In this document: positions 1 through 64,000 of the stretch, piece by piece
Layout of the letters: the number at the start of each line of letters is the position of its first letter
Position numbering within the stretch: position 1 is the first letter of the stretch
Origin: Chloroflexota bacterium
GTDB taxonomy: Bacteria; Chloroflexota; UBA11872; VXOZ01
Direction of reading: 5' to 3'
Length of the DNA stretch: 64,000 bases
Assembly (NCBI GenBank): GCA_965221905.1
Contig: OZ244922.1
Location: 2,400,001 to 2,464,000, forward strand
Program-made: the position numbers and the translations under genes
Notes under the pieces: generated by a model
What the model saw: the letters and a program-made list of their open reading frames with translations, nothing else
Databases searched by the model: none
What the model was told of the DNA's origin: nothing

Positions 1-83
1 TGGTCGCATTCGGCGCCGGCCTTGCTTGGGGAGCAACGGTGATGCGTTGGACTAGTCCTGTTGCGCAGACCGTAGGCAAGTGA
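1..83 (+). CDS. fabH: 3' end of beta-ketoacyl-ACP synthase III (partial)
   Basis: Frame from nt 3 reads VAFGAGLAWGATVMRW...K*, the FabH C-terminal motif; TGA at 81-83. Confidence 0.75.
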   Translation, partial: VAFGAGLAWGATVMRWTSPVAQTVGK

Positions 84-160
84 CAGGAGACGTCCAGACT
101 ACCTCTGAAATTGGGTCTGTGCGCAAACCCATTCCCCTTGATACCGAGCAAGCCAGAACC

Positions 161-718
161 CTATCCGGGGCGTATCTCCCAGAAGTCTTTGCCGAGCGCA
201 TCGTACGGCAAGCGGCGCTCGTCAGGGTCTTGGGCATCGAAATGCTGATTGACGAAGTAGAAGAGGAAGGTCTCCGTCGTCCCCACGTTAGCCGCGCCGT
301 GGGCCACCCCGCGAGGGATGACCAAAAGCTGACTGCGACCGCGTCCCAAGACAAACCGCATCGTGTTACCTGCGGTCGGGGAAGTTTCCCGCACGTCCCA
401 TAAGCCCACTACGAGATTCTGTGAAGGCGGCACAAACCAGAGGTCTTCCTGCTTGAAGTGGAGATGCCACGCCTTGATCGCCCCCGCAGCCATTAGGGAA
501 CAGTTTACTTGCCGCACTTCGAAGCCTTCAAGACCCGCAAGCGCCCCATTCGCTAGACGGCCAAGCTCAGTGAACGAGCCGCCGTCTTCCACAAACGTCT
601 GTAACGGCAGCATCTGCACACCATCGATCTGCGACTTAGCGCCGTACTCCTGACGTGAGACACTGTCCCTCACATCTTCCTGAATGTCACTCAAGCCGAT
701 TGGCGCTTTTTCTGCCAT
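161..718 (-). CDS. dTDP-4-dehydrorhamnose 3,5-epimerase (RmlC-like cupin)
   Basis: DGGSFTE, IKAWHLH, DVRETSPT and LVIPRGVAHG motifs; start chosen at MAEKAP. Confidence 0.85.
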   Translation of the reverse strand: MAEKAPIGLSDIQEDVRDSVSRQEYGAKSQIDGVQMLPLQTFVEDGGSFTELGRLANGALAGLEGFEVRQVNCSLMAAGAIKAWHLHFKQEDLWFVPPSQNLVVGLWDVRETSPTAGNTMRFVLGRGRSQLLVIPRGVAHGAANVGTTETFLFYFVNQHFDAQDPDERRLPYDALGKDFWEIRPG

Positions 719-1001
719 GCTTCTTTCTCTTGGAAATTGAGATGGAGTAAACCAATTACGGGATCGCCGGCGCGGCCGGGCCGCCAATGCAGTCCTTCAG
801 TAAACCGGTGACCCCAAGCTTGTTACCGACATGCACCGTTGGCAACCTCATTGGTCTGATTGCCCCTTGGTATTGTGAATGATACGATGCCGTCTGGACG
901 TTCCGCAACTTATCGTATCGATACTTTCCAGTCGCCGCTGCGGAAGACTTCCCTTCCCCTTAAAGGCAAACAAGCACTAGACTCGGACGTTGGATAGCTA
1001 A

Positions 1002-1524
1002 GTGTCAGCCAAGTCTCCGGACAACTCGGCAAGCCGACCGAACTTCCTCGTCATTACATCTGAGTTGGCCGGGGCACGTTACAGCGGTATCAACACACGA
1101 CTGCATAGTTAGCCTGCTCGATTTTGCCCCAACCATGCTCGACATTGCGGGCGTTCCTATTCCTGAAGGCCAAAAGCCGCCTCGTGCAGTTGGAACATGG
1201 GAATATCCTCCGTGGCCCGGACGGAGCTTGCTGCCAATCGCGACAGGCCGGGAGATCGGCACATCTGACACCGCTCTCGTCGAGGACGACCAGGATGATC
1301 TCGGTTTTCGGTTGCGGACACTCGTCACTCAGCGTTACCGTCTGACCGCATATTCAGGACAGAGCTACGGTGAGCTATTCGATTTGCAGGAAGACCCAGA
1401 CGAAGTACACAATCTCTGGGACCAACCGAGGCATGCAAGACTACGAGACGAACTGCGCATCGCCCTTTTGGATCGGATCATCTCTACCGACCACGCCCTG
1501 CCACCCCGCATGGGTATTTCATAA
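1002..1524 (+). pseudogene. Sulfatase remnant with large internal deletion
   Basis: N-terminal RPNFLVITS (GTG 1002) is joined out of frame at ~1062 to C-terminal SWPG...SLLDFAPT...ELFDLQEDPDEVHNL. Confidence 0.75.
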
Positions 1525-1706
1525 CGGGCTTCTTCTAGTACAAGCATCTCCGTCTGCACGTCTCATTCCGCCGGGACTCGCGATTTGCCGCATCTGCTAC
1601 CGGTTAGCAGCATACCGCTGGTCTTCGGCTGCAAGCCCCGTCCCAAAGCCAGCGCACGCATGTAGCGACATTGATCGCGGACTGCCCGCGTCGCCGCACC
1701 TCTCTG

Positions 1707-1735
1707 TTGACACAGGTGAGTGCAAGTGATAAACT
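1707..1735 (+). promoter_or_regulatory. sigma70-type promoter of the str/S10 superoperon
   Basis: TTGACA (1707-1712), 17-nt spacer, TGa-TAAACT extended -10 (1730-1735). Confidence 0.75.
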
Positions 1736-1788
1736 CTATTTTTGCGTGTAATGTGGACTTAGAACTCTCGATTTGGCAGGTTCGAACA

Positions 1789-2247
1789 GTGCCTACAACC
1801 AATCAGCTCGTGCGAAAAGGGCGAAAGTCCAAGACGATAAAGGGCAAGTCTCCGGACTTACACTGGAACTATAATGCCCTAAGTAATCGGTCAGTTCGCA
1901 CAGATGGTTCGCCGCAGAAGCGCGGTGTCTGCATTTCAGTGCGCACACTCACGCCAAGGAAGCCGAATTCCGCCCTGCGGAAGGTGGCTCGTGTGCGGTT
2001 GACCAATGGCAGAGAAGTCACGGCATACATTCCAGGTGAGGGCCACAATTTACAGGAGCACTCGGTAGTACTCATCCGCGGAGGCCGCCTAAAGGACGTA
2101 CCCGGTGTTCGCTACCATATAGTGCGGGGTACATTGGACGCAGAAGGTGTCTACACGCACGCGGGTGCACCGCAGGAGCGCAATAAAGCGCGCTCCAAGT
2201 ACGGGACCAGACGTTCACGACCGGTGACGGGTGCTGGCGCCTCGTAG
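1789..2247 (+). CDS. rpsL: 30S ribosomal protein S12
   Basis: [34 protein letters not shown]; GTG start 1789. Confidence 0.98.
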
Positions 2248-2362
2248 GAGAGCGCCCGTTTTACAAGCTACGCGACGTCAAATTACTGTTTAGTTTCTTG
2301 CAGCAGTTGTTGGCCTCGAGATCGAAGCTGACAACGCTGCTGTGCGTAAAGGGCAATTGAGC

Positions 2363-2833
2363 ATGCCGCGGCGAGAAAGAGTTGTAAAGCGGAAAATTCC
2401 GCCGGACCCCAAGTTTCGCAGTGTCACTCTGCAGCAGTTCATCAATAAGCTGATGAAGTGCGGTAAGAAGAGCACCACCGAACGATTCGTCTATGGCGCA
2501 TTCGACATTATTGAATCGCGCACCGGCCGCTCCGGCTTGGACATTTTCGATCTTGCGGTGCGCAACGTGACGCCCATGGTCGAAGTGCGGCCGCGCCGGG
2601 TTGGCGGAGCCACCTACCAAGTGCCTATGGAGATACCAAGCGGCCGACGGCTCTCCTTGGCGCTGCGCTGGATCGTACGGTACTCCCGCGAGCGGCGGGG
2701 GCCAAGCATGGCAATAAAACTGGCAGAGGAACTAATCGACGCCGCTGACGGCCAGGGCGCTTCCATTCGGCGCCGAGACGAAACGCACCGTATGGCAGAG
2801 GCAAATAAGGCCTTCTCTCACTACCGGTGGTAA
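2363..2833 (+). CDS. rpsG: 30S ribosomal protein S7
   Basis: RRVGGATYQVP, HRMAEANKAFSHYRW. Confidence 0.98.
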   Translation: MPRRERVVKRKIPPDPKFRSVTLQQFINKLMKCGKKSTTERFVYGAFDIIESRTGRSGLDIFDLAVRNVTPMVEVRPRRVGGATYQVPMEIPSGRRLSLALRWIVRYSRERRGPSMAIKLAEELIDAADGQGASIRRRDETHRMAEANKAFSHYRW

Positions 2834-2905
2834 GTTAGACAACAGTCACTGGAATAACAACATCGAGCAATACGTAAATCGGTTGAGGCACCCAGAATCT
2901 AGCAT

Positions 2906-4978
2906 ATGGAACGTCAATTCCCAATAGAAAAATACCGCAATATCGGCATCATTGCCCATATAGACGCCGGAAAGACCACCACGACCGAACGGGTGCTCTT
3001 CTACTCCGGCCGCATTCACCGCATGGGCGAAGTGCATGAAGGCACTACCGCCATGGACTTTATGGTCCAGGAGCGTGAGCGCGGCATCACGATTACGGCG
3101 GCCGCCACGACTTCGACGTGGCGCGACCATCGCATCAACATCATCGACACACCCGGACACGTTGATTTTACCGCTGAAGTTGAGCGCTCACTGCGTGTCC
3201 TCGATGGCGGTGTCGTTGTGTTCGACGCGGTATCGGGGGTAGAGGCGCAATCTGAGACCGTGTGGCGTCAGGCAGATCGGTACAAGGTTCCGCGCATTTG
3301 TTTCGTAAACAAGATGGATCGCATCGGCGCTGACTTTTGGAATTGCATTGAAATGATACGCGATCGCTTGAAAGCGCAGGCGGTGCCAATCCAAATGCCT
3401 ATTGGCGTTGAGGATTCTTTCATCGGTATGATCGACCTTTTCTCCATGAAGGCTGTTACCTTTTCGGACGAGCTTGGCGCGAAGCCCTCCATCATGGAAA
3501 TTCCGGATGAGCTACGCCCTGAGGCGGAGCAGCGCCGGCACGAGATGATAGAAGCCATTGCGGAGCATGATGAGGATCTACTTCTGAAGTACCTCAATGA
3601 CGATGAACTCTCCGTTGAGGAGTTGCAGGCTGCTCTCCGTCGGGCAACGTGCCGCGTAGCGCTCGTCCCAGTGTTGTGTGGCGCCGCGCTCCGCAATAAA
3701 GGGGTGCAACCTTTGCTTGACGCCGTAGTTAACTTCTTACCATCGCCAACTGAGGTGCCGTCTATTCAGGGACTGTCGCCCCATACCGGTTTGGAGGAAT
3801 CGCGGGCGTCTAGCGATAGCGCTCCCTTTGCAGCCCTGGCGTTCAAGGTTGTAACCGACCCATATAGCGGTCGGCTGGTTTACCTGCGCGTCTACTCCGG
3901 TACGGCGGAAGCCGGGATGCAGATGCTCAATGCGAGTCGCAACCGACGGGAGCGTCTCGGGCGTCTCCTCTTCATGCATGCGGACAAGCGGGAAGAGATA
4001 TCAGCCATTTTTGCCGGTGAGATTGTGGCCGCCGTCGGGCTTAAGGATACTTTTACGGGCGATACCCTCAGCCAGGTCAACGATCCAATCACATTCGAGA
4101 CAATCAAGTTCCCGGACCCTGTACTTCACATGGCCATTGAGCCTAATAGCCGCCTAGATGAAGATAAGTTAACTACGGCGCTCCGTCGCCTTTCCGATGA
4201 GGACCCCACGTTTCGTGCCGGTCAAGACCCTCAAACCGGTGAGACTATTATTGGGGGCATGGGCGAGTTGCACTTGGAAGTGATTTCCGATCGGCTGCTG
4301 CGAGAGTTTGGTGTCGAGGCATCGCTTGGAGCCCCCCAAGTTGCGTACAAAGAGACTGTCCAAAACTCTATCGAGCAGGAAGGTCGTTTCATTAGACAGA
4401 CCGGAGGCAGAGGCCAATACGGTCATGTTTGGCTGCGCATAGAGCCGCTTGAAAGCGGTACCGGTACTCAGATCGAGAACAAGGTCGTTGGTGGCACAAT
4501 TCCAAGGGAATATATCTCGGCTGTGCAAGCCGGCATCAGAGATAGTTTGCTCGCAGGTCCTCTCGGCTATCCGGTAGTTGACATTCGGGTTACTATGTTT
4601 GATGGTTCATCTCATCCGGTGGACTCATCTGAGCTAGCGTTCCACAATGCGGCGGTCTTGGCAATGCGCGAAGGGCTGGTAAAAGCAAGGCCAGTGACTC
4701 TCGAGCCGATAATGCAGGTGGAAGTAATGATCCCCGAGGAATTCCTTGGCGAGATCTCGGGTGCGCTTAATGCGCGGCGTGGGAGAATTGACGACATTCA
4801 GACACGGCTTGGAACCAAAGTTGTCCAGGCAAAAGTACCGCTCGCAACTATGTTTGGTTACGTAAGCAACTTGCGTTCCAGCACACAGGGGCGCGGCACG
4901 TATTCGATGCAATTTTCGCACTACCAAATAGTGCTCCGCAGCTCCAGCGAATTGGTCGCGAAAGCTGGCAGGAACTAG
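2906..4978 (+). CDS. fusA: Elongation factor G
   Basis: [34 protein letters not shown]. Confidence 0.98.
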
Positions 4979-5016
4979 CTAATCTTCGGAATGAAGAGCA
5001 AGGAGAGAGCAAGAGG

Positions 5017-6219
5017 ATGGCGAAGGAGCGATTTGAACGAACCAAGCCGCACGTGAACGTCGGCACGATTGGGCATATCGATCACGGCAAGACCACGCTC
5101 ACCGCAGCGATCACTAAGGTGCTTGCCCTGCAGGGCGGCGCCGACTTTGCCCCCTTTGACAGCATCGATAACGCTCCCGAAGAACGCGAGCGCGGTATCA
5201 CTATCGCTATCGCTCACGTCGAGTACGAGACCGTTAACCGCCATTACGCTCACGTCGACTGCCCCGGCCACGCCGACTACATCAAGAATATGATCACCGG
5301 CGCCGCGCAAATGGACGGCGCTATCCTCGTCGTGTCCGCTCCCGACGGCCCCATGCCGCAAACCCGCGAGCACGTCCTTCTCGCTCGCCAGGTCGAAGTC
5401 CCCGCCATGGTCGTCTATCTCAACAAGTGCGATATGCTCGACGATGAGGAACTCCTCGAACTCGTCGAACTCGAGGTCCGTGAACTCCTCTCGAAGTACG
5501 ACTTTCCCGGCGACGATATCCCCGTCATCCGCGGCAGCGCCCTCCACGCTCTCGAAAGCAACAGCGACGATCCCGATGACCCAGCCTTCGCCTCCATCCT
5601 CGAACTCATGGAAGCCGTAGACGACTATATCCCTACGCCTGCCCGCGCTATCGACCAGCCCTTCCTGATGCCTATCGAAGATGTCTTCAACATCAAGGGC
5701 CGCGGTACCGTCGTCACCGGCCGTATCGAACGCGGCCAGGTCAATACCGGCGAGGTCGTCGAAATCATCGGCATCCAACGCGATATCCAATCCTCCGTCG
5801 TTACCGGCGTCGAAATGTTCCGTAAAATCTTGGACTCCGGCCAGGCGGGCGATAACGTCGGCTGCCTCCTGCGCGGCGTCGAAAGAGATAATGTCCAACG
5901 CGGCCAGGTTCTCGCCGCTCCGAAATCCATCACCCCGCACACCCGCTTCGAGGCCGAGGTCTATGTCCTCAGCCGCGATGAGGGCGGCAGGCATACTCCA
6001 TTCTTCCCCGGCTATCGTCCCCAGTTCTACGTCCGTACTACCGACGTCACCGGCTCTATCGCCCTCCCCGACGGCGTCGAAATGACCATGCCCGGCGATA
6101 ATATCACCATGACTATCCACCTCATCAACCCCGTCGCCCTCGAAGAAGGCGTCCGCTTCGCTATCCGCGAGGGCGGTCGTACCGTCGGCGCCGGTGTCGT
6201 GACTAAAATCCTGGAGTAG
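5017..6219 (+). CDS. tuf: Elongation factor Tu
   Basis: [40 protein letters not shown]. Confidence 0.99.
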
Positions 6220-6221
6220 CT

Positions 6222-6533
6222 ATGGCGCAGCAGACAATCCGCATTCGACTAAAGGCATTCGACCACAGAGTCCTCGATCAATCGGCGGGACAGATCGTAA
6301 GTGCCGCTCAGGGGACCGGCGCCCGGATCGCGGGCCCAATTCCGCTGCCCACTGAGATCAACAAGTTTACGGTAATCCGTTCCGCGTTCATTGACAAGGA
6401 TTCTCGCGAGCAGTTTGAAATCCGCACGCATAAACGGCTGATCGACGTGCTTGAGCCAAATGCAAAGACAATGGATGCACTCTTGCGGCTAGAACTGCCT
6501 GCCGGTGTAGACATTGAAATGAAATCCATGTAG
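6222..6533 (+). CDS. rpsJ: 30S ribosomal protein S10
   Basis: [29 protein letters not shown]. Confidence 0.98.
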
Positions 6534-6545
6534 AAGGTGCCCAGC

Positions 6546-7211
6546 ATGTCAGTTGGCCTGATCGGCAAAAAACTCGGAATGACCCAAGTCTTCGATGAAG
6601 ACGGCGCCGCCGTACCGGTGACGGCAGTGCAGGCAGGACCTTGCACTGTGGTGCAAATCAAGGCTGCCGCAGGCGCGGATGGTTACAATGCGGTGCAGCT
6701 TGGATTTGGCGAACGTCAAAAGGGTATTACAAGCCCGGCACGCGGTCACGTTGAAAAGCATCTGGGCCACGAAGCGGCAGTACCGAGAGATCTGCGGGAA
6801 TTCAGGGTAGCGGATCCCGGCGAATATGAATCCGGCCAGACATTCGACGTAGAGATCTTCGCTCCCGGTCAAATGGTAGATGTATCCGGCATATCCAAAG
6901 GCAAAGGGTTCGCTGGCGTGATGAAAAGACACAACTTCAGCGGCCAGCAAAAGACTCACGGCCAGTCCGATCGATGGCGTGCCCCCGGTGCCGTTGGCAT
7001 GGGTACAACGCCGGGTCGGGTGTGGAAGGGCAAGAAGATGGCTGGAAGAATGGGACAGGATCTCGTAACCGTACTGAACTTACGAATTGTAAGCGTCGTC
7101 GCAGAACAAAGCATCCTTCTCATAAAGGGTGCGATACCGGGAGGGCCGGGCACCCTGGTTTCGGTTCGTCCAGCGGTAAAGTCATCCGGATCGACGCAGG
7201 CGAGTGAGTAG
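6546..7211 (+). CDS. rplC: 50S ribosomal protein L3
   Basis: GKKLGMTQVF, SKGKGFAGVMKRH, KGKKMAGRMG. Confidence 0.98.
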   Translation: MSVGLIGKKLGMTQVFDEDGAAVPVTAVQAGPCTVVQIKAAAGADGYNAVQLGFGERQKGITSPARGHVEKHLGHEAAVPRDLREFRVADPGEYESGQTFDVEIFAPGQMVDVSGISKGKGFAGVMKRHNFSGQQKTHGQSDRWRAPGAVGMGTTPGRVWKGKKMAGRMGQDLVTVLNLRIVSVVAEQSILLIKGAIPGGPGTLVSVRPAVKSSGSTQASE

Positions 7212-7217
7212 ATTGCT

Positions 7218-7844
7218 ATGGATTTGAACATTCTCGATACCCAAGGTAATGCCGTGGGAACCGCTGCGCTCCCTGATCTCATATTCGGGATTGAGCCGCA
7301 CGAGGCTTTGGTGCATCAGGCGGTCATCCGCGATGAGGCGGGGCAGCGTCTTGGCACTGCTAGCACAAAGACCCGCAGCGAAGTACGTGGGGGCGGGCGT
7401 AAACCGTGGCGACAGAAGCACACGGGCCGAGCGAGGCACGGCAGTCGGCGGTCGCCCATTTGGCGTACCGGCGGCGTGACCTTTGGACCGCACCCCAGAG
7501 ACTACCACATGGCAATGCCGCGAAAAATGTGGCGCAGGGCGATGTTTTCGGCTTTGTCGTCCAAAGCGCAATCCGGCCGGCTGCTCGTAGTCTCAGGGTT
7601 TTCGAATGAGAAGATTAGTACCAAGGAGCAAGTGGCGTTCCTGGACTCACTTGGCGTTGACTCTAGCGCGCTCTACGTGACGGACTCGCCAACACCTGAG
7701 TTGCTCCTTTCCATTCGAAACCTGCCCGATGTCACGCTTTCAACTCCGAGCACGCTTAGTGTCCGCGATGTGGTGGTCTTCGACCATCTAATTCTCGATG
7801 CCGACGCTGTCGCCGCATGCGAGAGCCTCTGGGGGCAGTCATGA
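7218..7844 (+). CDS. rplD: 50S ribosomal protein L4
   Basis: KTRSEVRGGGRKPWRQKHTGRARHGS. Confidence 0.98.
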   Translation: MDLNILDTQGNAVGTAALPDLIFGIEPHEALVHQAVIRDEAGQRLGTASTKTRSEVRGGGRKPWRQKHTGRARHGSRRSPIWRTGGVTFGPHPRDYHMAMPRKMWRRAMFSALSSKAQSGRLLVVSGFSNEKISTKEQVAFLDSLGVDSSALYVTDSPTPELLLSIRNLPDVTLSTPSTLSVRDVVVFDHLILDADAVAACESLWGQS

Positions 7845-8128
7845 AAACAGCTCAAGAGATTCTCGTTAAACCGCTCATTACCGAAAAGGGCACACTGCTC
7901 TCAGATCAAAATAAGTACCTTTTCGCCGTGGCAATCGACGCGACCAAAATTGACGTACGACGCGCAGTGGAACAGACATTCGATGTCACGGTGTTGGCTG
8001 TAAATGTCATAAACGTCCCGGGCAAGGAGAAGCGGTTCGGCAGACACCGCTATCGAACAAAGCGTTGGCGCAAAGCTATTGTAACCCTGCAACAGGGTCA
8101 GACTATTGACCTATTTAGCGGCGTCTAG
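7841..8128 (+). CDS. rplW: 50S ribosomal protein L23
   Basis: [14 protein letters not shown]; operon position. Confidence 0.96.
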
Positions 8129-8142
8129 GGAAGAGCAAGCCT

Positions 8143-8973
8143 ATGCCAGTAAAATCCTATAAACCCACATCCCCCGGCCGGCGCGGCATGAGCACGGTGT
8201 CGAGCGATGATATAACCAAGACAACTCCGGAACGCCGGCTGACCAAGGGCATGAAGCAAAAAGCCGGTCGGAATGTTTCCGGGAAACTCACTGTTCGTCA
8301 TCGGGGTGGCGGCCACAAGCGGCGCTATAGAACAATCGACTTCAAACGTGATAAGATAGGGATTCCTGGCACTGTAAAGGCAATAGAATACGATCCAAAT
8401 CGAAGTGCTCGGATCGCCCTTATCGCGTACAGGGATGGAGAGAAGCGGTATATACTTGCCGCAGCCAGGATGGACGTAGGAGATACCGTGATGTCGGGAC
8501 CGGACGCCCCTATACGGCCAGGCAATTGCCTGCCACTGAGTAACATTCCGGCAGGAACGGCTATCCATAACGTTGAACTACAGGCAGGTCGCGGAGGCCA
8601 ACTGGCACGCAGTGCCGGATCATCGGTGCAGCTCATGACAAAAGAGAGCGAATTTGCCGTTATCAGAATGCCGTCGGGTGAAATCCGTCGTGTGCACTCG
8701 AACTGTGTGGCAACCATCGGCCAGGCTAGCAATGTTGACCACAATGGCACGACTACTGGCAAGGCAGGACGGACACGCTGGCGGGGCCGTCGTCCCACTG
8801 TTCGTGGTTCTGCCATGAACCCATCGGACCATCCCCACGGCGGCGGCGAAGGTAAATCGCCTATCGGCATGCCGGGCCCGAAGACTCCCTGGGGGAAGCC
8901 GGCGCTGGGCTTGCGCACGCGCAAGCGAAAGCCTTCGGACAGATTTATTTTGCGGCGCCGTTATGCGCAATAG
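8143..8973 (+). CDS. rplB: 50S ribosomal protein L2
   Basis: [25 protein letters not shown]. Confidence 0.99.
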
Positions 8974-8988
8974 AGAGAGTACCATAGC

Positions 8989-9270
8989 ATGTCGCGATCA
9001 CTAAAAAAGGGCCCTTTCGTCGACCAGAAGCTGCTAAAGCGCATTCAGACTATGAATGACAGCGGGCAGAAGCGTGTGTTGCGCACCTGGTCGCGAGCGT
9101 CCACCATTTTTCCGGACATGGTCGGGCATACAATTGCCGTGCACGATGGCAGGCGGCACGTACCCGTGTACATCACGGAGAATATGGTTGGACATAAACT
9201 GGGCGAGTTTTCGCCGACACGGCACTTTCGCGGCCACTCGCGGGAAGATCGCGCTACTCAAGTTCGCTAA
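8989..9270 (+). CDS. rpsS: 30S ribosomal protein S19
   Basis: [23 protein letters not shown]. Confidence 0.98.
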
Positions 9271-9288
9271 TTGTTGAGGACAGCACGG

Positions 9289-9642
9289 ATGCAAGTACAA
9301 GCAATAGCAAAATATCTGCGAGTGTCGCCGCGTAAAGCGCGGCGGGTGGCAGCCACGGTAAAGGGCAGGCCCGCTGGGGAAGCACTGGCAATCCTGCGCT
9401 TCCTGCCAAGCCCAACGGCACGTACACTGGCAAAGGTAGTGCGTTCTGCCATTGCAAACGCGGAAAACACGTACAATTTGGACCCAGCAAGCCTGACGGT
9501 AGCTAGTGTGCTGGTGAACAAGGGCCCGGTCTTCAAGCGAATCGATCCGAAATCCCGCGGCCAATGGGGGCTTGTCAGGAAGCGCACAAGCCATGTAACC
9601 GTAATCGTTGAGAATGAGGAGAACCTAAGTCGTGGGACGTAA
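9289..9642 (+). CDS. rplV: 50S ribosomal protein L22
   Basis: SPRKAR, SAIANAEN, KRTSHVTV. Confidence 0.97.
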   Translation: MQVQAIAKYLRVSPRKARRVAATVKGRPAGEALAILRFLPSPTARTLAKVVRSAIANAENTYNLDPASLTVASVLVNKGPVFKRIDPKSRGQWGLVRKRTSHVTVIVENEENLSRGT

Positions 9643-10501
9643 AGTTCACCCGATCGGATTCCGTTTAGGCTTCAACCGTACATGGAGCAGCCGTTGGTAT
9701 GCAGGCAAAGAGTACTCGACGCTCGTGGAAGAGGATAGCAAGATTCGCAAGGCGGTTATGGCACAATTCGAGCACCATCGCACCGGATCCACGGGCGGGA
9801 GACGGTCAAGCATGGGCGCCGGCATCTCCCAGGTAGATATTGAACGTGCAGGAACGGCGATCAAGGTAGACATCCATACTGCGCGTCCCGGTATTGTTAT
9901 TGGGCGTGGAGGAGCCGCGCAGGCCCAATTGCGTAAAGACTTGCGCGAACTGACCGGCAAGAACGTGCGCACAAACATCATTGAAATAAGACAGCCGGAG
10001 ACAAATGCTTACTTGGTCGCCCAATCGGTATCCGAACAGTTAGAGCGGCGTGTTTCACCTCGCCGCGCGATCAAGATGGCGGCGGAACGCGTCGTACGTT
10101 CTGGAGCTATTGGCGTGAAGTTGATGGTCGGCGGTCGTCTTGGCGGCGCTGAAATGTCGCGCAGTCAGAAGGAAATCCGGGGTACGGTACCGCTGCAAAC
10201 GCTCCGCGCCAATATTGACTATGGCTTTACACAAGCAGTCACCACCTACGGAATTCTGGGTGTGAAAGTCTGGATCTATACTGGCGACGTGACACCTGAA
10301 GAATTCTATGCCCGGCAGGAAGCCGCAACTCCAGAAGAGACTCCGTCTCCTCCGCCGCGTCGGCGACGGAGACGCCCTCGGCCCGGTTCTGATCGTTCTT
10401 CCGAAGGGAGCAGCAATCGGGGACCGAGGCGAGAGAGCGGCTCGAGGCGAGAGAGCGGCTCCAGGAATAGGGATAGCGGTACTAAGCCAGCGAGTAAGTA
10501 G
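9632..10501 (+). CDS. rpsC: 30S ribosomal protein S3 with Arg/Ser-rich C-terminal tail
   Basis: [33 protein letters not shown]. Confidence 0.98.
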
Positions 10502-10509
10502 CACCAATT

Positions 10510-10932
10510 ATGTTGATGCCGAGACGCACAAAACACCGCAAGATGCACCGCGGCCACCGCCGCGGCAAAGCACGGCGCGGTTCAACCATCGCCTTTGGTG
10601 ACTTTGCCTTGCAAGCGCTAGAAGGCGGCTGGGTCGACAATCGCCAAATCGAGTCGGCTCGGCGCGCAGTGACGCATCACATTCGCCGCGGCGGACAAAT
10701 GTGGATCCGAATCTTTCCGGACAAAGGACTGAGTAAGAAACCCGTCGAAGTACGTATGGGCGGTGGCAAAGGGCCGCCAGAGGAGTGGGTCGCAATGGTC
10801 AAACCCGGACGAATTCTGTTTGAGCTCACCGGAGTTCCGCAGGAGATCGCACAAGAAGCGATGTTGCGTGCCTCCCACAAACTGTCCGTAAAAACAAGAT
10901 TTATCTCCCGTGAAACACCGGAGATCATATAG
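10510..10932 (+). CDS. rplP: 50S ribosomal protein L16
   Basis: [25 protein letters not shown]. Confidence 0.98.
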
Positions 10933-10953
10933 CTAGCACTAGGAAGACCTGGG

Positions 10954-11157
10954 ATGACGAAACCGGCGGAATTACGTGCGCTGAGCGCAGACGACTTGCA
11001 ACAGCGACTGGAAGAGGCTCAGGAGGAGCTCTTCAACCTGCGCTCGCAGCAAGCAACAGTGCAATTGGAGAACCCCGCTCGTTTCGGTGTTTTGTTTAGC
11101 GAAATTGCGCGCATCAGAACGATCTTGCATGAGAAAGCACTCGGCATCACCAATTAA
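10954..11157 (+). CDS. rpmC: 50S ribosomal protein L29
   Basis: [19 protein letters not shown]. Confidence 0.95.
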
Positions 11158-11177
11158 GTGAGAGCAGTGATAGAGTA

Positions 11178-11501
11178 ATGACAGACGCAACGAGATCAAC
11201 CGGCCGCCGGAAGCAAAAAAAAGGAACCGTAGTTAGCGACAAGATGGATAAGTCAGTAGTCGTTAACGTTACGCGCGTGCGCAGGCATCCGTTGTATAAG
11301 AAGACGGTCCGCAGCACCAAGAAGTACCTTGCGCATAGTCCGCAGAATGACGTACATTTCGGCGATCGGGTGATAATCGAAGAGACACGGCCCCTATCCA
11401 AGCATAAGCACTGGCGGGTTGTGCAGGTTATTGAAAGAGGCGAACAGACGCCGCAGATGGCTTCTGCCCAGGTAGTCGAACTCGCAAAGGCAGTGGAATG
11501 A
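11178..11501 (+). CDS. rpsQ: 30S ribosomal protein S17
   Basis: [24 protein letters not shown]. Confidence 0.97.
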
Positions 11502-11866
11502 TCCGAGAATCGTCACGACTCAAAGTTGCTGACAACAGCGGCGCCCGTGAGATCATGTGTATCCGAGTCCTGGGCGGTTCGCGGCGCAGGTACGGAGGCG
11601 TCGGCACTGTCGTGGTAGCATCCGTGAAGGAAGCAGTCCCGCTTAGCCAGGTGCGTCAAGGCGAGGTTGTTCGTGCGCTCATCGTGCGCACGTCAAAGGA
11701 ATACGGGCGCGCCGATGGATCGACCATTCGTTTCGATGATAACGCCGCCGTCATCTTGGGCCCACAGAACATGCCCCGCGGTACACGCATTTTCGGTCCC
11801 GTCGCCCGAGAACTGCGGGAGATGGGCTTCATGCGCATTATCTCCCAGGCGCCGGAGGTACTCTGA
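11498..11866 (+). CDS. rplN: 50S ribosomal protein L14
   Basis: [29 protein letters not shown]. Confidence 0.98.
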
Positions 11867-11868
11867 TC

Positions 11869-12189
11869 ATGCAGCGAATTCGGTCAGGGGATCAGGTGGA
11901 AGTGACCGCTGGCAAAGACCGCGGGAAGCGCGGTCGCGTGATGCGAGTGCTCAATGCCGATCACGCCGTAGTGGTAGAGGGCATAAATATTGTAAAACGC
12001 CACCAACGTGCGATGCCGCCAATGCGGCCGGGTGGCATCATTGAGATGCCGGCGCCGCTCGCAGAATCGAACGTCATGGTTGTCTGCCCACAGTGCGACC
12101 GGGCAGCCCGAATGGGCTATCGCATCCTGGACGATGGCAGCAAAGGGCGTGTCTGTAAACGTTGCCAAGAGATTGTTGGCCAAGAGTAA
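11869..12189 (+). CDS. rplX: 50S ribosomal protein L24
   Basis: KOW motif [26 protein letters not shown]; CxxC...CxxC. Confidence 0.97.
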
Positions 12190-12198
12190 GGAACTCCG

Positions 12199-12768
12199 AT
12201 GTCGGAAAAAGCGCAGATACAGCAGCTTTATGAGAATGACGTTCGGTCTGCAATGATCGAAGAGTTCGGCTATAACTGTGTAATGCAGGTACCGAAGATT
12301 ACTAAGGTAGTAGTGAATATCGGCCTCGGTGAAGCCTTGCTAGACGCCAAAGCTCTAGATAACGCCGTCGGCGACCTCACCACTATTACCGGGCAGAAGC
12401 CCATAGTCACACGTTCCAGGAAGAGCATAGCCAACTTCAAGCTCCGCGAAGACCAAGCAATTGGGGCGAAAGTAACTTTGCGACGAACTCGAATGTATCA
12501 CTTTATCGAAAAACTATTCAACGTAGTCTTTCCACGCATTCGCGACTTCCGCGGCGTATCGCCGAACGCGTTCGACGGACGTGGGAATTATTCGGTCGGC
12601 CTCCGTGAGCAGCTTGTGTTCCCGGAAATTGACTATGACAAAGTCGACCGTGTGCGTGGGCTGGAAGTAACTATTGTGACCTCAGCACAGACCGACGAGG
12701 AATCGCGCTTCCTTCTTAGGGCGCTCGGCATGCCGATAGCCCAGGAAGCCAGCCAATTAGCGAGCTAG
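12199..12768 (+). CDS. rplE: 50S ribosomal protein L5
   Basis: [21 protein letters not shown]. Confidence 0.98.
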
Positions 12769-12781
12769 GAGACGCAACCCC

Positions 12782-12991
12782 GTGGCAAAACAGTCCAAGA
12801 TTGCCAAGTGGCGCAAACAGCGGAAATTGATGGAACAGGGCCGCATGAAACATCCCGTGAGATTTCGGAATCGCTGTTACCAATGCGGTCGGCCCCGGGC
12901 CTTCATCCGCAAGTTCGGGCTCTGTCGCATCTGTTTTCGCGGAGCCGCGTTGCAGGGCTTATTGCCTGGTGTCACAAAGTCAAGCTGGTAG
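12782..12991 (+). CDS. rpsN: 30S ribosomal protein S14 (zinc-binding type)
   Basis: RCYQCGRPR...GLCRICFR...PGVTKSSW. Confidence 0.97.
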
Positions 12992-13015
12992 TACGCACGC
13001 GAGAGATATCTGACT

Positions 13016-13417
13016 ATGACCATGACCGATCCCATTGCCGATATGCTGACGCGGATACGCAACGCAATTCAAGCGCGCCATACCCACGTGACCATACCGG
13101 CGTCCAAGATGAAGACCGCATTGCTCACGATCCTCGAAAGGGAAGGATATATCGGTCAATTTGAGGTGGTAGACCAACAGATTCCACAGTCTATGCTGAA
13201 AGTCAGCCTCAAATATACCGACAAACGCGCGCCTGTGCTCCTCGGATTGCGACGTGTGAGTAAGCCCGGCCTGCGCGTATACGCGAATAAAGATGAGATT
13301 CCCCGCGTTATGGGCGGCATTGGTACTGTAATTCTTTCCACCTCTTCTGGCGTGATGACGGGTCGAGAGGCCTGGCAGCGCAAGATTGGCGGCGAAGTTC
13401 TCTGTTACGTCTGGTAA
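13016..13417 (+). CDS. rpsH: 30S ribosomal protein S8
   Basis: [29 protein letters not shown]. Confidence 0.98.
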
Positions 13418-13428
13418 GGTAGGTCGCT

Positions 13429-13980
13429 ATGTCTCGTGTTGGAAAACAACCAATCCCGCTTCCAGATGGTGTGGAAGTGAACGTGCAAGCGTCTGCCGTT
13501 CATGTTAAGGGACCAAAAGGCGAGCTTGAAATCGACGCTGTGTCCGCTGTCAGGGTAACCGTTGAGGATCGCGCCGTCCGCGTCCACCGCGTCGTTGAAA
13601 CCCGCGAGGCCCGCGCTTTGCACGGTCTCACTCGCTCGTTGGTCGCCAACATGGTGCAGGGAGTTATTTCGGGATATCGTAAGACGCTTGAGTTGCATGG
13701 GACCGGTTACCGTGCACAACTCGCCGGCAGCAAGCTCGTCATGCAACTGGGGCACTCGCATCCTGATGAGTACTCACCACCGCAGGGCATTGGCATTGAG
13801 CTTGAGAACCCAACCACGATTCACATAGACGGCATAGACAAGAGACTGGTCGGCCAAGTGGCTGCAGACATCCGTGCTTCACGGCCCGTGGAAGTCTATC
13901 TTGGGAAAGGCATCCGCTATCGCGGGGAGTACGTTCGCCGCAAAGCCGGTAAGGCCGGTAAGGTTGGCGCAGGCGAGTAA
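13429..13980 (+). CDS. rplF: 50S ribosomal protein L6
   Basis: MSRVGKQP, VKGPKGEL, YLGKGIRY. Confidence 0.98.
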   Translation: MSRVGKQPIPLPDGVEVNVQASAVHVKGPKGELEIDAVSAVRVTVEDRAVRVHRVVETREARALHGLTRSLVANMVQGVISGYRKTLELHGTGYRAQLAGSKLVMQLGHSHPDEYSPPQGIGIELENPTTIHIDGIDKRLVGQVAADIRASRPVEVYLGKGIRYRGEYVRRKAGKAGKVGAGE

Positions 13981-14049
13981 ACGACGGCAGTTAACAATAC
14001 GCGGGAATTTCGTTCTCGCCTCGAGTACTTAGATGAGCAGGACTGTGAA

Positions 14050-14424
14050 ATGCGATTGATCCGGGGAAGAAAAGCACTGAGCGCACGGGCACGGCGGCAA
14101 CGCCGAGTACGGGCAAAGATTAGCGGAGTGGCAGAGAGGCCGCGCCTGAATGTCTTTCGGAGTAACCTGCACATCTATGCGCAGGTGATCGACGATGCTA
14201 GTCACCTGACTTTGGCTGCAGCCTCCACCCTCGATCCTACAGTGCGGGACTTGCTTGATAAAAAGCCGAAGCAGGCACAAGCGTCCGTAGTGGGTCGAGT
14301 AGTGGCTGAACGGGCACAAGAAAAAGGGATAGAAACTGTGGTCTTCGACCGCGGAGGCTATCAGTACCATGGCCGGGTGCGCTCGCTCGCGGAAGCGGCC
14401 CGCGAAGCCGGCTTGAAATTCTGA
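14050..14424 (+). CDS. rplR: 50S ribosomal protein L18
   Basis: [30 protein letters not shown]. Confidence 0.98.
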
Positions 14425-14445
14425 GTGAGTTAGGCAAGGAATACT

Positions 14446-15015
14446 ATGCCAGAACGCGATTCCATCGACTCAGCATCTTTGAATCTTGAAGAGCGCCTCG
14501 TGAACGTCAACCGTGTCGCAAAGGTTGTGCGTGGGGGACGCACATTCAGCTTCAACGCAGTGGTGGTGGTTGGCGACGGTGCCGGTCATGTTGGAATCGG
14601 TATCGGCAAAGCGCGCGAAGTGGCGGAAGCTATTCGCAAGGGTGGGGAGAAAGCGCGCAAGGCCCTCGTGCGCGTACCTCTTGCGGGAACAACCATTCCG
14701 CACGACATTACGGCAAAATACGGCGCCTCAAGAGTCATGCTCAAGCCCGCGGCGCCAGGCACCGGCGTGATTGCCGGCGGGCCGGTGCGCGCTGTTGTCG
14801 AGTCGGCAGGTGTGCATGACATTCTCACCAAGTCGCTCGGCTCCAACAATGCGATCAATGTGGTAAAGGCAACTATGACCGCACTTGAGCAACTCCAAAG
14901 TCCGGACGCCGCATACTCCCGCCTTGGCAGACTTCGGCCTAGGCGAAGACAGGCTGCAGACGAGAGCCCCGCTGCGACTGCCACAGTCGCCACCGCGGCG
15001 CAGACAGAAGAATAG
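14446..15015 (+). CDS. rpsE: 30S ribosomal protein S5
   Basis: [23 protein letters not shown]. Confidence 0.98.
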
Positions 15016-15025
15016 GACAAAGAGC

Positions 15026-15226
15026 ATGGCAGCTAAGTTGCGTGTCACGTTGCGCAAAAGCCCTATTGGCTTTTCGAAAGATCAAAAGCAGACAGTAACA
15101 GCCCTGGGGCTAAGAAAACGCCAACACTCGGTAGAGCATGACGAAACCCCGGCGGTGCGCGGGATGATCAATAAAGTCGCTCATCTCGTGGACGTCGAGG
15201 AAATCTCGCAGACTTTGGGGAATTAG
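15026..15226 (+). CDS. rpmD: 50S ribosomal protein L30
   Basis: VTLRKSPIG...ALGLRK...[10 protein letters not shown]; ATG 15026. Confidence 0.95.
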
Positions 15227-15243
15227 AATAGGACGAAACTTGC

Positions 15244-15687
15244 ATGGAAAAACATGCGCTACACGGGCCGGCCGGCGCAAATAGACGGCGAAAGCGCGTT
15301 GCACGCGGCCATGGCGGACCTGGGCACAAGACGGCCGGGCGCGGCACGAAGGGCCAGAAGTCGCGCTCCCATGCTGGCGTTCCCGCGTGGTTCGAAGGCG
15401 GGCAGACACCATTTGTCAGGCGATTGCCCCACCGTCGCGGATTCAGCAATGCCCGTTTTCGCGTTGTTTACCAACCGGTTAATGTCGGCGACCTTGAACG
15501 AGTCTTCGAGGCCGGTGCCACCATCACTCCGGCAGACATAGTGGCGCGAGGCCTTGCCCGCTCCACGCAAATCAAGATACTTGGCAACGGCGAGATTACC
15601 CATCAACTTACCGTGCAGGCGCCCAAGTTTTCGCAGGCCGCACGCGCTAAGATCGAGGCGGCTGGCGGCTCTGTGACGGAAGGGTAG
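15244..15687 (+). CDS. rplO: 50S ribosomal protein L15
   Basis: GRGTKGQKSR, FEGGQTP, KILGNG. Confidence 0.97.
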   Translation: MEKHALHGPAGANRRRKRVARGHGGPGHKTAGRGTKGQKSRSHAGVPAWFEGGQTPFVRRLPHRRGFSNARFRVVYQPVNVGDLERVFEAGATITPADIVARGLARSTQIKILGNGEITHQLTVQAPKFSQAARAKIEAAGGSVTEG

Positions 15688-15693
15688 CGCCGA

Positions 15694-17031
15694 GTGGCTG
15701 TATCAACCCCTTCACAAAAATCACCGTCGCTGATACAGGCCGCCTACAACGCATTCAAGCTTCCCGATATTCGGCGCAAGCTCCTTTTTACGTTGGGCTT
15801 GCTTACTGTGTTTCGCTTCGCTGCGCACATCCCCGTGCCTGGTGTCGATCGTGAAGCCCTGCGGGAGCTCTTCCAACAGCAGCAGTTCCTCGGTCTGCTC
15901 GACATGTTCTCGGGTGGCGCCCTGGCAAACTTCTCCATCGTCGCCATGGGCGTGTACCCATACATTACGGCGACCATCATCGTGCAACTTATGACTCCGG
16001 TGATACCGGCGTTACAGGCGATGTCGCGGGAAGGAGGCGATAGCGCACGTGCCCGCATGAATCAATACATGCGCATTGGAACCGTGCCGCTTGCCGTGCT
16101 ATCATCCTTCGGGCAAGCAACGATTTTCACACAGATGGGCGTCATTCGGGGCTTCAATCTCTTCAATAGCGCGACATTTCTCAGCAGTCTCGCACTCATC
16201 ATCAGCATGACCGCGGGCACAATGTTCCTGGTTTGGCTCGGTGAACTCATCACGGAAAACGGCATCGGCCAAGGCATTTCGCTCATCATCTTTGCCGGAA
16301 TCGTCGCGCGGTTGCCCACCACCATTGGGCAAGCGGTATTCGGCCAGACCGGGGGCACGGCCACGTTCACGCTGCTCATTATCGGTGTGCTCTCCATCCT
16401 GATCGTTGTCGGCATCGTCGTGATGTACGAGGCCCAGCGGCGGATACCCGTGCACTACGCCAAGCGCATGCACGGACGCCGCCAGTACGGCGGACAGACC
16501 ACCCATATTCCGCTCAAGATCAACTCCGCCGGGATGATCCCCCTGATCTTTGCAATCTCATTCCTTATCTTCCCCAGCACGGTGGCCAGCTACTTCCAAG
16601 CGGCCAACGCCGGTTGGATCCGGAACGTTGCGACGTTCATCATCGGCGCCTTCGATCCACAAGGCCCGCTCTACTGGATGCTCTACTTCTTGCTTGTCGT
16701 CGCTTTCACATATTTCTACACTGCCATCATCTTCCAACAACAGAATATTCCGGAAGTTCTCCAAAAGAACGGAGGCTTCATTCCGGGCATTCGTCCCGGT
16801 CGCCCCACGGCGAATTATCTCAACAGTGTCATATTTCGCATCACGCTGGCAGGGGCGTTGTTCCTCGGTCTTATCGCAGTATCGCCCTTTATCATTCAAG
16901 GCATCACCGGGGTGCAGGCTCTGATGCTCAGCAGCACCGGCATGCTCATCGTCGTCGGCGTTGTGCAAGACACTATGAAGAATCTCGAAGCTCAGTTGCT
17001 CATGCGCCAATACGAAGGATTCTTGCGCTAG
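15694..17031 (+). CDS. secY: Preprotein translocase subunit SecY
   Basis: GVYPYITA, WLGELIT, GGFIPGIRPG; multiple TM segments. Confidence 0.98.
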   Translation: MAVSTPSQKSPSLIQAAYNAFKLPDIRRKLLFTLGLLTVFRFAAHIPVPGVDREALRELFQQQQFLGLLDMFSGGALANFSIVAMGVYPYITATIIVQLMTPVIPALQAMSREGGDSARARMNQYMRIGTVPLAVLSSFGQATIFTQMGVIRGFNLFNSATFLSSLALIISMTAGTMFLVWLGELITENGIGQGISLIIFAGIVARLPTTIGQAVFGQTGGTATFTLLIIGVLSILIVVGIVVMYEAQRRIPVHYAKRMHGRRQYGGQTTHIPLKINSAGMIPLIFAISFLIFPSTVASYFQAANAGWIRNVATFIIGAFDPQGPLYWMLYFLLVVAFTYFYTAIIFQQQNIPEVLQKNGGFIPGIRPGRPTANYLNSVIFRITLAGALFLGLIAVSPFIIQGITGVQALMLSSTGMLIVVGVVQDTMKNLEAQLLMRQYEGFLR

Positions 17032-17711
17032 TGCCGAAGTTGCCTTCGTTAACGACGCTGAACCTCATCCTGCTTGGCCCTCCCGGCGCAGGCAAAGGCA
17101 CGCAGGCACGTGCCATCGCCGGGACTTTCGGCCTGCGGCACCTTTCTACCGGTGACCTCCTGCGAAAACACATTCAAGATCAGACTTCGCTAGGAGCGCA
17201 ATCGCAAGTCTACTATGACAAAGGCGAGTACGTGCCTGACCGGCTCGTCGTCGCAATCGTAAAAGAGGAACTTTCGCTAATTCACCCTAGGGTCGGTGTG
17301 GTACTGGATGGATTTCCTCGGACCGTGGCGCAAGCAGAGTCGCTTGAGCGGACGTTGGAGGAATTCGGCCAGCAGATCGATGCGGCCATCGAGCTTGCCA
17401 GCGACACGGAAGAGATAGTACAGCGGGCGGAAGGCCGTCGCATATGCCCGCAAGGTCACACGTACCATACGGTGAACAATCCTCCTCGGACCGCGGGCCG
17501 CTGCGACGTAGATCATCTTCCCCTCAAGCAGCGTGTGGATGACCGGCCCGCGACAGTACGCAGGCGCATCAAGGTCTACCGTGAACAGAGTCAGCCGCTC
17601 CTAGGGTATTACGCTGAGAAACATCTCCTACGCAGCGTGGACGGTACCCAGACAATTGAGGAAGTGACAGAGAGCATAAGAGACGTTCTGAGTGAGGTCT
17701 GTGTGTATTAA
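17031..17711 (+). CDS. adk: Adenylate kinase
   Basis: GPPGAGKGTQA, LSTGDLLR, LDGFPRT; start approximate (GTG 17031). Confidence 0.95.
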   Translation: MPKLPSLTTLNLILLGPPGAGKGTQARAIAGTFGLRHLSTGDLLRKHIQDQTSLGAQSQVYYDKGEYVPDRLVVAIVKEELSLIHPRVGVVLDGFPRTVAQAESLERTLEEFGQQIDAAIELASDTEEIVQRAEGRRICPQGHTYHTVNNPPRTAGRCDVDHLPLKQRVDDRPATVRRRIKVYREQSQPLLGYYAEKHLLRSVDGTQTIEEVTESIRDVLSEVCVY

Positions 17712-17738
17712 TATGGCCCTTTGTAGTAGAAAACGCAC

Positions 17739-18503
17739 GTGCAAGTGACCCAAGCTATTCGGCTCAAGACCCCGCGACAGTTGCACTTCATGCGCCAAGC
17801 GGGTAACATAGTAGCTGAAGTCCTTGCGCTACTCGGCGAACATATCGTGCCTGGCGCGACTACGGCAGAGTTGGATGCGCTGGCAGAAGCCGAGATAAAG
17901 AAGCGCGGGGCTGTGCCGTCTTTCAAGGGGTATCACGGCTTTCCGTGCACAATTTGCGCGTCGGTAAATGAGCAGATCGTGCATGGCATTCCTAGCGAAT
18001 ACCGCTTGCAGGAGGGCGACATATTGAGCATCGACGTAGGCGCTATCTACAAAGGATGGCACGGCGATGCAGCGGTGACGCACGCGGTCGGCCAAGCAAG
18101 TGCCGAAGCTGAACGCGTGATGGACGCAACGCAAGAAGCGCTGCGTCGTGGTATTGCGGCGGCTGTGCCGGATAACCACCTCGGCGACATTGGATTTGCC
18201 ATTCAGTCGTGGGTGGAGGCGCAAGGACTTGCCGTAATTCGGGACTTTGTTGGACATGGCATAGGAAAGGTAATGCACGAGGCCCCGCAGGTGCCGAACT
18301 TCGGTGAGGCAGGCTCCGGGGTTAAACTACGACCCGGCATGACGATTGCCATTGAACCAATGGTGTCTGTCGGGGATTGGCGTGTTAAAGTGCTCGACGA
18401 CGGTTGGACTGCCGTCACTGTGGATGGTAGTCTATCAGCTCATTACGAGCACTCCATTGCCATTACAAGTGAAGGTCCGGAGATCCTTACCAAAGTTGCA
18501 TAG
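17739..18503 (+). CDS. map: Methionine aminopeptidase type I
   Basis: [28 protein letters not shown]. Confidence 0.97.
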
Positions 18504-18526
18504 TCGGTGAACGCTCGGAGATTGCG

Positions 18527-18751
18527 GTGCCAAAGAAGAAAGACACGATTGAAATCGAGGGTGTCGTCCAAGACGTGCTTCCTAATGCAGTCTTTCGTGT
18601 CGAGCTTGATAACGGACATGAGGTCACAGCACACCTTTCCGGCAAACTACGGCTCAACTTCATTCGGGTTGGCGCAGGCGATCGCGTAACAGTAGAGCTT
18701 TCGCCATACGACTTAACTCGCGGCAGGATCACCTGGCGGGGGAGGAGATAA
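18527..18751 (+). CDS. infA: Translation initiation factor IF-1
   Basis: [25 protein letters not shown]. Confidence 0.97.
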
Positions 18752-18756
18752 GATCA

Positions 18757-18870
18757 ATGAAGGTGCAGGCGTCTGTAAAGCGACGTTGCGAGCAGTGCAA
18801 GGTGGTTCGACGCAAAAGGGTTGTACGCATCATTTGCACAAATCCTCGCCATAAGCAACGGCAAGGATAA
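18757..18870 (+). CDS. rpmJ: 50S ribosomal protein L36 (not in the ORF track)
   Basis: Translates [37 protein letters not shown]. Confidence 0.96.
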
Positions 18871-18922
18871 TCGGGGAACTGCAAATCGAAGTGGACTGAG
18901 TATCGTTCACAGGAGGAGCAGC

Positions 18923-19306
18923 ATGGCACGAATTGTAGGCGTGGACCTACCGCGAGAAAAACACATTTGGGTGGGGCTAACGTATATCTACGGCATTGGA
19001 CGCACAACGTCCTACAAGATCTTGGAAAAGGCCCAAGTGGTGCCGGAAACCAAAGTGCAAGACCTCACGGAAGATGAGGTGAACCGCATCCGAGAGGTCA
19101 TAACTGCCAGCCACATTGTGGAAGGCGACCTCCGCCGCGAAGTGCAGCAAAACATCGGACGACTCATTGAAATTGGATGTTATCGTGGCATGCGCCACCG
19201 GCGCGGCCTGCCTGCGCACGGACAGCGCACACGCACCAATGCCCGGACGCGTAAGGGGCGACCCAAGACGGTTGCCGGCCGTAAGCGGGCAGTGTTGAAG
19301 AAGTAG
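18923..19306 (+). CDS. rpsM: 30S ribosomal protein S13
   Basis: [23 protein letters not shown]; AGGAGG SD. Confidence 0.98.
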
Positions 19307-19326
19307 CAAACCGAGGGGATTAGGCA

Positions 19327-19710
19327 ATGCCGGCAACACGCTCACGCAGGCGCGAAAGACGCACCGTCGCTCGCGGTAAGGCGTTCATTCAGTCCACATT
19401 CAATAATACCTTGATTACAATCACGGACATGAACGGTAATACTTTGTGTTGGGCAAGCTCCGGTTCTGCCGGCTTCAAAGGCTCCCGCAAGGGCACGCCC
19501 TACGCCGCACAGGTTGCAGCGGAAACGGTTGCCCGCAAGGCAGCCGACTTCGGCATGGGACAGGTGGAAGTCTCCTTAAAAGGCCCGGGGTCAGGGCGCG
19601 AGTCCGCGGTTCGCTCACTCCAAGCCGGTGGCATTCAAGTTATGAGCATTACCGACGTAACGCCCATACCGCACAATGGCCCACGTCCTCCCCGACGTAG
19701 GCGCGTTTAG
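19327..19710 (+). CDS. rpsK: 30S ribosomal protein S11
   Basis: [28 protein letters not shown]. Confidence 0.98.
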
Positions 19711-19737
19711 TAACTGCAGGAGATTTGAGGAAAGTAT

Positions 19738-20367
19738 ATGGGACGATATGTTGGCCCCGTGTGTCGGCTGTGCCGCCGGGAAGCGCAGAAGCTCTTTCTG
19801 AAGGGAGACAAGTGCTTCACACAAAAGTGCCCGGTTGAGAAACGAAAGAAACCACCCGGCATGCACGGTGAAATGCGACGTCGGATTTCAGATTACGGCA
19901 CGCGCTTACGGGAAAAGCAGAAGGCCCGGCGCATGTATGGGATTTTCGAGCGCCAGTTTCGCAATTACTTCGAGCTCGCTACGTCACGCCCTGGAGTCAC
20001 AGGGTCTACTCTCCTCCAACTGCTCGAAAGCCGGCTGGACAATGTAGTCTATCGCCTTGGTTTCGCCTCTTCTCGCGCTGCGGCTCGGCAAATTGTGTGC
20101 CACGGTCACTTCACACTGAATGGCCGAAAGTGCGACATTCCCTCCGCCCTCCTTGATGAAGGCGATGTGGTTAGCGTTAGTTCAAACAGCCGGAAGAATG
20201 AGTACTTCAAGATCGCCGCAGAGCGGCTGACTTCAGTGGCTGTGCCGAACTGGCTCACCATTGATCGAGAGAATTTCCAAGGCAAGGTCATTACTTTGCC
20301 AACGCGACAAGAGATCGACGCTGACCTCAACGAGCAACTAATCGTTGAGTATTATTCTCGTCGGTAA
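19738..20367 (+). CDS. rpsD: 30S ribosomal protein S4
   Basis: [28 protein letters not shown]. Confidence 0.98.
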
Positions 20368-20446
20368 GTAGGAAAGTAAGCCGCCCCTTAAAACGTGTGC
20401 AGGCGTATAGGGCCGCATTTCGCAAAAATATGAGCGTACCTGTGTA

Positions 20447-21439
20447 TTGGGAGGTAATTCCCCATTGGAACTGCAGGAAGTACAACCCGAAGTCAGAGTA
20501 ATTGAAACTGAAGACAACTACGGTCATTTTCGTATTGAGCCGCTGAAGCGTGGCTACGGCCATACGTTGGGCAACGCAATGCGGCGTGTGCTCCTTTCGT
20601 CGCTTCCGGGCGCGGCTATTTCGTCCATACGGATTACCGGAGTGCTCCACGAGTTTGCCGATATACCCGGCGTAACAGAAGATGTTACACAGATCATCCT
20701 CAACATCAAACGCATTCGTTTGACGTCCACGGCTGAGCATCCCATTGAACTCTACCTCTCCGTAAACCGTGAAGGTGACGCTACCGCTGCGGACATCAAG
20801 TGCCCGCCTGAAATCAACATCGTCAATCCCGATCAATTAATCGCCACGCTGGATTCCGATGACGCCGAATTGGAAATGTACTTGACGGTTGAGCAAGGCA
20901 TCGGCTTCACGCTCTCCAATACGCAGGAAGACACGCCCATTGGGGAAGTGCCCGTAGACGCGATCTTTACCCCAATCCGACGCGTGGAGTATCGCGTGGA
21001 GCACGCCCGCGTCGGTCAAGTAACGGACTTAGACGCCCTCATCCTCCGCGTATGGACCGATGGTACCCTTACCCCGGAAACCGCACTCGGCCAGAGTGGT
21101 CAAATCCTGTGCGATTACTTCTCCTTGATTCGCGATTTCCATCCGCTTGTACAGCGCATTGAGGTAGGGATCGCGCGCCCGGATCCGATTTCGTCAACCC
21201 CGCTGGAGTCACTACAACTGCAGAACCGAGCCTACAACGCGCTGCGTCGCGGCGGCATTAGCACGGTGGAACAACTCCTCGCTACGGATGAGGATAACCT
21301 CCTGAAAATCCAGGGGCTGGGTTCCAAGACGCTGTCTGAAGTAAAAGAAAGACTGGCGCAAAGTGATCTCTTCTTGACAGAGTCGAATGGCGCGGGTGGC
21401 GCGGGCGATGCCGAGGAAGTAGAGGAGGTGCCCGTGTGA
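20447..21439 (+). CDS. rpoA: RNA polymerase alpha subunit
   Basis: EPLKRGYGHTLGNAMRRVLLSS, VDAIFTP, alpha-CTD RAYNAL. Confidence 0.98.
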   Translation: MGGNSPLELQEVQPEVRVIETEDNYGHFRIEPLKRGYGHTLGNAMRRVLLSSLPGAAISSIRITGVLHEFADIPGVTEDVTQIILNIKRIRLTSTAEHPIELYLSVNREGDATAADIKCPPEINIVNPDQLIATLDSDDAELEMYLTVEQGIGFTLSNTQEDTPIGEVPVDAIFTPIRRVEYRVEHARVGQVTDLDALILRVWTDGTLTPETALGQSGQILCDYFSLIRDFHPLVQRIEVGIARPDPISSTPLESLQLQNRAYNALRRGGISTVEQLLATDEDNLLKIQGLGSKTLSEVKERLAQSDLFLTESNGAGGAGDAEEVEEVPV

Positions 21440-21789
21440 GAAAGAGAATGTACGTTCGAAGGCTTAACCGGGACAAGGGCAAGCGAGAAGCCCTGTGCCG
21501 CAACTTAATCAGCACGCTTGTGCTCAACGGTGAAATACACACCACTACGGCGCGCGCCAAGGAAGTTCGCTCCCGCGCAGAGCGGTTGATCACACTGGCC
21601 AAGCGCGGAGATCTGCATGCCCGCAGACTAGCGCTCTCGCGCCTTCCCCATCAAGAGGCTATTCACCACCTCTTCAATGAGCTTGGACCGCGCTATGCCG
21701 ACAGACCGGGCGGGTACACGCGTGCCTTGCGCCTTGGTACCCGTCGCGGCGACGGAGCGCAAGTAATGATGGTCCAATTGGTGGAATAA
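21436..21789 (+). CDS. rplQ: 50S ribosomal protein L17
   Basis: TTTARAKE, DRPGGYTR, RRGDGA. Confidence 0.97.
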   Translation: MRKRMYVRRLNRDKGKREALCRNLISTLVLNGEIHTTTARAKEVRSRAERLITLAKRGDLHARRLALSRLPHQEAIHHLFNELGPRYADRPGGYTRALRLGTRRGDGAQVMMVQLVE

Positions 21790-21886
21790 GCGCTCGTTTT
21801 CTTTAGCAGCAACTAGACACATATCTTTCGCCATCATGTAGAATAGGCAAGCAACGTTCGAAAGGAAGCAAGAAGAGGTATAGAGC

Positions 21887-22693
21887 ATAGGCGCTCGCAT
21901 AGCGAGGAGAGAGACCGGTAAGTTTCGCTGTCTCGTAGCGTACGACGGCACTCCCTTCAGTGGGTTCCAATTGCAGGTCGGCAGGCCCACCGTGCAGGAG
22001 GAGTTGGAAAAGGCGATCGAGCGCATTACGCAGCATCCGACTCGCGTGGTGGCTGCCGGTCGAACGGATGCAGGCGTTCACGCCACCGGTCAAGTGATCC
22101 ATTTTCTATCGGCTTGGCCGCATCCACCCGGTGACCTTCAACGGGCAATGAATGCAGTGTTGCCTAGGACGGTCGCCGTAGCCGACTTAGAAATTGCAGC
22201 GTCGGAGTTCCACGCACGTTACAGCGCCAGAAGTAGGCGGTATCGATACGACATCATAAACTGCGAAACCCGGTCACCAATCACGCATCGGTTCGCACTG
22301 CATCGGAGCCGCCCACTAGATGCCGCAGCCATGCACGACGCGCTGCAATACCTGGGAGGAACTCACGATTTTCGGGCCTTTGCAGCGGGTGAACCCGCTA
22401 ATTTGAACGCTGTACGCAACGTGTTGAGCGCTTCTTGCAGCCGGTCCGAAGATATGCTGCGGATTGTAGTGGTAGCAAATGCGTTCTTGCGCCACATGAT
22501 GCGTCGGATTGTAGGGACCCTGCTGGAAATCGGAGAAGGGCGCAAGCCGATTGAACACATGGAACGAGTATTGGCTACGAGAGACAAAGCAGAGGCGGGG
22601 CCGACAGCCCCGGCCAAGGGGCTATTCTTGATCCGGGTAACGTACCCTGATACGCTCGCCCCAAAGAGAACAAAAGAGGACCAAGCAGAATGA
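21887..22693 (+). CDS. truA: tRNA pseudouridine(38-40) synthase; probable AUA start
   Basis: [11 protein letters not shown] upstream of the tracked TTG; [17 protein letters not shown]; start inferred from SD GAGGT 7 nt before ATA 21887. Confidence 0.92.
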
Positions 22694-23124
22694 AAACGTC
22701 GGTAACTGCCGTAACACGTCCCAACGACGTGGAACGTCGCTGGTATGTGGTCGACGCTACGGGACTAACCCTTGGCAGGCTTGCAACCCGCATTGCGCAC
22801 GTGCTCCGCGGCAAGCATAAGCCGCATTACGCCCCTAACATCGACACTGGCGACTTCGTGATTGTAGTCAACGCCGCACAGGTTGCCGTTACGGGACGCA
22901 AACTCGAACAGAAGACGTACTACCGCCACACCGGTTATCCAAGCGGCATCATTGCGATCACCTTGGAAGATCAACTAGAGCGGCACCCACATCGTGTCAT
23001 CGAACACGCTGTGCGGGGCATGCTCCCCCACAACCGCTTGGGACGTGCAATGTTTAAGAAGCTGAAAGTCTATGGCGGGCCCGACCATCCACATCAGGCC
23101 CAATTGCCTGAGTCATTACTTTAG
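22690..23124 (+). CDS. rplM: 50S ribosomal protein L13
   Basis: LGRLAT, LRGKHKP, AVRGMLP. Confidence 0.98.
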
Positions 23125-23146
23125 AACATGACAGGAGCAAATACCG

Positions 23147-23545
23147 ATGAGTAGCGATGGTAGCGCCCCGTACTACGTAGCAGTGGGGCGGCGGAAAGAA
23201 GCCGTGGCTCGTATCCGTCTCTATAGCGGGGAACGCGGCGTTGTGGTCAACGGCCGGCCGGTTGAAGACTATTTCCCACGCACCTTGCACCAAAACGTAA
23301 TACAAGAACCGCTAGACATGGTTGGCGCTACCTTCCGCATATCGGCGAAGGTAGTCGGCGGCGGCATTAGCGGGCAGGCGGATGCAATTCGGCACGGTGT
23401 CGCGCGAGCGCTGGTCAATGCCAACGAGCAATACCGCTTCACGCTGCGTAAGGCCGGGCTGCTCACCCGCGATGCTCGAGTAAAGGAACGCAAGAAGTAC
23501 GGGCTGAAGCGCGCGCGCAAGGCGCCTCAGTACACGAAGCGCTAA
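23147..23545 (+). CDS. rpsI: 30S ribosomal protein S9
   Basis: [36 protein letters not shown]. Confidence 0.98.
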
Positions 23546-23559
23546 CCCGCCTAGCCACG

Positions 23560-24108
23560 CTACGGCTGGACTTGCTCTTCCTCGCTTGGCTCCGCCAGTT
23601 CAGCCAGGAATCGCTCTCGTTCGGGCAAGTCGTCCAAGCTTGCCAGGCCGAAGCACTTCAGGAATTCAAAGGTAGTGTTGTACTCAATTGGTCGACCAGG
23701 CGTGAGCCGTCTCTCTCCTGCAACCACCAACTCGCGGCTGATCAACACTGCCAGCGTGTGGTCCGCGTTTACCCCGCGCATACGCTCGATTTCGGCGCGT
23801 GTGACCGGTTGGTAGTAAGCGACAATCGCGAGGGTCTCCAGGGCCGCACGCGAAAGCCGCTCCCCACGGTGCACACCCAGCAATGTGCGAATATACGGCG
23901 CTGCGTCCGGGTGCGAAACAAACAGGAACGCCCCCTCTTGCTCCTGCAGCAAGATTCCTCGCCCGTGGCGGGCGGTCTGCAACTCTTCCAAAGCGGCAGC
24001 CACGGCCCGGGGTGACTCGCCCGTGATTCGCGCCAACTCCTGCACGGTCAGCGGCCGTTCGGCTACGAACAATAGCCCCTCAAGGAGAGCAATCAGTGAC
24101 AGCGGCAT
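23560..24108 (-). CDS. scpB: SMC-Scp complex subunit ScpB
   Basis: LSRAALETLAIVAYYQPVTRAEIERMRGV, GRP, FGLASLDDLP. Confidence 0.95.
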   Translation of the reverse strand: MPLSLIALLEGLLFVAERPLTVQELARITGESPRAVAAALEELQTARHGRGILLQEQEGAFLFVSHPDAAPYIRTLLGVHRGERLSRAALETLAIVAYYQPVTRAEIERMRGVNADHTLAVLISRELVVAGERRLTPGRPIEYNTTFEFLKCFGLASLDDLPERERFLAELAEPSEEEQVQP

Positions 24109-24112
24109 CCGA

Positions 24113-24901
24113 TCACCGTACCTGTCGAATCACGTCCTCGGCCGGGTCGCCGGTCTGAGCAATGTCCGCCCTGCTCAGTGGATCCGCAACACGGCCCGAA
24201 TCCGCGGGCAGGATCAGAATATCGGCATAGAGTTCAGTCTGCCGCACCGTAGCCTTGCGCAAACGCAGAAATTCAAGCACTGCTAGGAAGGCCACCACAA
24301 TCTCTTCCAATGATTGCGCTGTCCGGACAAGCTCGCGAAACCCAGTTTTGCCGTTTACGACAAGAAGCCTGCCAATTCGGTCAAGGTAGGTCTCGATATA
24401 CACCTTGCGCCGGGCCACAGTAGGGAGTTCTTCTTCCTTTTCTTCTAGCACCGCCGCAAGCGCGCTCACGAGGTCTTCAGGGGCATAGTTCACAAGCTGA
24501 GACGTTGGCAATGGCAGCGGCATCGGGGCGGGAGCAATGCGCTGATACGCAACGTCGCGCTCTTCCTGCCAAGCCGCAACCGTCGACATCAACTGCTTGA
24601 ATCGCTCATAGCCTCGTAGTTGCTCTTCAAGGGACTCTTCCGTCTCATCAGTCAAGTCCTGCGGCTCGTGCAGTAGAGCCTGGGACTTGCCATACATCAA
24701 TTGGGCAGCTACGCGCAGGAATCCCGCTAGCAGCGGGCCGTCCAGTTCTTGCATGCTCTGCACGTGCTCCAGGAACTGCTTCGTCACCGCGACCAGCGAC
24801 AGTTCCGTTATGTCCAGTTTCTGCTCTTGTATGAGCCGTAGCAAAACGTCAAGGGGGCCTTCGAATATAGCAAGGCGCACCGTTGGCATTGGGGATGCCA
24901 T
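24113..24901 (-). CDS. scpA: Segregation/condensation protein ScpA
   Basis: FEGPLDVLL, FLAVLE; adjacent to scpB. Confidence 0.93.
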   Translation of the reverse strand: MASPMPTVRLAIFEGPLDVLLRLIQEQKLDITELSLVAVTKQFLEHVQSMQELDGPLLAGFLRVAAQLMYGKSQALLHEPQDLTDETEESLEEQLRGYERFKQLMSTVAAWQEERDVAYQRIAPAPMPLPLPTSQLVNYAPEDLVSALAAVLEEKEEELPTVARRKVYIETYLDRIGRLLVVNGKTGFRELVRTAQSLEEIVVAFLAVLEFLRLRKATVRQTELYADILILPADSGRVADPLSRADIAQTGDPAEDVIRQVR

Positions 24902-24905
24902 GTTA

Positions 24906-25607
24906 CTAACCTAAGAACAGGCGCATGAGGAAGATAACCGGAGGGCCAAGTATTTTTTGAAAGATTCCAATCCGCAGGAACCACTGATCTAAGAGGACGA
25001 TAATGAGCAGCACGAACGGCCCCTGCCGCTCAAGCCATGAAATGGACGGTACAATGTTCGGCGGCAAGAAGCGCAGCAGAATCCGATACCCATCCAAAGG
25101 CGGAATGGGGATGATGTTGAATACCGCCAAAGCGATATTAATCTGTACCACGATTAGGAGGATAGTTGCGATTGCCGCAGAAGTGGTGCCAGCAATCGTA
25201 TCGGGCGAGGAGATCAAGTTTCGAGCAAGAAACCCAATAGCAGCCGCGGCGATGAGATTGGCGGCGGGACCAGCGGCGGCCACCATTGCGCCCCCCGAAA
25301 TCGGTCCATTGCGCAGATTGGCCGGATTGTAGGGCACCGGCTTGCCCCAGCCGAAGCCAATGAGGAAGATCATGAGGGTACCCAGCAGGTCGAGATGCGC
25401 AAGCGGATTGAGTGTTAGTCGTCCTTGAGAGCGCGCCGTCGGATCGCCAAGCCGATTCGCCATCCATGCGTGGCTGAACTCATGCACAGAAATTCCAATG
25501 ACAAGTGCAAGGAGCAGACCGAGAAATACCGCCGGATTGGCAAGCTGGGCAAGCAAGATTGACCTCGCGTCAGATGGGTTGGGTAGCAGTCGATTGGACA
25601 CCCCCAT
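24906..25607 (-). CDS. Site-2 protease family (M50) membrane metallopeptidase
   Basis: HEFSH, GDPTAR.GRLTLNPLAH, FNIIPIPPLDG; start uncertain. Confidence 0.9.
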   Translation of the reverse strand: MGVSNRLLPNPSDARSILLAQLANPAVFLGLLLALVIGISVHEFSHAWMANRLGDPTARSQGRLTLNPLAHLDLLGTLMIFLIGFGWGKPVPYNPANLRNGPISGGAMVAAAGPAANLIAAAAIGFLARNLISSPDTIAGTTSAAIATILLIVVQINIALAVFNIIPIPPLDGYRILLRFLPPNIVPSISWLERQGPFVLLIIVLLDQWFLRIGIFQKILGPPVIFLMRLFLG

Positions 25608-25744
25608 CGTAGCATCGGCCCTACGAAATGACAACATAACTTGTCGGGGGCAACCGCATTTGCTACGATGAAGCAGTGCGCCCACGTCTAGGCTTGGGCG
25701 GGCATTGCTGTGAGCCAAGATTGCAGTTTGTCCAAGGGTAAGTT

Positions 25745-26071
25745 ATGCGCGCGAATGCCGCTCATGTAGATCCGGTAGAGATGTTTGCGGGCGTTCACCG
25801 CAAGACTCTGGCCTATGGCGAAAACGCCATGATCTGCCAGATTATCTTTGCTCCCGGCGGCGACGTACCCATGCACCATCACCCAAATGAGCAAACAGGG
25901 TATGTCCTCGAGGGCACTCTGAAACTCACTATTGGCGCGGACTTACTCGAGCTAGAGCCTGGAGAGACCTATGTCATTCCCGGCAATACGCCGCATGCGG
26001 CCACGGCAGACGAACCAACGGTTGTGCTCGACGTATTTTCGCCGCCGCGGGAAGACTATAAGGATGATTGA
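25745..26071 (+). CDS. Cupin domain protein
   Basis: [33 protein letters not shown]. Confidence 0.88.
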
Positions 26072-26327
26072 GGCACTGGACAGAGCCAACCGGTTGAGTT
26101 CGGCGCTGAACTTGGAACGGACTAAACCTCAGTAGTGACGGTTAAGAACCCCAAAGTCTGCTTGGCCAAAGCGAGCTTGCCCATAGACAAGCTCTAGGTG
26201 AATAGGCGAACAGACAGGGCAAGTCAACATTGGAACAGGACAGCGGGTTTCGTGACGGAGACAACAAGATTGCAACCACTTTATGTAGACTACAATCCAT
26301 CGAAAGTAGCTAAGGAGAAATAGCACT

Positions 26328-26570
26328 TTGCTTAGAATTCGTCTTACTCGCATCGGCAAACGAAAGCAGCCTCACTATCGGGTTGTCGTGGCCGAATCCA
26401 CCACTGCGCGCAACGGGAGTCATGTAGAAATTTTGGGGCACTACAATCCACGCACTGAGCCCTCTACCGTAGTAATCGATACCGAGCGCGCACAGGAATG
26501 GTTGGATAAGGGCGCGCAGCCAAGCGATCGCGTACGCAAGCTGCTCAAGATTGCCGGATTGGAGGCCTGA
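26328..26570 (+). CDS. rpsP: 30S ribosomal protein S16
   Basis: RIRLTRIG, PHYRVVVA, GAQPSDRV; AAGGAG SD with TTG start. Confidence 0.97.
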   Translation: MLRIRLTRIGKRKQPHYRVVVAESTTARNGSHVEILGHYNPRTEPSTVVIDTERAQEWLDKGAQPSDRVRKLLKIAGLEA

Positions 26571-26572
26571 GA

Positions 26573-26908
26573 ATGTATCAACAACGCTCGGGCAGGCCTC
26601 GTGACGGCGGCCGCCGGGGCCCGCGGCAATGGGGTGGAGGCGATCGTGACAATCGCGGCGATAGCGGTACAATTCCGGCCCTCACGGGCCTGATCGAATT
26701 TGTTGCTTACGGCCTCGTGCGAAACGTCGACGCTGTGCAAGTGCGCGAAATCGTGCGTTCACAGGCAGTAGTTTACGAGCTGCGCGTGGCTGATGAAGAC
26801 AAGGGTCGCGTGATTGGTAGAGATGGCCGCATAGCGCAGGCGTTGCGGACAGTAATGCGCGCTGCAGCCGGTGAGTCGAGCCGCCGAATCGCGCTCGACA
26901 TTATCTAA
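26573..26908 (+). CDS. khpA: KH-domain RNA-binding protein KhpA
   Basis: DKGRVIGRDGRIAQALR; between rpsP and rimM. Confidence 0.88.
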   Translation: MYQQRSGRPRDGGRRGPRQWGGGDRDNRGDSGTIPALTGLIEFVAYGLVRNVDAVQVREIVRSQAVVYELRVADEDKGRVIGRDGRIAQALRTVMRAAAGESSRRIALDII

Positions 26909-26918
26909 ATTGAGCAAA

Positions 26919-27473
26919 ATGAACCCCGGTGGAATGGGAGCAATAGGGATAGAGCAGGGCGACGCGTACAACGGCTGGATCATCATTGGCAGAGTGAGGG
27001 CGCCCCATGGTGTGCGAGGCGAGTTTCGCGTTGAAATCCTTACCGACTTTCCTGAACGCTTCCAGGGCCTTAAGCGTTTGTACGTCGGAGAAACGCACGC
27101 GGCACATGACATAGAGAAGGCACGCTTTACACCTAAAGGCGCACTGCTCAAGCTCTCCGGTATTGACTCGCGCGATGCCGCGGCATCGTTTTCCCGCTCA
27201 TATATAGCCCTCCCCGAAGCAGAATTACCACCTCTCCCAACCGGCGCCTTCCACCACCATCAGATCAAAGGACTGGAAGTTTGCACGGAAGACGGCCGGA
27301 ATCTCGGCACCGTTATGGAAATACTCACTACCGGCGGCAACGATGTCTACATCGTGCGCGGCGAACTACATGGGGAAGTACTCCTGCCGGCAATCGCCGA
27401 TGTGATTCGTGCAATTGACCTTGAAGCGCAACGCATCACCGTACACCTCATTCCCGGTCTGCTGCCTGAATGA
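26919..27473 (+). CDS. rimM: Ribosome maturation factor RimM
   Basis: GRVRAPHGVRGE, TDFPERF, TGGNDVY; start approximate. Confidence 0.93.
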   Translation: MNPGGMGAIGIEQGDAYNGWIIIGRVRAPHGVRGEFRVEILTDFPERFQGLKRLYVGETHAAHDIEKARFTPKGALLKLSGIDSRDAAASFSRSYIALPEAELPPLPTGAFHHHQIKGLEVCTEDGRNLGTVMEILTTGGNDVYIVRGELHGEVLLPAIADVIRAIDLEAQRITVHLIPGLLPE

Positions 27474-27768
27474 GGCTGAAATAGCGCGCTCACTTCACTC
27501 GCTCTGAACTGAAAAGTGTGCGCCACACTCAATTAGTCACGCTTTGCATGAAAACCCCAAGCATTAAGTAAGGTTTGGCGAACTCTAGAGAAGCGGCTCC
27601 GAAGAGAATTTTTAAAATTGCTCGCTGCCTATTCCAATTCGGCTACAAGAGCGACAACCAATTTGGCCGCTACAACCTGATTCGCTAGACCTGCTCCAGT
27701 AGATTCCCAAAACGCTATTGGAGCAAAGATAAAGCCTCGCGGCAATGTAGACGACTGCAAGTGAGCCC

Positions 27769-28500
27769 ATGCTGCGCGTAGACATCCTCACCCTATTCCC
27801 CGATTACTTTCGTGGTCCGCTTGAGCACGGGACACTCAGCCGCGCCGTGCAAGCAGGGCACTTGACTGTCACGGTGCATCAACTTCGAAACTGGGCTGAA
27901 GGCAAGCACCGGGTCACGGATGACTACACTTTCGGCGGCGGGACCGGCATGGTAATGAAGCCGGACCCGTTCTTTCGCGCTGTCGCGGACCTCACAACCC
28001 CCCAGTCCCGCGTCATCCTGCTCAGCCCATCCGGTCGTCTCCTCACGCAACAGGGCGTAGTAGACTTATCAGCACAAACACACCTGATCTTGCTGTGCGG
28101 GCGCTATGAAGGCGTGGACGAACGAGTTGCTCGTTACCTGGCAGATGACGAGGTCTCGATTGGAGATTACGTCGTAAGCGGCGGTGAGTTACCGGCTCTC
28201 GTGGTGCTCGATGCGACCGTGCGGCAACTGCCCGGCGTGATTGGCGGCGGCCCGGAGGCTGTGAGAGACGAGTCCCACTCTACCGGGCTCTTGGAGTATC
28301 CGCAGTATACGCGACCCGCGTCTTACCGGGATATGGCAGTACCGGAAGTCTTGCTTTCAGGCAATCACCGGCGCATTGAACAGTGGCGGCGCCAACAGTC
28401 ACTCTTGCGCACGCGTGAGCGGCGCCCCGATCTGCTGATGAACGCAGAGCTAAGCGAAGAAGACAAGAGTTTTCTTGCTGCGGAGCCAAATTGCGAATAG
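27769..28500 (+). CDS. trmD: tRNA (guanine-N1)-methyltransferase
   Basis: [34 protein letters not shown]. Confidence 0.97.
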
Positions 28501-28562
28501 CCCAACTAATGTGCTACTGTAGCAAGAGTGGATGTTGATTCATTGATAGATAAGAAACAGGC

Positions 28563-28907
28563 ATGACAACGATTATTGATGACATCGTTCAATCGCAACT
28601 CAAGTCGGACGTACCGGAATTTTCCCCCGGCGACACGGTGCGGGTAAACGTTAGGGTTGTAGAGAGCGGTCGAGAACGCACACAGGCCTTCGAGGGTGTA
28701 GTCCTTGCCCGTCGGTCCTCCGGCATCAACGAGAATTTTACCGTACGCCGCACTGCCCACGGCATCGGGGTGGAACGCACCTTCTTGCTCAATTCACCAC
28801 GCATCGAGAGTTTGAACGTGGTGCGTCGCGGTAAGGTGCGTCGCGCGAAGTTGTACTATCTCCGAGACCGCGTCGGCAAAGCCGCACGTATCAAGGAACG
28901 CCGGTAG
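28563..28907 (+). CDS. rplS: 50S ribosomal protein L19
   Basis: [22 protein letters not shown]. Confidence 0.97.
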
Positions 28908-28984
28908 TCAGACGCCCATTGGAAGGAATGCCCGCTCGCGTCACGTCAGGCGGGCATTATTGTGTAATGCGTACATCCGTTCGC

Positions 28985-29767
28985 ATGGACAACCTAGCGA
29001 TTGAATGGTCTTGGCTGGACCGTGGCGCTACGTTGATTGCCGGTACGGATGAAGTTGGCCGCGGCGCTTGGGCCGGCCCCGTTGTTGCCGGCATGGTTGC
29101 CGCACATCCTCAGCTCTACCAATCACTGCCGACCGAACTCCATGGCGTTGACGATTCAAAGCTTCTCAGTCCGAAGCAACGCGCAATGCTCGCACCCAGA
29201 ATTATGCAGCATGCCGCCGCTTGGAGTCTCGGTGCGGCAACGTCTCGCGAAATCGCAGAGCTTGGCTTTGGCACAGCGATTCGTTTGGCCATCAGGCGGG
29301 CCTATGCAGACCTCTCTACGTCGCTCAAGCGCGCGCCGGATATCCTTCTAACTGACGCTGTAACGTTGCGCAATCCACCGGTTCGCGTCGAATCGTACCC
29401 CAAGGCCGATCAGCGCTGCCTCTCGGTGGCGATGGCCTCGATTCTGGCCAAAGTCTACCGCGACCGGCTAATGCGCCGCTTCGGTCCTGTATATCCTCAC
29501 TATGACTTCGCCAACAATAAGGGCTATGGCACACGCAGGCACCAGCAGGCATTGCTGCAATTCGGCCCTTGCGCCATTCATCGTGCAACTTTTCAGCCTG
29601 TGATGCGCGCGGCTTCACAACTTTTCTCACCTACTCGAACCACGCTCACGCCCGCGCGAAGATTCGCTGCGCAAGTTGAACAGCAACACTCTGTGCATAA
29701 TGTCGTTGCAGCGGCGGTGGACACTGCTCCCAATGCGGTGTGCCGTCAGTGGAGATGTGAACGGTGA
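28985..29767 (+). CDS. rnhB: Ribonuclease HII
   Basis: GTDEVGRG, DDSK, ASILAKVYRD, NKGYGT; start uncertain. Confidence 0.93.
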   Translation: MDNLAIEWSWLDRGATLIAGTDEVGRGAWAGPVVAGMVAAHPQLYQSLPTELHGVDDSKLLSPKQRAMLAPRIMQHAAAWSLGAATSREIAELGFGTAIRLAIRRAYADLSTSLKRAPDILLTDAVTLRNPPVRVESYPKADQRCLSVAMASILAKVYRDRLMRRFGPVYPHYDFANNKGYGTRRHQQALLQFGPCAIHRATFQPVMRAASQLFSPTRTTLTPARRFAAQVEQQHSVHNVVAAAVDTAPNAVCRQWRCER

Positions 29768-30138
29768 CAGCAAGCCGGCAACGTCAGAGAATCGGTCGGT
29801 GGGGAGAGGAAGTCGCCGCCCGCTACCTTGCCCGGCAGGGGTACAAAGTTCTGACCCGCAACTACCGTACACCAGCCGGAGAACTGGATATTGTCGCGCA
29901 AGACGGCAACTCCATCGTGTTCGTGGAAGTAAAGACGCGGCGTACATCTAGCTTTGGGCCTCCCCAAGCAGCAGTAACACCGACCAAAGCCGCGCATATT
30001 ATTGCGGCGGCCCAGCATTACCTCTTGGACACCGAACAGATCGAAGGCGATTGGCGCATTGACGTCGTTGCCGTTTTCGGCAGTCCGGATTCCCCCCCCG
30101 AAATTACCCTTATTCGCAGTGCAGTTGAGGCGAACTAG
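29764..30138 (+). CDS. YraN family putative endonuclease
   Basis: GEEVAA, GELDIVA, VFVEVKTR, RIDVVAV. Confidence 0.9.
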   Translation: MTASRQRQRIGRWGEEVAARYLARQGYKVLTRNYRTPAGELDIVAQDGNSIVFVEVKTRRTSSFGPPQAAVTPTKAAHIIAAAQHYLLDTEQIEGDWRIDVVAVFGSPDSPPEITLIRSAVEAN

Positions 30139-30143
30139 ATCGC

Positions 30144-31217
30144 ATGCCCACACTATGGAACACACCGTACACGCGTGAAGAGCTACTCAGCCGTGTCGGC
30201 AGCATGGATCAAGTCGGCGGCGCGCGGCGCTTGCGCTGGGAGGAAGGGCCGGAAGACGCCATGCTGGCCGCTGAAATGCGCACTGGAACGGGCTTGAATC
30301 TCTGGGTAACTCCGACGCGCGGTTTAGACGTTGCTCACGCCGAATATAACGGCATCCCGCTGGCATGGCGATCTCGCACCGGAGACGTCCACAGCGCGTA
30401 TTTCGAATCGCCTGGTATGGGCTGGCTGCGCGGGTTCTTCGGCGGACTAATCACTACCTGCGGACTGACGTACCTGGGAGCTCCCAGCACTGATCGTGAC
30501 GAGGAGCTTGGAATTCATGGCCGCATATCCTATACCGCCGCACGCAACGTCTTAGTAGACAACGAATGGGACGGCGACGACTACATAATGCGCGTGCAGG
30601 GACGGCTGACAGAAAGCACCGTCTTCGGCCACACTTTGATACTCACCCGGCGCATCTGGGCGCGTCTTGGCGAGTCAAGATTCTTTGTCCACGATAGTGT
30701 TGAAAACAGAGGGCGCAATCCAAGCCCTTTCATGTTGCTCTACCACATGAATGTCGGATTTCCGTTGGTACACCGCGACTCCCACTTACTTCTGCCTACT
30801 GTGAATGTTGAACCGCGTGACGCCGCCGCCCAAGTGGGAAGCGATGTGTATGATCGGTTCGAGGATCCGGACCCGGAATATGCTGAGCGAGTCTATTTCC
30901 ATGCCATGAAACCAAATGCGGACGGCCACGTGCACGCTGCCATCATAAACCCGGGCATTGGAGACGGCATCGGCATGTATGTGCGATATGACCCCCTTGA
31001 ACTGCCGTGCTTTACGGAATGGAAAATGATGAACAGCGACGAATATGTCGTCGGCTTGGAACCGGGAAACTGCCTACCTCTTGGGCGTGCCGTAGAGCGT
31101 AGCGAAGGTAGACTGCGATACTTGGAACCGGGGGAAGTGCAAGAGTTTCACTTGGAAGTCGGCGTACTGGATGGTAGTCGTGCGATCCGATCCTTTGAAC
31201 AGGCCATGCCAACATGA
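30144..31217 (+). CDS. DUF4432 / aldose 1-epimerase-like protein
   Basis: RGLDV, GGLITTCGL, HGRIS, LYHMNVGFP, VGLEPGN. Confidence 0.82.
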   Translation: MPTLWNTPYTREELLSRVGSMDQVGGARRLRWEEGPEDAMLAAEMRTGTGLNLWVTPTRGLDVAHAEYNGIPLAWRSRTGDVHSAYFESPGMGWLRGFFGGLITTCGLTYLGAPSTDRDEELGIHGRISYTAARNVLVDNEWDGDDYIMRVQGRLTESTVFGHTLILTRRIWARLGESRFFVHDSVENRGRNPSPFMLLYHMNVGFPLVHRDSHLLLPTVNVEPRDAAAQVGSDVYDRFEDPDPEYAERVYFHAMKPNADGHVHAAIINPGIGDGIGMYVRYDPLELPCFTEWKMMNSDEYVVGLEPGNCLPLGRAVERSEGRLRYLEPGEVQEFHLEVGVLDGSRAIRSFEQAMPT

Positions 31218-31945
31218 AACCGATCACCGTTATCTGGTCCGATGGCGTGAGCGAAGCAGAGGCCAATGAGTCTATTGGCGCCATGCGAGAATTCTTGCGC
31301 TATCTGCAAGGCGTGGCCCAGGACCAGGACATCGGCCTTACACCAATCGTGTTGCGCCCTTTCGGCAATTGGATTCTAAAGGGTGCTGCCGGCATGCAGG
31401 CATACCACTCCTTCCGTTGGTATTGGGAATCAAGCCTCGATCAACACACCGGCCGGGTTTCTGCAGCAACATTCATTGAGATCGTGCGCTATGAACCATG
31501 GCAGCACGCCGAACCTCATCTCGACCTTGCGCTCCTCCATACAGAGTTGAGTAACGACACGCAAAAGACCGATGGAGACTTTCCTTCAGTATTCGCCTGC
31601 ACGGAGCCTGACTTAGTCACGGTGATTTCGATCCGCCACCTGTCACACATCGCTGATCGCGAACTGCGCCTTACGTGCTTGCGCAGCTTAGTCTTGCACA
31701 ACTTCGGTCACTTAGTCGGCCTTCCTTATGGTCTGCAGAGCACGATGCAGCAGCCATCGGAATCGACAGCAGTCCCGCGTGATTCTTCACGCACGTGCGC
31801 AATGCCATGCATAATGTACGAAGCACAGTCCGTCGATGAATTAATGGCAGTCGCAACTGGAGAAAAAGAGGATCTGGTACTTTGCCGCCCGTGCCTTGAA
31901 GTCTTGCGCTCGCTTGTGTTCAGCCTGCACTTTTCTGCCAATTGA
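31214..31945 (+). CDS. Archaemetzincin-like protein with degenerate active site
   Basis: HNFGHLVGL...C-x3-CIM...LCRPC resembles HExGHxxGL...HC..CxM..CxxC. Confidence 0.55.
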   Translation: MKPITVIWSDGVSEAEANESIGAMREFLRYLQGVAQDQDIGLTPIVLRPFGNWILKGAAGMQAYHSFRWYWESSLDQHTGRVSAATFIEIVRYEPWQHAEPHLDLALLHTELSNDTQKTDGDFPSVFACTEPDLVTVISIRHLSHIADRELRLTCLRSLVLHNFGHLVGLPYGLQSTMQQPSESTAVPRDSSRTCAMPCIMYEAQSVDELMAVATGEKEDLVLCRPCLEVLRSLVFSLHFSAN

Positions 31946-32004
31946 TCTCAGGGCAAGGCGTTTGCATGGCACTGCGACGATAGAAGGGCAAAGTCTCAAC
32001 GAAT

Positions 32005-32916
32005 ATGATGAAGCAACTTGACTGCTTTCGCGGAACACTGGTTGGGCTCGCGATCGGCGAATGTCTCGGTGCAACCACCGAAGACATGACACAGCCGGAA
32101 ATTCGCGCTCGTTTTGGCGTCTTGCGCGAACTGCGGGGGCCTGCAACTATCTGTACCGGAGAGATTGCCAATCAGGCCCGCTGTCTTGCGGAAAGCCTTG
32201 TCGCGTGCGGCGATTACGAACCCGAGGACGCGCTCCAGCGCTTGGTCGCTTGGTCGTTCAGTTCGCAGGGCGTTCTATCTCAAGACGTTACCAACCGCAC
32301 GCTTGCCAAAGTTGCCACCGGGATGATGTGGGAGCACGCATCGTCGCTCACTTTTTGGGAATCGGGCGGCAAGACGACTGGCCTCCACGTAGTTGGCCGC
32401 TGCGCGCCGCTGGGTCTGATGTACGCACAGCATCCCGAACAAAACATAGCAGCCACCTACAGCAGCGCCCGGCTTACGCACTATGACCGCATGTGGAGTT
32501 GGGCCGCTGTAACCCTCAACCTCATTGTGTCAGCACTCATAGCCGGCAACTCGATCAAAGACTCCCTCAAGCTTATCGTCGATCATTTGGATGACTACGA
32601 TGCTCCCGTACCTGTCTTGGAGCGTCTTTCGCAGTTGGAAGCGACCACCTACGTTCATCCATCGGCGATGGCGTTTGATGCCTTAGAAGCCGCCATTGTC
32701 TGCCTCTTGCGCACGGAGACCGCCGAGTCCGCGCTCGTCGAAGCAATTAACCTGGGCGGCGCTAGTAGAGCCACCGGTGCGGTTTGCGGCGCGCTGGCGG
32801 GCGCTGCCTTTGGGCTTTCTCGCCTGCCGGACCGTTGGTGGCAGCGCCTCGATGACGTGGAGGTTTTCGTAGACTTGGCTGACCGAATCTGCGCGCTCGC
32901 CGACACCACCTCTTGA
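32005..32916 (+). CDS. ADP-ribosylglycohydrolase (DraG/ARH) fold protein lacking catalytic Asp motifs
   Basis: GTLVGLAIGECLGATTE, RLTH, NLGG...GALAGAAFG...LPDRW scaffold. Confidence 0.8.
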   Translation: MMKQLDCFRGTLVGLAIGECLGATTEDMTQPEIRARFGVLRELRGPATICTGEIANQARCLAESLVACGDYEPEDALQRLVAWSFSSQGVLSQDVTNRTLAKVATGMMWEHASSLTFWESGGKTTGLHVVGRCAPLGLMYAQHPEQNIAATYSSARLTHYDRMWSWAAVTLNLIVSALIAGNSIKDSLKLIVDHLDDYDAPVPVLERLSQLEATTYVHPSAMAFDALEAAIVCLLRTETAESALVEAINLGGASRATGAVCGALAGAAFGLSRLPDRWWQRLDDVEVFVDLADRICALADTTS

Positions 32917-33611
32917 AGCTTCCCAACCCGCTATTAGAAGCACAATTCCTTGCGCGCCCCAACCGGTTCACGTGTCTCGTGCAGCTTCCGAATCGCAGCG
33001 CTCCGGTGCGAGCACACTTGCCCGATCCCGGACGGCTGCGCGAGTTGCTTCAGCCCGGAGCACGAGTCTGGCTGGAACCCAAGTCAGGGGAAAATCGAAA
33101 GACGCCCTACCAGTTGTGGTTACTGGAAAAAGACCGGACTCTCGTCTCGCTAAACACACAGCTACCGAACGTCCTTGTCCAGGAAGCTCTGGCCCAGGGC
33201 AGCTTACCGGAGTTCATTCGATATACCGCTTGGAAGCAAGAACGCCACGTGGGAAGCAGCCGGCTTGACTTCTACCTAGAGAATGCCGACGAGCGCTGCT
33301 GGATGGAAGTGAAGTCTGTCACGCTCGTAGAAGACGGACTGGGCCTGTTCCCCGATGCGCCAACGGAACGCGGACGCAAGCACATCGCTGAACTCACCAA
33401 GCTCCGACAGGCCGGCGCCCGGGCAGTTGCCTTATTCGTGGTGCAGCGCGCCGATGCGCACAGCGTCACCGCCAACAACCAAACCGACCCCAAGTTTGCC
33501 GAAGCCCTGCGGAACGCCCATCGCTGCGGCGTAGAGCTCTTCGCCTATACCTGCGAAATCACTACTACCCATATAGCGCTCAGCCGATCAATTCCCGTTA
33601 TCGTGGAATGA
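32913..33611 (+). CDS. sfsA: DNA/RNA nuclease SfsA
   Basis: RPNRF, PDPGRLREL, SRLDF, EVKSVTL, FPDAPTERGRKH. Confidence 0.93.
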   Translation: MKLPNPLLEAQFLARPNRFTCLVQLPNRSAPVRAHLPDPGRLRELLQPGARVWLEPKSGENRKTPYQLWLLEKDRTLVSLNTQLPNVLVQEALAQGSLPEFIRYTAWKQERHVGSSRLDFYLENADERCWMEVKSVTLVEDGLGLFPDAPTERGRKHIAELTKLRQAGARAVALFVVQRADAHSVTANNQTDPKFAEALRNAHRCGVELFAYTCEITTTHIALSRSIPVIVE

Positions 33612-33873
33612 GCAAACCGACGTGCTCTTTATGTCAACCCTGAAATGCATTGGCCACGCCCGCTCATGACCTGCTTGGGCATGAAGAGCGGTGACCCAAC
33701 GCACACCTCTGCCAACACCAGCAGATCAAGCGGTTTGGCGACCTCTCTTGAGTGCAACCACCAATCCGGCTATTTTCCTGCTAAACAACCGAAACGCCCC
33801 TATGTATAGAGACTTTGATTCGGCTGCTGCAATTCCGTCTGGCAAAGCTAAACGCCCGCCTTTGCTGGCTGGG

Positions 33874-34635
33874 CTAATCCGGCGCCACAATTGGGTTAGC
33901 GAGCGTGCCGATATTATCGATGAGAACCTCCACGCGATCGCCAACCTGCATCGGGCCAATGCCACTCGGCGTGCCCGTGATGATGACGTCGCCCGGCAGT
34001 AGCGTAAACGCTTGCGATACAAAGTGGACGATAAAGTCGGGTTTGAACACCATATCGGCCGTGTTGCTATCCTGTTTGATCTCGCCATTAAGCTTCGTCT
34101 GTATCCGCAAGCCAACCGGATCGATATCGTTTACGAGCACCGGCCCCAGTGGGCAAAACGTGTCCATCCCCTTTGCCCGTGCCCACTGCCCGTCCTGTTT
34201 CTGCAGATCACGCGCGCTGACGTCATTAGCACAGGAGTATCCGGCCACCACGCTCGGAGCGTCCTCTACGGAGACACGATGCGCCGTCTTGCCTATAATC
34301 ATCGCTAGCTCGCACTCATAGTCCAGCCGCGTAGTGAGGTGCGAATAGATTACGCCCTCTTCCGGGCCGATCACGGCTGTAGGCGGTTTCAAGAACAGCA
34401 TTGGTTCCTTCGGAATCTCCATACCGCTCTCTTCGGCGTGCAGCTTATAGTTCAAGCCGACACAGATAATTTTCGTCGGTGTTGCGGGCGGCAGGACGTG
34501 CAAGTCCCACGGCGCGAGAGTTCGAGTAGTCTTTACCCAACCCGTAAATGGATCGCCCAGCACCGGCGTCACACTGTCACCCTCGACAATGCCCCACGCC
34601 GCGCGGGAACCATCTTGATAGCGAACAAACTTCAC
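33874..34635 (-). CDS. Fumarylacetoacetate hydrolase family protein
   Basis: KIICVGLNY, DYECEL, NDVSARD, LPGDVIITGTP. Confidence 0.93.
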   Translation of the reverse strand: MKFVRYQDGSRAAWGIVEGDSVTPVLGDPFTGWVKTTRTLAPWDLHVLPPATPTKIICVGLNYKLHAEESGMEIPKEPMLFLKPPTAVIGPEEGVIYSHLTTRLDYECELAMIIGKTAHRVSVEDAPSVVAGYSCANDVSARDLQKQDGQWARAKGMDTFCPLGPVLVNDIDPVGLRIQTKLNGEIKQDSNTADMVFKPDFIVHFVSQAFTLLPGDVIITGTPSGIGPMQVGDRVEVLIDNIGTLANPIVAPD

Positions 34636-34840
34636 GTGCCACTCTCCTTTAGCTATTCATTTCCCCAGATTAGGATAGTCATTCCCGATGATAGATGCAA
34701 TGCGCAGTAAGCCGATCCGCTATGGATGGGCAAGCAGTGGTTGCTGACAGAGTCCAAATACTGAGTTGGCGGGGGCTCTTGAAATGAGTTGCCGCCACTT
34801 GAGTTCGCGCAGCCGGAGCGACCGCACTGTGCAATTACAT

Positions 34841-35788
34841 TCAAGAAAACGGCTGAATTGCGAGTTCTTGTCGGAAATATGCAATCGTCTCTGCCAAACC
34901 TTCTTCCAATGAGATTGCAGGATTCCAGCCCAGCCGATCTTGCGCCTTAGAAATGTCGGGACGGCGGCGCTTCGGATCATCGGCGGGCAGAGGCTTATGC
35001 ACGATGGGCACGTCGGTGCCGGTCAGGCGCACAATGATGTCCGCAAACTCGCGGATGGTGCGTTCATCAGGATTGCCAAGATTGATCACTTCCCCCTGCG
35101 TCTGGGCCGTGAACATGGCCGCTGCCATTCCGCGCACCAGGTCTCTCACGTAGCAGAACGAACGAGTCTGCATGCCATCCCCGTAAATCGTAATTGGCTG
35201 TCCCGACAATGCCTGCGCAACAAAATTCGGTACCACCCGCCCGTCGCCTGGATCATTGCGCGGTCCGTATGTGTTGAAGATGCGAATGATACGAGCATCC
35301 ACGTTGTGCTGGCGCACGTATTCCATGGTTAGGGCTTCACCGAAACGCTTCCCCTCGTCATAGCACGCCCGCGGCCCAACTGGGTTTACATTACCCCAAT
35401 ACGTCTCAGTCTGCGGATGCACTTGGGGATCGCCGTAGACCTCGGAAGTTGACGCAAAGAGGAATTTCGCGCCGTTCTCACGGGCTAGCGCCAGGAGTAC
35501 ATCTGTGCCGACGGAATTGACGCGCAACGTCTCAAAAGGATGACGCAGATAGCCTTCAGGACTGGCGGGGCTGGCGAGGTGAAATACCGCGTCTCCCTGC
35601 CAAGCGAACGCCTCGGTCACATCCCTTTCGAGCAGAGAGAACCTGTTATTCGCCGCTAGATGGGCAACATTCTTAGCGCGTCCGGTAATGCAGTTATCAA
35701 CGGCAGTGACAGAGTGCCCCTGCGCGATAAGGTAATCACAGAGATGGGATCCGATAAAACCCGCCCCACCCGCGACCAATATCCTCAC
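34841..35788 (-). CDS. UDP-glucuronate decarboxylase-like NAD-dependent epimerase/dehydratase
   Basis: GGAGFIGSHL, ASTSEVYG, YDEGKR, RIFNTYGP, DDPKRRRPDI. Confidence 0.92.
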   Translation of the reverse strand: MRILVAGGAGFIGSHLCDYLIAQGHSVTAVDNCITGRAKNVAHLAANNRFSLLERDVTEAFAWQGDAVFHLASPASPEGYLRHPFETLRVNSVGTDVLLALARENGAKFLFASTSEVYGDPQVHPQTETYWGNVNPVGPRACYDEGKRFGEALTMEYVRQHNVDARIIRIFNTYGPRNDPGDGRVVPNFVAQALSGQPITIYGDGMQTRSFCYVRDLVRGMAAAMFTAQTQGEVINLGNPDERTIREFADIIVRLTGTDVPIVHKPLPADDPKRRRPDISKAQDRLGWNPAISLEEGLAETIAYFRQELAIQPFS

Positions 35789-36053
35789 GGAATGCTCTAC
35801 TTTGCTGGTTGTCCACGACACGCGCGCTCATTGTAACATGCGCTCAATCCGGTCGTCCGCATGCACTATCTCTCTGCGTCGCGTACCTCGTTGACCATTG
35901 CGATAGGAGAAACGTGCCGTCTCAATGGGTCCCGTGCTTAATGTTGAGCGAACTACCGTATTAGCCGGGAGAGCTAAACAGACCGGGCCCTCAAAGCGTC
36001 ATCTGAAATGTCGGCACGTTCTATGGCACATGTGGAAATAGTGTAGTGAACAG

Positions 36054-36083
36054 TTGACTAATATGATGAAGGGGTGGTAAGAT
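36054..36083 (+). promoter_or_regulatory. 16S rRNA promoter
   Basis: TTGACT (36054-36059), 18-nt spacer, TGg-TAAGAT extended -10. Confidence 0.65.
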
Positions 36084-36216
36084 GATTTTTGCCTGTTTAT
36101 TAGCAGGTGGTTCTTTAACAGGTGAAGAGTGATGAAGGTAAAGGTGTTTATCGTAGGAGAGCGAGGGCCTAGCTTTTCCGGGATGAGGCGGTTTCAGTTA
36201 TTCTGTTATCCCTTTT

Positions 36217-37747
<1,531 letters not shown>

Positions 37748-37954
37748 CTAGGGTTTACTACCCATGACCTCCTGTCCCATCTAAATGCTTTCCCAACCTC
37801 TCCAACTTACACCCCCTTCATCACCCTCCACCTGCTAACCCAGCCACCTTTCACCATTCCAGACACTCTCCTAACCAATCTACCCCTCTCCACATGAGGG
37901 GTTCTTCTTTTCTATCCCCCCAGCCATCTCCCTACGGAAACCTTTGCGATGCCC

Positions 37955-38115
37955 CTTCCCCCGTCAAGGGGGAAGATGGGGATGAGGATGAAAAGGGCCT
38001 CACTCCAAGTTTCCAAACACTTTCCGCCTCCCCCTGGTTTCCGGCTTTCGCCGGAAAGACAGAGCTATGCATCGGGCTGCAAGTCCGCGCATGCCCCGTA
38101 CCCCGGATACGGGGG
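37955..38115. repeat. Cluster of REP-like palindromes in the 16S-tRNA spacer
   Basis: CTTCCCCC-GTCAA-GGGGGAAG (37955-37975), CTGGTTTCCGGCTTTCGCCGGAAAGAC (38034-38060), CCCCGTA...TACGGGG (38094-38114). Confidence 0.6.
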
Positions 38116-38440
38116 TCTCCAACAAGCAAGCATACAGACCCCGCAAGTGTGATCATCTCTTCCCCATCCAAGTAGCTGTCCATTGCCCGCTCCTATCTTC
38201 GTTCCCACCTTTCCTCTCCACCCTATCCACGTACTTCGGTGGGTGAGACACAGTTGTGCAAGCACCTCCATGGCATCGAACTACCCACCATGCAGCGGCT
38301 TGGCAGAGTTGCATACCGGCGTTTGCTGCGCTATATTCCTCCTGTGAGAAATGCGCTTTGCCTGCCACTAAATTGGCGACGTGCAGGCCAAGCCAAGGGT
38401 GGTACAATAAACAATAGACTGGCTTTACAGCGTATTCTGC

Positions 38441-38517
38441 GGGCCACTAGCTCAGTTGGTTAGAGCGCGCCCCTGATAAGGGCGAGGTCTGTGGTTCAAA
38501 TCCACAGTGGCCCACCA
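38441..38517 (+). tRNA. tRNA-Ile(GAT)
   Basis: Cloverleaf GGGCCAC...GTGGCCC-A-CCA, anticodon loop CT-GAT-AA, GTTCAAAT T-loop. Confidence 0.97.
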
Positions 38518-38734
38518 CGACGGCAGCGACACAACAGCCTCTCAGCATGTGCGGCACGGGCCGGTTCGGGTAGCAGAGAGATAGTTTTCACCGAGACGCC
38601 ATAGTGATTTCCGCCCTTAATGCACTAGAGATTTTCGGCTGACACGAACCAATGCGCCCATCGCGTCGCGAGTGCTCTGGGCCTGTTGTGAGTGTTTTGA
38701 TGCGCCTTAAGCGCACTGCGCGGCTGCCGGTCAC

Positions 38735-38810
38735 GGGGATGTAGCTCAGTTGGGAGAGCACCTCCTTTGCAAGGAGGGGGTCAGGAGTTCGAGTCTCCTC
38801 ATCTCCACCA
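38735..38810 (+). tRNA. tRNA-Ala(TGC)
   Basis: GGGGATG...CATCTCC-A-CCA with G3:U70, anticodon loop TT-TGC-AA. Confidence 0.97.
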
Positions 38811-39150
38811 GCGAATTTCAAAACGAAAGACTCTACGCCGGCATGGGTGAGAGGTGGCATGTAGTGGAACAAGACTATCTAGCTCAAACCTGTCGTGAGC
38901 AAGTGCAATTCGACGACATGCCCTTCCTTAATTCTGCAAATTCGGGGCCAATTGGCGTCATTCCCTTCACCACGAACAGATGTGGGGCGATTACTGCTCT
39001 GCAGATTGAACCCGAGCCAATTGAGTGCTCCAGCAACTAGACCGAAGCCAAATCTTGTCGAGACAGAACCAATTTGCTTTTGACTTGCTAAAGAGAGCCA
39101 ACTTGCATCTAATCTCTCAGAAGGCAGTCATCTTGGAATAATCGCTTATC

Positions 39151-40677
39151 GTGAGGATTGAGATGGTCACAGTTTCGGCGAAAGACTTCGGACCTATCAT
39201 TAGAGGAACCGTAGACCTAAAGCCGCTGACGATATTCATGGGCCGGAGCAACACGGGAAAGTCATTCATGGCTACAGCCATCTATGCCCTGATGACTGCC
39301 CTTTTCGAAGATGAGCCGGCCCTATACTCGTACGGTATGGGGATAACAGGGCGACACTTTTGGTCACTTCGAAGGTCGTTTGCATTTAGGGCACTGAAAT
39401 ACAAGCAGGAAGCTATTTCTCTTGCGATGCGAGATCTCCTCGAGTGGGCAGGGTCGCAGAGCGTGGATGACTTGGACACTGATGAATTCTCGGTTTCCGA
39501 CCTACCCGAGAGAGTACAGGAACTGCTAGAGTCTTCGATCGGTGAATACCTTGATTCACTGGGGGACAATGTAATCCAGCGACTGGTTCAAACCTACGGG
39601 GAATCTTCTGGATTTGTTAGAAGGGGAGAAGAGCCAAGAGATCCTCGGTTGTCTATTGAGCGGGACAATCCAAGTTTACATCTTGACATCGATTTGTCTG
39701 CTGCAGACGGAGTTTTTCATGAGTATGATATTTCTGATTTGAAATTACGTACTTCCCTCTTGGATGACTTCCCCGTCGATGCACATTTAGGTGATGAGAA
39801 TGAGACCATCCTCTTCCAAAACGTATTCAATGTGTTTGTGTCTACACTGATAGAACAGACTCTAATTGGACTACCACAAAAGAGCTTTTACTTGCCAGCA
39901 GCACGATCTGGAATAGCCCAAGGACACAAAGTCTTAGCGGCTTCCCTAGTTCGGCAATCAAGAAGAATAGGACTTGAGCCAGTAAACATTCCAACACTGC
40001 CAGGTATCGCCACGGAATTTCTTAGCCACATTATTGGGCTTGATAGACGCTCGAGGGCCCGGCCAAAGCAAGAAGGACTGCGTGGAGCAATTGACTTCAT
40101 TGAAAGAGAAGTCCTGCAAGGAAAGGTTTCCTTGGACGATTCCGGCGGTCTGCCCTATCCCGAGATCGTATACGAACAGACAGGGGTCCAACCATCGCCC
40201 GGAACTTTCACACTTGATCACACCTCGTCCATGGTTTCAGAACTTGCGCCACTGGTCTTATTCCTCAAGTACTTGGTGGCAGAAGGGAGCTTATTGATTC
40301 TTGAAGAGCCCGAATCCCATCTACATCCAGGTGCTCAGCGACAAATGGCCCGTGGAATCGCTCGATTGGTCAATGCTGGAATACGAGTAATTATAACCAC
40401 CCACAGTGACATGCTTGTCGCACAGATAAACAACCTCTTGCGCCTCAGCAATGCTAACAGTCGTTGGATTAGGGAGCACGGATTTCAGACTCAAGATTGC
40501 TTGCGGCAAGACCAAATCGGAGCATTCTTGTTTAAATATGACTCACAATTAGGAGGCAGCGTAATAAGTCCATTAGAGGTTGACCCTGAAACAGGTATAA
40601 ACGAAGAGGAGTTCGTTCGCGAAATTGAGCTCGTATACGATCAGACGATTGAGTTGCAGCGGACACACGAAGAGTGA
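39151..40677 (+). CDS. ABC-type (AAA_15/AAA_21-like) ATPase
   Basis: Walker A GRSNTGKS, LPAARSG, Walker B/D-loop LILEEPESHLHP, H-loop ITTHS. Confidence 0.88.
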   Translation: MRIEMVTVSAKDFGPIIRGTVDLKPLTIFMGRSNTGKSFMATAIYALMTALFEDEPALYSYGMGITGRHFWSLRRSFAFRALKYKQEAISLAMRDLLEWAGSQSVDDLDTDEFSVSDLPERVQELLESSIGEYLDSLGDNVIQRLVQTYGESSGFVRRGEEPRDPRLSIERDNPSLHLDIDLSAADGVFHEYDISDLKLRTSLLDDFPVDAHLGDENETILFQNVFNVFVSTLIEQTLIGLPQKSFYLPAARSGIAQGHKVLAASLVRQSRRIGLEPVNIPTLPGIATEFLSHIIGLDRRSRARPKQEGLRGAIDFIEREVLQGKVSLDDSGGLPYPEIVYEQTGVQPSPGTFTLDHTSSMVSELAPLVLFLKYLVAEGSLLILEEPESHLHPGAQRQMARGIARLVNAGIRVIITTHSDMLVAQINNLLRLSNANSRWIREHGFQTQDCLRQDQIGAFLFKYDSQLGGSVISPLEVDPETGINEEEFVREIELVYDQTIELQRTHEE

Positions 40678-41147
40678 CCCCAGTAAGAGTCCTAAAGAGA
40701 ATTCGCGAAATTCACGGTGACTGTTGCATCACAGACTCCTATGAAGACCGTGGTTGCAAAATCGATATACGTAGTTTAGGCAAGTCAGCACTTACAACGA
40801 TTCATGGAGATAAGCATCAAGAACTCCACGGTTTGGAAACAAAGCTCTGTGATCGTCTAGTATTTGGACAACGCGGCAAGATCTTCGTTTGCTCTGTCGA
40901 ACTGAAGGGCGGAAAAAACGTGGATGTCTCGAAGGCGATAACACAAGTCCAAGGTGGCTTGGATCTTGCAAGAGACCTGCTAAGCGCTCAGACTGAATGT
41001 GATTGGTACCCAATTCTGGCATACAGCGGTAGCTTGAGTGGCAAAGGGTTACAATTGTTGCGTGCTAAGACTGTGTCATTCCGCGGCAAGAAGAAGGTAG
41101 TGGTTCGCAAAGAGTGTGGGTTCAATCTACATAGTTACCTCTCTTAG
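40674..41147 (+). CDS. Small hypothetical protein, putative PD-(D/E)xK nuclease
   Basis: CD...VELKG...A..Q motif; GTGA overlap with the ATPase stop. Confidence 0.6.
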   Translation: MTPVRVLKRIREIHGDCCITDSYEDRGCKIDIRSLGKSALTTIHGDKHQELHGLETKLCDRLVFGQRGKIFVCSVELKGGKNVDVSKAITQVQGGLDLARDLLSAQTECDWYPILAYSGSLSGKGLQLLRAKTVSFRGKKKVVVRKECGFNLHSYLS

Positions 41148-41422
41148 ACTGACGCTATGGATTATTCCTAGATTGATTCAATGCGATCATTTACACGTCT
41201 TGGGGGAGAAACTGCGAGGAAGATTTGTTCCTCCGATTGGACAGAACTTTCGCGCTGGGGTGGCAGCTCTTATCCGGTAGCTGCTGTCAGTCTTGCCGCA
41301 GGCGAGCCCCAGAGTTGGATGGAGCGCCGCGTTGTCGCTGCCCAGATAGTCTTGAATATCCACCGACTCGGCAGACCCGACGTGTCTGTCCCAAACCGCC
41401 AAGATATGCGGGGCTATTCGCC

Positions 41423-42535
41423 ATGCTGAATCTCCCTCATGCCGATGTCGTTGGGAGCCTGATTAGACCACCGGAGCTACTCGCCGCGCGCGAGGAATTT
41501 GCGGCCGGGCGAATTTCGCCTTCGGAATTCAAGCGCGCCGAGGACGCCGCTGTCGATAGCGCCGTAGCTGCCCAGGAGGAGGCCGGACTTGAGATCCTCA
41601 CCGATGGCGAAATGCGCAGGCTCTCGTTCCAGAGTCAGATGCCCGAGGCAGTCGCAGGCTTTGGCGAGTTCGATATCGACGCGTTCCTCTGGGGCGATTG
41701 GCAGGGCGGCGAACGGGTAGGAAACTTGCGCAAGGAACGTCCTGCGACTCTGGGTGTCGTCGGTCCCCTCCAGCGGAAGCGCCACCTGTCGGCGGAGGAG
41801 TTCACCTACCTGCGCGGCCGCACCGCGCGCATAGCAAAGGTGACACTGCCGAGCCCCAGCCTGTTCGCCAACTTCTGGTCACCGGTGAAGTCTGCCGCAG
41901 CCTACCCCACGTTGGATGCGTTCTTGGCCGATGTCGCGCGGATAGTCCGTGGGGAGATCGAAGAGCTAATCAGGCTTGGGGCGACCTACATCCAACTCGA
42001 CGGTCCGCACTACCCACTCGTGCTGGATCCGGTGTGGGCGGCCTTCTACGAGGCCCAGGGTAGGTCTGCGGAGGACTGGATCGCCCAGGGCGTCGAGCTG
42101 GACAACGCCGTGATGGACGGTTTCTCGGAAGTAGTGTTCGCATTCCACCTCTGACGAGGGAACCAGGGCGGCCGTTGGCTGGTCGCAGGCAGTTACGACC
42201 GGATTGTTGAGCCGGTTCTCAAGCGCGTGAACGCGCAGCGGCTGATGCTGGAGTACGACGACCCACGCTCAGGCTCGTTCGAGCCTCTGCGCGGCGTGCC
42301 CAACGACAAGCTAGTGGCGCTTGGGCTGGTCACGACCAAGTCACCGCGCGCGGAGACCCCATCCGAGCTTGAGTCTAGGATCGCCGAGGCTGCCCGCCAC
42401 TTCCCTCTCGAGCAACTCGCCATCAGTCCTCAGTGCGGGTTCGGCTCATCCATCGTCGGCAATCCGCTTTCGATCGAGCAGCAAAACGCAAAACTCCGCA
42501 TCGTCGCCGAGACCGCCCGCAACGTTTGGGCGTAA
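41423..42535 (+). CDS. Cobalamin-independent methionine synthase II (MetE-like, single-barrel) family protein with in-frame UGA at codon 244 (putative Sec)
   Basis: ADVVGSLIRP, TDGEMRR, YIQLDGP, HL-[TGA]-RGN, LEYD, LGLVTTK, SPQCGF all in one frame. Confidence 0.85.
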
Positions 42536-42813
42536 ACTTTCCCGTCATGTTTACCATCGACTCACAGAGGGTCCCTTCCTCGGTGCCGTATAGCGGCCTT
42601 GGTAACGACCACCCACACCGTGACCCATAGTTTCTTGAACTGCCTATCGGAGCGGAGCAATGACATATACTCGTTCGGTATACCCCGCCTTCTATTCTTC
42701 CCTTTCTGGTATTGCATTGTTTCATGCATCGCCGGCCCAATTTCCCAGTGGCCCACCACCAAAAGCAGTGCCGGCATTCAGTAACCATTACCCTGTTATT
42801 CCAGCCGCCGCAC

Positions 42814-42889
42814 GGGAATGTAGCTCGGTTGGGAGAGCACCTCGTTTGCAAGGAGGGGGTCAGGAGTTCGAGTTTCCTCATCTCCACCA
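42814..42889 (+). pseudogene. Degenerate copy of tRNA-Ala(TGC)
   Basis: 72/76 identical to 38735-38810; changes hit the acceptor stem, A14, the anticodon stem and T-stem C61. Confidence 0.85.
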
Positions 42890-43168
42890 AACTGGACAAG
42901 ATTGCGAGCTTCCGTGTTGAGTTCGTTCTGGACCTCTAAGCCGCTGTTCTGCCCCGATAGGTTCCAATGAGCGTGGCAGTAAACTCCGAGAGGAAGTGGT
43001 CGCGCAGGAAGAAGCGAGCGGCAATGAACTTTGGAACGTCTCCCACAGGGAGGAGATTATTGGCAACCCTCCGCCAGCTCTCGGCTTGGCGAAGGTCGCA
43101 CCGCTAGTTCAGCGACAAGGAATAGCTATTGCTACTGTATAACGTGCAGGATCACAGGTTGTGGGTGT

Positions 43169-43858
43169 ATGACTGAACGCGAGCCGATTGAGGCTGTCAA
43201 GAACAAAGCCTATTGGCTAATCGAGCGCGTCGATGCAGCCCTAGAGGCTGGTGAGATTGACGAGTCCGAGTGGCACCGGCGTATCAGCGAATTCATCACG
43301 CACGCATATCTCTCTGCGGATACTCCCTGGAGTCAGTCCGGCAAGAGCGGGGACGTGCGGTCATGGGACTACGCACGGAGCCTCGTCTGCGACGCTATCC
43401 ACAAGGACGGCTCGTTCCTGGACGTCGGCTGCGCCAACGGATTCCTGATGGAGTGCGTCAAGAGGTGGGCGGCATTGAGGGGCCGCATAGTCGACCCGTA
43501 CGGTCTCGACATCTCGGTGGAGTTGGCCGACTTCGCCCGTAGTCGGCTGCCCGCTTGGGCCACAAGAATTCATACGGGAAACGTCCTGACGTGGCAACCC
43601 CCTCGGAGGTTCGACTTTGTGCGGACGGGATTAGAGTACGTACTGCCCCAACGGCGGCGCGAACTCCTGCAACGGCTCCTCGGCAAGTTTCTCGTTGAAG
43701 ACGGACGTCTCATTGTCGGAACCTACTACGGAGAGAGCCATGGGCCTGACTTGCTTGAAAAGGAACTCTCGGATTGGGGATTCACAGTGGCCGGGTCTAC
43801 GAGCCGCCCTCATCGCGACGATCGCCTCGTCTACCGCGTCCTGTGGATCGACAACTAA
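43169..43858 (+). CDS. Class I SAM-dependent methyltransferase
   Basis: FLDVGCANG, GLDIS, RFDFV. Confidence 0.85.
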   Translation: MTEREPIEAVKNKAYWLIERVDAALEAGEIDESEWHRRISEFITHAYLSADTPWSQSGKSGDVRSWDYARSLVCDAIHKDGSFLDVGCANGFLMECVKRWAALRGRIVDPYGLDISVELADFARSRLPAWATRIHTGNVLTWQPPRRFDFVRTGLEYVLPQRRRELLQRLLGKFLVEDGRLIVGTYYGESHGPDLLEKELSDWGFTVAGSTSRPHRDDRLVYRVLWIDN

Positions 43859-44070
43859 TCTCCTCCTATTTGGGGACCAGCCCGGCGGTCCTCGCTTCTT
43901 GACCTCAACGCGCTAGTCGCCGCCCGGCCCATGAGGACCGTCGGTGGCCTCGCAGTCCCATCCTCATCTCAAACATAATTCTGCCTACAGTCAACTCTAG
44001 CCCACCAATTCAGCACACCGACTCTCGTGGGTCGACAGGCCAGAGAAACAGGCCGGTTGGATATCCAACT

Positions 44071-44664
44071 ATGAGAATCAAAATTACCTCAGGCCTGCGC
44101 AATCAGCCACCTGCGTTTTGGGTCAATCTTGGCGTAAAGGTCGTCTTGATCACCTTGCTAGCGTTCGGCGCCTTCTCAGGACTGCAGCAATTCGAAGGTA
44201 AGGCTTTTGTCTGGCGGCTAGCCACCTACCCAAATGCAGCCTTTGTGGTCCCCGTCATTTGGGTAATACGAGCGCGAGGATCGCATTACCCGTACGCCGC
44301 GGACATCCTGCTCGCCCTGCCATTCCTCATCGACGCTATCGGCAATGCCGTGGATTTCTATGACTCCATCTGGTGGTGGGATGACGTGAACCACCTCGCA
44401 ATCTGGGCGCTGCTCTCCGGGGCTGTCGGCGCTTTGGCCTGGAGAAGCAACGTCCGCCCATGGCAGACCCTGGCGTTTGTCGTGGGATTCGGTGCGGTAA
44501 CCGCAATCCTGTGGTAAATCGAAGGGTACTTTGCCTTCATCCGCTTCTCATCAGAACTTGAAACAGCCTACGTCGACACACTGGGCGACATGTCTTTGGG
44601 CCTGACCGGCGCGGTCTAGGCCGGACTGTTTGCCGCCCTGGCTCCTCACCGCAAGCAGTCATGA
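44071..44664 (+). pseudogene. Membrane protein gene broken by two nonsense codons
   Basis: Hydrophobic ORF with WWWDDVNH continues past TAA 44515 as W*IEGYFAFIR...DTLGD, then TAG, then TGA 44662. Confidence 0.65.
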
Positions 44665-44938
44665 TTGCCATGCGCTTGAGAAAGCTCTACAGGTTTTAGC
44701 GTCTTGCTGAGGAAGCTCCCGCAACCATCACACCGTTAGCCTTAAACGCTCAGGTGTCCTATGGTCGACAAGGCGTGGACCTATCTGTTGCCTGGGTAAC
44801 GATTGCACATCGTAGAAGGATGGAATTACACTATGGTTGCGGATTTCTAGACTTACTTGGGGCCTTGCCGTAGGCTAGATATAGACCCGAGGCACGAGCC
44901 GAAAACAGCAATCACGAGATGATTACCCGGAGAGTAGA

Positions 44939-45949
44939 GTGGCGAAGTACAAGATCATGGCACGGGGCCGACCCAATGTGCCTGGCGACTACACATTTGA
45001 GTTGGAGTCACTGAAGGGCGTGGATGCCCAGCTTGAGGAAGTCATCGCAGCGTCAGACGATGAGTTCGTGCATGGAGCGCAGGACGCTGACGCTCTCATA
45101 GTGAGGGGTGGGCCCGTTACAGAGAAAGTCATCAACGGGCTACAAAAGTGCAAGATCATCGCACTGGATAGTGTGGGCACTAATCACGTAGATATCTCGG
45201 CAGCTACGGCCAAGGGCATCCCGGTAACCAACTGCCCCGATATCAACATCCAGGAGGTTGCGGAACACACGGCGACGCTAATCCTGGCCGCTCACCGCCG
45301 GCTGCTGCTCATGGACAAAGTGGTCCGAGAAGGTGGCTGGTGGGAGGGACATCCACCTTTACGTCAGTTGCCCCGATTGTACGGTCAGACCCTTGGGTTT
45401 ATCTCCTTTGGAAATGTCCCCAGGGCCGTTGTGCCATTGATGAAGCCGTTTGGCCTCCGCCTCCTCGCCTACGATCCCTTCGTCATGGAGACCACAGTGA
45501 TTCAGCACGGGGTGGAGCCGGTCGGCTTGGAAGACCTGTTACAGCGGTCGGATATCGTCTCGAACCATCTGCCCGGATCCGGTGGCACGACCAAGATGAT
45601 TGGGGAAGAGCAATTCAGGCTGATGAAGCCCCAGGCGATATTCGTGAACACCGGCAGAGGCACCACCGTGGACGAGGCTGCTATGATACGGGCCTTGGAC
45701 GAAGGCTGGATAGCTCACGCAGCGCTGGACGTGCTGGAAAAGGAACCGCCTGATCCCAGCAATGCCCTGTTCAACATGGATAACGTCACTCTGACGCCCC
45801 ACGTGGCCTCTGCATCATCCAGGGTCTTCGAAGTGAGCAGACGTCGCGTGGGAATGGAGATCGCGCTGGTGCTGGGAGGCCGCTGGCCTATGTCTTGCGT
45901 TAATCCGTCGGTACTAAGCAACTCCGGCCTTCTGAAGTGGCAGTCCTAG
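44939..45949 (+). CDS. D-isomer-specific 2-hydroxyacid dehydrogenase (CtBP-like)
   Basis: GIPVTNCPD, AYDP, VNTGRG, ALDVLEKEP, LTPHVA. Confidence 0.9.
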   Translation: MAKYKIMARGRPNVPGDYTFELESLKGVDAQLEEVIAASDDEFVHGAQDADALIVRGGPVTEKVINGLQKCKIIALDSVGTNHVDISAATAKGIPVTNCPDINIQEVAEHTATLILAAHRRLLLMDKVVREGGWWEGHPPLRQLPRLYGQTLGFISFGNVPRAVVPLMKPFGLRLLAYDPFVMETTVIQHGVEPVGLEDLLQRSDIVSNHLPGSGGTTKMIGEEQFRLMKPQAIFVNTGRGTTVDEAAMIRALDEGWIAHAALDVLEKEPPDPSNALFNMDNVTLTPHVASASSRVFEVSRRRVGMEIALVLGGRWPMSCVNPSVLSNSGLLKWQS

Positions 45950-46042
45950 CCTTAGAACGGCCACACGAGTAGCCAAATAGTAGGCCCCGTCCATGCCTAT
46001 CTCGTACCGAGAGGGCTCAAGAGGCCGATAAGGAGAAAGTTC

Positions 46043-47680
46043 ATGAATGTCTTGGAGACGGTCGCCAGAATCCTGAAGTTGGAAGGCGTGGAGTGGGTCT
46101 CATGTTTTCCCTCCAACGAGCTTATCGAGGCCGTTGCCAGTGAAGGTATCCGCACCATCATGTTCAGGCAGGAACGTGGCGCAATCATGGCCGCCGACGG
46201 ATTCAGCCGTGTCAGTAACCGGAACAGATTCGGAGTGATCATTACCCAGGGAGGCCCCGGTGCGGAGAATTCCATGGGCGGTATCGCTCAGGCATTCGCT
46301 GATAGCGTTCCCATCCTGTACCTTACTGCGGGCCCAGCCCTGGACCGATACGCCGTTCGACCGGATTTTTCGCCTGTGCGCACCTATCAGAGCGTCTCCA
46401 AACGCGGCGAAGTCATCATGCAATCCAGTCAGGTTGCCAGCGCGATGCGCCGCGCGTTTCATGCCCTCCGTAACGGCACTCCCGGGCCGGTGATAATCGA
46501 GGTCCCCATAGATATGGATGATCAAGAGGTCCCGGAGGCGGCGGACTATCAGCCGCCCCGCCGGTCGCCACAACGTCCGTCAATCAACGATGTTAAGGAT
46601 GCTGCCAGATTGCTCTTGAACGCCAAGAAGCCGGTGATTTGGTCGGGAAAGGGAGTACTGTTTTCGGATGCAACCGGAGAACTGAAAGAGCTGGCCGAGC
46701 TTACCCAGATACCGGTGTTTAGCACCATGCCCGGCAAATCCTCCTTTGATGAGCGCCATCCCCTTTCTCTCGGCTCAGGCGGCGTAACAACAACCTTGCC
46801 TGCCCGGCGCTGGCTAGATGAATCCGATGTCCTTTTTGCCGTCGGTTCAAGTATGACCAGATCACCGTATGGACAGCCCATTCCCGATGGCAAGACCATC
46901 ATCCAAAACGTGGAGGGCATTGAAGACATCAACAAGGACTACTCGGTTTCCGTTGGACTGCCGGGGGACGCGAAACTCACCCTGCAGTTGATTATCGAAG
47001 AAGTGAAGGGGTTGATTGGCGAGACCGGACGGAAGGGACAGAGCCAGGTCTCAGCCGATATAGGTGATCTAAAAGCGCAGTGGCTGGACGAGTGGAAGCC
47101 GCTCCTAGAATCCGACGAAGTGCCCATCAACACCTACAGGGTAATCGGCGAGATGGACAAGACCCTTGACCGGGAAAACAGCATCGTTACCCATGATGCG
47201 GGCGCTCCCCGGGACACGATTTTGCCCTTTTACACCGCAACGGTCCCCCACAGCTACATAGGCTGGGGCAAGACTACCCACCTCGGCTTCGGCATCCCGT
47301 TGATGATTGGCGCCAAACTGGCGAATCCCGACAAATTCTGTATCAACTTTATGGGAGACGGTGCGTTCGGTATGTCGGGCCTCGACATCGAGACCTCTGT
47401 GCGGGCTAATGCCCCAATCACGACGGTTGTCCTAAACAACGGCGGCATGGCTACCTATCCGGGAGGGTATCCAACGTCGCGGAAACGGTTCGGCACCACC
47501 GAGATGACCGGTGACTACGCCAAAATTGCCGAGGGACTGGGTGCAGAGGGCATTACCGTCACAGACCCCTCCGAAATTGCTCCCGCTCTCATGAAGGCCC
47601 GACAACTAAACGCGGACGGCGCCACCGTGTTGCTGGACATTCACACCAACTTGGAAGGCCGCAGGTCGCGCTTCGACTAG
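46043..47680 (+). CDS. Thiamine pyrophosphate-requiring enzyme (acetolactate synthase-like)
   Basis: RQERGAIMAADG, GPGAEN, TPP motif MGDGAFG...LNNG. Confidence 0.9.
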   Translation: MNVLETVARILKLEGVEWVSCFPSNELIEAVASEGIRTIMFRQERGAIMAADGFSRVSNRNRFGVIITQGGPGAENSMGGIAQAFADSVPILYLTAGPALDRYAVRPDFSPVRTYQSVSKRGEVIMQSSQVASAMRRAFHALRNGTPGPVIIEVPIDMDDQEVPEAADYQPPRRSPQRPSINDVKDAARLLLNAKKPVIWSGKGVLFSDATGELKELAELTQIPVFSTMPGKSSFDERHPLSLGSGGVTTTLPARRWLDESDVLFAVGSSMTRSPYGQPIPDGKTIIQNVEGIEDINKDYSVSVGLPGDAKLTLQLIIEEVKGLIGETGRKGQSQVSADIGDLKAQWLDEWKPLLESDEVPINTYRVIGEMDKTLDRENSIVTHDAGAPRDTILPFYTATVPHSYIGWGKTTHLGFGIPLMIGAKLANPDKFCINFMGDGAFGMSGLDIETSVRANAPITTVVLNNGGMATYPGGYPTSRKRFGTTEMTGDYAKIAEGLGAEGITVTDPSEIAPALMKARQLNADGATVLLDIHTNLEGRRSRFD

Positions 47681-47820
47681 CCAACTCAGGACCGGTAAAC
47701 TCTAGACTGGAATATTGGGCAATCACCCTTAAGCAGATTGACTCTTGCACGCGATACAAATTGCAGTGAGTGTCCTAACGCTCCCATCGCTATGCTGCTC
47801 GTTCGGCGTTACGATGACTT

Positions 47821-48477
47821 GTGGAGGAAAGTACTTTGAAATTTGATGCTGAAAGCCATCTGAATGCAATGGAGCGCTCCGTGTCGTTTCTGGACCGCGA
47901 CGGACGACCCGCTAGCGCGGTCACGCTTTCCCGCAGCTACGCAACGGCGGTTGAAAACCTGTGGGACGCTGTAACGAACAGCGAGCGTATTCCGCGTTGG
48001 TTCACGGGTATCAGCGGCGAGCTTGCACTCGGGGGGCGCTATCAGTTGGAAGGCAATGCAGGCGGGGTGATCACGGCGTGTGAGGCACTATCGCACTACG
48101 AGCTTACGTGGGAATTCGCTGGAGACGTCAGTTGGGTGGCGGTACGTCTCACCGGCGTTGGAGCCGACGGCATACGGCTCGCGCTCACGCACACCGCGCT
48201 CCTGTCGCCACACTGGGACGCATACGGGCCGGGCGCGGTCGGCGTCGGTTGGGAGATGGGTTTCCTTGGCCTCGCGTTCCACGTCGCGCGGCCGCATGAG
48301 CCAAAGCCGGACGAAATGGCGTTTGCTACTTCACCGGACGGCAAGGCGTTCATCACCGGCAGCAGCGAAGGGTGGGCGCACGCTGCAATTGCAGCCGGCA
48401 CGAACCCCGAAATCGCAGGTGCTGCGGCGAAGCGCACGACCGCGTTTTACACCGGCGAATCTGCGGATCCCGAATGA
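47821..48477 (+). CDS. SRPBCC/AHSA1-like family protein
   Basis: LWDAVTNSERIPRWF, GGRYQLEGNAGG, GPGAVGVGWE. Confidence 0.85.
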   Translation: MEESTLKFDAESHLNAMERSVSFLDRDGRPASAVTLSRSYATAVENLWDAVTNSERIPRWFTGISGELALGGRYQLEGNAGGVITACEALSHYELTWEFAGDVSWVAVRLTGVGADGIRLALTHTALLSPHWDAYGPGAVGVGWEMGFLGLAFHVARPHEPKPDEMAFATSPDGKAFITGSSEGWAHAAIAAGTNPEIAGAAAKRTTAFYTGESADPE

Positions 48478-48581
48478 CACATGGGCGCTCTTGCGTCACA
48501 GCAAACCGGACAATATAGTGAGAATAACTACTGAATCCTTTGCAGTTTGTTCAGCAAATTGCCGTAGCAAAGGAGTACGTC

Positions 48582-49220
48582 ATGACGAAAGTAACTGCAG
48601 AACATAGAAGAGTCGGGTCTTCGTTCGCGATTGCAGCGATAGCCATCCTCGCGCTCGTGTTGGCATTCCTTTGGATGCTTGTAACCGTTGGACAAGTTTA
48701 CGCGTGTAAGTGTGTGACACCTGGAACTCCTACAGAAGAACTTGACAAATCTGAAGCGGTATTTGCAGGGAAAGTCTTTTCGGTTGTCCATTCCTATGAC
48801 CCAGAAGCAAAATCTGCCTCCCCTGAAGATCGCTCGACGATCGGCATGAATGTCAGCACCGTTTGGAAGGGAACCGTCCATGAGGTGATGTACATCACCA
48901 CACCGCCAACGGGTGGGAGTTGCGGGTTCACATTCGTCGAAGGAGAGGAGTACGTCGTGTACGCCTCCGACAGCCACTATGGTGACGACAGTTACACGGC
49001 TGGTATTTGCAGTCGAACTGCCCTCCTTGCGGAAGCGCAAACCGACATCGACGAGCTGGGAGAGGGTCAGGCTCCTCAAGCTGGCACGAGAGGCCCCGCG
49101 CCTGAGGAATCGGAAACCCCTGTAAGTGTTGGTTGGGCTTTTGCCTTGGTGCTTGCCGCAGCAATTCTCTTGGTGGGCTTGGGCGGATTCGTGGCTTATG
49201 CAAGAATAGGGCGTCGATAG
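48582..49220 (+). CDS. Membrane-anchored TIMP/NTR-like protein
   Basis: Signal/TM then YA-CKC, AVFAGKV, WKG, SCGF.F..GEEYVVYA, ICSRT; C-terminal TM; AGGAG SD. Confidence 0.7.
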   Translation: MTKVTAEHRRVGSSFAIAAIAILALVLAFLWMLVTVGQVYACKCVTPGTPTEELDKSEAVFAGKVFSVVHSYDPEAKSASPEDRSTIGMNVSTVWKGTVHEVMYITTPPTGGSCGFTFVEGEEYVVYASDSHYGDDSYTAGICSRTALLAEAQTDIDELGEGQAPQAGTRGPAPEESETPVSVGWAFALVLAAAILLVGLGGFVAYARIGRR

Positions 49221-49532
49221 GCCCCAGGCCGCACTTCCGGCATCTTCCACGCTCGGCCTGTCACAAACCATTTGGACCCGGCGCTGGGTCGCCGAATATG
49301 CCATGAATGACAGCCTTCCAACGGAGACTGTTGCCGAACTTCGGTCTTCCCTAACACGGCCCGCCACACATGAGTTGGCATCGATCTGACGAACAGGAAA
49401 CGTAGCAAGTCAAGTGGTTTCACCAAAAGTCGACCAGTCCGGGCTAGACAAAAAGCCGCGCCAGTGCTTTTGCTCAAGATTGAGAGCTTGCAAGATATTC
49501 TGCGGGTCTAATTCATAGCTTGGAGTCACATC

Positions 49533-50636
49533 ATGAGAATTCGCTCGAGTGAACCGGAGTGGGAAGGACCGCGGGCGCACGAAGTCGTGGCCGCAACAGC
49601 GCCGAAGGGTAACTATCGCGCTGCCGTGGTGGGCTGCGGGCGCATGGGCAGTACCATCGACGATGAGCACGTCGGCAAGCCCCACTATCCGTGGCCGTGG
49701 GCCCACGCCCCGGGGATCATCGAGGCGCGCAACGTGGAGCTTGTGGCCGGCGTGGACGTTGATCCCAAGCGACTCGCGTATTTTGGCGAACGCTGGGGCG
49801 TAAAGACCCTCTACGCCGACCTGCGAGAGATGGTGGCTAAAGAGCAACCTGACATCGTGTGCGTCACCACCGGGCCCGCAGAGCGCGCCGAGGTTGTCGA
49901 AGCTTTAGCGGAATCCGGCGTAAAGGCGATCTACGCCACTAAGCCCATGGCACGTACCCTCGCCGAAGCCGACTCGATGATTGAAACCTGCCGTCGCACC
50001 GGGACCATTCTCGCCATTGCCGCCCATCTCAATTGGTATGCGCCCTACACCAATGCGAAAGCCCTCATCGACAGCGGCGAAATTGGGGCGCTGCGCTCGA
50101 TGGTCTGCCATAGCCCGCTGCCCCTTTCCAACATTCACAGCCACACCCTATGTCTCTTTAGCCTATTTGCCGGAGCTCCGGCGCGGTGGGTCCAGGGACA
50201 CATGGACGACCCGGAAGCGGCTAAGACCAATGAAGACCAGCGCGGCTCCGGCATGATTGGATACGAAAACGGCGTATTGGGGTTCCTAAACTCCCACGCG
50301 GCCTGGCGGAGTTGGACCATGGAGTTTCACTGCGAGCGCGGCCGCGTCCTGACCCGCAACCACCACGCCTGGTTCGAGCTATGGGGTCGTGGTGAAGAAG
50401 AGCTGGATGGTGAGTTCCAACGCCAATTCCCGTTTCCATGGCATTCGCGTAGCTCGATGGTTGACGCCATCGAAGGCGTCGCTCGCTCAATCGAAGCAGG
50501 CGTCGAAACAACCTGCCCGGGCGAATTCGGCCGCGAGGCGCTAGAAATCGGCATCGCCATACGAGAATCCTACCGTCACGGTGTCCGCATGGAATTGCCG
50601 CTGCAAGACCGCAGCCTCCGCCTCGGCGGCAGCTAA
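49533..50636 (+). CDS. Gfo/Idh/MocA family oxidoreductase
   Basis: VVGCGRMG, PDIVCVTT, ATKPMA, GEIGAL. Confidence 0.88.
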   Translation: MRIRSSEPEWEGPRAHEVVAATAPKGNYRAAVVGCGRMGSTIDDEHVGKPHYPWPWAHAPGIIEARNVELVAGVDVDPKRLAYFGERWGVKTLYADLREMVAKEQPDIVCVTTGPAERAEVVEALAESGVKAIYATKPMARTLAEADSMIETCRRTGTILAIAAHLNWYAPYTNAKALIDSGEIGALRSMVCHSPLPLSNIHSHTLCLFSLFAGAPARWVQGHMDDPEAAKTNEDQRGSGMIGYENGVLGFLNSHAAWRSWTMEFHCERGRVLTRNHHAWFELWGRGEEELDGEFQRQFPFPWHSRSSMVDAIEGVARSIEAGVETTCPGEFGREALEIGIAIRESYRHGVRMELPLQDRSLRLGGS

Positions 50637-51076
50637 TCAGAATCGCATTGCCCTATAGCAGCGTCTGGGGCAAATCACTATGCTACAATGAACTAGGGAA
50701 AGGTTCGATATCAACGCAGGCAATACCCAACCAAATTGGGCGGCCATCGGCTAGAGATTGATGGAGATACGACCCGTTTGGTGTCGTTTCGCAAGTCAAC
50801 GATAACCGCTTTATGTTCCTCTCGTGTCTCCATCGCTACTAATCCAAGGGCAAGCTTGGGCAGATCAAATGGTTGTTTTAGCCAAACCTCGCCACACTTG
50901 TAGTGAGATTCTCCGGCGCGGGGTTACCCCAGTAGGCGGCTAACACGTCACCACGCTTGGCCGAGGGCAATTCTGCGGATTAGATCAACAGGATACGCGG
51001 TTACGGTACGACGGAGTACCGGTAAGCCGCCCAGACAGCAGTGCCGCTTTAGAACGGAATCAGCAAGGAGATCACG

Positions 51077-54040
51077 GTGCCCAGGTATTTGAAATTCAGT
51101 CTACTTACTCTCTTAATTGCGTTGCTAGCGGTGGTGCTGGCGGCGTGTAGCGTGCAGCCTCCGCCTGCGCCAGTGCCGGAACCCACGGCAACGACCGCGC
51201 CGGCTCCCACAGAAGTGCCCGCGCCTGCGCCTACGGCTGAGCCTGTTGCACCCACGCCCATTCCGGTTAAGTCACTTGCGCCTGACTCTCTGTTGCCGCT
51301 CGACCCGGTAGTGGTGCGAGGTACGCTAAGCAACGGACTCACCTACTACATTCGGCACAATGAAGAACCAAAGAACCGGGTGCAACTGATGATGGTAGTG
51401 CGCGCCGGTTCTGTGCTTGAGGAAGAAAGTGAGCGAGGTCTAGCCCATTTCGCCGAACATATGGCTTTCAATGGCACCGATCGTTTCGAGAAGCAGCAAA
51501 TCGTCGAGTATCTCGAATCAATCGGCACCCAATTCGGCCCGGACCTCAATGCTTCAACCGGTTTTGACACCACAACGTACGAGCTTGAAGTACCCACCGA
51601 TGATCCCGAAATCTTAGAAACCGCGTTCCAGATTCTGAGTGACTGGGCCTATGGCATCTCCTTCGAGCCGGAAGAAGTGGATAAGGAACGCTTGGTGGTC
51701 ATCGAGGAGTGGCGCGCACGGCTCGGGTACGGCGATCGCTTCTTTAACCATTGGGTTCCCTTAGTATTCGGCTCCTCGCGCTATACCGAACGCCTGCCTA
51801 TCGGCCTCCTTGAGGTTTTAGAGACTGCTCAGTCTGAAGACCTGCGGGCATTCTACGAGCGCTGGTATCGACCCAACCTGATGGCCGTGGTCATAGTGGG
51901 CGATGTCGACGTAGCCGAAGTGGAAGCTGCGATTAGCCGCCACTTTGCGCCGCCACCTGAAGGGGAGGCCACGCAAGAACGCGCCGCCGTGCAACCGCCT
52001 ACGGATCGGCCCCGCTACGAGGTACCGAGCCATGAAGAGGCGCGTGTGACGGTGTTTACCGATCCCGAGGCTACGGGCACGAGTGCGTTCTTAGTACGCA
52101 CGATTCCTTCCGGTTACGGCGAAACGTTGGCAGCCTATCGCGAGATTCTGGTAGAACGCTTGTCTTTCATGATGTTCAATGCGCGGCTGTTCGAGCTTAG
52201 CCGTACCCCGAACCCACCGTACCTTGGCGCGAATGGGGGACGCGGGGGTCTTGCAGATCCCGCGGATATACTCGTATTCTCGCTCGCGATTGATAAGGAC
52301 GGCGTGGAAGTCGGACTCAACGCTATGCTCGAAGAGCTCCAACGTGTGCGACAGCATGGCTTCACCACTTCCGAACTGGATCGTGAGAAAGTCAATTTGC
52401 TCAGCTTCATGGAAAGCTACTACGAGAGGCGCGGCCAACTGGATTCCAGATCGCTCGCCGAGGAGTATATCGAGCACTTCTTGAACGGCACGGTCGCACC
52501 GGGCGTCGAGATGGAATGGGAATTGGTCCAGGCCCTCTTACCGCAGATCACCCTGGATGAGGTTGACGCATTGGCGGGCTCTTGGAGCGAACCTGGCAAT
52601 ACAGTCCTGCTCGTGACCGGACCCGAAGATATTGGGCCGGGTACAAAGGACGAGCTGGCAGCGGCCGTAACGCAGCAGCTTGCAACTGCGCACACGCTGG
52701 AAGTGGCAGGCTACGAAGATGAAGCTGGCGACAAAGCTCTCTTGGAGGAAATTCCAACCGCCGGATTCATCACTGAGGAAGAAGCGATCGAATCTATCGA
52801 CGCCGTGCAATGGACGCTCTCCAACGGCATTACCGTTTTCGCCAAGCAGACCGACTTCAACAACGATCAGATTCTGTTCCGGTCCTTCAGCCCGGGAGGC
52901 AACTCCCTGGTGTCGGATGAGGACTACGTTTCTGCCGTGCATGCCGCCGCCCTGGTTGCTGGGAGCGGTGCGGGCGAACATGACCTAGTGACCTTGGACA
53001 AGCTGCTCGCAGGCAAGCGGGTCTCGTTATCACCGTACATTGGCACTCTATATGAAGGCTTCTCCGGCAGTTCTTCTCCCCAAGACCTAGAAACCTTATT
53101 CCAGTTGGTCACCCTGTATGCAACCGATCCGCGCATTGATCCGGTTTACTTTGATACGTACACGGCGAGAATGCGCGATATCGCGGAGACGCGCCTCACA
53201 GATCCGGACGAAGTGTTCTTTGACAAAGTGCGCGATGTCCTCAGCCAGGGGCACTTCCGAAGACGGCCGCTCACCCTTGAACTCGTGAATGAGATCAACA
53301 TGGAGCGCGCCTTGGCCGTATACAGCGACCGGTTTGCGGACATTGCCGACTCTACCTTTGTGATCGTGGGCGCCTTCGATTGGGATGCTCTCCGTTCGTT
53401 CACTGCTACCTACCTCGCCAGTTTGCCGAACTCCGGGCGCGTTGAGGAGTGGCGCGACCCCGAGATCGATCCGCCGTCAGGTCTGGTAGAACACACAGTC
53501 CGCCACGGCATTGAGCCCCGTAGCACTCAGGTCTTGGTATTTGCCGGCGATTTTGAGTGGAGCCGCGGGGAAGCACTGACCCTTGCCCTAATGGGTGATA
53601 TACTCCAGATCCGTTTGCGAGAAGCTGTGCGGGAGGAGGAAGGCGGCACCTACAGTATTGGCGTCAATGCCTCGAGTTCCTCTGCCCCTGACACTGAGTA
53701 CCAGGTTTATGCGCTGTTCGATAGTGACCCCGACCGCGTCGAAGAGCTCTTTGGAGTAGTCCTGGAGGAGATGGAGTGGTTGATCGATGGGGGTGAACAG
53801 AAATATCTCGACACCGCCAAAGAGCTTCTGCGCTCATCCAGAGAGGAGCGGCTACGCGAGAATTCGTTCTGGCTGAGCCAAATTGGCGCTATTGTCCAGC
53901 TTGACGATTCCTTTGATCTGATGAACACGTATGAAGACCGTTTGGATACGGTGACTCTCGACCAGATTGTGGCAGCAGCCGAGCGGTACCTTACGTTCGA
54001 CCGCTACATACGCATCGTACTCCACCCGGCAGAGGAATAA
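51077..54040 (+). CDS. M16 family zinc peptidase (PqqL-like) lipoprotein
   Basis: Lipobox LAAC, inverted zinc motif HFAEH, NAST, WYRPN, second LSNG repeat. Confidence 0.93.
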   Translation: MPRYLKFSLLTLLIALLAVVLAACSVQPPPAPVPEPTATTAPAPTEVPAPAPTAEPVAPTPIPVKSLAPDSLLPLDPVVVRGTLSNGLTYYIRHNEEPKNRVQLMMVVRAGSVLEEESERGLAHFAEHMAFNGTDRFEKQQIVEYLESIGTQFGPDLNASTGFDTTTYELEVPTDDPEILETAFQILSDWAYGISFEPEEVDKERLVVIEEWRARLGYGDRFFNHWVPLVFGSSRYTERLPIGLLEVLETAQSEDLRAFYERWYRPNLMAVVIVGDVDVAEVEAAISRHFAPPPEGEATQERAAVQPPTDRPRYEVPSHEEARVTVFTDPEATGTSAFLVRTIPSGYGETLAAYREILVERLSFMMFNARLFELSRTPNPPYLGANGGRGGLADPADILVFSLAIDKDGVEVGLNAMLEELQRVRQHGFTTSELDREKVNLLSFMESYYERRGQLDSRSLAEEYIEHFLNGTVAPGVEMEWELVQALLPQITLDEVDALAGSWSEPGNTVLLVTGPEDIGPGTKDELAAAVTQQLATAHTLEVAGYEDEAGDKALLEEIPTAGFITEEEAIESIDAVQWTLSNGITVFAKQTDFNNDQILFRSFSPGGNSLVSDEDYVSAVHAAALVAGSGAGEHDLVTLDKLLAGKRVSLSPYIGTLYEGFSGSSSPQDLETLFQLVTLYATDPRIDPVYFDTYTARMRDIAETRLTDPDEVFFDKVRDVLSQGHFRRRPLTLELVNEINMERALAVYSDRFADIADSTFVIVGAFDWDALRSFTATYLASLPNSGRVEEWRDPEIDPPSGLVEHTVRHGIEPRSTQVLVFAGDFEWSRGEALTLALMGDILQIRLREAVREEEGGTYSIGVNASSSSAPDTEYQVYALFDSDPDRVEELFGVVLEEMEWLIDGGEQKYLDTAKELLRSSREERLRENSFWLSQIGAIVQLDDSFDLMNTYEDRLDTVTLDQIVAAAERYLTFDRYIRIVLHPAEE

Positions 54041-54104
54041 ACCAAAAGCAACCATGCTGGCATGACTGAGCCACCGCGATGCCGTGCCGGCATGGATTTT
54101 GGTT
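54039..54104 (+). terminator. Long hairpin after the M16 peptidase
   Basis: AACCAAAA/TTTTGGTT and CCATGCTGGCATG/CGTGCCGGCATGG inverted repeats. Confidence 0.45.
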
Positions 54105-54412
54105 GTGATCGCCCCAGCGACCACACCTCGACGAACACGTGAAGCACCGTTTTTGCATGTGATGTCTCTCGCGGCTAATGGGACAATCTTTCTTTCGGTC
54201 TGCGACTCAGTAGGCCCCAAGCATTCATAGCAAGTCTCGGCATTTTTCCCTTTAGAAGCTTCAGCGCTTCTTCCTTGCAAGTCAACGATTGTCGACCGGG
54301 TGCTTTCTAGGCACATCGAGGCAATTGCTCTTCCCATGCTGCTCCGATTCGGCACATCGGAGCGTAAATCTCTTCTACGAATTCCTAAGAAGACCTCCCC
54401 TAGGAGATCCGC

Positions 54413-55363
54413 ATGAACGCCCGCGACTCATCTCCCCTCTGGCAAGATTGCAGACAGTTCCTCGACTATTGCGGGTACCTCAATCGTTCGCCGCAAACCG
54501 TTCGCACCTACGAACAGGTGCTCTCCGACTTTGCTGCCTACTGTACCAAGACTAATCGCCCGGTAACGTGCGTTGAAGACCTTACATTGCCCATAATCAC
54601 GGCGTTTCTTGCCTGGAAGCGCACGCACACAAGTGCATCGACCTTGGCAAAATATGCCTCGTGCCTGCGTAGTATGCTTCGTTACTTCAGCTTGCACGAG
54701 GACCGTGCCGTACTTGTCTACGACAAGATACAGCTCCCTAAGCTGCAACGCCACGCTCCTCGCAACGTGCCCACTGCCGAAGACATCGTGCATCTCTTCC
54801 GCTCTATCCCGCAGGACACGCCTCAAGGTCGGCGCGATCGTGCGCTCGTCATGCTCTTCTTCTCAACCGGAATGCGCCTGGCGGAACTCTGTGCGCTCGA
54901 CCACGCCGATCTGCCTTTGGAACGTCTCGGCACCGACCAACTGCTGCAGATCATCATAAGGGGCAAGGGCGACAAAGACCGGCCGGTCTTCCTCCAACAG
55001 GGCGCTCAACTGGCCGTTCGCGAGTACTTGGAGACCCGCGAGGATGAGTTTCCACCGCTTTTCATCCGCTACCGTCCCGGCATGACGGCGGAGGAAGACG
55101 CCCAAGATAACGAAAAGAGACTATCGCCGCGTATGGTACGCAAGATCATCACGCAACATGCCCGGCGGTCGGGAGTGGGGCATCTGGCGCCCCACGCGCT
55201 GCGGCATGGATTTGCCGTGGACTTATTGCGCAACGACGTGAATCTGCGTGTGATCCAAGAGCTCCTCGGCCATTCCAGCCTGTCTACGACGCAAATCTAC
55301 ACCCACTTGGTGAACCGCGCCCTGGCGGACGCAGTCCGTCATCGGGCCGATCCCGCGGTGTAG
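54413..55363 (+). CDS. XerC/XerD-family tyrosine recombinase
   Basis: RDRAL...TGMRLAEL, RGKGDKDR, PHALRH, LLGHSSLSTTQIYTH. Confidence 0.92.
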   Translation: MNARDSSPLWQDCRQFLDYCGYLNRSPQTVRTYEQVLSDFAAYCTKTNRPVTCVEDLTLPIITAFLAWKRTHTSASTLAKYASCLRSMLRYFSLHEDRAVLVYDKIQLPKLQRHAPRNVPTAEDIVHLFRSIPQDTPQGRRDRALVMLFFSTGMRLAELCALDHADLPLERLGTDQLLQIIIRGKGDKDRPVFLQQGAQLAVREYLETREDEFPPLFIRYRPGMTAEEDAQDNEKRLSPRMVRKIITQHARRSGVGHLAPHALRHGFAVDLLRNDVNLRVIQELLGHSSLSTTQIYTHLVNRALADAVRHRADPAV

Positions 55364-55480
55364 TCCGCCCTAGCGCAAAAGCGACGAACGTCAATTGAGG
55401 CTCGTGCACTCAGGCTGCTCTTAGGCAAAAGCGGTAGGTTGTCTAGCAATAATCGGTCTTCTAATGCCTGGAGGTTTGCA

Positions 55481-56488
55481 GTGAACGTACATGAATTGGC
55501 GAATGCAGGGAAGAATGGCGCCGGCCAGGATACCAGCCTGCGTGATTACATTCTCGAAGAGTTCATAGAAGACTATCAAGAAGGTGAGATCAATCGGCGG
55601 GAAGCGCTCCAGCGCATCGCCGCGATCACGGGCAGCGTTGCCATTGCTAGTGCCATCTTGGCCGCATGCGCCACGCCGGACGAACAAGCAGCCTCGCCGG
55701 AGACCGCCGGCGAATCCTCCGCTCAACCGGCTTCGCCCACTGCCGAAGTGCAGTCCGCCACAGAAAGCGCGCCGGGGATGACCGTTTCTCCAGATGACCC
55801 TGACATCGAGGCGAACGAAGTAGAAGTGCCCGGAGATGGCGTGGCGCTGATGGGCTACGTAGCCAAGCCAAGCGGGGACGGGCCGTTCCCCGCCGTGTTG
55901 ATCTGCCACGAGAATCGCGGCTTGAATGAACATATCCGGGACGTTGCGCGACGCTTTGCGAGGGCGGGCTACGTGGGGTTGGCGCTCGACATGCTATCCC
56001 GGCAAGGCGGCAGGGATGCAGCAGGCGGGCCATCCCAAGCGCCGGGACTGCTCAGCAACATTCCGCCGCAGCAGTTCGTGGATGACTTCAAGGCCGGACT
56101 GCTCTTCCTTCAATCTCAGGCATTTGTGGCCCCGGGCCGCTTCGGCATGACAGGCTTCTGCTTTGGCGGCGGCGTGACCTGGCGCTGCGCTACGCAAATC
56201 TCAGAACTGAGAGCGGCCGTGCCTTTCTACGGGCCAAACCCGCCCTTAGCGGACGTGCCAAACATTCAGGCCGCCGTCCTCGCCATCTACGCGGAGCAAG
56301 ACCAACGCATCAATGCGGGCATTTCGGCAATCGAGACAGCCATGCAAGAAAACAATAAGACGTTCGAGAAGATCATCTATCCCAATGCCAACCACGCGTT
56401 CCACAACGACACCGGGTCACGGTATGTCGAAGAAGCCGCGAAGGACGCATGGCAACAGACCTTGGCCTGGTTTGCAGAGCATCTTTAG
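55481..56488 (+). CDS. Dienelactone hydrolase family protein with Tat/lipoprotein-like signal
   Basis: NRREAL...ILAAC, HENRGL, GFCFGG, HAFHND; GGAGG SD before GTG. Confidence 0.9.
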   Translation: MNVHELANAGKNGAGQDTSLRDYILEEFIEDYQEGEINRREALQRIAAITGSVAIASAILAACATPDEQAASPETAGESSAQPASPTAEVQSATESAPGMTVSPDDPDIEANEVEVPGDGVALMGYVAKPSGDGPFPAVLICHENRGLNEHIRDVARRFARAGYVGLALDMLSRQGGRDAAGGPSQAPGLLSNIPPQQFVDDFKAGLLFLQSQAFVAPGRFGMTGFCFGGGVTWRCATQISELRAAVPFYGPNPPLADVPNIQAAVLAIYAEQDQRINAGISAIETAMQENNKTFEKIIYPNANHAFHNDTGSRYVEEAAKDAWQQTLAWFAEHL

Positions 56489-56562
56489 CTCTAGCCGCCC
56501 GACGGTCAACACATGAGAATCTCTTGCCACAGACGCTGACCTGGAGTTGCCGTCAAAACAAG

Positions 56563-56590
56563 AGGAGCCGCCCCAATTGGGGCGGCTCCT
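56563..56590 (-). terminator. Intrinsic terminator between convergent genes
   Basis: Perfect palindrome AGGAGCCGCCCC-AATT-GGGGCGGCTCCT followed by U-rich run on the minus strand. Confidence 0.7.
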
Positions 56591-56641
56591 TCATGATCAG
56601 CCACTTGCGATATGCAAGACCGGATTGGGAATAAACTGCGG

Positions 56642-58075
56642 CTACTTCGCCGATTCTTCCGCCAAAATGGCCTCCAGAATGGGCTTGACGTTCTTCAAGC
56701 CGTCGGCAGGCGCCACTTTACCGGTAATCATCTCGCCCCACAGCGGTCTGACCGCTTCCTCCATCATGCGCGGCCACGCCGAGGTGACGAGCGCGGGATC
56801 GCCGCCGTTGCCACCGAGCGGGAGCGAGTTGACAAAGGCGTCAACGCGCACACCCGGGCGTTCTTGATACAGATCACGCAGGAACTTCTCAGCGCCCTCG
56901 AGCCGTGCCGGGATATTGCTGGTAAGCAGCGCCCACCGGTCCTCGGGAATATGGAACTTGACAAACTCCCAGGCCAGATCGGTTGCCTTCGACTGCGTGC
57001 CAACCCCATAGCCCCAAATCTTGAACTCAGGCAAAGAGACTGCGGCATTCGGGAAAGGCGTAAACGCCCAGTCGATATCCGTCGTGTCACGGTACTTGCC
57101 AAGCTGCCAGGACCCCATCTTGATCACGCCGGTCTTACCGAGCGTAAAGTGGGTGAAACCGCGCTGCGGCTCCCCAAGGTTCTCATTGGCCTCATCCCGC
57201 GAGGGCCAGACCCTGTCCTGGAGTTGGAGAGCAATATAGGACTCGTACGCCTCAATCACTTCCGGCGAATCGCAGGTGATTGACTGGAAGTCATCCGAAA
57301 TCCAGGCGCCCTCCCAGAGCATGGGGGTATTGGGATAGTAATTGATGCCGACGCGGTCCAGGCCGTACTGGGTGTACTTGCCACCGGACTCCTTGGTCAG
57401 CTTCTGCATAGTGTCGCGGAACTCGTCCCACGTCCACGAATTGTTCCAATCCTCCGAGGGTTCATCGACGCCGGCATCGGTAAACAGCGTGCGGTTATAG
57501 AGCAGCGCGATCGCCTCACCGTGATGGTACGTGGTCAGGCCGTAGATATTGCCCTCGAATGAGGAAAATGTCGTGCGGCCGTCCCTGGCAAACTGCGTCA
57601 TGTCGTAATTGTCGCGCTTGATAAGATCATCAAGCGGCGTAACGAGGCCGTTGCGCACGTACAACGGCGGCGCAAGGGTCATGAAAACGTCAGCCAAGAC
57701 ACCTCCGGCCAACATCGTTGTAAGTTCAAGGCCCTGCGAGACCAGACCACCCGGAGCGACCAGAAGCTCCACGGTAGCGCCCGGATTGGCCTCGGCAAAC
57801 GGCTCGAACATCACGCTTTCCACGTTCCCCTGGTCTCGATCCGAGAACCAGGAGTAGTAACGCAGCGTAACCTCCTCAGCCACGGGGGCCGCTTCCGCCT
57901 GCTTTTCCTCCTTCATCTCCTCTTTGGCTTCGGGTTCCGCCATTGTCGTTGTGGTCCCCGTGCCGCAGGCCGCTAAGATAGTGACGCCCAAGCCACCAAT
58001 TCCAACACTCGCCAGCAAACGCCGACGCGACAATCCAGTCACGCCACGTTCTTCTTGCTCAATCTTCATTGCCAC
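56642..58075 (-). CDS. ABC sugar-type extracellular solute-binding lipoprotein (orphan)
   Basis: Tat SRRRLL plus lipobox LAACG; LYNRTLF..AG, WTWDEF, AWEFVKF. Confidence 0.88.
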   Translation of the reverse strand: MAMKIEQEERGVTGLSRRRLLASVGIGGLGVTILAACGTGTTTTMAEPEAKEEMKEEKQAEAAPVAEEVTLRYYSWFSDRDQGNVESVMFEPFAEANPGATVELLVAPGGLVSQGLELTTMLAGGVLADVFMTLAPPLYVRNGLVTPLDDLIKRDNYDMTQFARDGRTTFSSFEGNIYGLTTYHHGEAIALLYNRTLFTDAGVDEPSEDWNNSWTWDEFRDTMQKLTKESGGKYTQYGLDRVGINYYPNTPMLWEGAWISDDFQSITCDSPEVIEAYESYIALQLQDRVWPSRDEANENLGEPQRGFTHFTLGKTGVIKMGSWQLGKYRDTTDIDWAFTPFPNAAVSLPEFKIWGYGVGTQSKATDLAWEFVKFHIPEDRWALLTSNIPARLEGAEKFLRDLYQERPGVRVDAFVNSLPLGGNGGDPALVTSAWPRMMEEAVRPLWGEMITGKVAPADGLKNVKPILEAILAEESAK

Positions 58076-58370
58076 TGTCTCCTTGAAAGCAAATGCCTAC
58101 TACACAACAATCTTGAGCTACACTAGTAGCCCTAGTGTCCTTATATTACTTCCTCTGCCCGGCACCGTCAAGTAGACTCCGTACGGCTGATCCCCTCTTG
58201 CTGCACGCACATTTTCTGATTGACAGTCTGGAGGATTAAAGTCTTAACCCCTGTCGTGCAGAGTGAGCCAAAGCAGCGTTCGTGTTGCGCTCTTTGTACG
58301 GTTTTCGCTGTGTCTCTTTATGCGCCTTTACAGAACCAGACATACCATCTGAGCCGAGCCCTTTGTACCA

Positions 58371-58520
58371 TTCGCGCTGAGCCCGTCTTGCCGTTCGCCC
58401 TGAGCCTGTCTTGCCGTTCGCGCTGAGCCTGTCGAAGCGCAGAGAGCAGATTTCGTCCGCAAAGTAACCGGGAGAAGCGCCGGCTTTCAGCCCGTCAATC
58501 CGGCAAAAGCCGGAATCCAG
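58371..58520. repeat. Three 23-nt tandem repeats plus a REP-like palindrome
   Basis: TTCGC(G/C)CTGAGCC(C/T)GTC-TTGCCG units at 58371, 58394 and 58417; GTCAATCCGGCAAAAGCCGGAATCCAG at 58494-58520. Confidence 0.75.
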
Positions 58521-58632
58521 ATACTGGAGGCTCCACATTTCTGCTAAGAGGAGTGCCTAGTCCATACCGCTGAAGACGGCGGCAATGCAAGTAAGCCTAT
58601 CGCAAGTGGGTCCGCAGCGCGAATGAATCGCC

Positions 58633-59439
58633 CTAATCGCCACCTTCTCGCGAGGATTCCGCCGCATGCTCGTGCATTGCGATCATAAGACCGGCGAGAG
58701 AGATTATGTCGAGCACATTGTGGTGAAACACGGCCTCGAGGGACGCGATCTCTCCGGAATCCAGATAATCCAAATAGAGGCCCGGCACTTCGCTAGAGGG
58801 TACATCGCCCTGCCGCTTCACGTCGAGAATGTATCTTTCGAGCGTCTGGAGGCGGCAATTGGGAAGCTGCCGTTGCCAGAGGCGCCGCGCGCCGTATATC
58901 AAATCGCAATGCAGAATATTCCGTAGGTCTACCTGGATGTCGTGGGCTTTCATGCGTGCGCGCAGCAACGGCAGATCAAAGCTAACGCCGTTAAAGGTGG
59001 TCATTGTCGGCCACTGGGGGAGAGTCTCCGCAATTGCCTGCAACATGGCAGCTTCTTCATCCGGGCTACGAATGAAGTGCTGCTCTACAACGAAGGCATC
59101 ATCCTCTAGGTACCCCACTCCCACCAGAAAGACGTACGTCCCCGGCCCGCCCAAGCCGGTAGTCTCCGTATCCAGATAGAGCATGCGCCGCACGTCCGGC
59201 GGGCTGCTGTCTCCGGTCTCGCCGCTAGCACTTTGGCTCTTCGGCGCCCCGTCGTCAGGAGACTTCGTTTCTCCACGACGATACGAACGGATCTTGCGCG
59301 CACCTGCCGTACGCACCACCTGCGCCGCATCAACGTCCAACACCTGCTGCAGCACGTGCCTGCCATGCTGATGCATAAGAGGATAAACCACGCGACGAAC
59401 CAAATGGGCGCCATGCGAAATATCGTGTACTTGCCACAT
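58633..59439 (-). CDS. RNase H-like (YprB-type DEDD) domain protein
   Basis: YLDTETTGL, TFNGVSFDLP, LQTLE, HNVLDI; start uncertain. Confidence 0.85.
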   Translation of the reverse strand: MWQVHDISHGAHLVRRVVYPLMHQHGRHVLQQVLDVDAAQVVRTAGARKIRSYRRGETKSPDDGAPKSQSASGETGDSSPPDVRRMLYLDTETTGLGGPGTYVFLVGVGYLEDDAFVVEQHFIRSPDEEAAMLQAIAETLPQWPTMTTFNGVSFDLPLLRARMKAHDIQVDLRNILHCDLIYGARRLWQRQLPNCRLQTLERYILDVKRQGDVPSSEVPGLYLDYLDSGEIASLEAVFHHNVLDIISLAGLMIAMHEHAAESSREGGD

Positions 59440-59598
59440 CTTATCCGGTGTCCCTAATCCAATTGAGGGCCGTGCAAGACCTTAAGCCACGTTTGGAAGT
59501 GCAATTCTGTGGAGGCCGATGTTTCGTGAAAGGCATGCCTGGCACGGAATAGAGAATTTCAATCTGTCTGCAATTGGCGTCACTTTGCTTACGTGCAT

Positions 59599-59805
59599 TT
59601 AAACCTCGACCAAGACGGTTGACGCCTGCGGTTCTGGTATTGATATTCCTTCCTCCCGCATGCCTTCCAGGTGGAAGGCGATCGCCCCCTGAATGTTTTG
59701 GATGACTTGCTCTAGTGTATCGCCGGTAGCCACGCAGCCAGGCAGATCCGGCACATACGCAGAATAGTTCTGCGGTGTCTTTTCAATTACCACAGCATAC
59801 TTCAT
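59599..59805 (-). CDS. HicB-family antitoxin (short form)
   Basis: YAVVIEK..NYSAYVPDLPGCVATGDT...AIAFHLEG. Confidence 0.88.
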   Translation of the reverse strand: MKYAVVIEKTPQNYSAYVPDLPGCVATGDTLEQVIQNIQGAIAFHLEGMREEGISIPEPQASTVLVEV

Positions 59806-59880
59806 CGCTTATCCTATCTGCCCGTTGTCCCAGCCGCCGCGTCAGCAGTGCGGTTAGTTTGCCTTGTAGTAGTCAATACA

Positions 59881-60372
59881 CTAGATTGCTTCGTACGCTT
59901 TGCGACTGCCTTTGCCATTCGAACGAAGACGCCGCTGTTTGACCAGAGAGTCAATGGCTGCTTTGACCGTGGGCTCGCCGTGGCGGCGAAACTTACCGCA
60001 GACTTTACTTAGCGAGCGGGGGCGCTCACAGTAGGCCAACACCTCTTCCGCCAGCAACTCGTGCGTGACTGGGAGCGGTGCGATCGGCCGCACCACAGTG
60101 TGGCCGAGATTGGAGTCTACATACTCGCCCGGAGTGAACTCCAAGCGCCCCTGGCCCGCCTGTTCTGCCAAGAAGCTTTGCAGACGCTTCCGCAACACGC
60201 CGCCGGTTCCAGCCGAACCGTAGCCGTGGATCACGTCCACCGCGGCGGCTGCACCGCCGCCGGCGCCTTGAAGCCAATCGTTATAGAATTCGATGAAGTT
60301 ATGCAGGGCTTCCTGCCAGGTTTGTTCGTGAAGGTCCAACTCATGAGCAGACCGAACGTCATGGATAGTCAT
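59881..60372 (-). CDS. Smr (small MutS-related) domain protein
   Basis: ELDLH, VIHGYGS..GGVLR, N.G.T; short C-terminal extension. Confidence 0.8.
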   Translation of the reverse strand: MTIHDVRSAHELDLHEQTWQEALHNFIEFYNDWLQGAGGGAAAAVDVIHGYGSAGTGGVLRKRLQSFLAEQAGQGRLEFTPGEYVDSNLGHTVVRPIAPLPVTHELLAEEVLAYCERPRSLSKVCGKFRRHGEPTVKAAIDSLVKQRRLRSNGKGSRKAYEAI

Positions 60373-60438
60373 TGGAGATCGTGTATTCACATAAGAATGC
60401 AAGTTGCGCCGGTGTCATCTATGCGGAGATTCAAAAAT

Positions 60439-60557
60439 CCTTGGGCAACGGCCTATTTTCCCACACAGTCGCCCGTGCAGTATCGTCGGTGCTGAGGGGC
60501 TTAACTACCGTGTTCGGGATGGGAACGGGTGTACCCCCCTCGCCTTGTCACCCAAGG
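60439..60557 (-). rRNA. rrf: 5S rRNA
   Basis: Reverse complement contains ACACCCGTTCCCATCCCGAACACGG..GTTAAG and GATACT...GTGGGAAAATAGG; terminal helix CCTTGGG/CCCAAGG. Confidence 0.95.
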
Positions 60558-60937
60558 AATTCTTGACAGAGTTATTAGAAACGTGCCGTGCGTGTGATGC
60601 CACCCAACGAAAGATGGCAGCCGCACGTCAAGAGACGACGCGTTATGTCAATGTGCAGTAGTGAACGATGCGCAATACTTTAATGGGAACGTCTGGCGAA
60701 CAAACCCGCCATGACTATCCCGACCGGAGTGATAGAATTCTCGCGCTTGGAGAATACATCACAGATTACAGAACTCCAAATTTGCCAATTAGAAGCGCGG
60801 TTAAGTCCTCGACCATTAGTACCGCTCGGCTGAACGCGTTACCGCGCTTACACCTGCGGCCTATCAACCAGATAATCTCTCTGGGGTCTTACCTCTCGCC
60901 GCAATGCAGCGAGAGTGGGGAACCTAATCTTAAGGCT

Positions 60938-60970
<33 letters not shown>

Positions 60971-61028
60971 ATTCCGAACGTAGCTACCCAGCGATGCCTC
61001 TGGCGAGACAACTGGTACACCAGCGGTT

Positions 61029-61060
<32 letters not shown>

Positions 61061-61088
61061 CTCCTCTCAAGTTCCCTGCGCCTGCGGA

Positions 61089-61135
<47 letters not shown>

Positions 61136-61138
61136 GCG

Positions 61139-61173
<35 letters not shown>

Positions 61174-61249
61174 GCTCCAGCCCCAGGATGCGCTGAGCCG
61201 ACATCGAGGTGCCAAGCCTCCCCGTCGCTATGAACGCTTGGGGGAGATA

Positions 61250-61280
<31 letters not shown>

Positions 61281-61442
61281 ATAATCCACGGCCCTTCCAC
61301 TCGGAACCGTAGGGTCACTAAGCCCGACTTTCGTCCCTGCTCGACGTGTATGTCTCGCAGTCAAGCTCCCTTGTGCCTTTACACGCTGAGGCTGATTTCC
61401 ATCCAGCCTGAGGGAACCTTTGGGCGCCTCCGTTATCTTTTG

Positions 61443-61478
<36 letters not shown>

Positions 61479-61736
61479 CTGTCCCCCCCCCGGATTACGG
61501 CAGGGGGTTAGAATAAGGATCGTAGAAGGGTGGTATTTCACGATTGCCTCCCCAATCCCCAAAAGGAAAGGTTCATAGGCTCCCACCTATACTACGCATC
61601 GACGGCCCCGATCCAATGCCAAGTTGCAGTAAAGCTCCACGGGGTCTTTTTGTCCTTCCGCAGGTAACCAGCATCTTCACTGGTACTTCAATTTCGCCGG
61701 GTCCCCTGCTGAGACAGTGCCCAACTCGTTACGCCA

Positions 61737-61775
<39 letters not shown>

Positions 61776-62413
61776 CGGTTCATCCCACTCTGTTTCCAGA
61801 GGGGCCGGACTTTCTCTTCACTCATCCTATGTTCCTTTGTTCGGTGATGGCGCGGATCTCTGCAATGCCCTCCGTCGTGAGGTGTAACCCTCGCTCCATG
61901 AGCAACAATATGCGTCGAAACTTGATGAAGTCCACACGCTTCTTGGAACGCAGTTCGTGCTTCTCGAAGAACGGTAGGACCCGTTCCATGAGGTGCTCTA
62001 CACTGCGCACCCGATAGCACATGTGGTCTCCATGGTCTTGCCGTACAACCCCGCACCTGAAGAATTTCTTCAGTGCATAGAGTAGTTGCACGTCACGCTC
62101 ATGCTGCACCACAGTGAATTCAGGCAATACCTGAAATCCAGAGATCATCTCTTGATGCGGATTGATATCGACGAGGAAGTTACCTTCTCCATCCACAAAT
62201 CCGCAGATCCATTGCGCCGTCAACCGTTGGGACGAGGCCGGACGTAAAGTCTCTGAGGGTTCTCTCGAGTCTATCATGTGAGAGTCTTCCCTGCGGATTG
62301 TCCCCATGTCCATGCGGCTTTTTACTGCTTGCACGAGTGCAAACGAGTACCGAATGGCTGTGCGAGGAGTTTCCCGCATATGGTCCAGTTTTACTAAGGC
62401 TCGCGAATTTTGA
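61776..62413 (-). mobile_element. Group I intron in 23S rRNA at E. coli position 1931
   Basis: Splits CCTAAGGT^AGCGAAA; IGS GCCTTAG forms P1 with U:G; Q AATCCGCAGG, R TCAGAGACT, S AAGAGAAAGTCC, P9 CTCTG-GAAA-CAGAG, terminal G. Confidence 0.95.
61822..62277 (-). CDS. Single-motif LAGLIDADG homing endonuclease (intron-encoded)
   Basis: WICGFVDGEGNF, FTVVQ, FFRCG, PFFEKHELRSKK; start codon uncertain. Confidence 0.92.
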   Translation of the reverse strand: MIDSREPSETLRPASSQRLTAQWICGFVDGEGNFLVDINPHQEMISGFQVLPEFTVVQHERDVQLLYALKKFFRCGVVRQDHGDHMCYRVRSVEHLMERVLPFFEKHELRSKKRVDFIKFRRILLLMERGLHLTTEGIAEIRAITEQRNIG

Positions 62414-63960
62414 ACCTTAGGACGGTTATAGTTACCGCCGCCGTTCACCGGGGCTTCCCGTCGGGGCGTGAACCCCTCTAGTTAACCTTCCGGCACCGGG
62501 CAGGCGTCAGCCCCCATACATCAGCTTTCGCTTTCGCGGAGACCTGTGTTTTTGTTAAACAGTCGGTTGGGCCGATTTAGTGTCACCGCAACTCGCTTCC
62601 CAGCGCAAGGCTGGTGCACGCGTCGCGGTACCCCTTCTCCCGAAGTTACGGGGTTAATTTGCCGAGTTCCTTAGCAGAGGGTCTCCCGCTCACCTTGGGA
62701 CTATTACCCCCGCCCACCAGTGTCGGTTTGCGGTACGGGCGCCCATATTCTAGCTAGAGGCTTTTCTTGCAGGCTGGGCTCAAAAGAATTGCCGTTGACT
62801 TGCGTCGCGGACTCTCCATCGCTTCTCGGCGTTTGGAATAGAGCAACGGATTTACCTGTCGCTCCCGCCTACCAGCTTGGACGTGTATAGCCAAGAACAC
62901 GCTCTTCCTACCCTGCCCGGTCCCCCCTTCGCTCATAACGAACCTGGGCGGTTCCGGAATATCAACCGGATGTCCATCGCCTACGCCATAATGGCCTCGG
63001 CTTAGGCCCGACTAACCCTCAGAGGACGAACCTTCCTGAGGAAACCTTGGGCTTACGGTGAGCCGGATTCTCACCGGCTAACGCTACTCATGCCGACATT
63101 CGCACTTCCCTGCGCTCCACCCGTCCTTTCGGTCGAGCTTCACGGCCCAGGGAACGCTCCCCTACCCAGCGGTGGCTCCCGAAGGAGCACCACTGCCCTA
63201 GCTTCGGTACCAGACTTGAGCCCCGTTAAATTTTCGGCGCCAGACGGCTTGACCAGTGAGCTGTTACGCACTCTTTAAAGGATGGCTGCTTCCAAGCCAA
63301 CCTCCTGGCTGTCCGGGCTATCCGACATCCTTTCCCACTTAGTCTGAATTTAGGGACCTTAGCTGAGGGTCTGGGTTGTTTCCCTCTTGACGATGAAGAT
63401 TATCCCCCACCGTCCCACTCCCAGGTAACATGTATACGGCATTCGGAGTTTGGTTGGGTTTGGTAACCGTTTTGGCCCCTAGCCCATCCAGTGCTCTACC
63501 TCCGCAACACTCTAACCTGAGGCTGCACCGCAATGCATTTCGGGGAGAACCAGCTATATCTGAGTTCGATTGGCATTTCACCTCTAACCACAGCTCATCC
63601 CCCAGTTTTGTAACACTGGTGGGTTCGGGCTTCCACGAGATATTACTCTCTCTTCACCCTGGCCATGGCTAGCTCACTCAGTTTCGGGTCTACTCCACGC
63701 GACTAAATCGCCCTGTTAGGACTCGCTTTCGCTACGGCTCCGGCCCTCCGACCTTAGCCTTGCCACGCATAGTAACTCGTCGGCTCATTCTCCAAAAGGC
63801 ACGCCATCAGGCATTCCGTCCTATAATGCGGGCATAGCGTCCCCGTGCGCCGCACCTTCCGAAGAAAATGCATTGCGCGGGCACGCCGTCCCAGCAAGAC
63901 GGCATAGCCCTCTGACTGCTTGTAAGCGTACGATTTCAGGTTCTATTTCACTCCCCTCCC

Positions 63961-63991
<31 letters not shown>

Positions 63992-64000
63992 CGTTCACTA

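Follow-up and report, generated by a model that had tools for sequence, protein, structure and literature searches.

The window analysed here is a stretch of 64,000 nucleotides from the genome of a Chloroflexota bacterium (assembly GCA_965221905.1, contig OZ244922.1, positions 2,400,001 to 2,464,000). On its forward strand, the ORF listing places two open reading frames, 41225..42154 (+) and 42227..42535 (+), in the same frame and parted by the TGA at 42152-42154. A preliminary description of this DNA had taken this TGA to be the only barrier within a 370-codon read-through, and the listing and the translation bear this out: with TGA rendered as U, translation from the ATG at 41423 yields 370 residues and recodes one codon only, U244, in the context ...FAFHL-U-RGNQGG..., before terminating at the TAA at 42533-42535. 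The features discussed below are the coding sequence of the putative MetE-like selenoprotein (41423..42535, +), its in-frame UGA at codon 244, predicted to encode selenocysteine (Sec; 42152..42154, +), and a candidate bacterial SECIS hairpin (42166..42184, +) that occupies nt 15-33 counted from the U of the UGA.

A MetE-like protein with UGA at a predicted zinc-ligand position

The only Pfam domain in the 370-residue protein is PF01717 (Meth_synt_2, the MetE catalytic domain), which matches residues 9-340 with 63.1 bits (gathering cut-off 21). The N-terminus reads ML[ND]LPHAD in 14/14 orthologs of the genus. An AlphaFold model of the protein (pLDDT 75.4, pTM 0.81) resembles 1ypx, MesD and the catalytic domains of MetE in a structure search (TMq 0.67-0.73), and in HMMER the Listeria protein of PDB entry 1ypx matches end to end (E 2.8e-47), with 'hiCRGN' over 'hlURGN'. 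The score for the two-domain MetE model TIGR01371 (47 bits) lies far below its cut-off of 930. The scores for NF005085 (217.4, cut-off 313) and NF004875 (200.7, cut-off 576) also fall short, suggesting a separate subfamily, though one that is related end to end.

Across the related loci no conserved gene neighbourhood was found, most of the shared clusters being spurious ORFs that overlap the gene itself; the true neighbours, a methyltransferase-like gene and a 2-hydroxyacid dehydrogenase, are common to loci within the genus only. As the genome also encodes other PF01717 and PF02574 enzymes, a role of this protein as methionine synthase is not forced.

The zinc ligands of E. coli MetE are residues 641, 643, 665 and 726, and it binds homocysteine through S433, E484 and D599, according to the accessible text of Price et al. 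(2021; PMC7857596). In our MAFFT alignment (A1), H242 (codon 42146..42148, +), U244, E277 (42251..42253, +, within LMLEYDD) and C338 (42434..42436, +, within SPQCGF) lie over H641, C643, E665 and C726, respectively, and S12, E63 and D193 lie over S433, E484 and D599. The alignment thus shows the predicted Sec244 in place of the first cysteine of the His-x-Cys...Glu...Cys zinc site, exactly where the preliminary description had put it. Identity to E. coli MetE is about 20-22%, and pairwise BLASTP misplaces the HxC motif by two residues, whereas HMMER and MAFFT both set H-x-C on H-x-C; the zinc-site assignment was therefore taken from the latter two. Each of the seven positions is conserved in 30/30 Sec forms (with U244 for Cys) and in 94/94 Cys forms, except for S12, which is kept in 92/94 (two gaps). 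By homology, selenium of Sec244 would be a ligand of the zinc.

Conservation of the UGA codon and its decoding

The TGA is not unique to this genome. Among 22 distinct close orthologs, codon 244 is TGA in 15 and TGC or TGT in 7. Within the genus, an ortholog is present in 13 of 16 other genomes, 10 of which carry TGA and three TGC/TGT at the identical codon, and there is no other stop in these genes. Eight more loci at 85-89% identity divide evenly (4 TGA, 4 Cys), and among 80 metagenome loci at 58-68% identity the codon is TGA in 15 and Cys in 65. The frame is intact in 15/15 close Sec forms, and after the TGA it stays open for 126-128 codons in 14/15 metagenome Sec loci, the fifteenth running off its contig. 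The TGA codon is also spanned, with no listed difference, by contigs from an independent DNA run and two metatranscriptome libraries; these contigs attest the TGA in other data sets rather than expression level or transcript ends, as DNA may be present in RNA libraries.

A recent TGC-to-TGA nonsense mutation creating a pseudogene, or a sequencing or assembly error, would require one base only, since TGA is a single change away from TGC and TGT. Such an origin is nevertheless hardly credible in view of a TGA that is common to 15 distinct close orthologs from separate assemblies and 15 divergent metagenome loci, that recurs in contigs from further libraries of DNA and of RNA, and that is followed by an intact and constrained frame. 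The selective constraint, which the preliminary description had proposed to compare on both sides of the UGA, is not relaxed downstream: for 105 Sec-Sec pairs, dN/dS is 0.128 in codons 1-243, 0.180 in codons 245-370 and 0.217 in codons 245-268. In alignment A3, G246, N247 and Q248 are invariant and R245 is nearly so. When distinct codons are counted per sliding window in 14 orthologs, the window after the UGA is tied for the lowest value (1.67), which is unremarkable.

These data also bear on a reading of the UGA as a true stop, in which the gene would be split into residues 1-243 and a restart product that assemble with each other, or in which the 243-residue N-terminal part would be the sole product. 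Public gene callers do annotate the 243-residue product, and in-frame GTG, ATG or TTG codons are available downstream at codon 265, 269 or 275. However, the first of these restart codons is not conserved, its position (265, 269 or 275) varying by genome, and the stretch of 24 codons from the UGA to the restart in the window, R245-Q248 included, is under purifying selection (the value of 0.217 above). Furthermore, a 243-residue product would be devoid of the zinc ligands E277 and C338, and relatives carry a cysteine at codon 244, not a gene boundary. We consider termination at this codon very unlikely, also because the full Sec machinery is present in the same organisms, as set out below.

Among the best 120 protein clusters in public databases, 62 stop exactly at ...FHL or ...FHI, the truncation that the preliminary description had suggested looking for, 57 are full-length with HxC[RK]GN and one is of another kind. 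The truncated entries are proteins of 242-243 residues and include NCBI-sourced members; the 62 clusters by themselves represent several hundred sequences. The Sec form is common in environmental bacteria, where it is deposited as a truncated protein.

A single base, at codon 244, separates Sec from Cys forms, which are otherwise about 90% identical. A tree of the family needs 13 Sec/Cys changes, of which the starred branches force at least five, showing that the forms identified from their codons have repeatedly interchanged within the family. Judged from its early branching, under a weak rooting, and from its share of roughly half of the best database clusters, the Sec form seems to be of old origin and wide distribution.

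The genome encodes the machinery that Sec insertion would need. The genes selD (380 bits, with an in-frame TGA of its own), selA (566 bits), selB (361 bits) and tRNA-Sec (67 bits) all score above their curated cut-offs, so that each of the genes named for checking in the preliminary description is accounted for, and ARAGORN reports a tRNA-SeC with anticodon tca. In 10/10 other carrier genomes examined, Sec-form and Cys-form alike, selA is likewise above its cut-off.

Alternatively, the UGA could specify one of the standard amino acids, Cys, Trp or Gly, through near-cognate decoding or reassignment. UGA followed by C is a weak termination context in bacteria, and 28/30 Sec forms have this C. 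Genome-wide, however, TGA behaves as an ordinary stop: of 16,909 pairs of same-frame ORFs with a TGA between them, only 177 appear to be coding before and after it, and the majority of these are adjacent genes. Of the 177 candidates, those with recognisable motifs were examined further, and the few with a Pfam domain across the TGA are classical selenoproteins, namely SelD, AhpC/redoxin proteins with UxxC, and OsmC. Together with the dedicated tRNA-Sec, SelA and SelB encoded by this genome, these observations make decoding as a standard amino acid highly improbable, and the hairpin described in the next section points the same way. On the sequence data, the gene most likely represents a genuine, widespread selenoprotein family, in which the UGA encodes Sec rather than marking a nonsense mutation. 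Each of the refuting conditions set out in the preliminary description was checked, and all of the results favour Sec.

The candidate SECIS element

Downstream of the UGA, a core stem is formed by CGGCC (42169-42173) and GGCTG (42177-42181) around the loop GTT (42174-42176), and exactly 19 nt (42155-42173) separate the UGA from the G of the loop. RNAfold adds the outer pairs G15-C33 (42166/42184) and G16-U32 (42167/42183) around a G17/G31 mismatch. In most Sec forms the hairpin has a local minimum free energy (MFE) between -9.1 and -12.5 kcal/mol, and 25/30 reach -7.5 or lower. The published bacterial SECIS (bSECIS) consensus, as given in the legend to Fig. 2 of its source, has a loop of 3-9 nt, a stem of 4-16 bp, a G in the first two loop positions, a spacing of 16-37 nt from the UGA and an MFE of -7.5 or better (PMC13188914). 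The hairpin agrees with this model in its 3-nt GUU loop, 5-bp core, 19-nt spacing and energy.

Support for the hairpin comes from the comparison of Sec and Cys forms. Among the Sec forms, 28/30 combine the five core pairs with a G[G/U] loop, versus 16/94 among the Cys forms, and the difference persists among sequences that code for the identical peptide RGNQG[GS]RWL (26/28 Sec versus 8/36 Cys). At loop position 24, which is the third base of an Arg codon, the Sec forms have G or U only (15 each, n = 30), versus C 49, U 22, G 20 and A 3 in the Cys forms, in which C or A thus accounts for 52/94. The specificity of the G[G/U]-loop hairpin for TGA forms also argues against the reading of UGA as a standard amino acid. 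Its occurrence in 16 of the 94 Cys forms implies that part of the hairpin follows from the peptide Q-G-[GS]-R-W-L. A tree-corrected test of the association of Sec with the hairpin retains 5 independent pairs, about 3 of which change in the same way and 0 in the opposite way, a consistent direction that falls short of significance (sign-test median p 0.25).

Taken by itself, the hairpin is weak evidence. The fold of the 74-nt region has no extra stability over shuffled sequences (z = -0.04), and when 1500 in-frame coding positions of the genome were drawn at random, 14.3% had a bSECIS-like hairpin of -7.5 kcal/mol or lower and 6.5% reached the level of the target hairpin (-10.0); these pass rates are rough, as the detector was a simple, in-house one that missed the three redoxin genes, in which the stem is bulged near the loop. 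Given the random-position rate and the shuffle result, it is the comparative evidence that makes the case. A search of Rfam gave no SECIS or other family above threshold, with chance-level matches to snoRNAs and sRNAs (E >= 0.03). The covariation analysis that had been suggested for the region after the UGA yielded no pair with a significant two-sided change: there is no compensatory covariation in the hairpin, where the changes affect one side only and shuffles give values equal to those observed. The contrast of Sec and Cys forms at synonymous sites may be a simple way to find a SECIS element when covariation is absent.

The structural proposals of the preliminary description fared unevenly. 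Its first hairpin, at 42169-42181 with a G-first loop 19 nt after the UGA, is the one retained here. Its extension of that stem by ACCA/TGGT (42162-42165 / 42180-42183) clashes with the GGCTG arm at 42180-42181, and the overlap makes it an alternative register, not an extension. The second stem that it had offered as an alternative SECIS (42179-42185 / 42196-42202) is present in the RNAfold MFE structure of this genome but is not conserved: across 14 distinct close Sec forms, 6 of its cells are unpaired, and the 15 divergent Sec forms lack its 3' arm. A long-range stem closing both hairpins, GGGAACC/GGUUCUC, was likewise rejected, being lost in relatives that read GGUGCUC.

Proposed function and comparison with known systems

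The explanation that we favour, with a probability of about 0.8, is that the product of the gene is a MetE-like, zinc-dependent thiol methyltransferase of a single domain (PF01717, of the 'cobalamin-independent methionine synthase II' type), for which the UGA at codon 244 is decoded as Sec. SelB and tRNA-Sec would be directed to the UGA by the short GC-rich hairpin, with its G-[U/G]-U loop beginning 19 nt further on. By analogy with MetE, His242, Sec244, Glu277 and Cys338 would hold the catalytic zinc, which would activate the thiol of homocysteine, or of a closely similar compound, for methyl transfer; the conserved Ser12, Glu63 and Asp193 would bind this substrate. As a folate-binding domain is lacking, the methyl donor is presumably not folate. 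A selenolate ligand would be softer than a thiolate and more readily re-reduced after oxidation; Sec may therefore shield a zinc site that is prone to oxidation, adjust how reactive the zinc-bound thiolate of the substrate is, or do both.

Sec might also be inserted at this position and not, or not only, serve as a passive zinc ligand: it could be the nucleophile that accepts the methyl group of an unusual donor as a Se-methyl intermediate and hands it on, or, in this subfamily, bind another metal or act on a selenium-containing substrate. Several features of the family leave room for this, such as its single Pfam domain with neither a folate- nor a corrinoid-binding domain, the lack of a partner gene conserved alongside, the family-specific inserts just after HxU (RGNQGGRWLVxGxYD) that are absent from MetE, and the MetE-type and PF02574 methyltransferases that the genome already has. 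On the other hand, the zinc and homocysteine positions of MetE are invariant in the 124 members, which fits the ordinary MetE mechanism, and Cys forms are frequent and interchange with Sec, indicating that Cys can do the job of residue 244. We regard such an additional role as unlikely, though less so than the alternatives discussed above, and prefer Sec244 as a ligand of a MetE-type zinc.

To our knowledge, nearly all Sec residues described so far are redox-active or are ligands of redox metals (Mo, W, Ni). Sec on the Lewis-acid zinc of a methyltransferase would widen the chemistry for which the cost of selenocysteine is paid, and the Sec and Cys forms would provide a natural pair for probing the effect of selenium on a zinc-thiolate alkylation site. 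There is a small chance that this enzyme family is the first in nature to have a selenolate ligand on a zinc that is catalytic and redox-inert, the boldest form of this reading being that Sec is a super-nucleophilic methyl relay (Se-methyl-Sec). If such a relay existed, a stand-alone MetE barrel could use a donor that is poor for the Cys forms, without a folate or corrinoid domain.

No MetE-like PF01717 family appears in the accessible part of a catalogue from 2026 that covers 119 families of prokaryotic selenoproteins (PMC13188914), and the main text of deep-Sep has 0 mentions of methionine synthase, MetE, methyltransferase, zinc or Chloroflex. Our literature search, which had supplementary tables (deep-Sep, the ISME J 2016 survey, GOS) and subscription papers outside its scope, found no report of a MetE-like or COG0620 selenoprotein. 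The absence from the 119-family catalogue suggests that selenoproteome surveys probably miss a common family.

With MetE (E. coli b3829), the protein shares the (beta/alpha)8 fold of the catalytic domain (TMq 0.67-0.73 against structures of MetE), the His-x-Cys...Glu...Cys zinc positions and the Ser/Glu/Asp homocysteine positions. It differs in its length of 370 residues (about 750 in MetE), in extra segments after HxC, in the UGA that encodes its first zinc-site position, and in the lack of the N-terminal folate domain, which makes 5-methyl-tetrahydrofolate polyglutamate an unlikely donor. The 370-residue 'methionine synthase II' proteins (1ypx, NF005085/NF004875, Firmicute YxjG/YxjH) have the same length and architecture, and we know of no Sec form among the Firmicute YxjG/YxjH proteins. 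In lactobacilli, yxjH is under methionine T-box control and is co-transcribed with luxS, as described in the accessible text of PMC6004538, which suggests a methionine/homocysteine role for proteins of this type.

The MesA-MesD proteins are MetE homologues of a single domain, in which the zinc and homocysteine residues are retained and the methyl donors are not folates, and the portion of the source available to us describes no Sec in them (PMC7857596). MesD (3rpd), the member compared, is the second-best fold match, with a weak sequence match (E 2.6e-7). No MesX, corrinoid-protein or CoFeSP partner adjoins the gene in the window or in the related loci.

Selenoproteins of methyl or alkyl transfer are catalogued, at least in Table 1 of the source, as arsenite methyltransferase, MduS and methylated-DNA-protein-cysteine methyltransferase (PMC13188914). 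These belong to NF008823, PF13649 and PF01035, and in the part of the catalogue available none is PF01717 or is described as having Sec as a zinc ligand. MtaA-like corrinoid methyltransferases have been tied to selenium metabolism, and not to Sec in MetE, in the accessible text of PMC10418091.

The closest parallels for the proposed role of Sec may be formate dehydrogenase (Mo/W) and [NiFeSe] hydrogenase (Ni), in which Sec likewise replaces a metal-ligand Cys and Cys homologues coexist. In [NiFeSe] hydrogenase, Sec appears to guard the Ni from irreversible over-oxidation (in the available sections of PMC13188914), the same rationale as we propose here for an oxidation-prone zinc site. In contrast to those oxidoreductases with redox metals, the family described here, known from sequence, would place Sec on a redox-inert Lewis-acid zinc in the service of methyl transfer.

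Reading frame and predicted zinc site of the MetE-like protein

The TGA at window positions 42152-42154 was read directly, and the ORF listing of the window places the ORFs 41225..42154 and 42227..42535 in a single shared frame. Translation of 41423-42535 (+) with TGA as selenocysteine (Sec, U) gives 370 residues with U244 as the sole recoded codon, in ...EVVFAFHL-U-RGNQGGRWLV..., confirming the two same-frame ORFs parted by TGA and the 370-codon read-through of the preliminary description. The protein has a single Pfam domain, PF01717 (Meth_synt_2; 63.1 bits, cut-off 21). Two 370-residue NCBIfam 'methionine synthase' models match it end to end below their cut-offs (217 vs 313; 201 vs 576), the full-length MetE equivalog scores far under its cut-off, and no NCBIfam selenoprotein model matches. 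The closest solved structure is 1ypx (E 2.8e-47), a Listeria 'putative B12-independent methionine synthase family protein' with 'hiCRGN' opposite 'hlURGN'.

E. coli MetE is described as binding zinc through His641, Cys643, Glu665 and Cys726, and homocysteine through Ser433, Glu484 and Asp599 (Price et al., 2021, PMC7857596). The catalytic half of E. coli MetE was placed in a MAFFT alignment together with the window protein, three paralogues from the same genome and five family members (E. coli numbering checked). H242, U244, E277 and C338 align with the four zinc ligands, and S12, E63 and D193 with the substrate residues, all in invariant columns. Across 124 family sequences the seven positions are conserved, bar S12 (92 of 94 Cys forms, two gaps). 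Pairwise BLASTP alone puts the HxC motif off register by two residues, so the site mapping rests on profile and multiple alignments. Both this alignment and the profile match to 1ypx set the TGA on the HxC cysteine, as had been proposed; judged from sequence, the Sec position lies within the MetE zinc motif.

Conservation and spread of the UGA codon

Recoding signals and conservation are both evident at this codon. When the 3.52-Mb genome was searched for selA, selB, selC and selD, we found selA (566 bits) and selB (361 bits) by profile search, selD (380 bits), which itself carries an in-frame TGA (...AACAG-U-AGKLGP...), and tRNA-Sec (67 bits, anticodon TCA). In 10 of 10 further carrier genomes checked selA scored over the cut-off, Sec and Cys forms alike.

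An ortholog is present in 13 of 16 other same-genus genomes (90-96% identity), with one TGA, at the identical codon, in 10; the remaining three have TGC or TGT, and there are zero other stops. Eight more loci (85-89% identity), four with TGA and four with Cys, came from scanning species-representative genomes; they lie in MAGs titled Dehalococcoidia. The TGA is therefore not genome-specific, occurring in 15 of 22 distinct coding sequences against 7 with Cys. For codons upstream of the UGA, 105 Sec-Sec pairs give a dN/dS of 0.128, and for those downstream 0.180; the 24 codons that separate the UGA from the window sequence's earliest candidate restart codon give 0.217. Candidate restart codons are unconserved. 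The DNA tree of the 22 sequences and two outgroups needs four Sec/Cys changes within the clade, three of them forced by starred branches.

In other data, a 1004-nt contig from the DNA run of a second study spans the UGA (2 differences), as do metatranscriptome contigs of 963 nt in library one (32 differences) and 325 nt in library two (5 differences). None of the differences listed in these three data sets falls at 42152-42154; since 9 more lie beyond those listed and RNA libraries can contain DNA, the contigs show the presence of the TGA, not expression.

Among the 98 genomes of the window's GTDB class, a close ortholog is found only in the window's genus (14 of 98 genomes). Of 401 genomes sampled evenly across the phylum, 57 have a homologue with an E-value of at most 1e-90, with TGA only in that genus. 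The protein database query was limited to residues 1-243, which gives truncated entries the same chance of ranking high as full-length ones. Proteins annotated as ending at ...FHL, whose existence had been anticipated, are abundant: of the best 120 clusters (67-98% identity), 62 have ...FHL or ...FHI as their exact C-terminus, 57 carry HxC[RK]GN in a full-length protein and one is cut in another way. Cluster members come from NCBI, ENA, JGI and Logan, and include ABZ09368.1 (GenBank, 'putative Methionine synthase, vitamin-B12 independent', uncultured marine microorganism). Scanning metagenomes with the family alignment gave 80 loci at 58-68% identity (TGA 15, TGC 42, TGT 23); in 14 of 15 the frame runs on past the TGA for 126-128 codons and closes at the usual end, and the other reaches the contig edge. 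The 124-sequence protein tree, from which the SECIS-coding columns had been removed beforehand, needs 13 Sec/Cys changes, at least five forced by starred branches; several Sec lineages branch early in it, under a weakly supported rooting.

The candidate SECIS hairpin

The hairpin proposed in the preliminary description has arms at 42169-42173 and 42177-42181 (+) and a GTT loop at 42174-42176, 19 nt from the UGA; arms, G-first loop and spacing are as claimed. Its supposed ACCA/TGGT extension overlaps one arm and is thus an alternative register. The second stem (42179-42202) is likewise present and appears in the RNAfold MFE fold, but its 3' arm is gone in divergent metagenome Sec forms. The consensus bacterial SECIS is summarized as a 3-9 nt loop on an upper stem of 4-16 bp, with a G among the loop's two leading bases, usually then G or U, 16-37 nt off the UGA and with an MFE of -7.5 kcal/mol or better (Zhang et al., 2026, PMC13188914). 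The first hairpin is inside these ranges for loop, stem, spacing and MFE: its G-U-U loop has 3 nt, two outer pairs add to a core stem of 5 bp, the UGA is 19 nt away, and in most Sec forms the local MFE lies between -9.1 and -12.5. It recurs in divergent metagenome Sec forms as CAGCC-GGU-GGCUG, often with eight continuous pairs.

Most of the hairpin falls on third codon positions, which allows a comparison of Sec with Cys forms. Five core pairs with a G[G/U] loop occur in 28/30 Sec and 16/94 Cys forms, and in 26/28 and 8/36 of those coding for RGNQG[GS]RWL, in sequences that are related to one another. Counting from the U of UGA, loop position 24 (third base of an Arg codon) is G in 15 and U in 15 Sec forms, never C or A, vs C 49, U 22, G 20 and A 3 in Cys forms; position 18 is C in 29/30 vs 45/94, and position 30 is G in 28/30 vs 45/94. 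After tree correction, with only five independent pairs, the association of hairpin and Sec is not significant. The proposed covariation check after the UGA gave the hairpin no support, there being no compensatory covariation; the wider fold is of unremarkable stability, and Rfam has no match for the region. By our own detector, 14.3% of randomly chosen coding positions have a bSECIS-like hairpin. Other in-frame-TGA genes of the genome, namely selD (loop GUU), OsmC, thioredoxin-like and phosphatase-like genes, also have short, GC-rich stems under a G-first loop. We take the first hairpin to be the SECIS, on support that is good but not conclusive.

Genomic setting, proposed role and relation to known selenoproteins

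Upstream of the gene lie a 16S rRNA gene (36217-37747, +) followed by two tRNA genes (38441-38514 and 38735-38807); no 23S or 5S rRNA was found within 35000-45000 of the window, and the rRNA operon may be unlinked. A 508-residue AAA_15/AAA_21 ATPase of the AbiEii/OLD-like kind (Pfam; 39151-40677, +) overlaps by 4 nt a 157-residue ORF without a Pfam match (40674-41147, +), and the two may form a defence module. About 280 nt downstream of the MetE-like gene is a tRNA gene (42814-42886, +; 47.7 bits), which sits within a spurious minus-strand ORF of 158 residues. In the window, the defence-like ATPase gene lies on one side of the MetE-like gene and this tRNA gene on the other. The Dehalococcoidia-titled MAGs holding the 85-89% copies (among related loci L066-L073 and L078) are absent from the 98 class genomes, and titles and run labels indicate sponge and coral metagenomes. 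Restriction to one genus within the class, close copies in those MAGs and these flanks suggest horizontal transfer between Chloroflexota lineages sharing a habitat.

Six further likely selenoprotein genes, all with a Pfam or TIGR domain across the TGA, lie on the same genome (contig coordinates 414913-415356 (+), 2780912-2781580 (+), 2781869-2782513 (-), 1305837-1306262 (-), 540714-541199 (-) and 1231800-1232900 (-)). They comprise three AhpC/redoxin proteins (FWTY[TG]-U-xxC), two of whose genes adjoin on opposite strands, an OsmC-like protein (GT-U-TAMT), a weak thioredoxin-like match (NY-U-GGS) and SelD (CAG-U-AGK). Also outside the window, the gene at 3177651-3178115 (-) encodes 154 residues that include a phosphatase domain of dual-specificity/PTP type (PF22784 5.7e-15, PF00782 1e-08); it has TGA at the catalytic-Cys position (...LIH-U-GSGFGGAGT...) and a G-first-loop hairpin (-12.5 kcal/mol) about 21-22 nt 3' of it. 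This TGA is present in 17/17 genus genomes and in two genomes of another family (43-44% identity); paralogues at greater distance lack a stop. DSP-type phosphatases are absent from the 119-family catalogue (PMC13188914), and the protein may represent a second selenoprotein family not yet reported.

Zinc would be bound by His242, Sec244, Glu277 and Cys338, and homocysteine or an analogue held by Ser12, Glu63 and Asp193; the substrate thiolate would be activated on zinc and methylated from a non-folate donor. No conserved neighbour hinting at this donor was found in the window or at related loci. The genome has four PF02574 (homocysteine S-methyltransferase domain) genes and three additional PF01717 loci. 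Two of the latter (2270241-2272156 (-) and 770627-772260 (+)) are adjacent ORFs of ~290-330 residues with PF01717 in both members, and from their domain content look like split MetE-type methionine synthases. The selenoprotein is therefore not the only MetE-family enzyme of the genome, and given these genes its activity is probably a specialised or conditional one and not that of a sole methionine synthase.

Oxidation is known to target the cysteines at the MetE zinc site: B. subtilis MetE is reported to be S-bacillithiolated at its Zn-binding Cys730, and YxjG likewise (PMC4360819). In [NiFeSe] hydrogenase, Sec is described as apparently protective against irreversible metal over-oxidation (PMC13188914). 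The most economical reading of Sec in place of Cys is that the selenolate would be easily re-reduced and would render the zinc-bound substrate thiolate more reactive.

Whether this family had already been reported as a selenoprotein had been left open. The 119 families and subfamilies of prokaryotic selenoproteins tabulated in the 2026 review (its Table 1) do not include this family, and it was not found in the text of that review either (PMC13188914). Methionine synthase and MetE are absent from the main texts of the GOS, Sargasso Sea and deep-Sep papers, as is homocysteine from the first two. The main texts of the openly accessible literature yielded no report of a Sec-containing MetE-like family. 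What is new, as far as the searchable literature goes, is the combination of Sec decoding with a MetE-type enzyme, which is chemically unusual because Sec would sit at a Lewis-acid zinc site. Decoding itself follows the usual bacterial route for Sec, and the fold is known: the AlphaFold model (mean pLDDT 75.4, pTM 0.81, from a 10-row alignment) resembles 1ypx, MesD (3rpd) and the MetE catalytic domains at TMq 0.67-0.73.
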